A stretch of DNA of 64,000 nt from Eledone cirrhosa (Eukaryota), in NCBI GenBank assembly GCA_964016885.1, contig OZ024763.1, positions 17,918,001 through 17,982,000 on the forward strand, in the 5' to 3' direction. The translations under genes and the position numbers were made by a program. Below, piece by piece: positions 1 through 64,000 of this stretch (the stretch's first letter is position 1; each line of letters starts with the position of its first letter). The notes under the pieces were generated by a model, which saw only the letters and a program-made list of their open reading frames with translations, ran no database searches and was not told the DNA's origin.

Positions 1-516
1 GTGATGGTGATGGCTGTGGTATTGGTGATGGTGATAGCTGTGGTATTGGTGATGGTGATGGCTGTGGTATTAGTGATGGTGATGGTGATGGTTGTGGTAT
101 TAGTGATGGTGATGGCTGTGGTATTAGTGATGGTGATGGTGATAGCTGTGGTATTGGTGATGGTGATGGCTGTGGTATTAGTGATGGTGATGGTGATGGT
201 TGTGGTATTAGTGATGGTGATGGGTGTTGTGGTCGTGATGGCTATGATGATGGTGATGGCTATGGTATTAGTGATGGTGATGGCTATGGTATTAGTGATG
301 GTGATGGCTGTGGTATTGGTGATGGTTGTGGTATTAGTGATGGTGATGGTGATGGCTGTGGTATTAGTGATGGTGATGGTAGTGATGGTGATGGTGATGG
401 TGAGACAACTGCGGTGATGACAGTTCTCCTGTCTGTATTGAATGAAGTACGAAAGGAAAAGAAGCGTTTCATATCTAAAGATAAAGGTTGATAGTTCTCA
501 CCAAATAAAAAATATA

Positions 517-571
<55 letters not shown>

Positions 572-666
572 CACATATATATATTATATATATATATGTA
601 TATATACACATATATATATATATACACATATATATATTATATATATATATATATGTATATATACAC

Positions 667-708
<42 letters not shown>

Positions 709-713
709 ACACA

Positions 714-760
<47 letters not shown>

Positions 761-799
761 CTATATATATATATATATATACTTGTGTGTATATATATG

Positions 800-870
<71 letters not shown>

Positions 871-1036
871 CATGTGTGTATATATATAGACATATTTATT
901 TATATATATGTGTGTTTATGTATATATACATGTGTGTGTGTGTATATATACATATATATATGTATATATATATATACATATATATACATATATATGTATA
1001 TGTATATATATATATACGTATATATACATATATATA

Positions 1037-1077
<41 letters not shown>

Positions 1078-2132
1078 GTGTATATATATATATATACTTA
1101 AATATATATATAGTTATAGTAATAATAATAAAAAAAAATTATAATTTTTATTAACAAAGAAGTTGAGGTTAAAAAGAAAAGAAAGAGAAAAGACAGGAAA
1201 AAAATGAAAGAAGTCGCGATATAAATGAAGAAGAAAAAAACTATACTGAGGACATTTCAAACAATTTTCTTCAAGAAAAGAAAAATGAACGAGGTGTGGG
1301 GGGGGGTTAGTAATGACGGTGGTGATGGGGATTTTTCGTGATGGTGATGATGATGGTGGTGATGATGATGATTTTCATGGTGAAGATGGTGGCTGCAGGG
1401 ATGTGGGGTGGGGGGAAATGGTGGAGAATTTCTTTTAATCTACAAGAGAGATAAAAAAAAAAATGTTATATTCTCGTTCTTATTGTTATTATTTTTATTA
1501 TTTTTTTTATACTAATTTTTTTATTTTTATTTTTTTTTTTTATACTAATTTTTTTATTATTGGTTGTAATAATGTTATTATTACTAATAATTGTTTCTAC
1601 TTTAGGCACAAGGCCAGCAATTACCCAGTGCATTACTGGTACTTTATTTTATCGACCCCGTAAGGATGAAAGGCAAAGTCAACCTCGGCGGGATTTGAAC
1701 TCAGATCGTAAAGGGACGTAACTATGCTGGAAAGCATGGCGTCCAACCCTCTACCAATACTGCCAATCCACCACCTATTATTACTAATAATAAATTGGCG
1801 GTGGATTGGCAGTATCGGTAGAGGGTCGGACGCCATGCTTTGCAGCATAGAGTTACGGCCCTTGCCATTCTGAGTTCAAATGCCGCCGAGGTTTACTTTG
1901 CCGTTCATCTTTACGGGGGCCGATAAAATATAGTACCAGTCATGCACTGGGGTCGATTTAATCGACTTTCCCCTCCCCCCAAAATTGCTGGCCTTGTGCC
2001 GATATAAGAAATCATTATTATTATTAATAGTAATCGTTAGTATTATTATTGTTTTTATTGCGATTAGAATTATTTTATTACTACTACTACTGTTATTACT
2101 GTTACTACTGCTACTATTACGATTATTACTAT

Positions 2133-2167
<35 letters not shown>

Positions 2168-2619
2168 TTACTACTATTACTACTGTTACTACTGCTACTA
2201 TTACTATCACTACTACTACTACTACTACTATTACTACTACTACTATTACTACTGTTATTACTGTTACTACTGCTACTATTACGATTATTACTATCACTAC
2301 TACTACTACTATTACTACTACTACTACTACTATTACTGTTACTACTGCTACTATACTACTACTACTACTATTACTACTACTACTACTACTATTACTGTTA
2401 CTACTGCTACTATACTACTACTACTACTATTACTACTACTATTACTACTACTACTACTACTACTACTGTTACTACTGCCACTATTACTACTGCTACTATT
2501 ACGATTATTACTATCACTACTACTACTACTACTACTATTACTATTACTACTACTACTACTACTACTACTACTGCTACTACTACTACTATTACTACTGCTA
2601 CTATTACGATTATTACTAT

Positions 2620-2651
<32 letters not shown>

Positions 2652-2750
2652 TTACTATTACTACTACTATTACGATTATTACTATCACTACTACTATTAC
2701 TACTACTACTATTACTATGACTACTAGTATTATTACTATTATATTATTAC
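1..2750. repeat. Simple-repeat block: (GTGATG)n, (AT)n/(AC)n, (ACT)n
   Basis: Seen directly. Similar blocks at 4360-4940, 9760-10330, 10860-13020, 18580-19400, 19770-20045, 35500-36020, 37250-37560, 52205-52445. Confidence 0.95.
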
Positions 2751-2949
2751 TTTGGCAGAATCGGTAGAGCGACTGACGCCATGCTTTGCAGAAGAGTTAT
2801 GGCCCTTTGCGGTCTGAGTTCAAATCCCACCGAGGTTAACTTTTTCTTTCATCCTTACCGGGGTCGATAAAATAAAGTACCAGTAATACACTGGGGTAAT
2901 TTCTGGCCTTGTGCCAAAAGTAGAGACAATTACTATTATTATTATTATT

Positions 2950-3800
2950 ATTGGAGTCTCAGTCATTGATGTTAGTTAACTGGAAAGTTTGTTAAAATGA
3001 ACATCAAGTCGCTACCTGCAGCCTCAGATACTCCTCACAATGCATCGAAGTGTTCTTGCCGTTCCCAGTAGGCATGCCTTTTGAAGTGTTCCAAAAAAGG
3101 GGGCTGGACTAATGTTCTTTAACCATTCTTGAAAACTCTTCGAGATAGTACCTAGTTCTCCTATGACAATTGGGATGACCTTGACCTCATGGCAGTCCCA
3201 AAATCCTTTTTAATTCCCACTTCAAATCCTGGTATCGGTTAATTTTCTCCTTTTCTTGCACTCTTGTGTCAAAGGGGCCAGCTACATCTACAATCAGGCA
3301 CAATCTTTTTTACTTGTCAAAAACCACCAGGTCAGGTCTACTGAGTTCTAATTTCTTGTCTGTCTGTATCCTGAAATCCCATAGCACCTTCACTTGATCG
3401 TTTTCTATCACCAACTCTGGCTTATGCTCAGACTTCTATCACCAACTCTGGCTTATGCTCAGACTTCTATCACCAACTCTGGCTTATGTTCAGACTTTTA
3501 TCACCAACTCTGGCTTATGTTCAGACTTTTATCACCAACTCTGGCTTATGTTCAGACTTCTATCACCAACTCTGGCTTATGTTCAGACTTCTATCACCAA
3601 CTATGGCTTATGCTCAGACCTCTATCACCAACTCTGGCTTATGCTCAGACTTCTATCACCAACTCTGGCTTATGCTCAGACTTCTATCACCAACTCTGGC
3701 TTATGCTCAGACTTCTGTCACCAACTCTGGCTTATACTCAGACTTCTATCACCAACTCTGGCTTATGCTCATACCACTTCTCAGAATATGGTAAACTATT
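2950..3800 (-). mobile_element. 3' fragment of an R4/Dong-like (RLE) non-LTR retrotransposon, interrupted by a 31-bp array
   Basis: Minus translation KWYEHKPELVIENDQVKVLWDFRIQTDKKLELSRPDLVVFDK*...IVDVA.PFD...KEKI.RYQDL...VIPIVIGELG...LQKACLLGTA, ending in (AAT)n. Confidence 0.85.
3403..3770. repeat. 31-bp minisatellite, about 12 copies
   Basis: Unit TTCTATCACCAACTCTGGCTTATGCTCAGAC. Confidence 0.95.
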
Positions 3801-4550
3801 TACCGCATTTCCCGGTGTCGAAGATGCTACTTTTTTCCTAAAATAAATCTCAAAAGTCTACCCTGCGTCCTGGGAGCCGAAGGTTGTTTATTATTTATTT
3901 CAGTGGATTGGCAGTATCGGTAGAGGGTCGGATACCATGCTTTGACGCATAGAGTTACAGCCCTTTACGTTCTGAGTTCAAATCCCACCGAGGTTAACTT
4001 TTCCTTTCATCCTTACGGGGTCGATAAAATAAAGTACCAGTAATGCGCTGGGGTAATTGCTGGCCTTGTGCCAAAAGTAGAAACAATTATTTAACATAAA
4101 AATTTAAAGTAATAATATTGGTGGTGAATTTTATTTTGTTATTAGTATTATTCCATTAATACTATTATCCTTACTATCATTATTATTTTTATTATTTTTA
4201 TTATTTAAATATAAAATAATAATATTGCTGGTGACCTTTATTTTTATTTTTGTATTTTTTATATTTTATTTTATTTTATTTTGTTCGTTTTTTTCCAATT
4301 TATTAATTTTAGATTCCAATATTTCAAACAAAAAAAATGTCTAATACAACTGTAATGTTTGTGTCTGTGTATGTTGTCTGTATGTGTGTGTGTGTGTGTG
4401 TGTGTATGTGTGTGTGTGTGTGTGTGTGTGTATGTGAGTGTGTGTGTATGTGTGTGTGTGTATGTATGTGTGTGTGTATGTTGTCTGCATGTATGTGAGT
4501 GTGTGTGTATGTATGTGTATGTTGTTTCTAGTATATATATGTTGTCTGTA

Positions 4551-4604
<54 letters not shown>

Positions 4605-5220
4605 ATGTGTGTATGTGTTAGTGTGTGTATATATGTTGTCTAGTATATGTATGTTGTCTGTAGTATATGTGTGTGTGTCTGAATGTGTGTATGTTGTCAG
4701 TAGTATGTGTGTGAGTGTGTGTCTGTGTGTGTATGTCTGTAGTCTGTGTGCATGAATGTGTGTGTCTCTGTGTGTATGTGTGTGTGTCTCGCTAGTCTGT
4801 GTATGAGTGTGTATGTGTGTCTCTCGCTAGTCTGTGTATGAGTGTGTATGTGTGTCTCTCTCTAGTCTTTGTATGAGTGTGTGTGTCTCTCTCTAGTCTG
4901 TGTATGAGTGTGTGTGTATGTCTCTCTCTAGTCTGTGTGTCTACTTCTCATCATGTGGTCTGTATAGATCTCTGTATAAGTATGTATCTGTGATTGTTGA
5001 CTCAGCCCCTAATTCTACCAGACCCAGCTCAGCCCCTAATTCTATCAGACCTAGACCAGCCCCTAATTCTACCATACTCTATATCTAGTCCTGAAACGCT
5101 CCTTCCAGCAGGCCCTGTCAGAAGCAACCATCTCCAACTGGTTCAGCTGGATTCTCAAGCCAGACCAGCTAAGCTCATCATCATCATCATCTTCGTTTAA
5201 CGTCCATCTTCCACGCTAGC

Positions 5221-5660
5221 ATGGGTTAGCTCATGGATGTTATCCAACCATCTTGCTCAGGGTTGGTCAATCCCCTGGCTCTCCTGCCAGTTGGTTTTGC
5301 CAGTAAAATCTGTCCAGTGATTCTGTCCTGAGACATTCCGACTCCATGCCTCAGAGCTGTGATCTCTCAATTCGGAGAAGTAGTGGCTCTACCTGGAGTG
5401 ACTCTCTGATCTCCACGGTATGCACGCTATCGGGTAACGTTACTCCAGAGACCCTTCAGAAGAACCCCATTTCAGTCACTTCTATTTGTGATCGTATTCT
5501 TTTGGTCATTACCCAAGATTCATGACCACGGTTTTCTTGTTGGTTGGTTTTTGCTTGTAAAAATCTGTCCAGTGATTCTTTGCTGGGACATTCTGACCAC
5601 ATGTCCATAATACCAGAGCTGTGGTTTCTCAATTCGGAGAAGTAGCGGCTCTATCTGGAG
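5221..5660 (-). mobile_element. Degraded RTE-clade LINE fragment (C-terminal to RT), partly duplicated
   Basis: Minus translation SWVMTKRIRSQIEVTEMGF..RVSGVT...EIRESLQVEPLLLRIERSQL and QLWYYGHVVRM...KPTGRR. Confidence 0.8.
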
Positions 5661-8598
5661 ATGGTCAAACCACATGTCCATAATACCAGAGCTGTGGTTT
5701 CTCAATTCGGAGAAGTAGCGGCTCTATCTGGAGATGGTCAAACCACATGTCCATAATACCAGAGCTGTGGTTTCTCAATTCGGAGAAGTAGCGGCTCTAT
5801 CTGGAGATGGTCAAACCACATGTCCATAATACCAGAGCTGTGGTTTCTCAATTCAGAGAAGTAGTGGCTCTATCTGGAGATGGTCAAACCACATGTCCAT
5901 AATACCAGAGCTGTGGTTTCTCAATTCGGAGAAGTAGCGGCTCTATCTGGAGATGGTCAAACCACATGTCCATAATACCAGAGCTGTGGTTTCTCAATTC
6001 GGAGAAGTAGCGGCTCTATCTGGAGATGGTCAAACCACATGTCCATAATACCAGAGCTGTGGTTTCTCAATTCAGAGAAGTAGTGGCTCTATCTGGAGAT
6101 GGTCAAACCACATGTCCATAATACCAGAGCTGTGGTTTCTCAATTCAGAGAAGTAGTGGCTCTATCTGGAGATGGTCAAACCACATGTCCATAATACCAG
6201 AGCTGTGGTTTCTCAATTCAGAGAAGTAGTGGCTCTATCTGGAGATGGTCAAACCACATGTCCATAATACCAGAGCTGTGGTTTCTCAATTCAGAGAAGT
6301 AGTGGCTCTATCTGGAGATGGTCAAACCACATGTCCATAATACCAGAGCTGTGGTTTCTCAATTCAGAGAAGTAGTGGCTCTATCTGGAGATGGTCAAAC
6401 CACATGTCCATAATACCAGAGCTGTGGTTTCTCAATTCAGAGAAGTAGTGGCTCTATCTGGAGATGGTCAAACCACATGTCCATAATACCAGAGCTGTGG
6501 TTTCTCAATTCAGAGAAGTAGCGGCTTTATCTGGAGATGGTCAAACCACATGTCCATAATACCAGAGCTGTGGTTTCTCAATTCAGAGAAGTAGCGGCTC
6601 TATCTGGAGATGGTCAAACCACATGTCCATAATACCAGAGCTGTGGTTTCTCAATTCAGAGAAGTAGCGGCTTTATCTGGAGATGGTCAAACCACATGTC
6701 CATAATACCAGAGCTGTGGTTTCTCAATTCAGAGAAGTAGCGGCTCTATCTGGAGATGGTCAAACCACATGTCCATAATACCAGAGCTGTGGTTTCTCAA
6801 TTCAGAGAAGTAGCGGCTCTATCTGGAGATGGTCAAACCACATGTCCATAATACCAGAGCTGTGGTTTCTCAATTCAGAGAAGTAGCGGCTCTATCTGGA
6901 GATGGTCAAACCACATGTCCATAATACCAGAGCTGTGGTTTCTCAATTCGGAGAAGTAGCGGCTCTATCTGGAGATGGTCAAACCACATGTCCATAATAC
7001 CAGAGCTGTGGTTTCTCAATTCAGAGAAGTAGTGGCTCTATCTGGAGATGGTCAAACCACATGTCCATAATACCAGAGCTGTGGTTTCTCAATTCGGAGA
7101 AGTAGCGGCTCTATCTGGAGATGGTCAAACCACATGTCCATAATACCAGAGCTGTGGTTTCTCAATTCAGAGAAATAGCGGCTCTATCTGGAGATGGTCA
7201 AACCACATGTCCATAATACCTGAGCTGTGGTTTCTCAATTCAGAGAAGTAGCGGCTCTATCTGGAGATGGTCAAACCACATGTCCATAATACCAGAGCTG
7301 TGGTTTCTCAATTCAGAGAAGTAGCGGCTCTATCTGGAGATGGTCAAACCACATGTCCATAATACCAGAGCTGTGGTTTCTCAATTCGGAGAAGTAGTGG
7401 CTCTATCTGGAGATGGTCAAACCACATGTCCATAATACCAGAGCTGTGGTTTCTCAATTCGGAGAAGTAGCGGCTCTATCTGGAGATGGTCAAACCACAT
7501 GTCCATAATACCAGAGCTGTGGTTTCTCAATTCAGAGAAATAGCGGCTCTATCTGGAGATGGTCAAACCACATGTCCATAATACCAGAGCTGTGGTTTCT
7601 CAATTCAGAGAAGTAGCGGCTCTATCTGGAGATGGTCAAACCACATGTCCATAATACCAGAGCTGTGGTTTCTCAATTCGGAGAAGTAGTGGCTCTATCT
7701 GGAGATGGTCAAACCACATGTCCATAATACCAGAGCTGTGGTTTCTCAATTCGGAGAAGTAGTGGCTCTATCTGGAGATGGTCAAACCACATGTCCATAA
7801 TACCAGAGCTGTGGTTTCTCAATTCGGAGAAGTAGCGGCTCTATCTGGAGATGGTCAAACCACATGTCCATAATACCAGAGCTGTGGTTTCTCAATTCGG
7901 AGAAGTAGTGGCTCTATCTGGAGATGGTCAAACCACATGTCCATAATACCAGAGCTGTGGTTTCTCAATTCGGAGAAGTAGTGGCTCTATCTGGAGATGG
8001 TCAAACCACATGTCCATAATACCAGAGCTGTGGTTTCTCAATTCGGAGAAGTAGTGGCTCTATCTGGAGATGGTCAAACCACATGTCCATAATACCAGAG
8101 CTGTGGTTTCTCAATTCAGAGAAATAGCGGCTCTATCTGGAGATGGTCAAACCACATGTCCATAATACCAGAGCTGTGGTTTCTCAATTCAGAGAAGTAG
8201 CGGCTCTATCTGGAGATGGTCAAACCACATGTCCATAATACCAGAGCTGTGGTTTCTCAATTCGGAGAAGTAGTGGCTCTATCTGGAGATGGTCAAACCA
8301 CATGTCCATAATACCAGAGCTGTGGTTTCTCAATTCGGAGAAGTAGTGGCTCTATCTGGAGATGGTCAAACCACATGTCCATAATACCAGAGCTGTGGTT
8401 TCTCAATTCGGAGAAGTAGCGGCTCTATCTGGAGATGGTCAAACCACATGTCCATAATACCAGAGCTGTGGTTTCTCAATTCGGAGAAGTAGTGGCTCTA
8501 TCTGGAGATGGTCAAACCACATGTCCATAATACCAGAGCTGTGGTTTCTCAATTCAGAGAAATAGTGGCTCTATCTGGAGATGGTCAAACCACATGTC
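5596..8598. repeat. 73-bp satellite, about 41 near-identical copies
   Basis: Unit CACATGTCCATAATACCAGAGCTGTGGTTTCTCAATTCRGAGAAGTAGYGGCTCTATCTGGAGATGGTCAAAC. Confidence 0.97.
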
Positions 8599-9070
8599 TG
8601 TCTGTAGTAGCTCTACCTGAAGATGGTCAAACCACATGTCTGTCTGTAGTAGCTCTACCTGAAGATGGTCAAACCACATGTCTGTCTGTAGTAGCTCTAC
8701 CTGAAGATGGTCAAACCACATGTCTGTCTGTAGCAGCTCTACCTGAAGATGGTCAAACCACATGTCTGTCTGTAGTAGCTCTACCTGAAGATGGTCAAAC
8801 CACATGTCTGTCTGTAGTAGCTCTACCTGAAGATGGTCAAACCACATGTCTGTCTGTAGCAGCTCTACCTGAAGATGGTCAAACCACATGTCTGTCTGTA
8901 GTAGCTCTACCTGAAGATGGTCAAACCACATGTCTGTCTGTAGCAGCTCTACCTGAAGATGGTCAAACCACATGTCTGTCTGTAGTAGCTCTACCTGAAG
9001 ATGGTCAAACCACATGTCTGTCTGTAGTAGCTCTACCTGAAGATGGTCAAACCACATGTCTGTCTGTAGT
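8581..9070. repeat. 42-bp minisatellite, about 12 copies
   Basis: Unit ATGGTCAAACCACATGTCTGTCTGTAGTAGCTCTACCTGAAG. Confidence 0.95.
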
Positions 9071-10666
9071 ATGACATTCTTGTACTACATATTCCTATAA
9101 GTTAAAATTAAAAAAAAAAACATGGGGAATCTTTTTAGATGGATTTTTTATTGTTTTTTTTTTTGTTTTATGCATGGGGACTGGATACCAGCCACTACAC
9201 ACCAGCCACCATAAACACCCACCAAATACATTATGATAAAAGTAAACGGTCAACACTATCATGTCACCCCATAAGACATTCTCCTATATTCTGGCAAATT
9301 TTAAAAAAAAAAAAAAAGGAAGGCACAGCTTCCCCCCCACACACACACACTAACATACACACACAAACACACAACTCCCACAGACACACAAACATACATA
9401 ACTACTTCCTCTCCCACACACACACAACTTCCCCACCACCACCACCACCACCACCACCACCACACAAATAAGATAAACCACCAGCAGATGTTGTTTTGCA
9501 ATTTTTCTTTTTCTTGTTTTTTCCTCATCTTTTCATCTTTTCATTTCATTTCGTCTGTAATTTATCATTATCATTATCATCATTATTATTATTATTATCA
9601 TTATTATTATTGTTATCATCATTATTATTATTTTTCTTTTAATTAAGTTGTAAGAGACGTAAAAACATGGAATTAGATGCGAAGGATTTCTATATTTGTC
9701 AGTGTTTCAGGTTTAATGTCTGGCATAATGGTAGACAGAGGAATGGTTGTCAGTGAGGGTGGTGGTGTGGTGGTGTGGTGGTGTGGTGGTGGTGGTGATT
9801 GCGGTGATGGTAAGGATGGTGGTAATAGTGATGGTGATAGTGATGGTGATGGTGGTGGTGAGGGTGATAATGATGGTGATGATGATGGTGGTGGTGGTGG
9901 TGGTGATGGTAGTGGTGGTGATGGTGATAGTGATGGTGATGGTGGTGGTGAGGGTGATAATGATGGTGATGATGATGATGGTGGTGGTGGTGATGATGGT
10001 AGTGGTAGTGGTGGTGATGGGACGGTGATGGTAATGATGGTGGTAATAGTTACGGTGATAGTGATGGTGATGGTAAGGGTGGTGGTGAGGGTGATAATAG
10101 CGATGGTGGTGATGGTGGTGATGTGACGGTGATGATTGTGGTCATGGTGATGACGAGGGAGGGGGGGGGGTATTACTGATGGTGATGGTAAGGGTGGTGG
10201 TGAGGGTGATAAGGATGGTGGAGATAGTGATGGTGGTGCTGATGGCGATGATGGTGGTGATGATGGTGAGGGTGGTGGTGAGAGTGATGATGGTGATAGT
10301 GAGGCGTGTGGTGATGATGATGATGATGGTGGTAATTTTTTGAGGGGGGTAGGGCTCACCCCCTCCCCAAGCAAGGCAATAAAGCTACTAAAATACCAGG
10401 GGGTGACTGAGAAGGGAGAAATACTAAGACAGAGCAATCATAATTGAAGGAGAGAGAGAGAGAGAGAATTTATGTTGATAATGGAGGTGATGATGATGAT
10501 GGAGATGATGATGGGTGATGGGTGATGGCATTAAAGGTGATGAAGGGGATAATGAGCTGATGATGGTAATGATAATGATGGTGATGATGGTGGTGTGGGG
10601 ATGGAGGCAAAATATGCAAAACCAAAGAGAAAAGTTAATGACTCAATAGCAAAACCAGCAAAACAG

Positions 10667-10702
<36 letters not shown>

Positions 10703-10871
10703 AAAAAGTATGACCCCGACGGCAGAGCTCAAGCCGTTTCGACGGCTATTTCTGGAGTTCATAAATACTTTTTCTTATTTCCCACTCTACTACCCTAAGT
10801 ATTGAGTACTCTGGTGCGTTATGGTCCATCTGGTCCCTTACCACAATTCCTTTGTTATATATATATGTATA

Positions 10872-10951
<80 letters not shown>

Positions 10952-11166
10952 TATATATATATATAAATATATATGAATATATATATATATATATATATAT
11001 ATGAATATATATATAGAGTATCTGTTCCAGCCGCAATCTTCTATTTGTCAAGCTGTCTAAACGTAATGTTATTACTCTAAGGTAAAAACTACCTTATTGA
11101 GTGCTTAGCTGCACATTCCGGATTGCATTCGTTAGCTTAGCTGCAGCCAGAGCTTTGATTCTACTG

Positions 11167-11227
<61 letters not shown>

Positions 11228-11517
11228 GAGGAGGTTATAGTTCACTTGAAGCATTGTGTAATGAGGTATAAACGTTAGAATATGTGTAATAAGGCCAAGA
11301 CAATGCAGGTATGGACATAGAAAAAAGAATGCAATAGTGAAAGATATTGAAGTGAATTCGTCTTTCACCTTGAATTTATTTAGATGTCCTTAATTTTCGA
11401 GATAATATCTCTTCTTCGGAGGGAAGTAAAGGTCTCAAACCAGCGTCTTAAAATCTCTAATCAAGCCATGCTGACCGGAAATAGTATAGAGTATCTGTTC
11501 TAACTTTAATATCAAAG

Positions 11518-11558
<41 letters not shown>

Positions 11559-11731
11559 AATATATATATATATATATACATATATACATATATATACATA
11601 TATATATATATATACACAGTTCAAGAGTAACCAATCTTAAAGAGAGAGATGGAGATAGGAGAGGAGAGATTGGTGAATTAGTTAGAAGCCAAAGCTTTGA
11701 TTCTACTGAACTTCCATTTGTATATGCAGAC

Positions 11732-11762
<31 letters not shown>

Positions 11763-11809
11763 CACGTACATACACACATATGTATAAATACACACAAACA
11801 TGCACATTC

Positions 11810-11840
<31 letters not shown>

Positions 11841-11849
11841 TATTCACAA

Positions 11850-11931
<82 letters not shown>

Positions 11932-12353
11932 GCACACACTCACAAAAACATGTATATACATACACATACATTATATATACATTCATATATCTATCTATAT
12001 GTATACGTCTTACATACACACACACACGCGCATACTTATACATACACACACATATATATATATACATATATACATACACATGTACACACCAACAATCTTT
12101 CCATCTTATTTATTTAAAAAGAAAAAAATATTACCAAAATAAAGACCAAAAGTAGCTTAGTCGATTTATGTGTGGGCTGTTTGTAAAGAAAGAAGATGAA
12201 GGAAGAAAGAGACGAAGAAGAAAAAAAAGAACGATGAAATATATATATTAAAAAAAACAATGTAATAAATATACATAACAACAACAATGACAAAAACACA
12301 GCAAAAAAACAATAACAGCAAAAGCCAGATCTATAAACCTTACCAACTTTGTG

Positions 12354-12390
<37 letters not shown>

Positions 12391-12780
12391 TATATGTATA
12401 TATATACTATATGTATATATATACTATATGTATATATATATACTATATATATCTATATACTATATATATATATATACTATATATATATATATACTATATG
12501 TATATATATATTATATATATATAAGTATATATATACACACACACACATATATATATATATACACACACACATATATATATATATATACACACACACATAT
12601 ATATATATATATATACACACACACATATATATATATATACACACACACATATATACACACACATATATATATATATACACACACACATACATATACACAT
12701 ACACACATATATATATATATATACACACACACATATATATATACACATACACACATATATATATATACACACACACACAC

Positions 12781-12821
<41 letters not shown>

Positions 12822-12880
12822 CGCACACACACACATATAAATACGCACACACACACACATATATATATACACACACACAC

Positions 12881-12925
<45 letters not shown>

Positions 12926-12962
12926 CACACACACATACATATATATACACACACATATATAT

Positions 12963-13018
<56 letters not shown>

Positions 13019-13419
13019 GTATATACTAAACTGTACTTTCTTATTTGATACCATTTTTCCGGAATCAAACCCTTCTTAATTGTGTCTACCATAATACTGT
13101 TGGTTTTTTTTTCTGTTTTTTTTTTTAAACAAAATAAGTAATAAAAAAAAAAAAGAATTAGTTCAGTCCCTGGGTCTTTTTTTAATTTTTTTTAATTTAA
13201 AAAAATTATTTTTTAAATATTTTTTTTTATTTTTTTTTTCCAAACAAATAAATTGGCTGCTGAATTGAAAAAGATGTTGGTTGGACAGACTGTCATGTGA
13301 TGGACAGGTTTTGTTTTATTATGTTTTGTTTTTTTTCTTTAAAAAAAAACAAATTAAATTTTTTAAAAGCATTAGTTTGGTCTGGGTCCTTTTTTTTTTT
13401 TTTGCTAACAAATAAAACA

Positions 13420-14270
13420 AACAAACAGATGGATGGATGTTGGTTGGATGGATTGACATGATGGACTGATTTTAGATTGAGAGATAGATATTGGTTGAGT
13501 GGACGGGTAGATAACAGACAGACAGTTGATGACAGACAGATTTTGGATTGACAGACTTTGGATTGTTGAATGAACTGGTGGATAGATGTCGGTCTGATGG
13601 ATGATGGACAGATTTTGGACTGACAGATTGACAACAGGCAGATTGACGGTTGGACAGACGGATAATGGACTGAAGCATAGATAGATGATGGTTGGACGGA
13701 CTGTCGCGATGGACAGATTTTAGATTGACAGACAGACAACAAACAAACAAACAGATGGACTGAGGGATTGACTGATGGATGGATGGATGTTAGTTTGACG
13801 GACTGACATGTGACGGACAGATTTTAGTTGGATGGACAGATGGATGACAGACAGATGGCTGATGACGGTCAGATTTTGGATTGACAGACAGATTGAGGGT
13901 TAGACTGATGGATAATGAACTGAAAGGTGGATGGATGTTGGTTTGACAGACTGACATGATGGACAGATTTTGGATTGACAACAGGCAGATTGACAGTTGG
14001 ACTGAAGGGTGAATAGATGTTGGTTGGACAGACCAACGGACGGATTTTGGATTGACAGATTGACAACAGGCAGATGGATAATAGACTGAAGGGTTGCTGG
14101 ATGTTGGTTGGACAGACTGACATGATGGACAGATTTTGGATTGGTGGATGGATGGATGTCAGTTGGAAGGACGGATAGTAGACTGACGGATGATGGGCAA
14201 ACGGATTTGGGATTGACGGACGGATGTTGGACAAATGGACAGGTGGATGTCAGATTGACATATGGATGTC
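13420..14270. repeat. Degenerate GACA/GATG-rich repeat
   Basis: Recurrent GACAGATTTTGGATTGACAG and GGATGTTGGTTGGACAGACTGACATG motifs. Confidence 0.75.
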
Positions 14271-14344
14271 ACGCTGCCGAACAAACAAGCAACAACAACA
14301 TTCATGATAGGCTTAATTGTTTTTTTTACCATAATACCATATAA

Positions 14345-17300
14345 TTTGAGATAATATAGATGAAACATTTGAGATAATATAGATGAAACATTTGAGATAA
14401 TATAGATGAAACATTTGAGATAATATAGATGAAACATTTGAGATAATATAGATGAAACATTTGAGATAATATAGATGAAACATTTGAGATAATATAGAGG
14501 AAAATTTTGAGATAATGTAGATGAAAAATTTGAGATAATATAGAGGAAAGTTTTGAGATAATGTAGATGAAAAATTTGAGATAATATTAGAGGAAAATTT
14601 TGAGATAATGTAGATGAAAAATTTGAGATAATATAGAGGAAAATTTTGAGATAATGTAGATGAAAAATTTGAGATAATATTAGAGGAAAATTTTGAGATA
14701 ATGTAGATGAAAAATTTGAGATAATATTAGAGGAAAATTTTGAGATAATGTAGATGAAAAATTTGAGATAATGTAGATGAATAATTTGAGATAATATAGA
14801 GGAAAATTTTGAGATAATGTAGATGAAAAATTTGAGATAATATAGAGGAAAATTTTGAAATAATGTAGATGAAAAATTTGAGATGATGTAGATGAAGAAT
14901 TTGAGATAATGTAGAGGAAAATTTTGAGATAATGTGCATGAAAAATTTGAGATAATATAGATGAAAATTTTGAGATAATAATAAATTTAATTTCATATAA
15001 TATATATAATAATTTGAGATAATATAGAGGAAAATTTTGAGATAATACAGATGAAAAATTTGAGATAATAAATATAATTTGATATAATATACAGGGTGGT
15101 CCGAAAGTCTTGTCACCAAAAAGTAATGAGAAACAGTTTATGTTCTCATCGCACTATTGTCCTTTTCGGAGGAGCTGGTTTGCTGAATCTTGCAGTAAAG
15201 TCATGTCACACATCCTCCATGCTCTTGCCAGAATACACACGATCATGTGTCCATACACTTGCAAGCAGTCTTCCTTCCAAACTGTAGGAGCTCTGAAATA
15301 GAAAATTATATTATTATTATTATTACGGGGTCGATAAAATAAAGTACCAGTAATGCACTGGGTAATTGCTGGCCTTGTGCCAAAAGTAGAAACAATTATT
15401 ATTATATATTTATATATAGGCGGCGGATTGGCAGTATCGGTAGAGGGTCGGACGCCATGCTTTGCAGCATAGTTATGTCCCTTTACATTCTGAGTTCAAA
15501 TCCCGCCGAGTTTAACTTTGCCTTTCATCCTTACGGGGTCGATAAAATAAAGTACCAGTAATGTACTAGGTAATTGCTGGCCCTGTGCCAAAAGTACAAA
15601 CAATTATTATTATATATTATAATGCTTTCCAGCATAGTTACGTCCCTTTACGATCTGAGTTCAAATCCCGCCGAGGTTGACTTTGCCTTTTATCCTTACG
15701 GGGTCGATAAAATAAAGTACCAGTAATGCACTCTGGGTAATTGCTGGCCTTGTGCCTAAAGTAGAAACAATTATATATTATAATTACTGATATTATATAT
15801 TATATTATCAAAACAAAAAAATAATGAAAGTTAAAACAATATTTGACAAGGGATGACAAGACTTTCTGACTACCCTGTATATGATAATTTGAGATAATAT
15901 AGATGAACATTTTCAGATAATATCGATGAACATTTTCAGATAATATCGATGAACATTTTGAGATAATATAGATGAACATTTTGAGATAATATAGATGAAC
16001 ATTTTGAGATAATATAGATGAACATTTTGAGATAATATAGATGAACATTTTGAGACAATATAGATGAACATTTTGAGATAATATAGATGAACATTTTGAG
16101 ACAATATAAATGAACATTTTCAGATAATATAGATGAACATTTTGAAATAATATAGATGAACATTTTGAGATAATATAGATGAACATTTTGAGATAATATC
16201 GATAAATATTTTGAGATAATATCGATGAACATTTTTAGATAATATAGATGAACATTTTGAGATAATATAGATGAACATTTTGAGACAATATAGATGAACA
16301 TTTTCAGATAATATAGATGAACATTTTGAAATAATATAGCTGAACATTTTGAGATAATATAGATGAACATTTTGAGATAATATAGATGAGCATTATGAGA
16401 TAATATAGATGAACATTATGAGATAATATCGATGAACATTTTGAGATAATATAGATGAACATTTTGAGATAATATAGATGAACATTTTGAGATAATATAG
16501 ATGAACATTTTGAGATAATATAGATGAACATTTTGAAATAATATAGATGAACATTTTGAAATAATATAGATTAACATTTTGAGATAATATAGATGAACAT
16601 TTTGAGATAATATCGATGAACATTTTGAAATAATATAGATGAATATTTTGAAATAATATAGATGAACATTTTGAGATAATATCGATGAACATTTTGAGAT
16701 AATATCGATGAACATTTTGAGATAATATCGATGAACATTTTGAGATAATATCGATGAACATTTTCAGATAATATCGATGAACATTTTGAGATAATATAGA
16801 TGAACATTTTGAGATAATATAGATGAACATTTTGAGATAATATAGATGAACATTTTGAGATAATATAGATGAACATTTTGAGACAATATAGATGAACATT
16901 TTGAGATAATATAGATGAACATTTTGAGACAATATAAATGAACATTTTCAGATAATATAGATGAACATTTTGAGATAATATAGATGAACATTTTGAATTA
17001 ATATAGATGAACATTTTGAGATAATATAGATGAACATTTTGAGATAATATCGATAAATATTTTGAGATAATATCGATGAACATTTTTAGATAATATAGAT
17101 GAACATTTTGAGATAATATAGATGAACATTTTGAGACAATATAGATGAACATTTTCAGATAATATAGATGAACATTTTGAAATAATATAGCTGAACATTT
17201 TGAGATAATATAGATGAACATTTTGAGATAATATAGATGAGCATTATGAGATAATATAGATGAACATTATGAGATAATATCGATGAACATTTTGAGATAA

Positions 17301-18230
17301 TATAGATGAACATTTTGAGATAATATAGATGAACATTTTGAGATAATATAGATGAACATTTTGAGATAATATAGATGAACATTTTGAAATAATATAGATG
17401 AACATTTTGAAATAATATAGATTAACATTTTGAGATAATATAGATGAACATTTTGAGATAATATAGATGAACATTTTCAGATAATATAGATGAACATTTT
17501 AAGATAATATAGATGAACATTTTGAGATAATATAGATGAACATCTTCAGATAATATAGATGAACATTTTGAGATAATATAGATGAACATTTTGAGATAAT
17601 ATAGATGAGCATTATGAGATAATATAGATGAACATTATGAGATAATATCGATGAACATTTTGAGATAATATAGATGAACATTTTGAGATAATATAGATGA
17701 ACATTTTGAGATAATATCGATGAACATTTTGAGATAATATAGATGAACATTTTGAAATAATATAGATGAACATTTTGAGATAATATAGATGAACATTTTG
17801 AGATAATATCGATAAATATTTTGAGATAATATAGATGAACATTTTGAGATAATATCGATGAACATTTTGAAATAATATAGATGAATATTTTGAAATAATA
17901 TAGATGAACATTTTGAGATAATATCGATGAACATTTTGAGATAATATCGATGAACATTTTGAGATAATATAGATGAACATTTTGAGATAATATCGATGAA
18001 CATTTTGAGATAATATCGATGAACATTTTGAGATAATATAGATGAACATTTTGAGATAATATAGATGAACATTTTGAAATAATATAGATGAACATTTTGA
18101 GATAATATCGATGAACATTTTGAGATAATATAGATGAACATTTTGAGATAATATAGATGAACATTTTGAAATAATATCGATGAACATTTTGAGATAATAT
18201 AGATGAACATTTTGAGATAATATAGATGAA
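14345..18230. repeat. 23-bp AT-rich satellite, split by a DNA transposon
   Basis: Unit GAGATAATATAGATGAACATTTT and variants on both sides of 15092-15877. Confidence 0.95.
15092..15877 (-). mobile_element. Internally deleted Tc1/mariner-type transposon with DUF4817-like HTH transposase relic and nested SINEs
   Basis: TIRs CAGGGTGGTCCGAAAGTCTTGTCACC (15092-15117) and rc CAGGGTAGTCAGAAAGTCTTGTCATC (15852-15877), both flanked by TA. Minus translation YSLEGRLLASVWTHDRVYSGKSMEDV*HDFTARFSKPAPPKRTIVR*EHKLF. Confidence 0.8.
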
Positions 18231-19324
18231 AAATCAGATACTTGGATACTTCTGTAACATCATCAATAGTTTGACCAAATAATTGACACCACATAAACCA
18301 ACCCATGGTACCTGAGGTCACCTGATCTGCTGCCCAATTTTTTAATTGTTAGTGTTATTGTATTTATTTTATTATTTTTGCCTTTTAGTTTTTTAGTTTT
18401 TTATTAAATGTTTTGAAACAACAGAAAGAAAACATGGTACACCTGGCAAACACCTATTGGTCCCGTTCATTGGCTGGTATTTACTATCTTGATTATGTCT
18501 CTGATATCCTTCCATACTTAACTGTCTCACTGTCTATCTATCTATCTGTCTATCTATTTATCTACCAGTCAGTCCAAACACTACCACACCATTACAACTA
18601 ACAATACTACTACCAACACTACCACACCACCACTACTACCACCAATACTACAACAACTACTAAGCAACTACATTACAGACAGTAATCCTGCTCTGTTTGA
18701 CTGTCTGTCTGTCTATTACCAGTCATTCCAGACACTACCACACTACTACTACTACCAATACCACTACTACCACAACTACTACTACAACTACACTACAGAC
18801 AGTAATGCTACTCTATTTATCTGCCTGTCTACCAGTCAGTCCAGACACTACCACACCACTACAACTAACAACACTACCACACCACACTACTACCACCAAT
18901 ACTACTACTCCAACTACTACTACTACATTACAGACAGTAATTTTGCTCTGTCTGTCTGTCAATCTGTCAGTCAATACACTACCACACCACACTACAACTA
19001 CCTACACTACCACAACACTACTACCAACACTACCACACCACACTACAACTACCAACACTACCACACCACACTACAACTACCAACACCAACACTATCACAC
19101 CACACTACAACTACCTACACTACCGCACCACACTACAACTACCAATACTACCACAACACTACTACCAACACTACCACACAACACTACAACTACCAACACT
19201 ACCACACCACACTACAACTACCAACACTACCAACACTACCACACCACACCACCAATACTACTACAACTACACAACTACATTACAAACATTTTTCTTGTGT
19301 ATCATACTAAATCAAGAAACGTTT

Positions 19325-19359
<35 letters not shown>

Positions 19360-19950
19360 ATACTAATAATGTTAATAATAATAATAATAATAATAACTAT
19401 GATAGTAATATTATTACAAATGCTTCTTTTTAAAAAAAATACGAAAAAAACTAAAAAAAAACACGTACAGTCACCTTTTGGAAAAACATAAAATCTCTTA
19501 TTTTGGGTTGTTTTTTTGTATTTTTGAGTTGTTTATTTTTAATGTTTTTTGTTGTTGTTGTTTCTATGTTTTGTTGAAATAAATTGTTTTTATTTGATAA
19601 AACAACAACAAAAATAATGATAATAGTGGTTTCTTTATTGGCCTCAAGGGCCGACATATAGGGGACAATACAATAGACAGGGACAATGGGGGTTTACAAA
19701 GATATCTCGTAAAAATAAGAAAAACATTGTACTGTGTTGTTTGTTTTGATGTTTCCATTTACTTTTTGCATATATATACAATGTATATATATATATATAT
19801 ATATACGTTATATGTATATATATATATATATATATAAATATACATACATACTTTATATGTATATATATATATATAAATATACATACATACTTTATATGTA
19901 TATATGTATATATATATATATTACATACATTATATATTTATATATATATA

Positions 19951-20012
<62 letters not shown>

Positions 20013-21050
20013 CATACACTATATATATGTGTATATATATATATAAGGGCAGTGCCCGAGCATGGCCTCAGGCGGATGGCTGGAACAGGTAAAAGAGTAA
20101 AAGAGATATATATATATGTTTAAATTTGGTGGTTCCACTAAGAATTCTTCCCCATATGAAACCATGGTAGGGAGATCTATAAATAAGCGAAGTTAGCTAG
20201 TATACTGTTTTTGTCTATCTTATTTATACTCCCAGAATTAGAGTTTCTTCTCATTTAATTTTAATATATAATATTGCTTCTCTTAGAGATTTCTCTCATT
20301 GAGATGTATAAGTATTAGAAACTAATTAACCTTTAATTAATATATATATATATATATATATATATCCCCACACTGTAAATGTGGTTGGTGTTAGGAAGGG
20401 CATCCAGCTGTAGAAAACCCGCCAGACAGTCCTATGCGAGCAAGACAACCACTCTTGCCTCAAGTGGGAAAACCCCTGTCCAAACCCATGCAAGCGTGGA
20501 ACACGGACGTTAAACGTTGATGATGATGATGATCATATAATAACTAGAGGTTGATTAACATATAAATATACATGAATAATCACAGGAGATAATTTTTGCT
20601 CGCGTGAAACCACGCATAGCTAGTATAGGTAATATTTACCTTTAAGAGTGATTAACCTTTCCTTGTATATATCCCATTAAAGAAATATATTTCACCAATT
20701 AATCAGATGGTAAGTCACGGATAGTGGATATTATTGGATTGTCAACAAGGAAACTTTAATAATTTCCAGCTATTCGTCCTTACAGAGTGAGTTCAAATCT
20801 TCAACTAGCCATCACCACGTGTTGCGTCCACACAAGATAGCGGTTTCGTTTCAGTGGCGTGAATAGGTATTCGACAACTAAAAATAGCAGTCAAATTCTC
20901 TTCAACAGAAATAGCTCTACAATTAAGGAGCCGTATATATATATCTAAATCCAAAATTACGATAAAATGAATTAAATGAATTTAATCTAAATCGAAATCA
21001 TGGGTGCCATGACATAATGCATGCGCCATAAATCCTGGATTTTTGAATTT

Positions 21051-21084
<34 letters not shown>

Positions 21085-21667
21085 AGTTGACGAGACTAGT
21101 TCACTGCTAGTACCGGCTGCATCTCAGCATACTCAATAGGTAAGGTTATGTAAAAATCCCAGAGTAGACACATAGTTATTCACTTTAACACAACACAGGT
21201 AAATGAGTACCTTTAATCTATACCCGAACTCGTGTTTCTGCTACACTTAATGCAGCAATAGAGTGCACATCATCCACTGTCTGCATTTATTATGCTACAA
21301 TGCACAATCAGCGCATGTGGCTTCATCAGCGGGTTTCACCTAATCAATAACCAATCGATTGACAGAATTCGATTCCAGTCCATATATATATATATATATA
21401 TATATACAGAGAGAGACTGCATTGCTGAGACCTGGGAGTACTCAATACATGGGGAGATGCAGAGTGGGTATACGGATATGTAAAATCCCAACCGTGGCAC
21501 CAAGCAATTTCGGTTTGTGTATTCAGCAATCCTTTTCAAGGGTGCAGTCATATATATATGTGTGTGTACCCCAGGTTCAATCAGGGGTAACCACAGTAAG
21601 TAAGGTACTCAATACATCATTTCTTCTGAATTAAACAGTTCTAGTCCTGTAGAAGCCATTTCTATAT

Positions 21668-21704
<37 letters not shown>

Positions 21705-22829
21705 ATAATTGTTTCTACATTTGGCACAAGGCCAGCAATTACCCAGTGTATTACTGGTACTTTATTTTATCGACCCCGAAAGGATGAAAGGCAAAGTTAA
21801 CCTTAAATTTGAAGACTAAAATCCAAAGAGGGCTCGATAAGGATAAATATATATCAAATATATAAGAACCGTAGAGCAAATATTTATTAAAGTTTCAGAA
21901 GATCCTGCTAAGGGTGAAAGCAGTGATTCTTTGCTTAAACTTTAATCTGTTATTTTAATAAATATATATATATATATATATATGCAAAAGTCAAACGGAA
22001 ATAACAAAACAAACAACACAGTACAACAAAGAGATATATTATTAGTTTTACGCTTGATATAGTAGGGAAAGAGTCAACGTTTCGGACACTAGTCCTTCAT
22101 CAGAAGAAAGAATGAGAAATTAAAACAAGAAATAGAAAGATTGAGACAGGCAGGGCGGAAACAAAAAAGATTTTTGTAGAGAAAAATAACAGGTCCATCT
22201 CTTGGAAAACTGTTGATGTTGGTGTTTTGTGTATGATATACTTTTTTTGAAAAGGTGGTGATCAAGTGCGTCTATCTGAAAATGAAACAAAACAGTCTTG
22301 TATTACCCATTTAATAAATTACCCATTTAATAAAATATTACCCATTAAATATTACCTATTTAATAAAATAAATAAAAAATAACATTAGAGAAGAACCACT
22401 AAGATTTATAGCAGGGGGGGGGGGGTTATAATTTTTTAATTTTTTAAGTAATATTTCATTTATAACTATTATTATTGTTGTTGTTGTTGTTATGAAATGA
22501 TGTATCGGTTTTATAGTCTATGACATTTCCTTTTAAAAACAGCCGACTTGCTGTTCATTTGTGTATTATCATCATTATTATTATTACACGGTGGATTGGT
22601 AGAATCGGTAGAGCGTCGGACAACATGCTAGAGTGGCATAGAGTTGCGTCCCTTTACGTTCTGATTTGAAATCCCCGCCGAGGTTAGCTTTACCTTTCAT
22701 CCTTACAGGGTCGATAAAATAAAGTACCAGTCACGCACTGGGGTCGATTTAATCGACTTTCCCCTTGCCCCCCTCCCCCCAAAAAAAAATTTGCTGGCCT
22801 TGTGCCTAAATCTGAAACCATTATTATTA

Positions 22830-22865
<36 letters not shown>

Positions 22866-22965
22866 TTTTATTTTCCTTTGGTTTCGCTCTATATGCAATG
22901 GCTGCCGAGTACCAACCAGACACTCAGGGCAGCCATCTTTGGTTTTGACAGTTTTCAATAGCTTC

Positions 22966-23007
<42 letters not shown>

Positions 23008-23879
23008 ACTAATATCAATATTACTTCTTAACTCAGGACATTTGGTCTTTTAAAGATCTCAGTGTAAAACTCTTGGAGGAATGTGTGTTGTGTGCAGTGG
23101 AGGAAGATGTGGGGGGGGGGGGTTATGTGGGAGAGAAAGTGATGTGAGAGGGATATATAATAGTGTGTGTGTGTAATGTATGTACGTGTTTGTTTGTGTG
23201 TGATGTGTGTGTGTGAGTGTGTGTGTGCAAATGAAAATGAAAAGGGTGAGAGAGAGAGAGAAAGAACAAGAGAGAGTAAGAGAGAGAGAGAAAGATTGTG
23301 AGTGAAAGAAAAAGCCGTGGAGTGTGGTTTTGTGCCATGTAAGTGTTGGAGTCGCAGAGGAGGTGTCTGAATGAAACTTTAGTGTCTAGAAGTGTGCTGT
23401 AGTAGATTTGTAAGGGGATATGAACAACAATAATAACAACAAAAACAACAAAAAAATTTTAAAAAAATAATAAATAAATAAATAAATAAAAGAAGAAAAA
23501 AAAAAGCTAAAAAAAAAATAATATACATTGTATGTAAAACAAACGAAAAGATATGATGGCGATGATGATGATGATGCTGATGACTATGATGATGGTGGTG
23601 GGAATAATGATAATAAACGAAGTGATGAAAATGTAAAACTGGATTAATTTGCTGTTTTTTCTTTCAACCTGTCTTTGTGACCCTGTGTGACCTTTGCCTC
23701 TTTTATCCTCTTCAGGGAACTCAAGTTTGGATGATCCCCCACCCTGTGCCATACGGGGTTGGTTTTCATATCCCCAATTTTTCTTCTAACATTTGGCTTT
23801 TCTCTTTGTTTTTTGGTGGTGGGGGGGGGGGGGGGTCGTTTTGATTCTTTTTAATGTTTATTTTTTTTAGGAATGAAGT

Positions 23880-25295
23880 CAACTTTGGCAATGGACCTCG
23901 ACCTGTCCTGGTAATGGGCCGTCAACCTGTCCTAGAAATGGACCATGAACATGTCTTGACAATGGACTGTCAACCTGTCTTGGAGATGGACTGTCAACCT
24001 GTCTTGGAGATGGACTGTCAACCTGTCTTGGTGATGGACTTCAACCTGTCTTGACAATGGGTCTGTCAACCTGTCTTGGCGATGGACTGTCAACCTGTCT
24101 TGGCGATGGACTGTCAACCTGTCTTGGTGATGGACTGTCAACCTGTCTTGGTGATGGGCTGTCAACCTGTCTTGGCGATGGACTGTCAACCTGTCTTGGT
24201 GATGGGCTGTCAACCTGTCTTGGCGATGGACTGTCAACCTGTCTTGGCGATGGACTGTCAACCTGTCTTGGCGATGGACTGTCAACCTGTCTTGGAGATG
24301 GACTGTCAACCTGTCTTGGTGATGGACTGTCAACCTGTCTTGGCGATGGGCTGTCAACCTGTCTTGGCAATGGACTGTCAACCTGTCTTGGAGATGGACT
24401 GTCAACCTGTCTTGGCGATGGACTGTCAACCTGTCTTGGCGATGGACTGTCAATCTGTCTTGGCGATGGACTGTCAACCTGTCTTGACAATTGGACATCA
24501 ACCTGTCTTGGTGATGAACTGTCAACCTGTCTTGACAATGGGTCTATCAACCTGTCTTGACATTGGGACATCAACCTCTCTTGGTGATGGACTGTCAACC
24601 TGTCTTGGCAATGGGTCTGTCAACCTGTCTTGGTGATGGACTGTCAACCTGTCTTGGCGATGGACTGTCAATCTGTCTTGGCGATGGGCTGTCAACCTGT
24701 CTTGGCAATGGGTCTGTCAACCTGTCTTGGTGATGGACTGTCAACCTGTCTTGGCGATGGACTGTCAATCTGTCTTGGCGATGGGCTGTCAACCTGTCTT
24801 GGTGATGGGCTGTCAACCTGTCTTGGCGATGGACTGTCAACCTGTCTTGGTGATGGGCTGTCAACCTGACTTGGCGATGGACTGTCAACCTGTCTTGACA
24901 ATGGGACATCAACCTGTCTTGGTGATGAACTGTCAACCTGTCTTGACAATGGGTCTATCAACCTGTCCTGACATTGGGACATCAACCTCTCTTGGTGATG
25001 GACTGTCAACCTGTCTTGGTGATGGACTGTCAACCTGTCTTGACAATGGGACATCAACCTCTCTTGGTGATGGACTGTCAACCTGTCTTGGCAATGGGTC
25101 TGTCAACCTGTCTTGGTGATGGACTGTCAACCTGTCTTGGCGATGGACTGTCAACCTGTCTTGGCAATGGGTCATCAACCTGTCTTGGTGATGGACTGTC
25201 AACCTGTCTTTGCAATGGGACATCAACCTGTCTTGGTGATGGGACATCAACCTGTCCTAGCAATGGACCTGTGACATATCCTGGCGATAGGCTGT
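23880..25295. repeat. 24/25-bp minisatellite, more than 50 copies
   Basis: Unit TGGACTGTCAACCTGTCTTGGYGA with CAATGGG variants. Confidence 0.95.
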
Positions 25296-25329
25296 CAATT
25301 CTTCTTCTTCTCGTCATAGAGGTAGAGTC

Positions 25330-25550
25330 CTCATATTTACACTGTGGCAGGTCTTCGAGAAATCGTGAGAGTATTGCCAAGAAGTATATTCTTGTTATGT
25401 CAGCCTTGAAAAGCCATATGACCTCAGGACCTACTGTGGAAGGTTCTGCAGGAGTTTGGGATCAATCATCAGATCCTTGCTGCCCTGATGTCTCTATGAG
25501 AATGTCCAACTATTTGTGTTCAGATAAATGGAACTAAATCGAAACCAATA
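25330..25550 (+). mobile_element. RTE-clade reverse-transcriptase fragment
   Basis: LIFTLWQVFEKS*EYCQEVYSCYVSLEKPYD...LLWKVLQEFGI, resembling IFTLRQI.EK..EY....FVDLEKAYD. Confidence 0.75.
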
Positions 25551-26033
25551 GTTTAATCCTGATATATATATATGAAGGCGCATGGCTTAGTGGCTAGAGC
25601 ATTGGGCTTGCAATCGAAAGGTTGTGAGTTCAATTCTCAGACCAGGTGTTGTGTTGTTTCCTTGAGCAAGACACTTTATTTCACATTGCTCCAGTTTACT
25701 CAGCTGTAGAAATGAGATGATAGGGACTGGGGCCCATATCATTCTACTGCAAAGTGGTCTTGGAAGTGCCACGACAAAAAGCACCCAGCCCACACTGTAA
25801 AGTGGATGCCACGGAAAAAAAGCACCCAGCACTCACTGTAAATGAGGTTGGTGTTAGGAAGGGCATCCAGCTGTAAAAATCAAGCCAGAATCAGTTCCCG
25901 TATGAGCAAGACAAAGTCAGCCAACCAGACACTGCCCACAACAGGACAACCCGTCTAACCCATGCTAGCGTGGAAGAACAGACGTAAAACAGTGATGATG
26001 ATGATATATATATACAATATTTAATATGGAAAT

Positions 26034-26135
26034 GGCTTCTACAGGACTAGAACTGTTTCATTCAAAGGAACTCATCAGGCAAGCCCTTTCCTGATGACTT
26101 CCTTCAAATGAAACAGTTCTAGTCCTGAAGAAACC
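26034..26135. ncRNA. Back-to-back pair of H1 hammerhead motifs
   Basis: Minus: CUGAUGA-GUUCcuuuGAAU-GAAA-CAG..CUG-UA. Plus: CTGATGA..GAAACAGTTCTAGTCCTGAA, with the cleavage site degenerate. Confidence 0.6.
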
Positions 26136-27787
26136 ATTTCTATATTAACTATTGTATATATTCTACTCATGTATTGAGTACCTTACTTACTGTGGTTACT
26201 CCTGATTGAACCCGGGAAACATATATATCATCATCATCATTTCATTTTACGTCCACTTTTCCCTGCTTGCAAGGGTGAGACGGGAACTGATTCTGGCTTG
26301 ATTTCTACAGCTGGATGCCCTTCCTAACACCAACCTCATTTACAGTGAGTGCTGGGTGCTTTTTTGCCGTGGCACCTCCACGACCACTTTGCAGTGGAAT
26401 GATAGAGACCCCAGTCCCTATCATCTCATTTCTACAGCTGAGTAAACTGGAGCAATGTGAAATAAAGTGTCTTGCTCAAGGAAACAACACATCACCCAGT
26501 CTGAGAATTGAACTCACAACTTTTAGATTGCCGCCAGTCCATTGCTCTAACCACTAAGCCATGTATATATATCATCATCATCATCATCATCATTTCATTT
26601 TACGGCCGCTTTTCCCTGCTTGCAAGGGTTGGACGGGAACTGATTCTGGCTTGATTTCTACAGCTGGATTCCTTCCTAACACCAACCTCATTTACAGTGA
26701 GGGGTGGGTGCTTTTTTTCCGTGGCGCCTACACGTCCACTTTACAGTGTGGGCTGGGTGCTTTTTTGCCGTGGCACTTCCACGACCACTCTACAGTGGAA
26801 TGATATGGACCCCAGTCCCTATCATCTCATTTCTACAGCTGAGTAAACTGGAGCAATGGGAAATAAAGTGTCTTGCTCAAGGAAACAACACATCACCCGA
26901 TCTGAGAATTGAACTCACAACCTTTCGATTGCAAGGCCAATGCTCTAACCACTAAGCCATATATATATATATATATATATGTGCACACACATACATCATA
27001 TAGTAAACATATATATTCACAGGCATATATATACACACACAAATGATAAATATGTATATATATATATAAAGGAACGATCGACTTTCGTCAAATCGGACCG
27101 AGGAAACAATGTTTCCGTTGGTCTTTCCAGTTGCTAATACTATCTATCGGTCGCAACTCCAGGTAGAAGGAGCAACGTGAAATAAAGTGTCTTGCTCAAG
27201 GACATAACGCATCACCTGGTCCAGGAATCGAACTCACAACCTCACAATTGCGAATCCAATTCTCTAACCACTCAGCCACACGCCTTCACATATATATATA
27301 TTGAGTTATAATTTTTTTTTTTTTAATAATCAACAAATTAAATAACTCAATATATATATATTGAGTTATTTAATTTGTTGATTATTCAAAAAAATTAGTT
27401 TATAATAGATTAGAAGCACTCTACAGTATTCTTCTGGAGTATAATATCAATAATATTAATAAATGGAAACTATCTTTTAAAACCATATTTATTTTATTAT
27501 ATATATTTCAGCAGTAAAATACAAAAGTTGTTTTACAGATAGTGACATATTCAATACAAGAACTTATCATTTTGAGTTCTATTTGGGTTCTATTCAAATA
27601 AAACTCAAAACATTAAGTTCTAGTTTGAATATGTCACTATCTGTAAAACAACTTTTGTATTTTATCTGATGAGTGCAAACCCAAAAAATGTTGGTACCCT
27701 TGAAATATATATAATAAAATAAATATGATTTTATAAATATAGTTTCCATTTATTAATATGATTGATATATATATATATATATATATA

Positions 27788-27889
27788 CAGGGTGTCCTGA
27801 AAAAATGTATACACATTTTGATTACCTGTACAGGCAAAATTTATTAGAATGCTGTTAAAGTGTGTATACATCTTTTGGGGGACACCCTT
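27788..27889. mobile_element. Tc1/mariner-type MITE, about 100 bp
   Basis: CAGGGTGTCC..AAAAATGTATACACA and its inverse TGTGTATACATCTTTTGGGGGACACCCT, flanked by TA. Confidence 0.7.
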
Positions 27890-28234
27890 TATATATATCA
27901 TCATCATCATCATCATCACCGTTTTACGTCCGTTCTTCCACGCTAGCATGGGTTAGACGGGTTGTCCTGTTGTGGGCAGTGTCTGGTCGGCTGACCATGC
28001 CTTGCTCATACAGGAACTGATCTGGCTTGATTTCTACAGCTGGATGCCCTTCCTAACACCAACCACATTTACAGTGAGTGCTGGGTGCTTTTTTGCCGTG
28101 GCACCTCCACGACAACTTTGCAGTGGAATGATAGGGACCCCAGTCCTTATCATCTCATTTCTACAGCTGAGTAAACTGGAGCAATGTGAAATAAAGTGTC
28201 TTGCTCAAGGAAACAACACATCACCCGGTCTGAG

Positions 28235-28274
<40 letters not shown>

Positions 28275-28359
28275 TACGGAACTTACTAAAAATCACTTCA
28301 CCTTCCAATTAGTCCAAATATATCCACAACACCATTCAGACCATACACTGTCTCTCCCG

Positions 28360-28401
<42 letters not shown>

Positions 28402-28437
28402 TGGTGTGGATATACACACACACACACACATATATAT

Positions 28438-28482
<45 letters not shown>

Positions 28483-28494
28483 TGGTGTGGATAT

Positions 28495-28561
<67 letters not shown>

Positions 28562-28637
28562 TGGTGTGGATATACACACACACACATATATATGTTATAT
28601 ATATATATATATTTTTTATTTTTTTATTTTATAGAAG

Positions 28638-28687
28638 GAGCTTCTACAGGACTAGTACTGTTTCATTCAGATGAAATCTTCAGGAAG

Positions 28688-28690
<3 letters not shown>
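28638..28690 (-). ncRNA. Minimal type I hammerhead ribozyme motif (family H1)
   Basis: GGGCUUC-CUGAAGA-uUUCAucUGAAu-GAAA-CAG(uacuaguc)CUG-UA/GAAGCUC. Confidence 0.75.
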
Positions 28691-28718
<28 letters not shown>

Positions 28719-29288
28719 GGTGTGTATATATACAAACATATATAATAAAGATATATATTCACTGACAGATTCATACATATATATAGTAAACATATATTCA
28801 CAGGCATATATATACACATTAATGAACATATATATATATAGGCACATGGCTTAGTGGTTAGAGCAATTCTCAGACCGGGTGATGTGTTGTTTCCTTGAGC
28901 AAGACACTTTATTTCACATTGCTCCAGTTTACTCAGCTGTAGAAATGAGATGATAGGGACTGGGGTCCCTATCATTCCACTGCAAAGTGGTCGTGGAGGT
29001 GCCACGGCAAAAAAGCACCCAGCACTCACTGTAAATGAGGTTGATGTTAGGAAGGGCATCCAGCTGTAGAAATCAAGCCAGAATCAGTTCCCGTCCCACC
29101 CTCGCAAGCAGGGAAAAGGCGGACGTAAAATGAAATGATGATGATGATGATGATATATATAAATATACGTACATACATTTCACATCTACTGATTATCAAC
29201 CCACATTGAGCTTAAACCCCACTTTGCTAAATATATAGTTGTTTTCTCTACTTATCTGAACTTATATATATGTGTGTATGTGTCTATA

Positions 29289-29347
<59 letters not shown>

Positions 29348-30036
29348 CAGCAAAATGATTAGCCTCTGCCCTGTGGCTATACATTAACAACAACAGCAAC
29401 AATCGTTCTACAACAAAAGTTTCTAACATCACACTTCTTTTCCTCAGGGCAAAAATCGATTTATTTCACTTTTACTCACATGCTGCGGACACAGATCCAT
29501 CACTACTAATATATATATATATATATATATTAGTAGTTATATATATATAGCTACTAATATATATATATATATATTAGTAGTTATATATATATACACGTAT
29601 GTTCTTGTCTGATGACCCTGTGATAAACAGGCGGAACTCCAGAGTAATAAGACTTGTTATTTAGCCTTAATAAAATGTGTGTATGTATATATCTATGTAT
29701 TTATGTATTTATGTATATATGGGTACAAGCTGAAGCATATAGACAATATGCCCCCACACCCCCCACCGCAAGGTGGTCGTGGAGGTGCCACGGCAAAAAA
29801 GCACCCAGCCCACACTGTAAAGTGGACGTGTAGGCGCCACGAAAAAGCACCCAGCACTCACTGTAAATGAGGTTGGTGTTAGGAAGGGCATCCAGCTGTA
29901 GAAATCATGCCAGATCAGTTCCTGTATGAGCAAGGCATGGTCAGCCGACCAGACACTGCCCACAACAGGACAACCCGTCTAACCCATGCTAGCGTGGAAG
30001 AACAGATGTAAAACGGTGATGATGATGATGATGATG

Positions 30037-30070
<34 letters not shown>

Positions 30071-30361
30071 ATAGGAAAAGGATCAGGACCTCGACGGCAG
30101 AGCTGAAGCCGATTCGACAGCTATATCTGGACTCTACTACACCCACTCTAATACCCTAAGTATCGAGTACTCTGGTGCGTTAGGGTCCACCTGGTTCCTT
30201 ACCTCACTTCCTTCGTTATATATATGGAAAAATTCAGGACCTCCGACGGCTGAGCTCCGGCCATTTCAATAGCTAGATCCAAACTCTGGTGAGTAATGGT
30301 TTAACTGGTTGTTACCACCTCCAATCTGATATATATGAAACTCTTGTGTCCAGTATTCAAT

Positions 30362-30413
<52 letters not shown>

Positions 30414-30560
30414 GTAGGTCCCGGGTTGAGTCGGGGATAACCACAGTAAGTAAGGTACTCAATACATGGCAGAGTAAAAATTGTTTATTTTATAGAAGGA
30501 GCTTCTACGGGACTAGTACTGTTTCATTCAGGTGAAATCTTCAGGAGCCTGAAATCTTCA

Positions 30561-30613
30561 GAGCTTCCTGAAGATTTCATCTGAATGAAACAGTACTAGT
30601 CCCGTAGAAGCTC
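30561..30613 (+). ncRNA. Minimal type I hammerhead motif (H1); inverted partner at 30499-30549
   Basis: GAGCUUC-CUGAAGA-UUUCAUCUGAAU-GAAAC-aguacuaguccc-GUA/GAAGCUC. Confidence 0.7.
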
Positions 30614-31699
30614 CTTCTATAAAATAAAAAATATATATATATATTTCGTTTCTGAATTTGTTTAGCAAGATTCTTTATCTGAAATCGTGTGTTGAAACCG
30701 ATATTGTTATACTTTGGGAGGGTCATGTTGCCAATAAGAAACACACGCACCAGTTGCTTTCACTTCAATTTATTATATATTTATAAATTTATAAATCTAC
30801 AAATTTATAAATTTCTGGTTGGTTGGTTGGTTCCACAACCAGATAGTTGTTTATGTATATAGTCATACTCCTTTCATCACACACTCTGTGACCTCTTCAG
30901 TGACTGGGGATTCCTTTCTTTGTTTCTGTGCCTTTCCTTTCTTCTGTCCTACGCCATTTTGTTTCTGTGTGTGTTTCTATATATATATATTCAAATTGAA
31001 TACTGGACACATGAGTTTCACTTCAGTTTTATTATAAAAAAGAACTAAGTTGTTTACTTCATGTCGTACAAGACAGTAAACATTTAGCTTCCTTATAATT
31101 GTTTCTACTTTTGGCACAAGGCCAGCAATTATCCCAGTGTATTACTGGTACTTTATTTTATCGACCCTGTAATAATTGTTTCTACTTTTGGCACAAGGCC
31201 AGCAATTACCCCAGTGCATTACTGGTACTTTATTTTATCGACCCTGTAATAATTGTTTCTACTTTTGGCACAAGGCCAGCAATTATCTCAGTGTATTACT
31301 GGTACTTTATTTTATCGACCTCGAAAGGGTGAAAGGCAAAGTTAACCTCGGCGGGATTTAAACTCAGACCATAAAGGGCCGAAACTCTTTATGGTCTGAG
31401 TTCAAATCCCGCTGAGGTTCACTTTGCCTTTCATCCTTACGGGGTCGATAAAATAAAAGTACCAGTAATTTATTTAGCTTCCTTATAATGATGGTTGTAA
31501 ATGTCTAACCTACACATGTTTATGGAAGTAAATCTATTCCACATGCTACCACCACCGTAAATAAAACTTAAAGGTTAGTCGGCCTGTAGTCCTGGCCGAG
31601 AAAGTGGAGAAGACATTGCCCGAGGAGACGTGCTGGAACAGCCACTCCACTGCACGGGGTTCACACTTGCAGGCACCTAGCTACGCTATGGTAGCATTG

Positions 31700-32600
31700 A
31701 GTAGGGATGTGGTTTGGGGCCAACTCTGTCCCTGGAGTAGGGATGTGGTCTGAGGGCTAACTCTGTCCCTGGAGTAGGGATGTGGTCTGGGGGCTAACTC
31801 TGTTCTGATAATAGTGGGTAGGGATGTGGTCTGGGGGCCAACTCTGTTCCCTATAGTAGTGAGTAGGGTGTAATCAAGGGCTTAACTCTGTCCCCTATAG
31901 TAGGGATGTGATCTGGGGGTCAACTCTGTCCCTATAGTAGGGATGTTGTCTGGGGGCTAACTCTGTTCCCTATAGTAGGGATGTGGTCTGGGGGGCTAAC
32001 TCTGTCCCTATAGCAGTGAGTAGGGATGTGGTCTGGGAGCCAATTCTGTCCCTATAGTAGTGAGTAGGGGTGTAATCAAGGGCTTAACTCTGTCCCCTAT
32101 AGTAGGGATGTGATCTGGAGCTAACTCTATCCTCTATAGTAGGGATGTTGTCTGGGGGCCAACTCTGTTCCCTATAGTAGGAATATGGTTTGGGGGCCAA
32201 CTCTGTTCCCTATAGTAGGGATATGGTCTGGTGGCCAACTCTGTCCCTATAGTAGGGATATGGTCTGGAGGCCAACTTTGTCCCTATAGTAGGGATGTGA
32301 TCTGAGGGCCAACTCTGTTCCCTATAGTAGGGATATGGTCTGGTGGCCAACTCTGTCCCTATAGTAGGGATATGGTCTGGTGGCCAACTCTGTCCCTATA
32401 GTAGGGATATGGTCTGGGGGGCCAACTGTCCCCTATAGTAGGGATGTGGTCTGGGGGCCAACTGTCCCCTATAGTAGGGATATGGTCTGGGGGGCCAACT
32501 GTCCCCTATAGTAGGGATGTGGTCTGGGGGCCAAAATCACCAAAGGTCTCCACCACTGTGGGGCTCATCCCCGCAGGTAGCCAACTCTGTTCTGGTAGCA
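31700..32600. repeat. About 37-bp G-rich minisatellite
   Basis: Unit AGTAGGGATRTGGTCTGGKGGCCAACTCTGTCCCTAT. Confidence 0.9.
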
Positions 32601-32984
32601 ATAAGTAGGAATTGTTTGGGGGGGGGGGGGCAAGAACGCTGGTGGTCTTCACTGCCACAGCCTCAACCACAAATACGAATTATCTGATGTTTCTTTAAAA
32701 ACACTACCTGAAATAGAGGCCCTATTCAAGGTTACGAACCCCACTCTTCTTAAACTTCGAAACGGTAGGTTAGTTTAAGATCATGTGTTGAGAGGGGGCT
32801 GGAGCGTGGAGCGTGGAGCGAGTAACCTTAACTCCATTAATAAATAAAAAGGAAATGACTATAGAAACGGCGAGGAGATTCCTGGCCTGGGAGCAGGACT
32901 GTGCCAAAGATTGCAGCCATGAGGAATAGAGATATCTTGTTGACTAATTCTCCAAATAGAACGAAAGAACATTATATATTTATT

Positions 32985-33800
32985 GGTGGTGGATTGGCAG
33001 TATCGGTAGAGGGTCGGACGCCATGCTGTCCAGCATAGTTACGTCCCTTTACGATCTGAGTTCAAATCCCGCCGAGGTTGACTTTGCCTTTCATCCTTAC
33101 GGGGTCGATAAAATAAAGTACCAGTAATGCACTGGGTAATTGCTGGCCTTGTGGCTAAAGTAGAAACAATTATATATTTATTGCCAAATAAAGGGCGGTG
33201 GATTGGCAGTATCGGTAGAGGGTCGGACGCCATGCTTTCCAGCATAGTTACGTCCCTTTACGGACTGAGTTCAAATCCCGCCGAGGTTGACTTTGCCTTT
33301 CATCCTTAAGGGGTCGATAAAATAAAGTACCAGTAATGAACTGGTGATTGCTGGCCTTGTGCCTAAAGTAGAAACAATTATATATTTATTGCCAAATAAA
33401 GGGCGGTGGATTGGCAGTATCGGTAGAGGGTCGGACGCCATGCTTTCCAGCATAGTTACGTCCCTTTACGGACTGAGTTCAAATCCCGCCGAGGTTAACT
33501 TTGCCTTTCATCCTTAAGGGGTCGATAAAATAAAGTACCAGTAATACACTGGGATAATTGCTGGCCTTGTGCCAAAAGTAGAAACAATTATATATTTATT
33601 GACAGAGGGGCTGTGGTCCGGCAGTATCGGTAGAGGGTCGGACGCCATGCTTTGCAGCATACAGTTACGGCCCTTGCCATTCTTAGTTCAAATCTCGCCG
33701 AGGTTAACTTTGCCTTTCATCCTTACGGGGTCGATAAAATAAAGTACCAGTAATGCACTGAGATAATTGCTGGCCTTGTGCCAAAAGTAGAAACAATTAT
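32985..33800 (+). mobile_element. Four head-to-tail copies of tRNA-derived SINE family A (Meta/MESC-like central domain)
   Basis: A-box-like TGGCAGTATCGG, B-box GAGTTCAAATCC, core GCCTTTCATCCTTACGGGGTCGATAAAATAAAGTACCAG; period about 208 bp. Other copies near 1590-2010, 2750-2935, 3903-4090, 15325-15775, 22590-22820, 36110-36810, 39240-39580, 50575-50765, 56050-56240. Confidence 0.85.
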
Positions 33801-35204
33801 ATATGTATTGCCAAATATATAAATATGGATTTTACGCAAGGGAGGTAACTTGTAGAAATAGCCATAATACCAAGGGACGTAAGTCTGGATATACTGCCTC
33901 TTATTCACTGCTCAAGCTGCTAGAAATAGCAGCCAAGTTATACCTTATCTTAAAATTAAGAACAAGACAGCGACTGGCAAAATCAGGAGAGCGTCAGACA
34001 ACCTGCTTCGCAAAAGGAAGTTACGGCCCTTTACTTCTGAGTTCAAATACCTCCGAGGTTTGCTTTGCTTTTCATCCTTACGGTGTCGGTAAAATAAAGT
34101 ACCAGTCATGCATTGGGGTCGATGTCATAGACTTTCCCCCTCCCCCAAAATTGCTGGCCTTGTGCCTAAAGTAGAAACAGTTATTATCAAATCCCACCGA
34201 GGTTAGCTTTGCCTTTCTCCCTTAAATTGTTTTCATTCGTGAAATCATAACTAAATCGGTGTTTCCCAAAGTGGGTTGCGTGAGATAAGGGGCTTTAATA
34301 AAATGTATTCTAAAATGCTATAATGTATCGTGTTTCTCTCTCTCTCTCTCTCTCTTTATATATATATATAACATAACTTAACTACCGGCTCAACCCCGAT
34401 CTAATCCGCCGTGACCATTCTCCGAACTTTACACACCTTCCCACACTTGATCTTTCCTTCCACGCATTACCTTTGTTTGATTTTGTTACTGCAGAGCGTG
34501 AAATTAATAAACATTCGTTGTACTGCCTCTCTGTTTTGTTCCTGTTCAAATTTTTCCATTATATATATATATATATATATATATAAACATGAGAAGAAAG
34601 AAGAATACTGCGTAGTTGCACATAGGTTACATATGATAAAAATAGTCCTTCGTCAGTGATTTTCCAACCATCATTGTTATTTCATCGCATTAAAAATCAG
34701 ATACCTCAGGTTGGTGCGAGCAATAACTAAAAAAAGTTATTGGGACCAGTAAATCGCGTAAAGCGAGGGGGACAAGTGAACAACGTAGAAGGATAAAAGT
34801 AACGCAAAGAAAGGAAATAAACAAGCAACATGGTAGTCCTGGTCAGCATAATCTGGGTGGATTTCATGAGCGAAAGGTACAGACACGTCCAGCGTGAGTG
34901 AGATGTAAGCATATATATATATATATATATATATAAAAGCAGAAGGGATATTCAATTTGTTGGTAATTCAACAAATATAAATGTTTATAACTGATTCAGA
35001 GCACTCAACAAATTTTCTGGAGTATAATATACAATGATATTAAATAAATGGAAACTATATTTATAAAACCATATTTATTCTATTATATATATTTCAAGAG
35101 TACCAAAATTTTGGTACGCTATCATCAGATAAAATACGAAGTGTGTTTTATAAATTTTGACATAACCAAGTAGAATATACCTTAACGGTTCAAGTTATCC
35201 TTGG

Positions 35205-35239
<35 letters not shown>

Positions 35240-35411
35240 ATTAGTATATTTACCAACATATGCGTACAGATGTACACTAATGCTAGCAAATACATAAGTT
35301 ATGTCATAGTACCTAGGTGGTTCAATGCAGGAGGATGCAGAACAATTATATGAAAGACGTAAAATAAGAAAATTTTAAAAATTAAAAATTAACTTACTTA
35401 CTAAAATTTTC

Positions 35412-35493
35412 ACTCCAACTAATTAGTTTCTGTAATGGGATAAAGATAGTTACGCAATGTAACCATCGAGAATTCATTACGTCATCAGGGAGT
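35412..35493 (-). ncRNA. Type I hammerhead motif with palindromic stem III
   Basis: ACUCC-CUGAUGA-cGUAAUG...CAUUACa-GAAA-CUAAUUAG-UU/GGAGU; AACUAAUUAGUU is a 12-nt palindrome. Confidence 0.7.
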
Positions 35494-35494
35494 C

Positions 35495-35607
<113 letters not shown>

Positions 35608-35646
35608 TACATATATATATATATGTGTGTATATATATATATATAC

Positions 35647-35981
<335 letters not shown>

Positions 35982-38359
35982 TATATATATATATATATAT
36001 ACACATATATATATATATATTGCAGGGTCAAAAACATTGAATACAAACCCGGTGACCAGAGTAGCATAATTGGTGTTAATTCAACAACAGTTAAATTTAA
36101 AAAAAGGAAATAATTGTTTCTACGTTAGGCACAAGGCCAGCAATTACTCAGTGTATTACTGGTACTTTATTTTATCGACCCCGTAAGGATGAAAGGCAAA
36201 GTTAACCTCGGCGGGATTTGAACTCAGAATGGCAAAAAAAAAAGAAAATAAAGAGTTTTCAACGTCTCTCGTCAAAGAAAATAAGACTATGGGAATCAGG
36301 AGAAATGGTAAGTAGAAAGAATAAAAGGAAAAAGTGAAACCAGGAGGAAATAAAAGAATGTTGGGTGTTGAACAGAGGTAGGATAGAATATTTAAGTGGT
36401 GGGTAGAAATCGCGGTTTTCTGTGGTGGTATATGTAAAGTCTTGTCATCTAAATATAACTGTTTCTACTTTTGGCACAAGGCCAGCAATTACCCAGTGTA
36501 TTACTGGTACTTTATTTTATCGACCCCGTAAGGATGAAAGGCAAAGTTTACCTCGGCGGGATTTGAACTCAGATCGTAAAGGGCCGTAACTCTATGCGGC
36601 AAAGCGTGGCGTCCGACCCTCTACCGATACTTGTTTCTACTTTAGGCACAAGGCAATTACCTAGTTCATTACTGGTACTTTATGTTATCGACCCCGTAAG
36701 GATGAAAGGCAAAGTTTACCTCGGCGGGATTTGAACTCAGATCGTAAAGGGCCGTAACTCTATGCGGCAAAGCATGGCGTCCGACCCTCTACCGATACTG
36801 CCAATCCACCGTCAACGACGGAGAATTATTAATCAACCCTATCATGACAGTTCCAAGCTTCACGTTCCCATTGGAGGGTTCTGACCAAATATACAAACGA
36901 GGGAGATAACTCTTGTAGCTAGTATGAGTATATGGTAAGTCTTACTGTTAACACGAAACATGTATGTATATATATAACTCAAAACGTAAAGGGACATAAC
37001 TCTATGCCGCAACGCATGATGTCTGACGCTCTACCGATACTGCCATTTCTGATTTAAGCACAATGCCAGCAATTTTAGGGAAGGGGAAAGTCGATTAAAT
37101 CAACCCCCAGTGTGTTACTGGTACTTTATTTTATCGACGCTGTAAGGTTGATAGCCATCAATATGAAAACAACCAGCGTCACACACTGCATCAACCCTTC
37201 CACCTTCTGGGGATCTTTTATCCTACGAAATGCACTCCTCCCATTATGGTGGTGGTGGTGGTGGTGGTGATAGTGGTGGCGGTGGTGATGATGGTCATGA
37301 TGACGGTGATGGTGATGGTGATGGGGGTGATTATGATGATGATGATGATGATATTAGTGGAGGCGGTGGTCATGGTGAAGGCTATATTGCTGGTGGTGGT
37401 GCGGTGATGATCATGGTGGAGGTGGTGGTGGTGGTGGTGGTGATTGTGTCTGGTAGTGGTGATGGTGATTGTGGAGTTTGTGGTGGTGGTGGTGGTTGTT
37501 TTGATGGTGGTGGCGGTGATGGTGATGATGATAATTATGATGAGGATGATGATGATGGTGATTAATGGGTACTCGGTCGCTTTCGACGATGGTCACCCAG
37601 TTGTTCATTCGTTCGACTCAACGCTCGACTCGTGAATTAATTAACGCGTAAATATGTGGTTGAGTATTCCGCACACAGCTTAAAGTAAACCGGGAGAGAA
37701 AATTCCCCGTCTACCCAGATTCATTCCCAAGGCTGGGGTAGATCCTTAGGCAGGGGTAACTGCCATTTGCCCAACATGATACAGAGAGGAATCGAACCCC
37801 AGAACTCCAGATCGAAAAGGTTATCTCTTAACGATTCGGTCATGCTACGTCCGCACACACGCGTAAATACACACATACACACACACATATACACACGCAC
37901 ACACACATATACAGATATACATACACACATACATACACACGTAAATACACACACACATACGTATGTACACACACACACAGATATATATACACAAATATAG
38001 ATATACACAGACATACACACATCCATATATATATCTATATGATTTATTTTGAATGAAACAGTTCTAGTCCTGTAGAAGCCATTTCTATATTAAACATAAT
38101 GTTTACAGTCTTCTAATGTATTGAGTACCTTACTAACTGTGGTTACCCCCGATTGAACCCAGGACTCACATACAAGCACACATATATAAAGGTGTATGTC
38201 TGTGTGTGTGCCTATTGCGATGATACCTGATATTGTTTTTATTCTTTCTTTCTTTTGTTAATTTTTATTATTACACTCAACAGATTCGGTTAAAATCACT
38301 GGAATACTATAAAAGCTCTCGTGTCATGGAACAACCAATTGTAGGGTACAGCATGAAAA

Positions 38360-38440
38360 CTTACACCGGTAAATGAACAACTACTTCCGGTTCGTCCGGC
38401 TGTTAATGGCGACCGTCGTGGTTAGCACGTGTTGTTGACT
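38360..38440 (+). promoter_or_regulatory. Putative WDR75 core promoter/5'UTR with ETS motif (ACTTCCGG, 38383-38390) and YY1-like AATGGCG (38405-38411)
   Basis: Motifs seen just upstream of the ATG in a locally CpG-rich stretch; both are typical of housekeeping promoters. Confidence 0.5.
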
Positions 38441-38508
38441 ATGTCTGTTGTAAATGTCGGATCTGGCTATCTTGTCGGCCACCGACCCATCTGTTCATAC
38501 GATTCCAG
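38441..38508 (+). CDS. WDR75: WDR75 exon 1 (MSVVNVGSGYLVGHRPICSYDS-R)
   Basis: ATG at 38441, donor GTAAGG at 38509, phase 2. Resembles human VVRCGGSELNFRRAVFSADSK. Confidence 0.85.
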
Positions 38509-39739
38509 GTAAGGCATCTCTTAAGCTCTCTAAAGAGCACCTTTTTCTTCTTTGTCGCTTGGTAATAAATGGAAACTATGTGTATATATTTTTCATAGGC
38601 TCCGTGGTGGCTTTCTCAATTAAACACGCACTGTAATTCTTATATATCTACTGTGAAGGAATTTCAGTTCTGGTGCTGTTGTTTATTAATATTATTTTAT
38701 TTTATTGACTTTGCCTTTCATCCTTACGGGGTCGATAAAATAAAGTACCAGTAATGAACTGGGTAATTGCTGGCCTTGTGCTTAAAGTAGAAACAATTAT
38801 TTTATTTTATTACACCATATATGTTTGCTTAGAATTTTGCAGTTGATCTTTGTTTTTCCTGTGTGTTTTTTTTTAATGTGTTCTGAACGAATATCGCCTT
38901 CAAAGCCATCGTAAATAACTCGGTTTCTGCCCCCCCCCCCCCCCCCCCCCCCCCCCTCTCATCTGAGAATTCCATACTTCCAGTCTCTGAGACGGGTGTA
39001 TATAATTAATAAAATCTTTACCCTGTTTGAAGAGTACATATTCATTCGTTGCTTAAACAGAAATTGATGTTTGTGTATGATATATATATATATATATATG
39101 TATATTATATCTTAGCCCTGTAGTTGCTGCCTCAAGCAGATTTGGGGGTTTGGGAATTCGTATATATACTATTGCAGGGGGATATACAGTTCTGGCGCTG
39201 TTTATTATTATTATTATTATTCCACTTTGCTTTGTGGCATTGAGTTACGACCCTTTACGTTCTGAGTTCAAATCCCGCAGAGGTTAGCTTTGCCTTTCGT
39301 CTTTACAGGGGTCGATAAAATAAGGTACCACTAACACACGGGTCGATTCAATCAACTTTCCCCTTCCCCAAATTGCTGGCCTTGTGCCTAAAGTAGAAAT
39401 CATTATTTTGCTTTGCAGCATATAGTTACGTCCCTTTACGTTCTGATTTCAAATTCCGCCAAGGTTAGCTTTGCTTTCATCCTAACCTGGTTGATAAAAT
39501 AAAGTACCACACTGGGGTCGATTTAATCGACTATCCCCTCCCCAAAAATTGTTGGCCTTGTCCCTAAACCAGAAAACATTATTTTACTTAACTTCCACCG
39601 ATCTTGTGTGATTGACAAATGACATTCGATTAACCGAATTCATTTCTTATGATCCACTCACACACACGTGAGTAATGAGGGGAGTCTAAAATATAATCCT
39701 AACGCGTAATTAAAACGACGTAATGAACATGTAATTAAT

Positions 39740-39919
39740 TGTTTCTACTTTAGGCACAAGGCCAGCAATTACCCAGTACATTACTGGTACTTTATTTTAT
39801 CGACCCCGTAAGGATGAAAGGCAAAGTCAACCTCGGCGGGATTTGAACTCAGATCGTAAAGGGGCGTAACTATGCTGGAAAGCATGGCTCCGACCCTCTA
39901 CCGATACTGCCAATCCACC
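39740..39919 (-). mobile_element. Full-length SINE A with 18-bp TSD
   Basis: AATGAACATGTAATTAAT at 39722-39739 and 39920-39937. Confidence 0.9.
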
Positions 39920-39929
39920 AATGAACATG

Positions 39930-40115
39930 TAATTAATACGACGTAATGGACGTGTAATTAGTTCGGTGTAATTAATACGACGTAATGGACGTGTAATTAG
40001 TTCGGTGTAATTAATACGACGTAATGGACGTGTAATTAGTTCGGTGTAATTAATACGACGTAATGGACGTGTAATTAATTCGGTGTAATTAATACGACGT
40101 AATGGACGTGTAATG
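39930..40115. repeat. 39-bp CpG-rich minisatellite, about 5 copies
   Basis: Unit GTAATTAATACGACGTAATGGACGTGTAATTAGTTCGGT. Confidence 0.9.
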
Positions 40116-40659
40116 AATTCGTATCGAACGAGATCTGTTGTCAAGGATATTATATCTAGCAGAACATGTGGCATAGGATATACCGGAGTACATTTATCAA
40201 AGAATCCTAGACAGTAGCTCTCTAAATAAGGAAACCAAAATATATCATCGGATTTATTGTGTATGTTCATATGTACATGTTAGGGTTCCTTCGACGGTTC
40301 GTGCGTGTTTATATATATAATGAGTGGGAACGACGTGTCAAAATATCCTTATGTTTATTCACATGTGACGTGCGTTTTGCTATCGATCGGCTCAAGGTAC
40401 AATCAGTATCAATCGCACCCTTGTATGTATATATGGAAAACGATGAAGTTTCGTTTACATGTATTTGTTTTTATTGTTTCGATCGGTTACGTGCGTTTCG
40501 CAAAGGATTGGCTCATGGTCGCCCATGGAAGTTGTGGACTCGACTCCATTATCGAACCGCTTATCAGATTGGTGATTCAACAATATATATATAAGCGAAG
40601 TATATACGGAATCAATCTACCTTAGAGAAGGGTGTTCTACATAAATGAGGTGAATATTA

Positions 40660-41030
40660 CTCACGTTTTCACTTTGGAGGTGAATATTACACCTGCTTCA
40701 CTTTGGAGGGGAATATTACACCTGCTTCACTTTGGAGGGGAATATTACACCAGTTTTCACTTTGGGGGGGAATATTACACCTGCTTCACTTTGGAGGGGA
40801 ATATTACACCAGTTTTCACTTTGGAGGGGAATATTACACCAGTTTCACTTTGGAGGTGGATATTACACCAGTTTCACTTTGGAGGTGGATATTACACCAG
40901 TTTTCACTTTGGAGGGGAATATTACACCAGTTTCACTTTGGAGGTGGATATTACACCAGTTTTCACTTTGGAGGTGGATATTACACCAGTTTCACTTTGG
41001 AGGTGGATATTACACCAGTTTTTCACTATG
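40660..41030. repeat. About 30-bp minisatellite
   Basis: Unit TTTCACTTTGGAGGKGRATATTACACCAG. Confidence 0.9.
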
Positions 41031-41592
41031 GGTGTGAATATTGGAGGTGAAATTCATTTTTGATGTATTTTGAATGAACATTGTCTTCAAAATGGTCAGA
41101 AATTGGTTTTTAAGAAAAATCATTACATATTGGAATTGTGAAACAAAAACTCTGCACTAAACAACACTTAACACATCTTAAATATTAAAACTTCATATAT
41201 GTATTTTCCACTCATGAGAATTTCGAAACCACACCATCTAAACAATGTGTTCAGTGCTGGATTTAGGGCAAGTGAGGCCCCTTACTTGGACCCTGAAGTA
41301 AGTAAAAAAAAAAAAATTTTTTAACAGGAAGATGGGCTCCCTGACAAACAGGGCTGTATGCTTAAGCACACCTAACCACAATTGCAAATCTGGTGCAGAA
41401 TGTGCTGATTAGCTGCCACACCTTATACACAGGCTTTGGATTTCTGCCCATTTCTCAGACATAAAATGGGGGTCAGTGGCTTATAGTCAAGTTTATACGG
41501 TAGATATTTTTGAATGAGAGGTGTGGACAATCACTGTCTGGCAGTACACCGTGGAAATGTTTAAACTATTTTTTTTTTTATTTTTTCCTTAG

Positions 41593-41722
41593 ATGGCTCA
41601 TCTGCATTTCAAATACAGTTGTGAAGGTGTACAGTTTGAAAACTGGAGAATGTGTTCATAATTTACGAGGCCACACGAAAAGTGTAACAGGTGTTGTGGT
41701 CCATCCTGGCAATAAATTACAG
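41593..41722 (+). CDS. WDR75: WDR75 exon 2 (WLICISNTVVKVYSLKTGECVHNLRGHTKSVTGVVVHPGNKLQ)
   Basis: tttccttAG acceptor, GTGAGT donor, WD40 GH motif. Confidence 0.95.
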
Positions 41723-43121
41723 GTGAGTGTTCACGGTCTCTTTTTCCTTTTTATATTATAAGGGGCAACTTGGCAGGATCATGAGAATGTCAGATATAAT
41801 GCTTTATGGTATCTGTTCAAATTTACAGAATGCTATAGTAGACAATATTTATTTTGGCCACCCATAATGATGTTATTGAAGGCACGTGGCTAAGTGGTTA
41901 GAGAATTGGATTCGCAATCATGAGGTTGTGAGTTTGATTCCCAGACCAGGCGATGCGTTGTGTCCTTGAGCAAGACACTTTATTTCACGTTGCGACCGAA
42001 AGATAGTATTAGCAATTAGAAGGACTGTCTATACTGATGTTAAAGTATTGTTCTCAAAATAAATATCAAAATCTCATAGATTCGATATTATATGAGATGA
42101 TTATGTAAGGTAAATCCATTACCCTGTAATATATATAGTCGGTCGACTTTCATCAAATCGGACCGAGGAAATAATGTTTCCGTAGGTCTTTCCAATTGCT
42201 AATACTGTCTATCGGTCGCAGCTCCAGGTAGAATGAACAACGTGAAATAAAGTGTCTTGCTCAAGGACATAACACATCACCCGGTCCATGAATCAAACTT
42301 ACAACCTCACAATTGTGAATCCAATTCTCTAACCACTCACCCACGTGCCTTATCACATAAATACAATAATAAATATAGAGAAATGTAAATGCTAAAGCGT
42401 TAAACTCTGAAGAAAGCAGTGAGGAGCATAATACTGCCCCCATTATTCACAATTCCCAGAACCATGAACTGGGAGCATTTTAGCGTAACTCCAGCACTAC
42501 CACTGTGTTTTTCAACATGACACCAGCACTAAGTGAACTGGGTGCTTTTTGTCATGGCACCAGCACTATCGATGTTGAGGGTGAACTGGGTGTTTTTGTT
42601 GCGACACCAGCACTATCACTTTACAGGGTGAACTGGGTGTTTTTGTTGCGACACCAGCACTATCACCTTACAGGGTGGACTGGGTGCTTTTTATCATGGC
42701 ACCAACACTACTACATTAAAAGGTGGACTGGGTGCATCTTATAGTGGCAGCAACATTTGCTAAAGAGTTAATCAAATACGGTGGACTTGATTTTTTTTTT
42801 TTTTTTTTTTTTTTCATGGCAGACTGGGTGCTTTTTATTGTTGCCCCAGCACAACCACTATGCTGAGCACATTTTATTGTGGCACCAACACTATCCTGAG
42901 CTGGGTTGAGCTATGGGGTTCAGTTATAGGGAATACTTGGGGTTGTGGATGAGTGCAGGGTTTAGTCTGTCTGTTACTTAGTGAGGGAGGTGACATCTGG
43001 CAGTATTGGGGTTGGTAGTTGAGAGTGAGTACAGCTTTCCAAAGATAAAATAAAAAAGAAAATGTTGTGTGATGTATTTTTCCTAATGACTTCAACTAAT
43101 GAGTATTTCTTTAATTAATAG

Positions 43122-43187
43122 ATTCTGTCATGCTCTCTTGATGAGACAGTTATCCAATGGGATTATAACGATGGAGTTCTGCTTAAG
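43122..43187 (+). CDS. WDR75: WDR75 exon 3 (ILSCSLDETVIQWDYNDGVLLK)
   Basis: AG acceptor and GTGAGT donor; matches human LYSCSLDGTIKLWDYIDGILIK. Confidence 0.95.
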
Positions 43188-43252
43188 GTGAGTTGGAGGA
43201 AATAAATTGTAAATTACATTATTTGTTTCTACAATGTCTCAACATAAATATA

Positions 43253-45445
43253 CATTATCTATGTACTATATATGATGTTGCCCAAGGGAAAGGTAATGGC
43301 TGATACAGCTTGGGACCAGTGACATCGCAACTGTATATATACATTATATATACTATATGATGTTGGCAAAGACAATGGCTGATAGAGCTTGGCACCAGTG
43401 ACATCGCAACTGTATATATACATTATATATACTATATGATGTTGTCCAAGGCAAAGGTAATGGCTGATACAGCTTGGCACCAGTGACATCGCAACTGTAT
43501 ATATACATTATATATACTATATGATGTTGTCCAAGGGAAAGGTAATGGCTGATACAGCTTGGCACCAGTGACATCGCAACTGTATATATACATTATATAT
43601 ACTATATGATGTTGTCTAAGGGAAAGGTAATGGCTGATACAGCTTGGCACCAGTGACATCGCAACTGTATATATACATTATATATACTATATGATGTTGC
43701 CCAAGGGAAAGGTAATGGCTGATACAGCTTGGCACCAGTGACATCGCAACTGTATATATACATTATATATACTATATGATGTTGGCAAAGACAATGGCTG
43801 ATAGAGCTTGGCACCAGTGACATCGCAACTGTATATATACATTATATATACTATATGATGTTGTCCAAGGGAAAGGTAATGGCTGATACAGCTTGGCACC
43901 AGTGACATCGTAACCATATATATACATTATATATACTATATGATGTTGTCCAAGGGAAAGGTAATGGCTGATACAGCTTGGCACCAGTGACATCGTAACC
44001 ATATATATACATTATATATACTATATGATGTTGTCCAAGGGAAAGGTAATGGCTGGTACAGCTTGGCACCAGTGACATCGTAACCATATATATACATTAT
44101 ATATACTATATGATGATGTCCAAGGGAAAGGTAATGGCTGATACAGCTTGGCACCAGTGACATCGTAACCATATATATACATTATATATACTATATGATG
44201 ATGTCCAAGGGAAAGGCAATGGCTGATACAGCTTGGCACCAGTGACATCGCAACTGTATATATACATTATATATACTATATGATGTTGTCCAAGGGAAAG
44301 GTAATGGCTGATACAGCTTGACACCAGTGACATCGCAACTGTATATATACATTATATATACTATATGATGATGTCCAAGGGAAAGGTAATGGCTGATACA
44401 GCTTGGCACCAGTGACATCGTAACCATATATATACATTATATATACTATATGATGATGTCCAAGGGAAAGGCAATGGCTGATACAGCTTGGCACCAGTGA
44501 CATCGCAACTGTATATATACATTATATATACTATATGATGATGTCCAAGGGAAAGGTAATGGCTGATACAGCTTGGCACCAGTGACATCGTAACCATATA
44601 TATACATTATATATACTATATGATGATGTCCAAGGGAAAGGCAATGGCTGATACAGCTTGGCACCAGTGACATCGCAACTGTATATATACATTATATATA
44701 CTATATGATGTTGTCCAAGGGAAAGGCAATGGCTGATACAGCTTGGCACCAGTGACATCGTAACCATATATATACATTATATATACTATATGATGTTGTC
44801 CAAGGGAAAGGTAATGGCTGATACAGCTTGGCACCAGAGACATCGTAACTGTATATATACATTATATATACTATATGATGTTGTCCAAGGGAAAGGTAAT
44901 GGCTGATACAGCTTGGCACCAGAGACATCGTAACTGTATATATACATTATATATACTATATGATGTTGTCCAAGGGAAAGGTAATGGCTGATACAGCTTG
45001 ACACCAGTGACATCGTAACTGTATATATACATTATATATACTATATGATGTTGTCCAAGGGAAAGGTAATGGCTGATACAGCTTGGCACCAGTGACATCG
45101 TAACTGTATATATACATTATATATACTATATGATGTTGTCCAAGGGAAAGGTAATGGCTGATACAGCTTGGCACCAGAGACATCGTAACTGTATATATAC
45201 ATTATATATACTATATGATGTTGTCCAAGGGAAAGGTAATGGCTGATACAGCTTGGCACCAGTGACATCGTAACTGTATATATACATTATATATACTATA
45301 TGATGTTGTCCAAGGGAAAGGTAATGGCTGATACAGCTTGACACCAGTGACATCGCAACTGTATATATACATTATATATACTATATGATGTTGTCCAAGG
45401 GAAAGGTAATGGCTGGTACAGCTTGGCACCAGTGACATCGCAACT
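43253..45445. repeat. 85-bp satellite, about 26 copies, SINE-derived
   Basis: Unit contains CAAGGGAAAGGTAATGGCTGATACAGCTTGGCACCAGTGACATCGCAACT and continues directly into a SINE body at 45445; an unamplified copy lies at about 62478-62560. Confidence 0.93.
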
Positions 45446-45554
45446 CATTTCTACAGCTGAGTGAACTGGAGCAATGTGAAATAATGTGTCTTACTCAAGG
45501 ACACAACGCATCGCCTAGTCTAGGAATCCAATTGACAACCTCATGCTTATGAAT

Positions 45555-45590
<36 letters not shown>

Positions 45591-46487
45591 GACACACACA
45601 CACACACACACACGTATCATCATCATCATTTGTCCACTTTTCCCTGCTTGCAAGGTTGAGACGGGTCCTATTCAGCAGAGCATATCTCCACTTGTCACGG
45701 TCCTTCGTCATCTCCACCGTGAGCTTCAGCAACCTGAGGTCAGCTCTCACCACCTTCGCCTATGGTCTTCTTTCTACTGGGATTTCTTGGCACCACTTTA
45801 CCCCGCAGTCATCCTCCATGTGCATCACATCTCCATACCAATGCAGTCTTCTCTCCCACACACTACAACTTGTCCCTCTTATTCACAGTTTCTCTCTCAA
45901 CTCATCTATGATTGGTCATTCAGGCACATTGACACACATCATCATCATCATCATCATCATTTTACGTCCACTTTTCCCTGCTTGCAAGGGTGTGACGGGA
46001 ACTGATTCTGGCTTGATTTCTACAGCTGGATGCCCTTCCTAACACCAACCTCTTTTACAGTGAGTGCTGAGTGCTTTTTTCCATGGCACCTCCACGACCA
46101 CTTTACAGTGGAATAATAGCGACCCCAGTCCCTATCATCTCATTTCTACAGCTGAGTAAACTGGAGCAATGTGAAATAAAGTGTCTTGCTCAAGGAAACG
46201 TAAAGTGTCTTGCTCAAGGAAACATGTATATATATATATATATATATATATAACATGTATATATATATTCCTAAATCTATTTCAAGATGGTATGGTTTGG
46301 TATTTATGTGTGCAGGTTCCTGAATTGTGTCAGGTGGTAAGTGCAGTTAAAGATGGTACTCAATACGTTAGTAGAGTATTAACCTCTTTATATTATATAG
46401 AAATGACTTCTACAGTACTAGAACTGTTTCATTCATATGAAATCATGAGGAAATATATATAGTATTCCTTACTCTATTTTATTTCAG

Positions 46488-46584
46488 AAATACAATCTCA
46501 ATGTTCCGATCCAAGCGATGTTACCTTTCCCCTCCACCAATAAAACATCAAATGTAGTTCTATTGATGGAAAATGATTCAAATT
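46488..46584 (+). CDS. WDR75: WDR75 exon 4 (KYNLNVPIQAMLPFPSTNKTSNVVLLMENDSN)
   Basis: atttcAG acceptor, GTGAGT donor; phases 0/1 fit neighbouring exons. Confidence 0.85.
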
Positions 46585-47074
46585 GTGAGTACCAAGATCT
46601 GATTTTATTTCTTCAAAATATAGCATTTTTAACCCTTTACCATTTACATTACTCTATTTACATGGTAAGGCTTCACCTCACATATTTATCTTGTACAATA
46701 TTGAATCTATGTGATTTTGATGTTATTTATTTTGAGAACAATACCTTAACATTAGTATGAGTGGTCAGTTATGGCCAGTTTGAACAGAAAAGGATGAGAG
46801 AATTCTGGCCACATATGGCCAGTTTAAATGCTAAAGAGTTAATCAAATATAAGCCGTGGAATATGTGATCAAAAAATCAATGGTAGAAGGGGAGGTCAGT
46901 TTATATTTAAGGTCAATATTTTGACAATTTTCACCAGCTTGAAAATTCTACGTAAATGAAGTGTTAAAATATTTTTACTTTGGAGGTGAATATGACATTG
47001 CTTTTACTTTCAATGTTCCTATTGTCTTTGATATGTTTTGAATGTGTATGGCTGTCTTTCTTGTCGAGTTAGCA

Positions 47075-47640
47075 ACACCAACCACATTTACAGTGTGGAC
47101 TGGCTGCTTTTTATCATGGCACCAAACAACCACTTTACAATGTGGATCAGCTGATCTTTATTATGGCACCAACATGACCACTTTACAGTGTGGACTGACT
47201 GCTTTTTATCATGGCATCTACGTGACCACTTTACAGTGTGGACTGGCTGCTTTTTATCATGGCACCAACACCAACCACATTTACAGTGTGGACTGGCTGC
47301 TTTTTATCATGGCACCAACACCAACCACATTTACAGTGTGGACTGGCTGCTTTTTATCATGGCACCAACACCAACCACATTTACAGTGTGGACTGGCTGC
47401 TTTTTTTCATGGCACCAACACCAACCACATTTACAGTGTGGACTGGATGCTTTTTATCATGGCACCAACACCAACCACATTTACAGTGTGGACTGACTGC
47501 TTTTTATCATGGCACCAACACCAACCACATTTACAGTGTGGACTGGCTGCTTTTTATCATGGCACCAACATGACTACTTTACAGTGTGGAATGACTGCTT
47601 TTTATCATGGCATCTACATGACCACTTCAGTGTGGACTGG
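47075..47640. repeat. 50-bp minisatellite related to SINE B internal segment
   Basis: Unit TTACAGTGTGGACTGGCTGCTTTTTATCATGGCACCAACACCAACCACAT. Confidence 0.9.
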
Positions 47641-48209
47641 GCGCTTTTGTCATGTTACCTCACAGCCATGTAATACCCTCAGCGTACCCCCAGCCCCCAT
47701 TTCCAGAGAATCATGTCTACACTCAAATTGTAAATAATATATAATAAATAAAATCGTTAATATATATATAATAAATAATATAATATATACTATGTATAAA
47801 TAAATATATATATATTTTATTTTACTATATTTATATATAATATATATCATTTGATATTTAATATACTATTATATCATCTCTACTGCTCCCCGCACCACCC
47901 CCTTAGGCCCCAGTTCCCCCCTTGGACCTTCTCAACGCCCGCAGGGGGCGGTAGCACCCACTTTGAGAACCTCTGCCTTAGAGGGAGGACTATGTGTAAT
48001 GAGTGCTTTTTTATCATGGCACTAAAACAACCACTTTGCTGTGTGTACTGGGCGTTCTTGTCGTGAGGGCTAGGTGCTTTTTTTTTTTTTTGTCATGTTA
48101 CCTTAGAGGGAGGACTAAGTGCTCTTTTTGTCATGGCACCAACATGAGCCCCTTACATGGTGGATTAATGGAACATTCTTCTAAAGAACAATATGGTCTT
48201 TCATTGTAG

Positions 48210-48322
48210 GCTTTGATTTGTGTACTTATGAACTCAATATCAATGAAGATTCTACCCCAAATATCACAGCCCTGCTCCTAAATTGTTCTGGGGATGAACA
48301 CTGCGTAGCTGTCGGATATCAG
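48210..48322 (+). CDS. WDR75: WDR75 exon 5 (CFDLCTYELNINEDSTPNITALLLNCSGDEHCVAVGYQ)
   Basis: ttgtAG acceptor, GTGAGT donor, phases 1/0. Confidence 0.87.
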
Positions 48323-49413
48323 GTGAGTAATAAACAATGAAATGTTATTAAACTCAATAATTAAAACATCATCATCATCATCATCATCATCATTTTATTT
48401 CTGCTCTGGAAAGGTCAGGTCAAACCTGGGTTAACATCATCATCATCATCACCATCATTTTATTTCTGCTCTGGAAAGGTCAGGTCAAACCTGGGTTAAC
48501 ATCATCATCATCATCACCATCATTTTATTTCTGCTCTGGAAAGGTCAGATCAAACCTGGGTTAACATCATCATCATCATCATTTTACTTCTCTATGGAAT
48601 CAGGGAAACCCTGGGTTATTATCATCATCATCATCATATGTCTTACTAATGTAGTTTAATGAGGTTTGTTAATACAAATGTTTATAGTATCTTTACTAGT
48701 GGACAGATTGTTGTGAAAATTTGCAGTATTAGAGTAAAAACTTTAATATTTAATTTGATGCAGTCATAGTGTTGTTTTGTACTTTACAAATATGTCTAAT
48801 GTGGTTTAATAAGGTTTGTTAATACAAATGTTTATATTATTGTGAACATTTGCAGTATTAGAGGAAAGACTAATATTTAATATGACACAGTCTTAGTGTT
48901 GTTTTGTACTTTTTAAGAATGTCTTGCTATTGTGGATTGTTAATTCAAATATTTATAGTATCTTTACTGGTGGACAGATTGTTGTGAAAATATGCAGTAT
49001 TGGTGTAAAGACTTTAATATTTGTGATGTAGTCATAGTTATTTTGTTCTAAATGTTTATAGTATCTTTACTAGTGGACAGATTGATGTCAAAATTTTCAA
49101 TATTAGAGTAAAGACTTTAAGATTTACTGTTATGCAGTCATAGTGTTGTTTGGGACTGAAATTTGGTAGTATTAGAGGAAAGAGTTGAATATTTAATGTG
49201 ATGTAGTCATGGTAGTGTTTTGTACTTTGAAGAATGTCTTGCTAATGTGGTTTAATTCAAATGTTTATAGTATCTTTACTAGTGGGCAAATCATTGAGAA
49301 AACTTGCAGTAAAGACTTCAATATTTACTGTGATGCAGTCATAGTGTTGTTTTGTATTTTTCAAGAATGTCTTACTAATGCAGTTTCATTAAGAGTTAAG
49401 TAAAAGAAGTTAA

Positions 49414-49593
49414 CCCTTTAGTATTCACATTACTCTAGATTTACTATTATATTTTCATGGTAAAGGCTTTACGTCGCATAATATTGAATCTGAGATTTTG
49501 AGAACATAACCTTAACATCAGTATGAATGGCCAGTTTCAACAGAAAGAGGTAGAGAATTCTGGCCAGTTTTGACTGGTTTGAACATTAAAGGG
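49414..49593. mobile_element. piggyBac-like TTAA MITE (related copies 46633-46838 and about 54722-54915)
   Basis: TTAA-CCCTTTAG...TAAAGGG-TTAA. Confidence 0.7.
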
Positions 49594-49645
49594 TTAAGCT
49601 ATTCTTAAAACCTGAATGTGAATTTTTTTTTTGTCTAATTTCTAG

Positions 49646-49716
49646 GGGAGGTTTGTTGCGTCAGTTAAAAGTATGAAGTTGTTTATCAAAGACCTACAAA
49701 CAAACCAATTAATAAA
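49646..49716 (+). CDS. WDR75: WDR75 exon 6 (GRFVASVKSMKLFIKDLQTNQLIK)
   Basis: tttctAG acceptor, GTAAGT donor, phases 0/2. Confidence 0.87.
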
Positions 49717-49799
49717 GTAAGTTTTACAGATTTTTCTTTGTAATTTCTTCTTCTTGTATTGTCTCCTTGTCCACCACCCTTATGGCTTGACAGAATTGT

Positions 49800-50420
49800 T
49801 AGGACATACAACAACCTACCTTGTTCATTAGGACATACAGCAACATACCTTGTTCATTAGGACATACAGCAACATACCTTGTTCATTAGGACGTACAACA
49901 ACATACCTTGTTCGTTAGGACATACGACATGTTTTGTTCATTAGGACATACAACATATCTTGTTTGTTAGGACATAACAACAACCTACCTTGTTCGTTAG
50001 GACATAACGACAACATACCTTGTTCATTAGGACATACGACAACATACCTTGTTCGTTAGGACATATAACAACATACCTTGTTCGTTAGGACATATTAGGA
50101 CATACAACAACATACTTTGTTCATTAGGACATACAACATACCTTGTTCATTAAGACATATGACAACCTACATTGTTCATTAGGACATACAACAACATACC
50201 TTGTTCATTAAGACATATGACAACCTACATTGCTCATTAGACAAACTGGATTACTTGTTAAACTATTGGTCAAGATACCTTGCTTGTTAGACTTGGTCAA
50301 GATACCTTGCTTGTTAGACTTGGTCACTATACCTTGCTCGTTAGACTATTGGTCAAGATACCTTCCTCGTTAGACTATTGGTCAAGATACCTTGCTTGTT
50401 AGACTATTGGTCAAAAGTCT
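49800..50420. repeat. Two adjacent about 27-30-bp minisatellites
   Basis: AGGACATACAACAACATACCTTGTTCATT, then TTGGTCAAGATACCTTGCTTGTTAGAC. Confidence 0.85.
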
Positions 50421-50799
50421 TGCTGTTAGAACATTGGTTAGCAGGCCTTGGTCGTTAAAGTTTTCTATGAACTCCTGACTAATTGTGATTCATAATTCAA
50501 ATACACTAGCCACTAGGTTGAGCTTCTTCTTCGATGTAAAAATGGATATTTTTTTATTATTTCTCCCATAAGGGCGATGGATTGGCAGTATCGGTGGAGC
50601 GTCGGACAACATGCTTTGAAGCATAGTTACGGCCTTTTACATTCTGAGTTCAAATCTCACTGAGGTTAGCTTTGCCCTTCATCCTTACAGGGTTGATAAA
50701 GTACCAGTAATGCACTGGGGTTGATTTAATCAACTTTTCCCTCCCCCTTTCAAATTGCTGACCTATTATTTCTCCCATATTCATTGTTTTTTTTTTCAG

Positions 50800-50898
50800 G
50801 TTTGACAGCCAAAGCAAGAGTTATTTCACCTGTGTAGCTTGCCATCCCAGTGATCAGTGTCTCGTTACAGGGAACAGTGACGGGAAGATTATCTTATG
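50800..50898 (+). CDS. WDR75: WDR75 exon 7 (FDSQSKSYFTCVACHPSDQCLVTGNSDGKIILW)
   Basis: PolyT-cAG acceptor; FTCVACHP...DGKI.LW motif; donor GTTCGT. Confidence 0.95.
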
Positions 50899-51489
50899 GT
50901 TCGTTGGAGTAGTTTTACTAAATTTCTTCTTTCTGGAGGCGCATGGCTTAGTGGTTAGAGCATTGGCCTTGCAATCGAAAGATTGTGGGTTCAATTCTCA
51001 GACCGGGTGATGTGTTGTTTCCTTGAGCAAGACACTTTATTTCACATTGCTCCAGTTTACTCAGCTGTAGAAATGAGATGATAGGACTGGGGTCCCTATC
51101 ATTCCACTGCAAAGTGGTCGTGGAGGTGCCACGGCAAAAAAGCAGCCAGCATTCACTGCAAATGAGGTTGGTGTTAGGAAGGGCATCCAGCTGTAGAAAT
51201 CAAGCCAGAATCAGTTCCCGTCCCACCCTTGCAAGCAGGGAAAAGTGGACGTAAAATGATGTCTGTGTGTGTGTATCTTTTAGAAGCCTGAATCTAAGGA
51301 CTGAGGCCATACTAGGGCACTGTCTGTATATGTGTGTCTTTATAGGTCTCAATTCAAGGTCTGAGGCATTGTCTAAATATGGTGGGTTTTTTTCTTTTAA
51401 AGTCTTCTATTCAAGGGCTGAGGTCATGCTGAGACACTGCTGATTTATATATGGTGTGTGTATGTCTCTTCTTTTACGCTCCTCAGTCA

Positions 51490-51965
51490 AAGGGCTGAGG
51501 CCATGCTGTGGCACTGCCTATTTATATATGGTGTGTGTATGTCTTACAGGCTTCAATTCAAGCACTGAGGCCATGCTGGGGCACTGCCTATTTATATATG
51601 GTGAGTGTATGTCTTACAGGCTTCAATTCAAGCACTGAGGCCATGCTGGGGCACTGCCTATTTATATATGGTGTGTGTATGTCTTACAGGCTTCAATTCA
51701 AGCACTGAGGCCATGCTGGGGCACTGCCTATTTATATATGGTGTGTGTATGTCTTACAGGCTTCAATTCAAGCACTGAGGCCATGCTGGGGCACTGCCTA
51801 TTTATATATGGTGAGTGTATGTCTTACAGGTTTCAATTCAAGCACTGAGGCCATGCTGGGGCACTGCCTATTTATATATGGTGTGTGTATGTCTTACAGG
51901 CTTCAATTCAAGCACTGAGGCCATGCTGGGGCACTGCCTATTTATATGTGGTGAGTGTATGTGTC
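51490..51965. repeat. 70-bp tandem repeat, about 6-7 copies plus degenerate upstream copies
   Basis: Unit GTCTTACAGGCTTCAATTCAAGCACTGAGGCCATGCTGGGGCACTGCCTATTTATATATGGTGTGTGTAT. Confidence 0.93.
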
Positions 51966-52052
51966 ATTTACAGTCCTCAATCTAAATTAAATGCAAGTCT
52001 TATCTACAACAACCAGTGATGTCTGACATTGGGTTTATATTTCTATTTGTAG

Positions 52053-52141
52053 GAGACGGTTTCTTAGAGCTGCTAAAGTGGTGAAGACTGTCATCCATTG
52101 GCACGCCCTTCCAGTGATGGATCTCAGTTTCTCGGTCGAAG
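52053..52141 (+). CDS. WDR75: WDR75 exon 8 (RRFLRAAKVVKTVIHWHALPVMDLSFSVEG)
   Basis: HWH motif characteristic of Utp17/WDR75; AG acceptor, GTAAAT donor. Confidence 0.95.
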
Positions 52142-53156
52142 GTAAATATGTCTTTCAGTTTATTGATTTCCTTAACCGTATCATTACCTTATTTCTGATG
52201 AGATACACCATCATCATCATCACCACCACCATCATAATCATCATCACCACTAACATCACCATCATTATCATCGCCATCATCATCATCACCACCACCGTCA
52301 TCATCACCATCACTAACATCACCATCATTATCATCGCCATCATCATCATCACCACCACCATAATCATCATCGCCACCATCATCATCGCCACTAACATCAC
52401 CACCACCATCATCATCATCACCACCACCATCATCATCATCATCAAACTTGGGACTCTTGTGGTTGCATAGTGATATACACATGCTCACATCCAGTCCAAT
52501 CCAGAGCCTTCTCACTCCTGTTGGAGCAACCCCTCTTCCTGGTTGTTTATGGTCATGTCTTCAGGGGGGGGGGGGGGGGGTTGCAGTACTTACCACACTT
52601 GACCAATTGCAAGTTTAACCCATAGTTGGGGGTGGATGGCCGTTGACACATGATTTCACATTGCTCCAGTTCACTTAGCTCTAAAAATGAGTTGTGACGT
52701 CATTAATTGTTTCTACTTTTGGCACAAGGCCAGCAATTACCCAGTGTATTACTGGTACTTTATTTTATCGACCCCCGTAAGGATGAAAGGCAAAGTTAAC
52801 CTCGGCCTTTCATCCTTATGGGGTCGATAAAATAAAGTTGTGACGTCATTAATGCCAAGCTGTATCGCTCTTTGCTTCTCTCCCTTGGACATCATAATAT
52901 ATATAGTGTGTGTATATATATAGTGTGTGTGTATATATATATATTTTTTTTTCGTTTCTGAATTTGTTTAGCAAGATTCTTTATCTGAAAACGTGTGTTG
53001 TTATACTTTGGGAGGGTCATGTTGCCAATAAGAAACACACGCACCAGTTGCTTTCACTTCAATTTATTATAAAGTAAATTTATAAATTTAAGAATTTATA
53101 AATTTACGGTTGGTTTGGTTGGGTTGGTTCCACAACCGGACGGTTGTTCATATATT

Positions 53157-53199
53157 GTCAAAGTTCTTTCGTCACACATTCTGTGACCTCTTCAGTGAC
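53157..53199 (-). ncRNA. Minimal hammerhead motif (family H5; related copies 30861-30905 -, 59424-59460 -, 59484-59525 +)
   Basis: GUCA-CUGAAGA-gGUCAC(agaaugu)GUGAC-GAAA-gaac-UU/UGAC. Confidence 0.6.
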
Positions 53200-53286
53200 T
53201 GGGGATTCTTTTCTTTGTTTTTGTGCCTCTCCTTTGTTCTGTCCTACGCCATCTTGGTTATTACATAATAAACAACACGATATAAT

Positions 53287-53360
53287 TATTCCATTACCAA
53301 AGGTTTCCAGAAACTCGACGATCCTTAGAGAAACGTCCGGCCCGTTCATCAGATGAAATA
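53287..53360 (-). ncRNA. Type I hammerhead motif
   Basis: UAUUUCAU-CUGAUGA-(stem II)-GAAA-CCuuuGG-UA/AUGGAAUA; 8-bp stem I. Confidence 0.65.
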
Positions 53361-53531
53361 GTTAACTATTTCTGCAAGGATCGTCTAGTTTCTTGAAACC
53401 TTTGGTAATGGAATAATTATATGGTGTTGTTTATTATGTAATTAAATAGCTCTGTACTAAACATAGAGCACTCTTCTTTCCTTTACTTTTTCTACAGAAA
53501 TGCTTAACACACACACACACTTATATATATG

Positions 53532-53562
<31 letters not shown>

Positions 53563-53637
53563 ATACAGTTTATATGTTGTGGCATCACTGGTGCCAAGAT
53601 ATATTGGTTTTTGCCTTTTCCTTGGATGACACACACA

Positions 53638-53672
<35 letters not shown>

Positions 53673-53897
53673 CTCTCTCTCTCTCTCTCTCTCTTGCTCT
53701 CTCTCTCTCTCAGAAGCAGGTGTTGGTATCAGAAAGGGCACTCAGCTATAGAAAACCTCCCTCGAAACTATCTTATTCCAGCTGATGTATGGAGGGGGGG
53801 AGAAGGGGCCATGGATGGAAGTAGACATTAAAATGATGATATACTCCATAAAAATATGTCTCGTCTTGCTGACATCGTGAACTTTTTTCTTTTTCAG

Positions 53898-54053
53898 GAA
53901 CCCGCCTTTATAGTGGAGGCCACGAATGCACGCTGGTCACTTGGCACCTTTCACAGCAAACTAAAGATTTTCTACCGAGACTTGGGGCCCCTGTAAAGAA
54001 CATCTCTGTATCAGATGACAATCGGCTGGTCATTGTATGCCTTTCTGATAACG
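53898..54053 (+). CDS. WDR75: WDR75 exon 9 (TRLYSGGHECTLVTWHLSQQTKDFLPRLGAPVKNISVSDDNRLVIVCLSDN)
   Basis: SGG.E..LV.W and FLPRLG motifs; AG acceptor, GTAAGT donor. Confidence 0.96.
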
Positions 54054-54074
54054 GTAAGTCTCCAAATATAGAAC

Positions 54075-54715
54075 TGCAAGCGGTTTAAGGGTTGCAGATA
54101 TCCAGCTAAAACAGGGGTTAGAGTTGTGGGAGGACCCCAGTCAAAAGTTTACTGTTCAACACGGGGACCTTTTTGAAGCAGGCAAGCTGTTTTAGGGTTG
54201 CAGATAGCCAGCTAAAAGAAGGGTTAGCCTTGTGTGTCCTTTTTGAAGCTTACGGGCAGTTTAAGAATTGCAGATATCCAGCTAAAACAGGGGTTAGGGT
54301 TGTGGGAGGACCCCAGTCAAAAGTTTACTGTTCAACACAGGGGCCTTTTTGAAGCAGGCAAGCTGTTTTAGGGTTGCAGATAGCCAGCTAAAAGAAGGGT
54401 TAGCCTTGTGTGTCCTTTTTGAAGCTTACGGGCAGTTTAAGGGTTGCAGATATCCAGCTAAAACAGGGGTTAGGGTTGTGGGAGGACCCCAGTCAAAATT
54501 TTACTGTTCAACACAGGGGCCTTTTTGAAGCAGGCAAGCTGTTTTAGGGTTGCAGATAGCCAGCTAAAAGAAGGGTTAGCCTTGTGTGTCCTTTTTGAAG
54601 CTTACAGGCAGTTTAAGGGTTGCAGATACCCAGTTAAAACAGGGGTTAGCATTGTTGGGAACCCCAATCAAAAGTTTTCTGTTCAACAATAGATAGTTTT
54701 TGAAGCATGCAAGTG
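54075..54715. repeat. 176-bp dimeric tandem repeat, about 3.5 copies
   Basis: AGGACCCCAG recurs at 54131, 54307 and 54483; each unit has two GTTGCAGATA.CCAGCTAAAA subunits. Confidence 0.9.
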
Positions 54716-55167
54716 GTTTAACCCTTTAGCATTTAAACCAGCCATATCCGGCCAGAATTCTCTCACCTCTTTCTATTTAAACCAGCTTTAACCGGCCTTT
54801 CATACTTATGTTAAGGTATTGTTCTCAAAATAAATAATATCAAAATCTCATAGATTCGATATTATGTGAGGTAAAGCCTTTACAGTAAAAATATAATAGT
54901 AAATATAATGTAACAGCTTAAGGGTTGCAGATATTCAGCAAAAATAGAGGGGGGGGGGGGGGGGGGGGGGGCTCAATCATTAGTTTTCTGTTCAACAGTG
55001 GGTCCTTTCTGAAGCAATGTTTTACAGCTGGCTGCCTTTCTCTGTACTGTGAAAACCTGTCCAACCCTTGCTAGCAGGGAAAGCAGACATTAAATGGTGA
55101 TAATTGTTTTTATTAGTTTTAAGTATTCCATTCTAATCTCCTTTTTTTTTTTTTTACCATCCTGCAG

Positions 55168-55367
55168 AAATCCTGGTGATTGACAGCAGCAGCTCAGAAA
55201 TAACCCAAGCTATAACTGGGATTACAGCCAGGCAACTAGGTTACCAGTTAGAGGACCCCTTTCCTGTTGGTTTAAACTACGACCCTAACAAGAAAGCTTT
55301 GGTTTCCAATGGAAGACCTGGTCACTTACAATTTTATTGTCTACACACCAATACACCGTTGTTTAAT
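55168..55367 (+). CDS. WDR75: WDR75 exon 10 (EILVIDSSSSEITQAITG...KALVSNGRPGHLQFYCLHTNTPLFN)
   Basis: NG.PGHLQFY motif; AG acceptor, GTGAGT donor. Confidence 0.96.
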
Positions 55368-55767
55368 GTGAGTATCTTTCAGGGTTGTTCAGTTCTTTGA
55401 GGACTTTTGTAGGAATTTAGTAAAAGACACATAAGTCATAAAAGAACAGATTCTTCTTTGCCTTCTTCTCATTCTTCTCTCACTTAGGAAAAATTTAGTT
55501 ACCTGGTAATCTTTGTTTTGTTTTTGTTGCTGTTGATTCTTTCATACTCATATTTCGGGACTTAAAATTCCCTTCTTCAGAGTATAGGGACTTCTCAGAG
55601 AAAAATTATATATATTTCTTCTTCTTCGTCCAAGCGTGAAACTAATACACTTCATGTACGGCAACACTCATCTTTTTCCATTTCTCCGAGGGTTATAAAC
55701 CCCACTATCAGGCTAGAAATTTCTTTAGTCTAAAATACGGTGAAAGCTTATAATTTATAATTTCTAA

Positions 55768-55798
<31 letters not shown>

Positions 55799-55810
55799 TT
55801 CCTGTTTCAG

Positions 55811-55998
55811 TTGGATGTTGTTGGAATAAACTATATATCTCCTGAGAGTCTTGACAAACAGTCAGGTGTGGCGGAAGTACTGAAGGCAAGTTTCAGTGAC
55901 AATGGAGAATGGCTGGCAACTTTACAACACTGGGAAATAGCGGGATTTGATCCAGAAATAACTCTCAAGTTTTGGTATTACAACTCAAAGAAACAAAA
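55811..55998 (+). CDS. WDR75: WDR75 exon 11 (LDVVGINYISPES...GEWLATLQ...TLKFWYYNSKKQK)
   Basis: G.WLAT and LKFW motifs; AG acceptor, GTAATT donor. Confidence 0.95.
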
Positions 55999-56001
55999 GT
56001 A

Positions 56002-56040
<39 letters not shown>

Positions 56041-56347
56041 GGATTTGGGGGTGGATTGGCAGTACCGGTAGAGGGTCGGATGCCATGCTTTGCAGCATAG
56101 AGTTACCTCCCTGTATGATCTGAGTTCAAATCCCACCGAGGTTAACTTTGCCTTTCATCCTTCCGGGGTCGATAAAATAAAGTACCAGTAATGTACTGGG
56201 GTAATTGCTGGCCTTGTGCCAAAAGTAGAAACAATTATTATTGGATTTGGCAGAATCGGTAGAGTGTCAGCCATAGTTGATGGTTTTTCATCCTTTACAT
56301 GTGGGCTGGGCACTTTTTGTTGTGTCACCTGCACAACCACTTTACAG

Positions 56348-56385
<38 letters not shown>

Positions 56386-57023
56386 TACCAAAATTAAATT
56401 AAAGATGTCATGTCTAAGAATGTCAGAAACATGCGCCATACCACCTGTGGAATAAGCTCAAAGATTCTAAGGAATAAATCTGAGCATTTATTAATACTAA
56501 CCCATGCTAGCGTGGAAAATGGACGTTAAACGAAGATGATGATGATGATTAAATTAAAAATCGATTGACATCATCATTTCATTTCATTTTATGTCCACTT
56601 TTCCCTGCTTGCAAGGGTGGGACGGGAACTGATTCTGGCTTGATTTCTACAGCTGGATGCCCTTCCTAACACCAACCTCATTTACAGTGAGTGCTGGGTG
56701 CTTTTTTTGCCGTGGCACCTCCACGACCACTTTGCAGTGGAATGATATATATATATATATATCAAAGGTATATATTGAGTTAGAAACTCAAAATAGTCTC
56801 TTACAATAAAATAGCTCTAGGAAAGAGATTTTTCCGAGCCGTATATTATAATTGAATATAAAAGAAAGATAAACACAGATATATACATATATGTGTTCAA
56901 ATCATAAGGGACCAGATTCACTGAGGTGAAAAGAATACTAACTATGGACAATAGGGTTTGCCAGACTCGATTTAAGAATAAATCAAGCAAATAAATACAA
57001 ACTGGAATTGTGGTAACTACCAA

Positions 57024-57103
57024 TCACCCAGACAGCTTTGGTAATGCTGTTTCGCAAAATTAATTGTGAAGTGGAATACCGATTCTTGCTCGTCAGTGGG
57101 TGA
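57024..57103 (-). ncRNA. Type I hammerhead ribozyme motif, complete core
   Basis: Minus strand reads UCACCCA-CUGACGA-GCAAGA...UUUUGC-GAAA-CAGC(auuaccaaa)GCUG-UC/UGGGUGA. Stems I, II and III all pair; cleavage triplet GUC. Confidence 0.85.
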
Positions 57104-57423
57104 AGAATTAGTATCCTGGTCACTTCTAAGTATATTAAAAAACTGAATAGTGTGCGTATATATAACGCACATGGTATCAGAACTTAGCGTGTCTCACAAA
57201 CTCACACCACTAAAAATAGCAGCCAGGTTTACTCAACATTTGAATTAGCTCAACAAATTAACAGAGCCAAATATATCAAAGGTATATATTGAGTTAGAAA
57301 CTCAAAATAGTTTCTTACAAGCGAATCTGGTCCCTTACAATTTGAACACATATATGTATATATGTGTGTTTATCTTTCTTTTATATTCAATTATATATAT
57401 ATATATATTTGTTTCTTTCCTAG

Positions 57424-57602
57424 GTACATACTGAACACAATGATTGCAGCCCCTCATTTGAAGAATGTCAGTAGTTTGTGTTTTTCTCGACTTAATTCAA
57501 CTGTTGCTGAATCAGGCTCAACTGTGAGACAATCAGTTGTCACCTGTAGCAGTGACAGATTATTTAAACTCTGGAGTCAACCTCATGATCCAAATCTCTC
57601 CT
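57424..57602 (+). CDS. WDR75: WDR75 exon 12 (YILNTMIAAPHLKNVSSLCF...VTCSSDRLFKLWSQPHDPNLS)
   Basis: LNT.I..PH and D..FK.W motifs; AG acceptor, GTGAGT donor. Confidence 0.95.
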
Positions 57603-58900
57603 GTGAGTATCTCATTATTTCATTGTGGTAGTAATGGTTGTTGTTGTGGTAGGGATGATTTTATGTTTAAGATGTTGGAAGAGATTGTTGTGACCATGAG
57701 AGCAACATAATTCAAACTCTATTCCCAATATATATATATATATATATCATCATCATCATCATTTCATTTTACGTCCGCTTTTTCCCTGCTTGCAAGGGTG
57801 GGACGGGAACTGATACTGGCTTGATTTCTACAGCTGGATGCCCTTCCTAACACCAACCTCATTTACAGTGAGTGCTGGGTGCTTTTTTTGCCGTGGCACC
57901 TCCACGACCACTTTACAGTGGAATGATAGGGACTGGAGTCCCTATCATCTCATTTCTACAGCTGAGTAAACTGGAACAATGTGAAATAAAGTGTCTTGCT
58001 CAAGGAAACAACACATCACCCGGTCTGAGTATTGAACTCACAACCTTTCGATTGCAAGGCCAATGCTCTAACCACTAAGCCATGTGCCTCCATTCATTCA
58101 TTTCATTTTACGTCCGCTTTTCCCTGCTTGCAAAGGTGGGACGGGAACTGATTCTGGCTTGATTTCTACAGCTGGATGCCATATATATATATTATGTCCA
58201 TAGAATCATTTGATAAGATATATACACCATTTTCTCTCCCAATCAACATAATCAAACACACAAAAAACCAATTAAACCAGGCTATAAGATTAAAAGGCAC
58301 CTATGTAGAAATAATAGATAAATAAATGACAGCCCTCTATTCGTGATCAACAGCTATAGAATATTTACCCAGCATTTCAATAGCACATGGAAATCAATTA
58401 AATATACCGTCAACCATACACAATTCGGTATCAAATTAAAGTTAGAAGAAAAAATGCATATAAACATACCAGGATTATATATATATATAAGGGAAAGAAA
58501 TTGAAAATGCAACTGGTGCCTTTTTAAGAATATTTGTTTCCTTTACCGGTTTCACAGTTCTTATGCTTTTCAAAAGTAGAATTGAGATGGAGGGTTTGTG
58601 GTTTTTCTCGCGATTTCTTTTCCTTATACTTTCACTCGTGTAGGACATCTCATTTTTTCCATTTTAAAAAAAACCTCATTTTCTTATATATATATTTATT
58701 AAAATAACAGATTAAAGTTTAAGCAAAGAATCGCTGCTTTCACCCTTCTGAAACTCCCGTTAAGGGTGAAAGCAGCGATTCTTTGCTTAAGCTTTAATCT
58801 GTTATTTTAATAAATATTTGCTCTACGGTTCTTATATATTTGATATATATTTATCCTTATCGAGCCCTCTTTGGATTTTAGTCTTCAAATTTATTATTAT

Positions 58901-58952
<52 letters not shown>

Positions 58953-60296
58953 ATATGTAAAAGGTAAATAGAAATAACAACACAATCGGTACAGTATGTA
59001 GAAGGAATATATTAGGCTAATGCTTGAAATAGCAGGAAGAGTGTCTTAATGGTTCGGATGCTAGTCCTTCATCAGAAGAAAGAATGAGAAATTAGAAAGA
59101 TTGAGGGTACGGGCAGCAGGGCAGAATCGGAAAAATACCAGGTCCATTCATGTTGCCATCTGTTGGAAATATAAGGAGCTATTGATTCCAATGTCAGGCC
59201 TGATTGTGATGAAGTAAATCTTGAACTGCTCGATAATGAAACATGTATGTGGTGCAATCTTTATACTTTGTTCCAGCCTGCTTATTATATATATATATAT
59301 ATATTGTTATACTTTGGGAGGGTCATGTTGCCAATAAACACACTCGCACCTGTTGGTTTTCACTTCAATTTATTATAAATTTTCAGTTGGTTAGTTCGAT
59401 AACCGGAAGGTTGCTTATATAGTGTCAAAGCTCTTTCGTCACACAATGTGACCTCCTCAGGAGAGAGACAAAATAAAAACATAGTCACTGAGGAGGTCAC
59501 AGATGTGTGGCGAAAGAGCTTTGGCAATATATAAACAACTTTCCGGTTATTCAACCAACCAACCAACCGGAAATTTATAATAAATTGAAGTGAAAACCAA
59601 CAGGTGTGTGTGTATGTGTTTTTATTGGCAACATGACCCTCCCAAAGTATAACAATATCTGTTTTCAACACACGTTTTCAGATAAGAAATCTTGCAAAAC
59701 AAATTCAAAAACGAATTATATATATATATGCACATGGCTTAGTGGTTAGAGCATTGGCCTTGCAATCGAAAGGTTGTGAATTCAATTCTCAGACCGGGTG
59801 ATGTGTTGTTTCCTTGAGCAAGACACTTTATTTCACATTGCTCCAGTTTACTCAGCTGTAGAAATGAGATGATAGGGACTGGGGTCCCTATCATTCCACT
59901 GCAAAGTGGACGTGTAGGTGCCACGGCAAAAAAGCACCCAGCACTCACTGTAAATGAGGTTGATGTTAGGAAGGGCATCCAGCTGTAGAAATCAAGCCAG
60001 AATCAGTTCCCGTCCCACCCTTGCAAGCAGGGAAAAGCGGACATAAAAATGATGATGATGATACACATATACATATATATTATATATATATATATATATA
60101 ATAAAATCACACAACCACTTGATGTGGTTTGTTCATTCAAATGTTTATACTTTCTTTACTAGAAGAGAGATTGACATGAAAATTTGCAATATTAGAATAA
60201 AGACTTTGTATTTTGCAAGAATGTTTTGGTAATGTGGTTTCATGTGGTACAGGATATGAAGTCAAACCGTTCTTTGTTTCTGTCCATAATTTTCAG

Positions 60297-60483
60297 CTGA
60301 AGAGACAAAGTGGAGTTGTGGGCTGGAAGGATTCTACCATGACTACGTCCCCAGAGATGCTTGTTTTACAGAAGATGGGTCTTTGCTTGGAGTTACCTTC
60401 AACCACCTGGTCACCATCTGGGATCCACTAACCAAATCACTTGAACGAGTCTTGCAAAATCCTTTGGATCAATCTAACTGCAG
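60297..60483 (+). CDS. WDR75: WDR75 exon 13 (SEETKWSCGLEGFYHDYVPRDACFTEDGSLLGVTFNHLVTIWDP...)
   Basis: W.C...G.YH and F.EDGSLL..VTIWD motifs; AG acceptor, GTATTT donor. Confidence 0.96.
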
Positions 60484-60624
60484 GTATTTCACTTATTTCA
60501 TATATATGTGTGTGTGTGCGCGTGATAGGAAGGGCGTCCATCTGTAGAAAGCTTGCCAAACAAAGGTTTGATAGGACCCTTTAGTTGTGTCAATGACATG
60601 ACAGCCTCCCTAGTGTTTTGGTGA

Positions 60625-60990
60625 TCTACACACGTGGCCATGCCTACAAAGTCAGAAAAAAGTACAGCTCCCATGACTTTCAGAAACATCTTTTCACGTT
60701 CAGAGTTGCATCAGTTGTTAGCTGTCAAGACACTGCATCCTTTAAAACCTCCATGGAACAAACTACCTGCATCAGTTGTTAGCTGTCGAGACACTGCATC
60801 CTTTAAAACCTCCATGAAACAAACTACCTGCATCCTTTAAAACCTCCATGCAACAAACTACCTGCATCAGTTGTTAGCTGTCGAGACACTGCATCCTTTA
60901 AAACCTCCATGCTTCCTGAAATTCGCCAACACTACACCTGATATTCACCCTCCATATACACGTATATCATGACTCACACACACACAGACA
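60625..60990 (+). mobile_element. CR1-type LINE 3' end with internal tandem duplications
   Basis: TRGHAYKVRKK...FRV and PWNKLPASVVSCRDTASFK motifs. Confidence 0.7.
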
Positions 60991-61090
60991 CCCATACGTA
61001 CATTGATTTCTAATCCTCTATGATAATGACACAATTTGTAATTTTTAAATTGAAATTCATTCTTTCTTTCTCTTTCCCCTTTGTCTTCAG

Positions 61091-61182
61091 ACAGTTGAAA
61101 TTTGGTCACAAAAGTTGCTTCCATTTGTTAGTATCAACTTCAGAATCAAAGTTAACAGTTTGGAATATACTTACTAGTACTG
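61091..61182 (+). CDS. WDR75: WDR75 exon 14 (RQLKFGHKSCFHLLVSTSESKLTVWNILTST)
   Basis: AG acceptor, GTAAGT donor; matches L.FG..C...L...WNLL. Confidence 0.93.
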
Positions 61183-61498
61183 GTAAGTTTATAAAAAACC
61201 CTTTTCTTTGATATTTCTCTTACATATTTCATTTATATTCGGGTAACCACAAAAACACACCAAGCTTGATTATCCCATTGATGTTTGCCAAGCACCAAAG
61301 GGGACACATTGAGTGTCTATGATATTAACCAATACCACATAAAACTTTGTTAATTTATGCAACTATAGCCACCAATATTGTAAGGATATTCATTTAAGTT
61401 TTCATATTATAAGTATTTGAAATCAAGGAGTGTTTTTGTGGTCACCCTATATATTTTATTCTTCCCTTCATAATTTTTAATATCATCCTCTGATATAT

Positions 61499-61838
61499 GG
61501 AGGCACATGGCTTAGTGGTTAGAGCATTGGCCTTGCAATCGAAAGGTTGTGAGTTCAATTCTGAGACCAGGTGATGTGTTGTTTCCTTGAGCAAGAGACT
61601 TTATTTCACATTGCTCCAGTTTACTCAGCTGTAGAAATGAGATGATAGGGACTGGGGTCCCTATCATTCCACTGCAAAGTGGTCGTGGAGGTGCCACGGC
61701 AAAAAAGCAGCCAGCACTCACTGTAAATGAGGTTGGTGTTAGGAAGGGCATCCAGCTGTAGAAATCAAGCCAGAATCAGTTCCCGTCCCACCCTTGCAAG
61801 CAGGGAAAAGCGGGCGTAAAATGAAATGATGATGATGA
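61499..61838 (+). mobile_element. tRNA-derived SINE family B (CORE-like centre, (GAT)n tail), representative copy
   Basis: Head GGCTTAGTGGTTAGAGC..GAGTTCAATTC, centre CCTTGAGCAAGACACTTTATTTCAC, then AGGAAGGGCATCCAGC. Other copies near 25575, 26225, 26575, 27900, 28841, 29770, 45940, 50935, 57750, 59730, 62667. Confidence 0.85.
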
Positions 61839-63614
61839 AAAATGATGATCCTCGTTTTATGTCGACTTTTCCATGCTGGCATGGGTTGGACGGGATTTTT
61901 TAAGGCAATGTTTTACAGCCAGATGGTCTTTCTGCCATTACCTCTTTTAGTCACTTCTTAGGACATGTGGAGGCTGGAGAGAAATGAGGCAGGCATGTTT
62001 CATTGGATATGCAATGTTAATATGCAACAACGACGTAGCTTGGATGAACTGAGGGAGAAACTGGGTATAAGCGGAATCAGAAGTAGTGTGCAGAGGAGAC
62101 TGTATTGATGTGGATATGTGATTTGCAGAGATGATGATGGCTGGGTGAAGACGTGCCAAATATTCCCATTGGAAAGCAGCCACAGTATAAGAAGATCTGG
62201 ATGGAAGTGGTGAGAACTGATCTCAGATTGCTGAAGCTCACAGAAGAGATGTCAAGGAATCATGACATGTAGAGATGTTGTGTTGAGGAGGACCCATGCA
62301 TGTGTGGAACAACAAATGTAAAATGATGCTGATGATGTACATAGCATTGGGTAAAGGGTAAAGATACCCTTCAGTCATGAATGACCATGGGCTTTGTACC
62401 TAGAAAGTTCCCCTCCAAGCCACAAGTCCAGACAAGGTTGTTTGTGGAAGACCTCCACGCCTCTCCACGCCATCTATGTTGTCCAAGGGAAAGGCAAATG
62501 CCGATAAAGCTTGGCACCAGTGATATTGCAACTTGTTTCTACAGCTGAGTGAACTGGAGCAACATGAAGTCCAGTTCGAGAATCGAGCTCACAACCTCCT
62601 GGTTGTAAGCCAGAAGCTCTAAGCACTAAACCATGCACCTTCACATGGTATATATATATATATATGGAGGCACATGGCTTAGTGGTTAGAGCATTGGCCT
62701 TGCAATCGAAAGGTTGTGAGTTCAATTCTCGGACCGGGTGATGTGTTATTTCCTTGAGCAAGACACTTTATTTCACATTGCTCCAGTTCACTCAGCTGTA
62801 GAAATGAGATGATAGGGACTGGCGTCCCTATCGTTCCACTGCAAAGTGGTCGTGGAGGTGCCATGGCAAAAAAGCACCCAGCACTCACTGTAAATGAGGT
62901 TGGTGTTAGGAAGAGCATCCAGCTGTAGAAATCAAGCCAGAATCAGTTCTCATATGAGCAAGACAAGGTCAGCCAACCGGACACTGCCCACAAGACAACC
63001 CGTCTAACCCATGCTAGCGTGGAAGAACGGACATAAAACGGTGATGATGATGATGATATAGACATATTGTTTTTATGTCGATTTTTCCATGCTGGCATGA
63101 GTAGGACGGGATTTCTTGAGGCAATGTTTTACAGCTGGTTAACCTTTCTGCCACCAGCCCTTTTAGTTGCTTCTTACAACACACAGGAATATGGTGTGCC
63201 TATTGTAAACTGGATAGACACTTTTATGTAGGAAAATTTGTTAAGTTGTGCTTCAAATGGTCCTGTAACTTCTGAGGTGGTTGTAGGGGCACCATGGTGT
63301 TTCTAGGGCATTATAAAACCTGGCAGAGCCCATCTTCTTTCCATGTCTGAATACAGAAGATTTCTTCCAGAGAAGGAAAGAGATAACGAGGAAGAATCAA
63401 TCCTTTGGCTGGTACTTTTTTTATCAACCTCAAATGAACGGAAGGCAAAGTACTTAAAATACTAGCTAAATATTAACAAAAACCACCTGGTTTACATTGT
63501 GAAATGGTTGTGCTGGTGTAACAACAAAAGCACCCAGGCTACTCTGTAATGTTTTAGAGTTGGTGCAACATTTTATTCTATGTTGTTGTTGATGATGATG
63601 ATGTTCTATTCCAG

Positions 63615-63701
63615 TGTTATGGTCAGTTGATGTGACAGTCTCCTGTTTAGCTGTAGACCCAGACACTGCAACAATGGCTGCCTTCACTGATGACAGATGT
63701 T
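63615..63701 (+). CDS. WDR75: WDR75 exon 15 (VLWSVDVTVSCLAVDPDTATMAAFTDDRC)
   Basis: ccAG acceptor, GTAAGT donor; matches W.....V.....DP.S..IAA. Confidence 0.92.
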
Positions 63702-64000
63702 GTAAGTACCTTCTGTTACACTCGACACTACACACACTATATACACTACTGCATACACTATACACACTACTGTATACACTATACAAATACTACTCTATAT
63801 ATTCTACACTCGAGGGGGTTATTTGGTGGGGCAGAAGGGTAGTTCCATTAATGGCTACCTTCACTGATGACATGTTATACCTTCCTCTATATCCTCTCTA
63901 CACTACACACACTATATACACTGCTGTATAACACTATACACACTACTGTATACACTATACACATGCTACTCTATATATTCTACTCTCAAGAGGGTTATTT

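What the first reader, a model, noticed from the sequence alone, without database searches (positions are those of the whole stretch)
56757..57400. Complete GUC hammerhead inside a retrozyme/PLE-like unit in WDR75 intron 11, abutting the exon 12 acceptor
Seen: an intact hammerhead (57024-57103, antisense to WDR75) with 7-bp stem I, about 6-bp stem II with a large loop, and a CAGC/GCUG stem III. It is bracketed by a roughly 50-bp direct repeat (ATATCAAAGGTATATATTGAGTTAGAAACTCAAAATAGT at about 56759 and 57273, about 514 bp apart). An inverted copy of about 56845-56920 follows at about 57322-57395, ending about 30 nt before the splice acceptor. Inference: a roughly 500-nt non-coding repeat unit that could be processed by self-cleavage from tandem copies, and the best candidate here for an active ribozyme.
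Basis: partly seen in the sequence, partly recalled or inferred. Interest (0 to 1): 0.75.

Follow-up and report, generated by a model that had tools for sequence, protein, structure and literature searches.

The report
Penelope-copied hammerhead retrozyme, one dispersed copy
This is one of thousands of scattered copies of a 514-base non-coding jumping element with a complete self-cutting RNA motif; its paired, fixed ends suggest Penelope-type enzymes pasted it into this intron, likely from a circular RNA, and this single copy is predicted to be a passenger.

Summary
A complete type I hammerhead (57024-57103, minus strand) sits in a 564-nt arm with a 50-nt terminal repeat at 514 spacing, plus an inverted arm ending near a WDR75 acceptor. 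It is one insertion of an abundant dispersed family: 599 exact 23-mer matches just after the cut site and 1,821 near the 3' end. Subfamilies show two-sided changes in stems I and III, so the ribozyme fold was conserved. Arms end at two fixed sites 85 nt apart, one site per arm in 69 of 70 scorable two-armed insertions, mostly in (TA)n. This is the Penelope 'tail' footprint. About 98% of copies reaching the cut site read through it, which fits a circular or uncut template. No long arrays and no autonomous partner were found. This copy has one ribozyme, antisense to WDR75, so it cannot release a unit or cut the host pre-mRNA; it is about 3.5% decayed. Cleavage and expression are untested. The scan reported the same architecture for 310-478-nt families in this genome, but not this family. 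Verdict: new member of the non-LTR retrozymes, moderate interest.

The parts
56757..57320 (-). Long (direct) arm: one full 514-nt unit plus 50 nt; its 3' end is the family's outer fixed site (last non-TA base 56763), running into (TA)n
57024..57103 (-). Complete type I hammerhead (stems 7/6/4 bp, core CUGACGA...GAAA...GUC; cut predicted between 57031 and 57030); stem I extends by 5 bp past a 4-nt bulge (57113-57109 with 57023-57019)
56757..56806 (-). 3' copy of the 50-nt terminal redundancy; holds a 7-bp hairpin in the most conserved part of the family outside the ribozyme
   Evidence: hairpin read from the sequence
57271..57320 (-). 5' copy of the 50-nt redundancy (start of the over-run round; 5' truncation point of the long arm)
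56757..56841 (-). 85-nt 'tail' between the two fixed end sites (unit positions 480-564), present on the long arm and absent from the inverted arm
57320..57401 (+). Short inverted arm (unit positions 399-479), back to back with the long arm, ending at the family's inner fixed site and running into (TA)n
56744..56762 (.). (TA)n target tract, left side, at the truncated end of a SINE-like repeat
   Evidence: (D12)
57391..57410 (.). (TA)n target tract, right side, directly before the polypyrimidine stretch and acceptor
55811..55998 (+). Upstream WDR75 exon (host gene, context)
57424..57602 (+). Downstream WDR75 exon (host gene, context); acceptor AG at 57422-57423

Best explanation
The feature is one dispersed insertion of an abundant, non-coding 514-nt repeat family with a conserved type I hammerhead (a non-LTR retrozyme), likely pasted into a (TA)n tract of a WDR75 intron by a Penelope-type reverse transcriptase and endonuclease working in trans, most likely from a circular RNA. 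Shown: family, copy abundance, covarying ribozyme stems, two coupled fixed ends, (TA)n targets, read-through of the cut site. Inferred: (1) a rare source locus with two ribozymes is transcribed, self-cleaves and is ligated into a circle; (2) the Penelope enzyme nicks (TA)n DNA and starts cDNA from both sides of the break at two internal RNA sites 85 nt apart; (3) here one side ran 564 nt (once round plus 50) and the other 81 nt, and the two 5' ends were joined back to back. This copy has a single ribozyme antisense to WDR75 and is predicted to be a passenger. Odds: Penelope-mobilised retrozyme family 0.85; circular rather than uncut linear template 0.6.
For: Family: 40 of 40 scored candidates match at 91-100% (the top hit is this locus), from 3,466 first-look candidates; 599 exact matches to the 23-mer after the cut and 1,821 to a 23-mer near the 3' end, reversed-pattern controls 0. 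Covariation among 72 parsed cores: stem I pair 1 A-U to G-C in 5, pair 7 U-A to A-U in 3, stem III pair 3 G-C to A-U in 9, pair 4 C-G to U-A in 4; GUC kept in 66 of 72; loop III length variable. Fixed ends: of 257 distinct arms, 109 end at unit position 35-54 and 103 at 465-482. Of 105 back-to-back pairs, 70 have both ends at these sites, and 69 of the 70 use one of each. (TA)n follows 82 of 118 and 78 of 115 such ends against 10 of 59 other ends. Tail, inverted 5' copy and (TA)n bias are Penelope marks (PMC8557442); the tail equals the gap between two RT start sites in vitro (PMC11167929). Read-through: 5 true junctions at the cut among 599, roughly 2% after correcting for pattern sensitivity. 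The two arms of an insertion rank in the top 5% of similarity in 34 of 55 comparisons. The unit folded as a circle gives z = -4.8 against 30 shuffles. The genome holds Penelope-type RT + GIY-YIG frames, one of 1,096 aa.
Against: No autonomous partner sharing sequence was found: 12 local alignments with 6 sampled Penelope 3' regions fell within the shuffle range except one, in an AT-rich stretch (45 vs shuffle maximum 40), and no shared coding flank appeared in 97 + 30 loci. The tail is 85 nt against the 30-40 nt described. No long arrays: the longest arm is about 2.4 units, so the RT rarely went round more than once. Tandem rounds within an insertion rank in the top 5% in only 18 of 48 comparisons, weaker than a single circle predicts unless post-insertion decay hides it. 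The hammerhead fold is 3.8 kcal/mol above the predicted minimum. Read-through is equally expected from uncut RNA, the main substrate for the Anolis element in vitro, and only 1 of 9 Xenopus dimers cleaved. A>G excess on the sense strand is slight (11.8 vs 8.8 T>C per 1,000). Samples were chosen by anchors in the 3' half, which inflates conservation of the 3' strand of stem I and of the outer end site.
Confidence: 0.65

Rival explanations
1. Same family and same Penelope machinery, but the template is an uncut linear transcript of a short tandem source locus; the ribozyme is slow or cuts only some molecules and no circle is needed.
For: Arms rarely exceed one unit and never about 2.5. Tandem rounds are only moderately more alike than random copies. 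The hammerhead is not the minimum-energy fold. Uncut RNA was the dominant substrate for the Anolis Penelope element in vitro (PMC11167929).
Against: Compensated stem changes across subfamilies imply that the fold mattered for spread. A working ribozyme on a linear template should pile 5' ends up at the cut, and the excess is at most mild (5 of 30 junctions in a 15-position window, mean 2). Circles are shown for coral, mussel and axolotl retrozymes.
Confidence: 0.25
2. The unit is the pseudo-LTR / 3' end of an autonomous Penelope element, and the copies are simply its 5'-truncated insertions.
For: The architecture is that of Penelope insertions; Penelope frames are abundant (10,596 GIY-YIG first-look candidates); one locus (L128) joins the unit's 3' end directly to a truncated Penelope-type RT frame.
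Against: In the sampled loci that run on past an end of the unit, the sequence is the next unit, not a coding frame. No shared coding flank in 97 + 30 loci. None of 80 long frames from Penelope loci matches the unit, apart from the L128 frame that overlaps the element itself. In L128 the RT lies 3' of the unit and has its own unrelated 3' end, as expected for nested insertion into a TA tract.
Confidence: 0.07
3. The ribozyme or the inverted repeat has been co-opted to regulate WDR75 splicing or transcript level.
For: The two arms are predicted to form a ~80-bp duplex in the WDR75 pre-mRNA that leaves only the last ~21 nt of the intron free.
Against: The ribozyme is antisense to the gene; the copy differs from the young-family majority at 18 of 514 positions like other decaying copies; the position coincides with a (TA)n tract, the family's normal target; the acceptor is used in a spliced contig (whether that sample carries the insertion is unknown).
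Confidence: 0.03

Closest known systems
Metazoan non-LTR retrozymes (Cervera and de la Pena 2020, PMC7229834, parts 2-4 of 6 read; Li, Clavereau and Pollet 2026, bioRxiv 10.64898/2026.07.22.740005, parts 1-3 of 5 read, supplements not seen)
   Same: Non-coding head-to-tail unit of a few hundred bases, one canonical type I hammerhead per unit, GC about 33%, strongly self-paired predicted circle, thousands of copies, coexisting Penelope elements.
   Different: Unit of 514 nt (170-400 in the first paper, within 51-972 in the second); mostly sub-unit to 1.5-unit dispersed insertions rather than arrays; long stem II loop; the copies carry a two-armed Penelope end signature that the parts of these papers I read do not describe.
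Penelope-like elements with GIY-YIG endonuclease (PMC8557442, 12 of 17 passages seen; Anolis PAc in vitro, PMC11167929, 10 passages seen)
   Same: 5' truncation, partial tandems, inverted 5' copy, optional tail equal to the gap between two start sites, (TA)n targeting, hammerhead upstream of the 3' end.
   Different: No reading frame; a full three-stem hammerhead instead of the minimal form; tail 85 nt instead of 30-40; no sequence match to the sampled autonomous families.
Other two-armed hammerhead families that this scan noted in the same genome (310, 422, 467/468, 478 nt; AI notes)
   Same: Back-to-back arms, two fixed outer ends, (TA)n anchors, proposed Penelope copying of an RNA circle.
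   Different: No look-alike of this unit in the scan's index; this family is older (copies 68-95% identical to the window copy) and has short arms instead of arrays of 10-20 units.

Membership tests
Non-LTR retrozyme | Canonical type I hammerhead in the unit | tested here: met
   Core and three stems present; four pairs with two-sided changes among 72 parsed copies
Non-LTR retrozyme | Head-to-tail repeat unit of a few hundred bases | tested here: met
   Period about 514 kept across copies and subfamilies; this locus has 1.1 units, the longest arm about 2.4
Non-LTR retrozyme | No protein coding | tested here: met
   No frame of 110 aa or more within 56757-57320; no match to 80 long frames from Penelope loci beyond self-overlap
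Non-LTR retrozyme | Two consecutive intact hammerheads (criterion for an active locus, Li et al.) at this locus | tested here: not met
   One hammerhead only. In the family, L177 and L183 have two that pass, of 9 loci with two or more on one strand (the filter was strict and missed some intact variants)
Non-LTR retrozyme | Highly self-paired predicted circle, low GC | tested here: met
   -124.1 kcal/mol, 62% paired, z -4.8 vs 30 shuffles; antisense -3.0; a second copy -2.9; GC about 33%
Non-LTR retrozyme | Self-cleavage of the RNA | not testable with these tools
   Needs an assay; the genomic trace (5' ends at the cut) is only a mild excess, 5 of 30
Non-LTR retrozyme | Expression as linear and circular monomers | not testable with these tools
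   Only assembled contigs were available; they cannot show strand, ends or level
Non-LTR retrozyme | Absence of LTR, primer-binding site and polypurine tract | not tested
   The 50-nt repeat is variable overlap between rounds, not an LTR; PBS and PPT were not searched
Penelope-like element (autonomous) | RT + GIY-YIG reading frame | tested here: not met
   None in the unit or linked upstream in 97 + 30 loci
Penelope-like element (insertion signature) | Partial tandem with inverted 5'-truncated copy | tested here: met
   105 back-to-back pairs; this locus
Penelope-like element (insertion signature) | Tail present on one end only | tested here: met
   69 of 70 scorable pairs use one end site each; length 85 nt, longer than the 30-40 described
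Penelope-like element (insertion signature) | Microsatellite (TA)n target bias | tested here: met
   160 of 233 canonical ends vs 10 of 59 other ends
Penelope-like element (derivation) | Sequence kinship to the pLTR of an autonomous family | tested here: inconclusive
   No convincing match in 30 GIY-YIG loci and 13 extended regions, a small part of 10,596 candidates

The most novel reading that the evidence does not exclude
The family is the genomic record of a Penelope enzyme dimer copying one hammerhead-processed 514-nt RNA circle from both sides of a DNA break, at two start sites 85 nt apart, with no sequence kinship to its helper element. The retrozyme would then be an independent RNA-circle parasite that evolved its own long 'tail' to capture Penelope machinery and kept its ribozyme through several subfamily waves.
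Probability: 0.3. Interest if true: 0.65.

Novelty: new member of a known kind. Interest (0 to 1): 0.4.

Why it matters
That Penelope elements mobilise animal retrozymes has been proposed from co-occurrence and pLTR kinship. This family gives a footprint of the mechanism: two end sites that are almost perfectly coupled (69 of 70), matching the two start sites seen for a Penelope protein in vitro, together with read-through of an intact ribozyme junction. It names exact start positions and two candidate source loci, so the route can be tested biochemically. The single WDR75 copy is itself ordinary. Five paper searches listed no description of a cephalopod retrozyme or of this end signature on a retrozyme; the library lacks most subscription papers and repeat databases were not available.

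Tried and rejected
Rfam: no match at gathering score and no hammerhead family at E<=10. Pile-up of 5' ends at the cut site: of 55 pattern hits, 25 were internal indels and were dropped; the other 30 junctions give 5 at position 291, 2 at 292, 4 at 297, 4 at 302, so no clear pile-up. Long tandem source arrays: none among 40 scored of 3,303 candidates or among the first 100 of 599 listed places. Autonomous partner: not found. A recurring neighbour Penelope family is not enriched near the element (22 of 137 loci vs 4 of 30 controls). RNA-editing scar: A>G 100 of 8,505 vs T>C 110 of 12,568, too weak to use. Expression: no RNA holder listed; the four runs are contigs of unrecorded kind from one study and say nothing on strand, ends or level. 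The fall in summed contig depth near 57020-57040 was not taken as truncation at the cut, because 30 of 30 position-ordered genomic copies continue through it; subfamily divergence in the 5' half is the likelier cause. Empty-site allele: no listed contig joint skipped the insertion, but only 15 of 189 joints were shown. The first intactness filter was too strict and was replaced.

Full report
Observation. On the minus strand, 57103-57024 is a complete type I hammerhead: stem I of 7 bp, core CUGACGA, stem II of 6 bp with a 24-nt loop, GAAA, stem III CAGC/GCUG, and GUC with the cut predicted between 57031 and 57030. It is the only one of 6 motifs parsed in the window with more than 2 bp in stem III. 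The 50-nt direct repeat has a spacing of 514 and 98% identity; the inverted arm is 76 nt at 95% and extends to 57401 by BLAST. The flanking exons are consecutive parts of the WDR75 second propeller, and a contig of run X4 joins them. Exon numbers were not checked. Rfam does not detect the motif. The predicted minimum-energy fold pairs the core with the GUC strand; the ribozyme fold lies 3.8 kcal/mol higher, close to the median of 3.4 for 29 copies with U7.

The family. I number the unit from window 57320 (position 1) downward; the cut follows position 290. A search of the 3.0-Gb genome gave 3,466 first-look candidates; the 40 scored all match over most of the length, the 39 other than this locus at 91-95%. 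Exact 23-mers occur 599 times just after the cut and 1,821 times near the 3' end, so the family has thousands of copies (inference from about 5% divergence). Older subfamilies at 68-87% identity keep the same period. The copies are dispersed. The longest of 257 distinct arms is about 1,250 nt, and a search with a 2.4-unit query found no longer array among 40 scored of 3,303. L177 and L183 carry two intact ribozymes in tandem and are candidate source loci.

The ribozyme was conserved. Of 121 distinct copies spanning the motif, 72 have a parsable core and 58 pass all stem criteria. Four pairs change on both sides: stem I pair 1 (5 copies), stem I pair 7 (3), stem III pair 3 (9) and stem III pair 4 (4), while loop III varies in length. 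These counts are copies, not independent events, and many loci were chosen by an anchor that includes the 3' strand of stem I. Folded as a circle the unit scores z = -4.8 against 30 shuffles.

The ends carry a Penelope footprint. Of 257 arms, 109 end at positions 35-54 and 103 at 465-482. Among 105 back-to-back pairs, 70 have both ends at these sites and 69 of them use one of each. Both kinds of end run into (TA)n in about 69% of cases (160 of 233) against 17% for other ends (10 of 59). The window copy fits: a 564-nt arm ending at the outer site, an 81-nt arm ending at the inner site, (TA)n on both sides. Partial tandems, an inverted 5' copy, a tail on one end and (TA)n bias are described for Penelope-like elements (PMC8557442, passages), and the tail was shown to be the interval between two RT start sites for the Anolis element (PMC11167929, passages). 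Here the interval is 85 nt rather than 30-40. The two arms of one insertion rank in the top 5% of similarity in 34 of 55 comparisons and tandem rounds in 18 of 48, compatible with one source RNA followed by a few percent of decay.

What the template was. If the RT had copied cut linear monomers, insertions would stop at position 291. They rarely do: 7 of 599 hits have three mismatches just before the cut, 5 of them true junctions, about 2% after allowing for the pattern catching roughly half of random junctions (my estimate). Across positions 291-305, 30 true junctions give 5 at 291 against a mean of 2 (25 indel rows dropped), a mild excess at most. One arm (L005) breaks at GUC and jumps to position ~400. 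So the template mostly had a sealed junction: a ligated circle, as shown for coral, mussel and axolotl retrozymes (PMC7229834), or uncut RNA, as preferred by the Anolis protein in vitro. Conservation of the fold favours the circle; short arms and the folding penalty leave uncut RNA open. I put it at 0.6 to 0.4.

The helper. The genome has many Penelope-type frames: 10,596 GIY-YIG candidates, 150 scored, with long RT + GIY-YIG frames. None of the sampled 3' regions resembles the unit, and no coding flank is shared among 97 + 30 element loci. L128 joins the unit's 3' end to a truncated Penelope-type RT, and five loci share one TA site inside another family's terminal repeat, but that family is not enriched near the element (22 of 137 vs 4 of 30). 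Shared targeting of TA tracts explains both. The helper remains unidentified.

This locus. With one ribozyme it cannot release a unit; the ribozyme is antisense to WDR75 and cannot cut the pre-mRNA; the copy differs from the young-family majority at 18 of 514 positions. Its only plausible effect on the host is an ~80-bp duplex predicted between the arms in the pre-mRNA, ending about 21 nt before the exon; this is untested. No expression evidence could be obtained.

Comparison and verdict. It works like, and meets the sequence-testable criteria of, a metazoan non-LTR retrozyme, except that this locus fails the two-ribozyme criterion for an active copy (bioRxiv 10.64898/2026.07.22.740005). It is not an autonomous Penelope element but bears its insertion signature. 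Papers seen: the 2026 preprint parts 1-3 of 5 (supplements not seen; they may list related families), PMC7229834 parts 2-4 of 6, passages of PMC11167929 and PMC8557442; all others as listings only. Five searches showed no account of this family or of this end signature on a retrozyme. Earlier AI notes of this scan describe the same architecture for other units in this genome and call the host a cephalopod (I did not test the host label); none matches this unit. I had reached the two-site reading before seeing them. Verdict: new member of a known kind, interest 0.4, carried by the family-level footprint rather than by this copy.

Noticed in passing
window 56841-56922 with 57320-57402 (+ strand): The two arms are predicted to form an ~80-bp duplex in the WDR75 pre-mRNA covering the likely branch-point zone, leaving ~21 nt before the exon free; a possible A-to-I editing substrate (inference).
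   Followed up: partly
window 22103-, 26078-/26091+, 28683-, 30561-/30568+, 30900-, 53195-, 59460-/59488+: Further hammerhead cores with little or no stem III, several as back-to-back pairs; likely terminal repeats of at least three Penelope-type families. 59301-59658 is a two-armed example.
   Followed up: partly
window 58692-58817: 56-nt inverted repeat that by eye matches the 3' end of the Penelope-type element in L128.
   Followed up: partly
L128:2218-4300 (G000:C3:~170.517 Mb): A two-armed copy whose 3' end joins a 5'-truncated Penelope-type RT + endonuclease frame with no TA tract between; either a template jump or a nested insertion.
   Followed up: partly
L024, L084, L155, L161, L166: Five insertions share one TA site just 3' of the hammerhead core inside another Penelope family's terminal repeat; no overall enrichment of that family nearby.
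   Followed up: yes
L005:2696-3034; L003:368-538: One arm breaks exactly at the GUC and jumps to unit position ~400; another begins at ~289-291. Possible traces of cut RNA ends.
   Followed up: partly
window 56895-56903 (+ strand): A B-box-like motif (consensus recalled) on the strand opposite to the ribozyme; the ribozyme strand has T5 and T6 runs at unit positions ~104 and ~179 that would stop RNA polymerase III before a second ribozyme. Promoter unidentified.
   Followed up: no
window 57172-57155 (- strand; unit positions ~149-167): Hairpin with a TATATA loop about 50 nt upstream of the hammerhead.
   Followed up: no
window 56578-56747, 57759-57928, 58097-58180: SINE-like repeat copies; the copy left of the insertion stops at the TA tract where the 99% identical copy at 57780-57928 continues.
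   Followed up: no
window 54080-54720: Tandem repeat of 176 nt built from related 106- and 70-nt halves, 3-4 copies at 94-96%.
   Followed up: no
L133:1275-4562; L132; L134: Long uninterrupted Penelope-type frames (1,096 aa with RT and C-terminal GIY-YIG in L133), candidates for recently active elements.
   Followed up: partly
run X4, window ~57023: A contig end shows a related hammerhead variant with a different triplet and stem I, suggesting a further subfamily (table 7).
   Followed up: no
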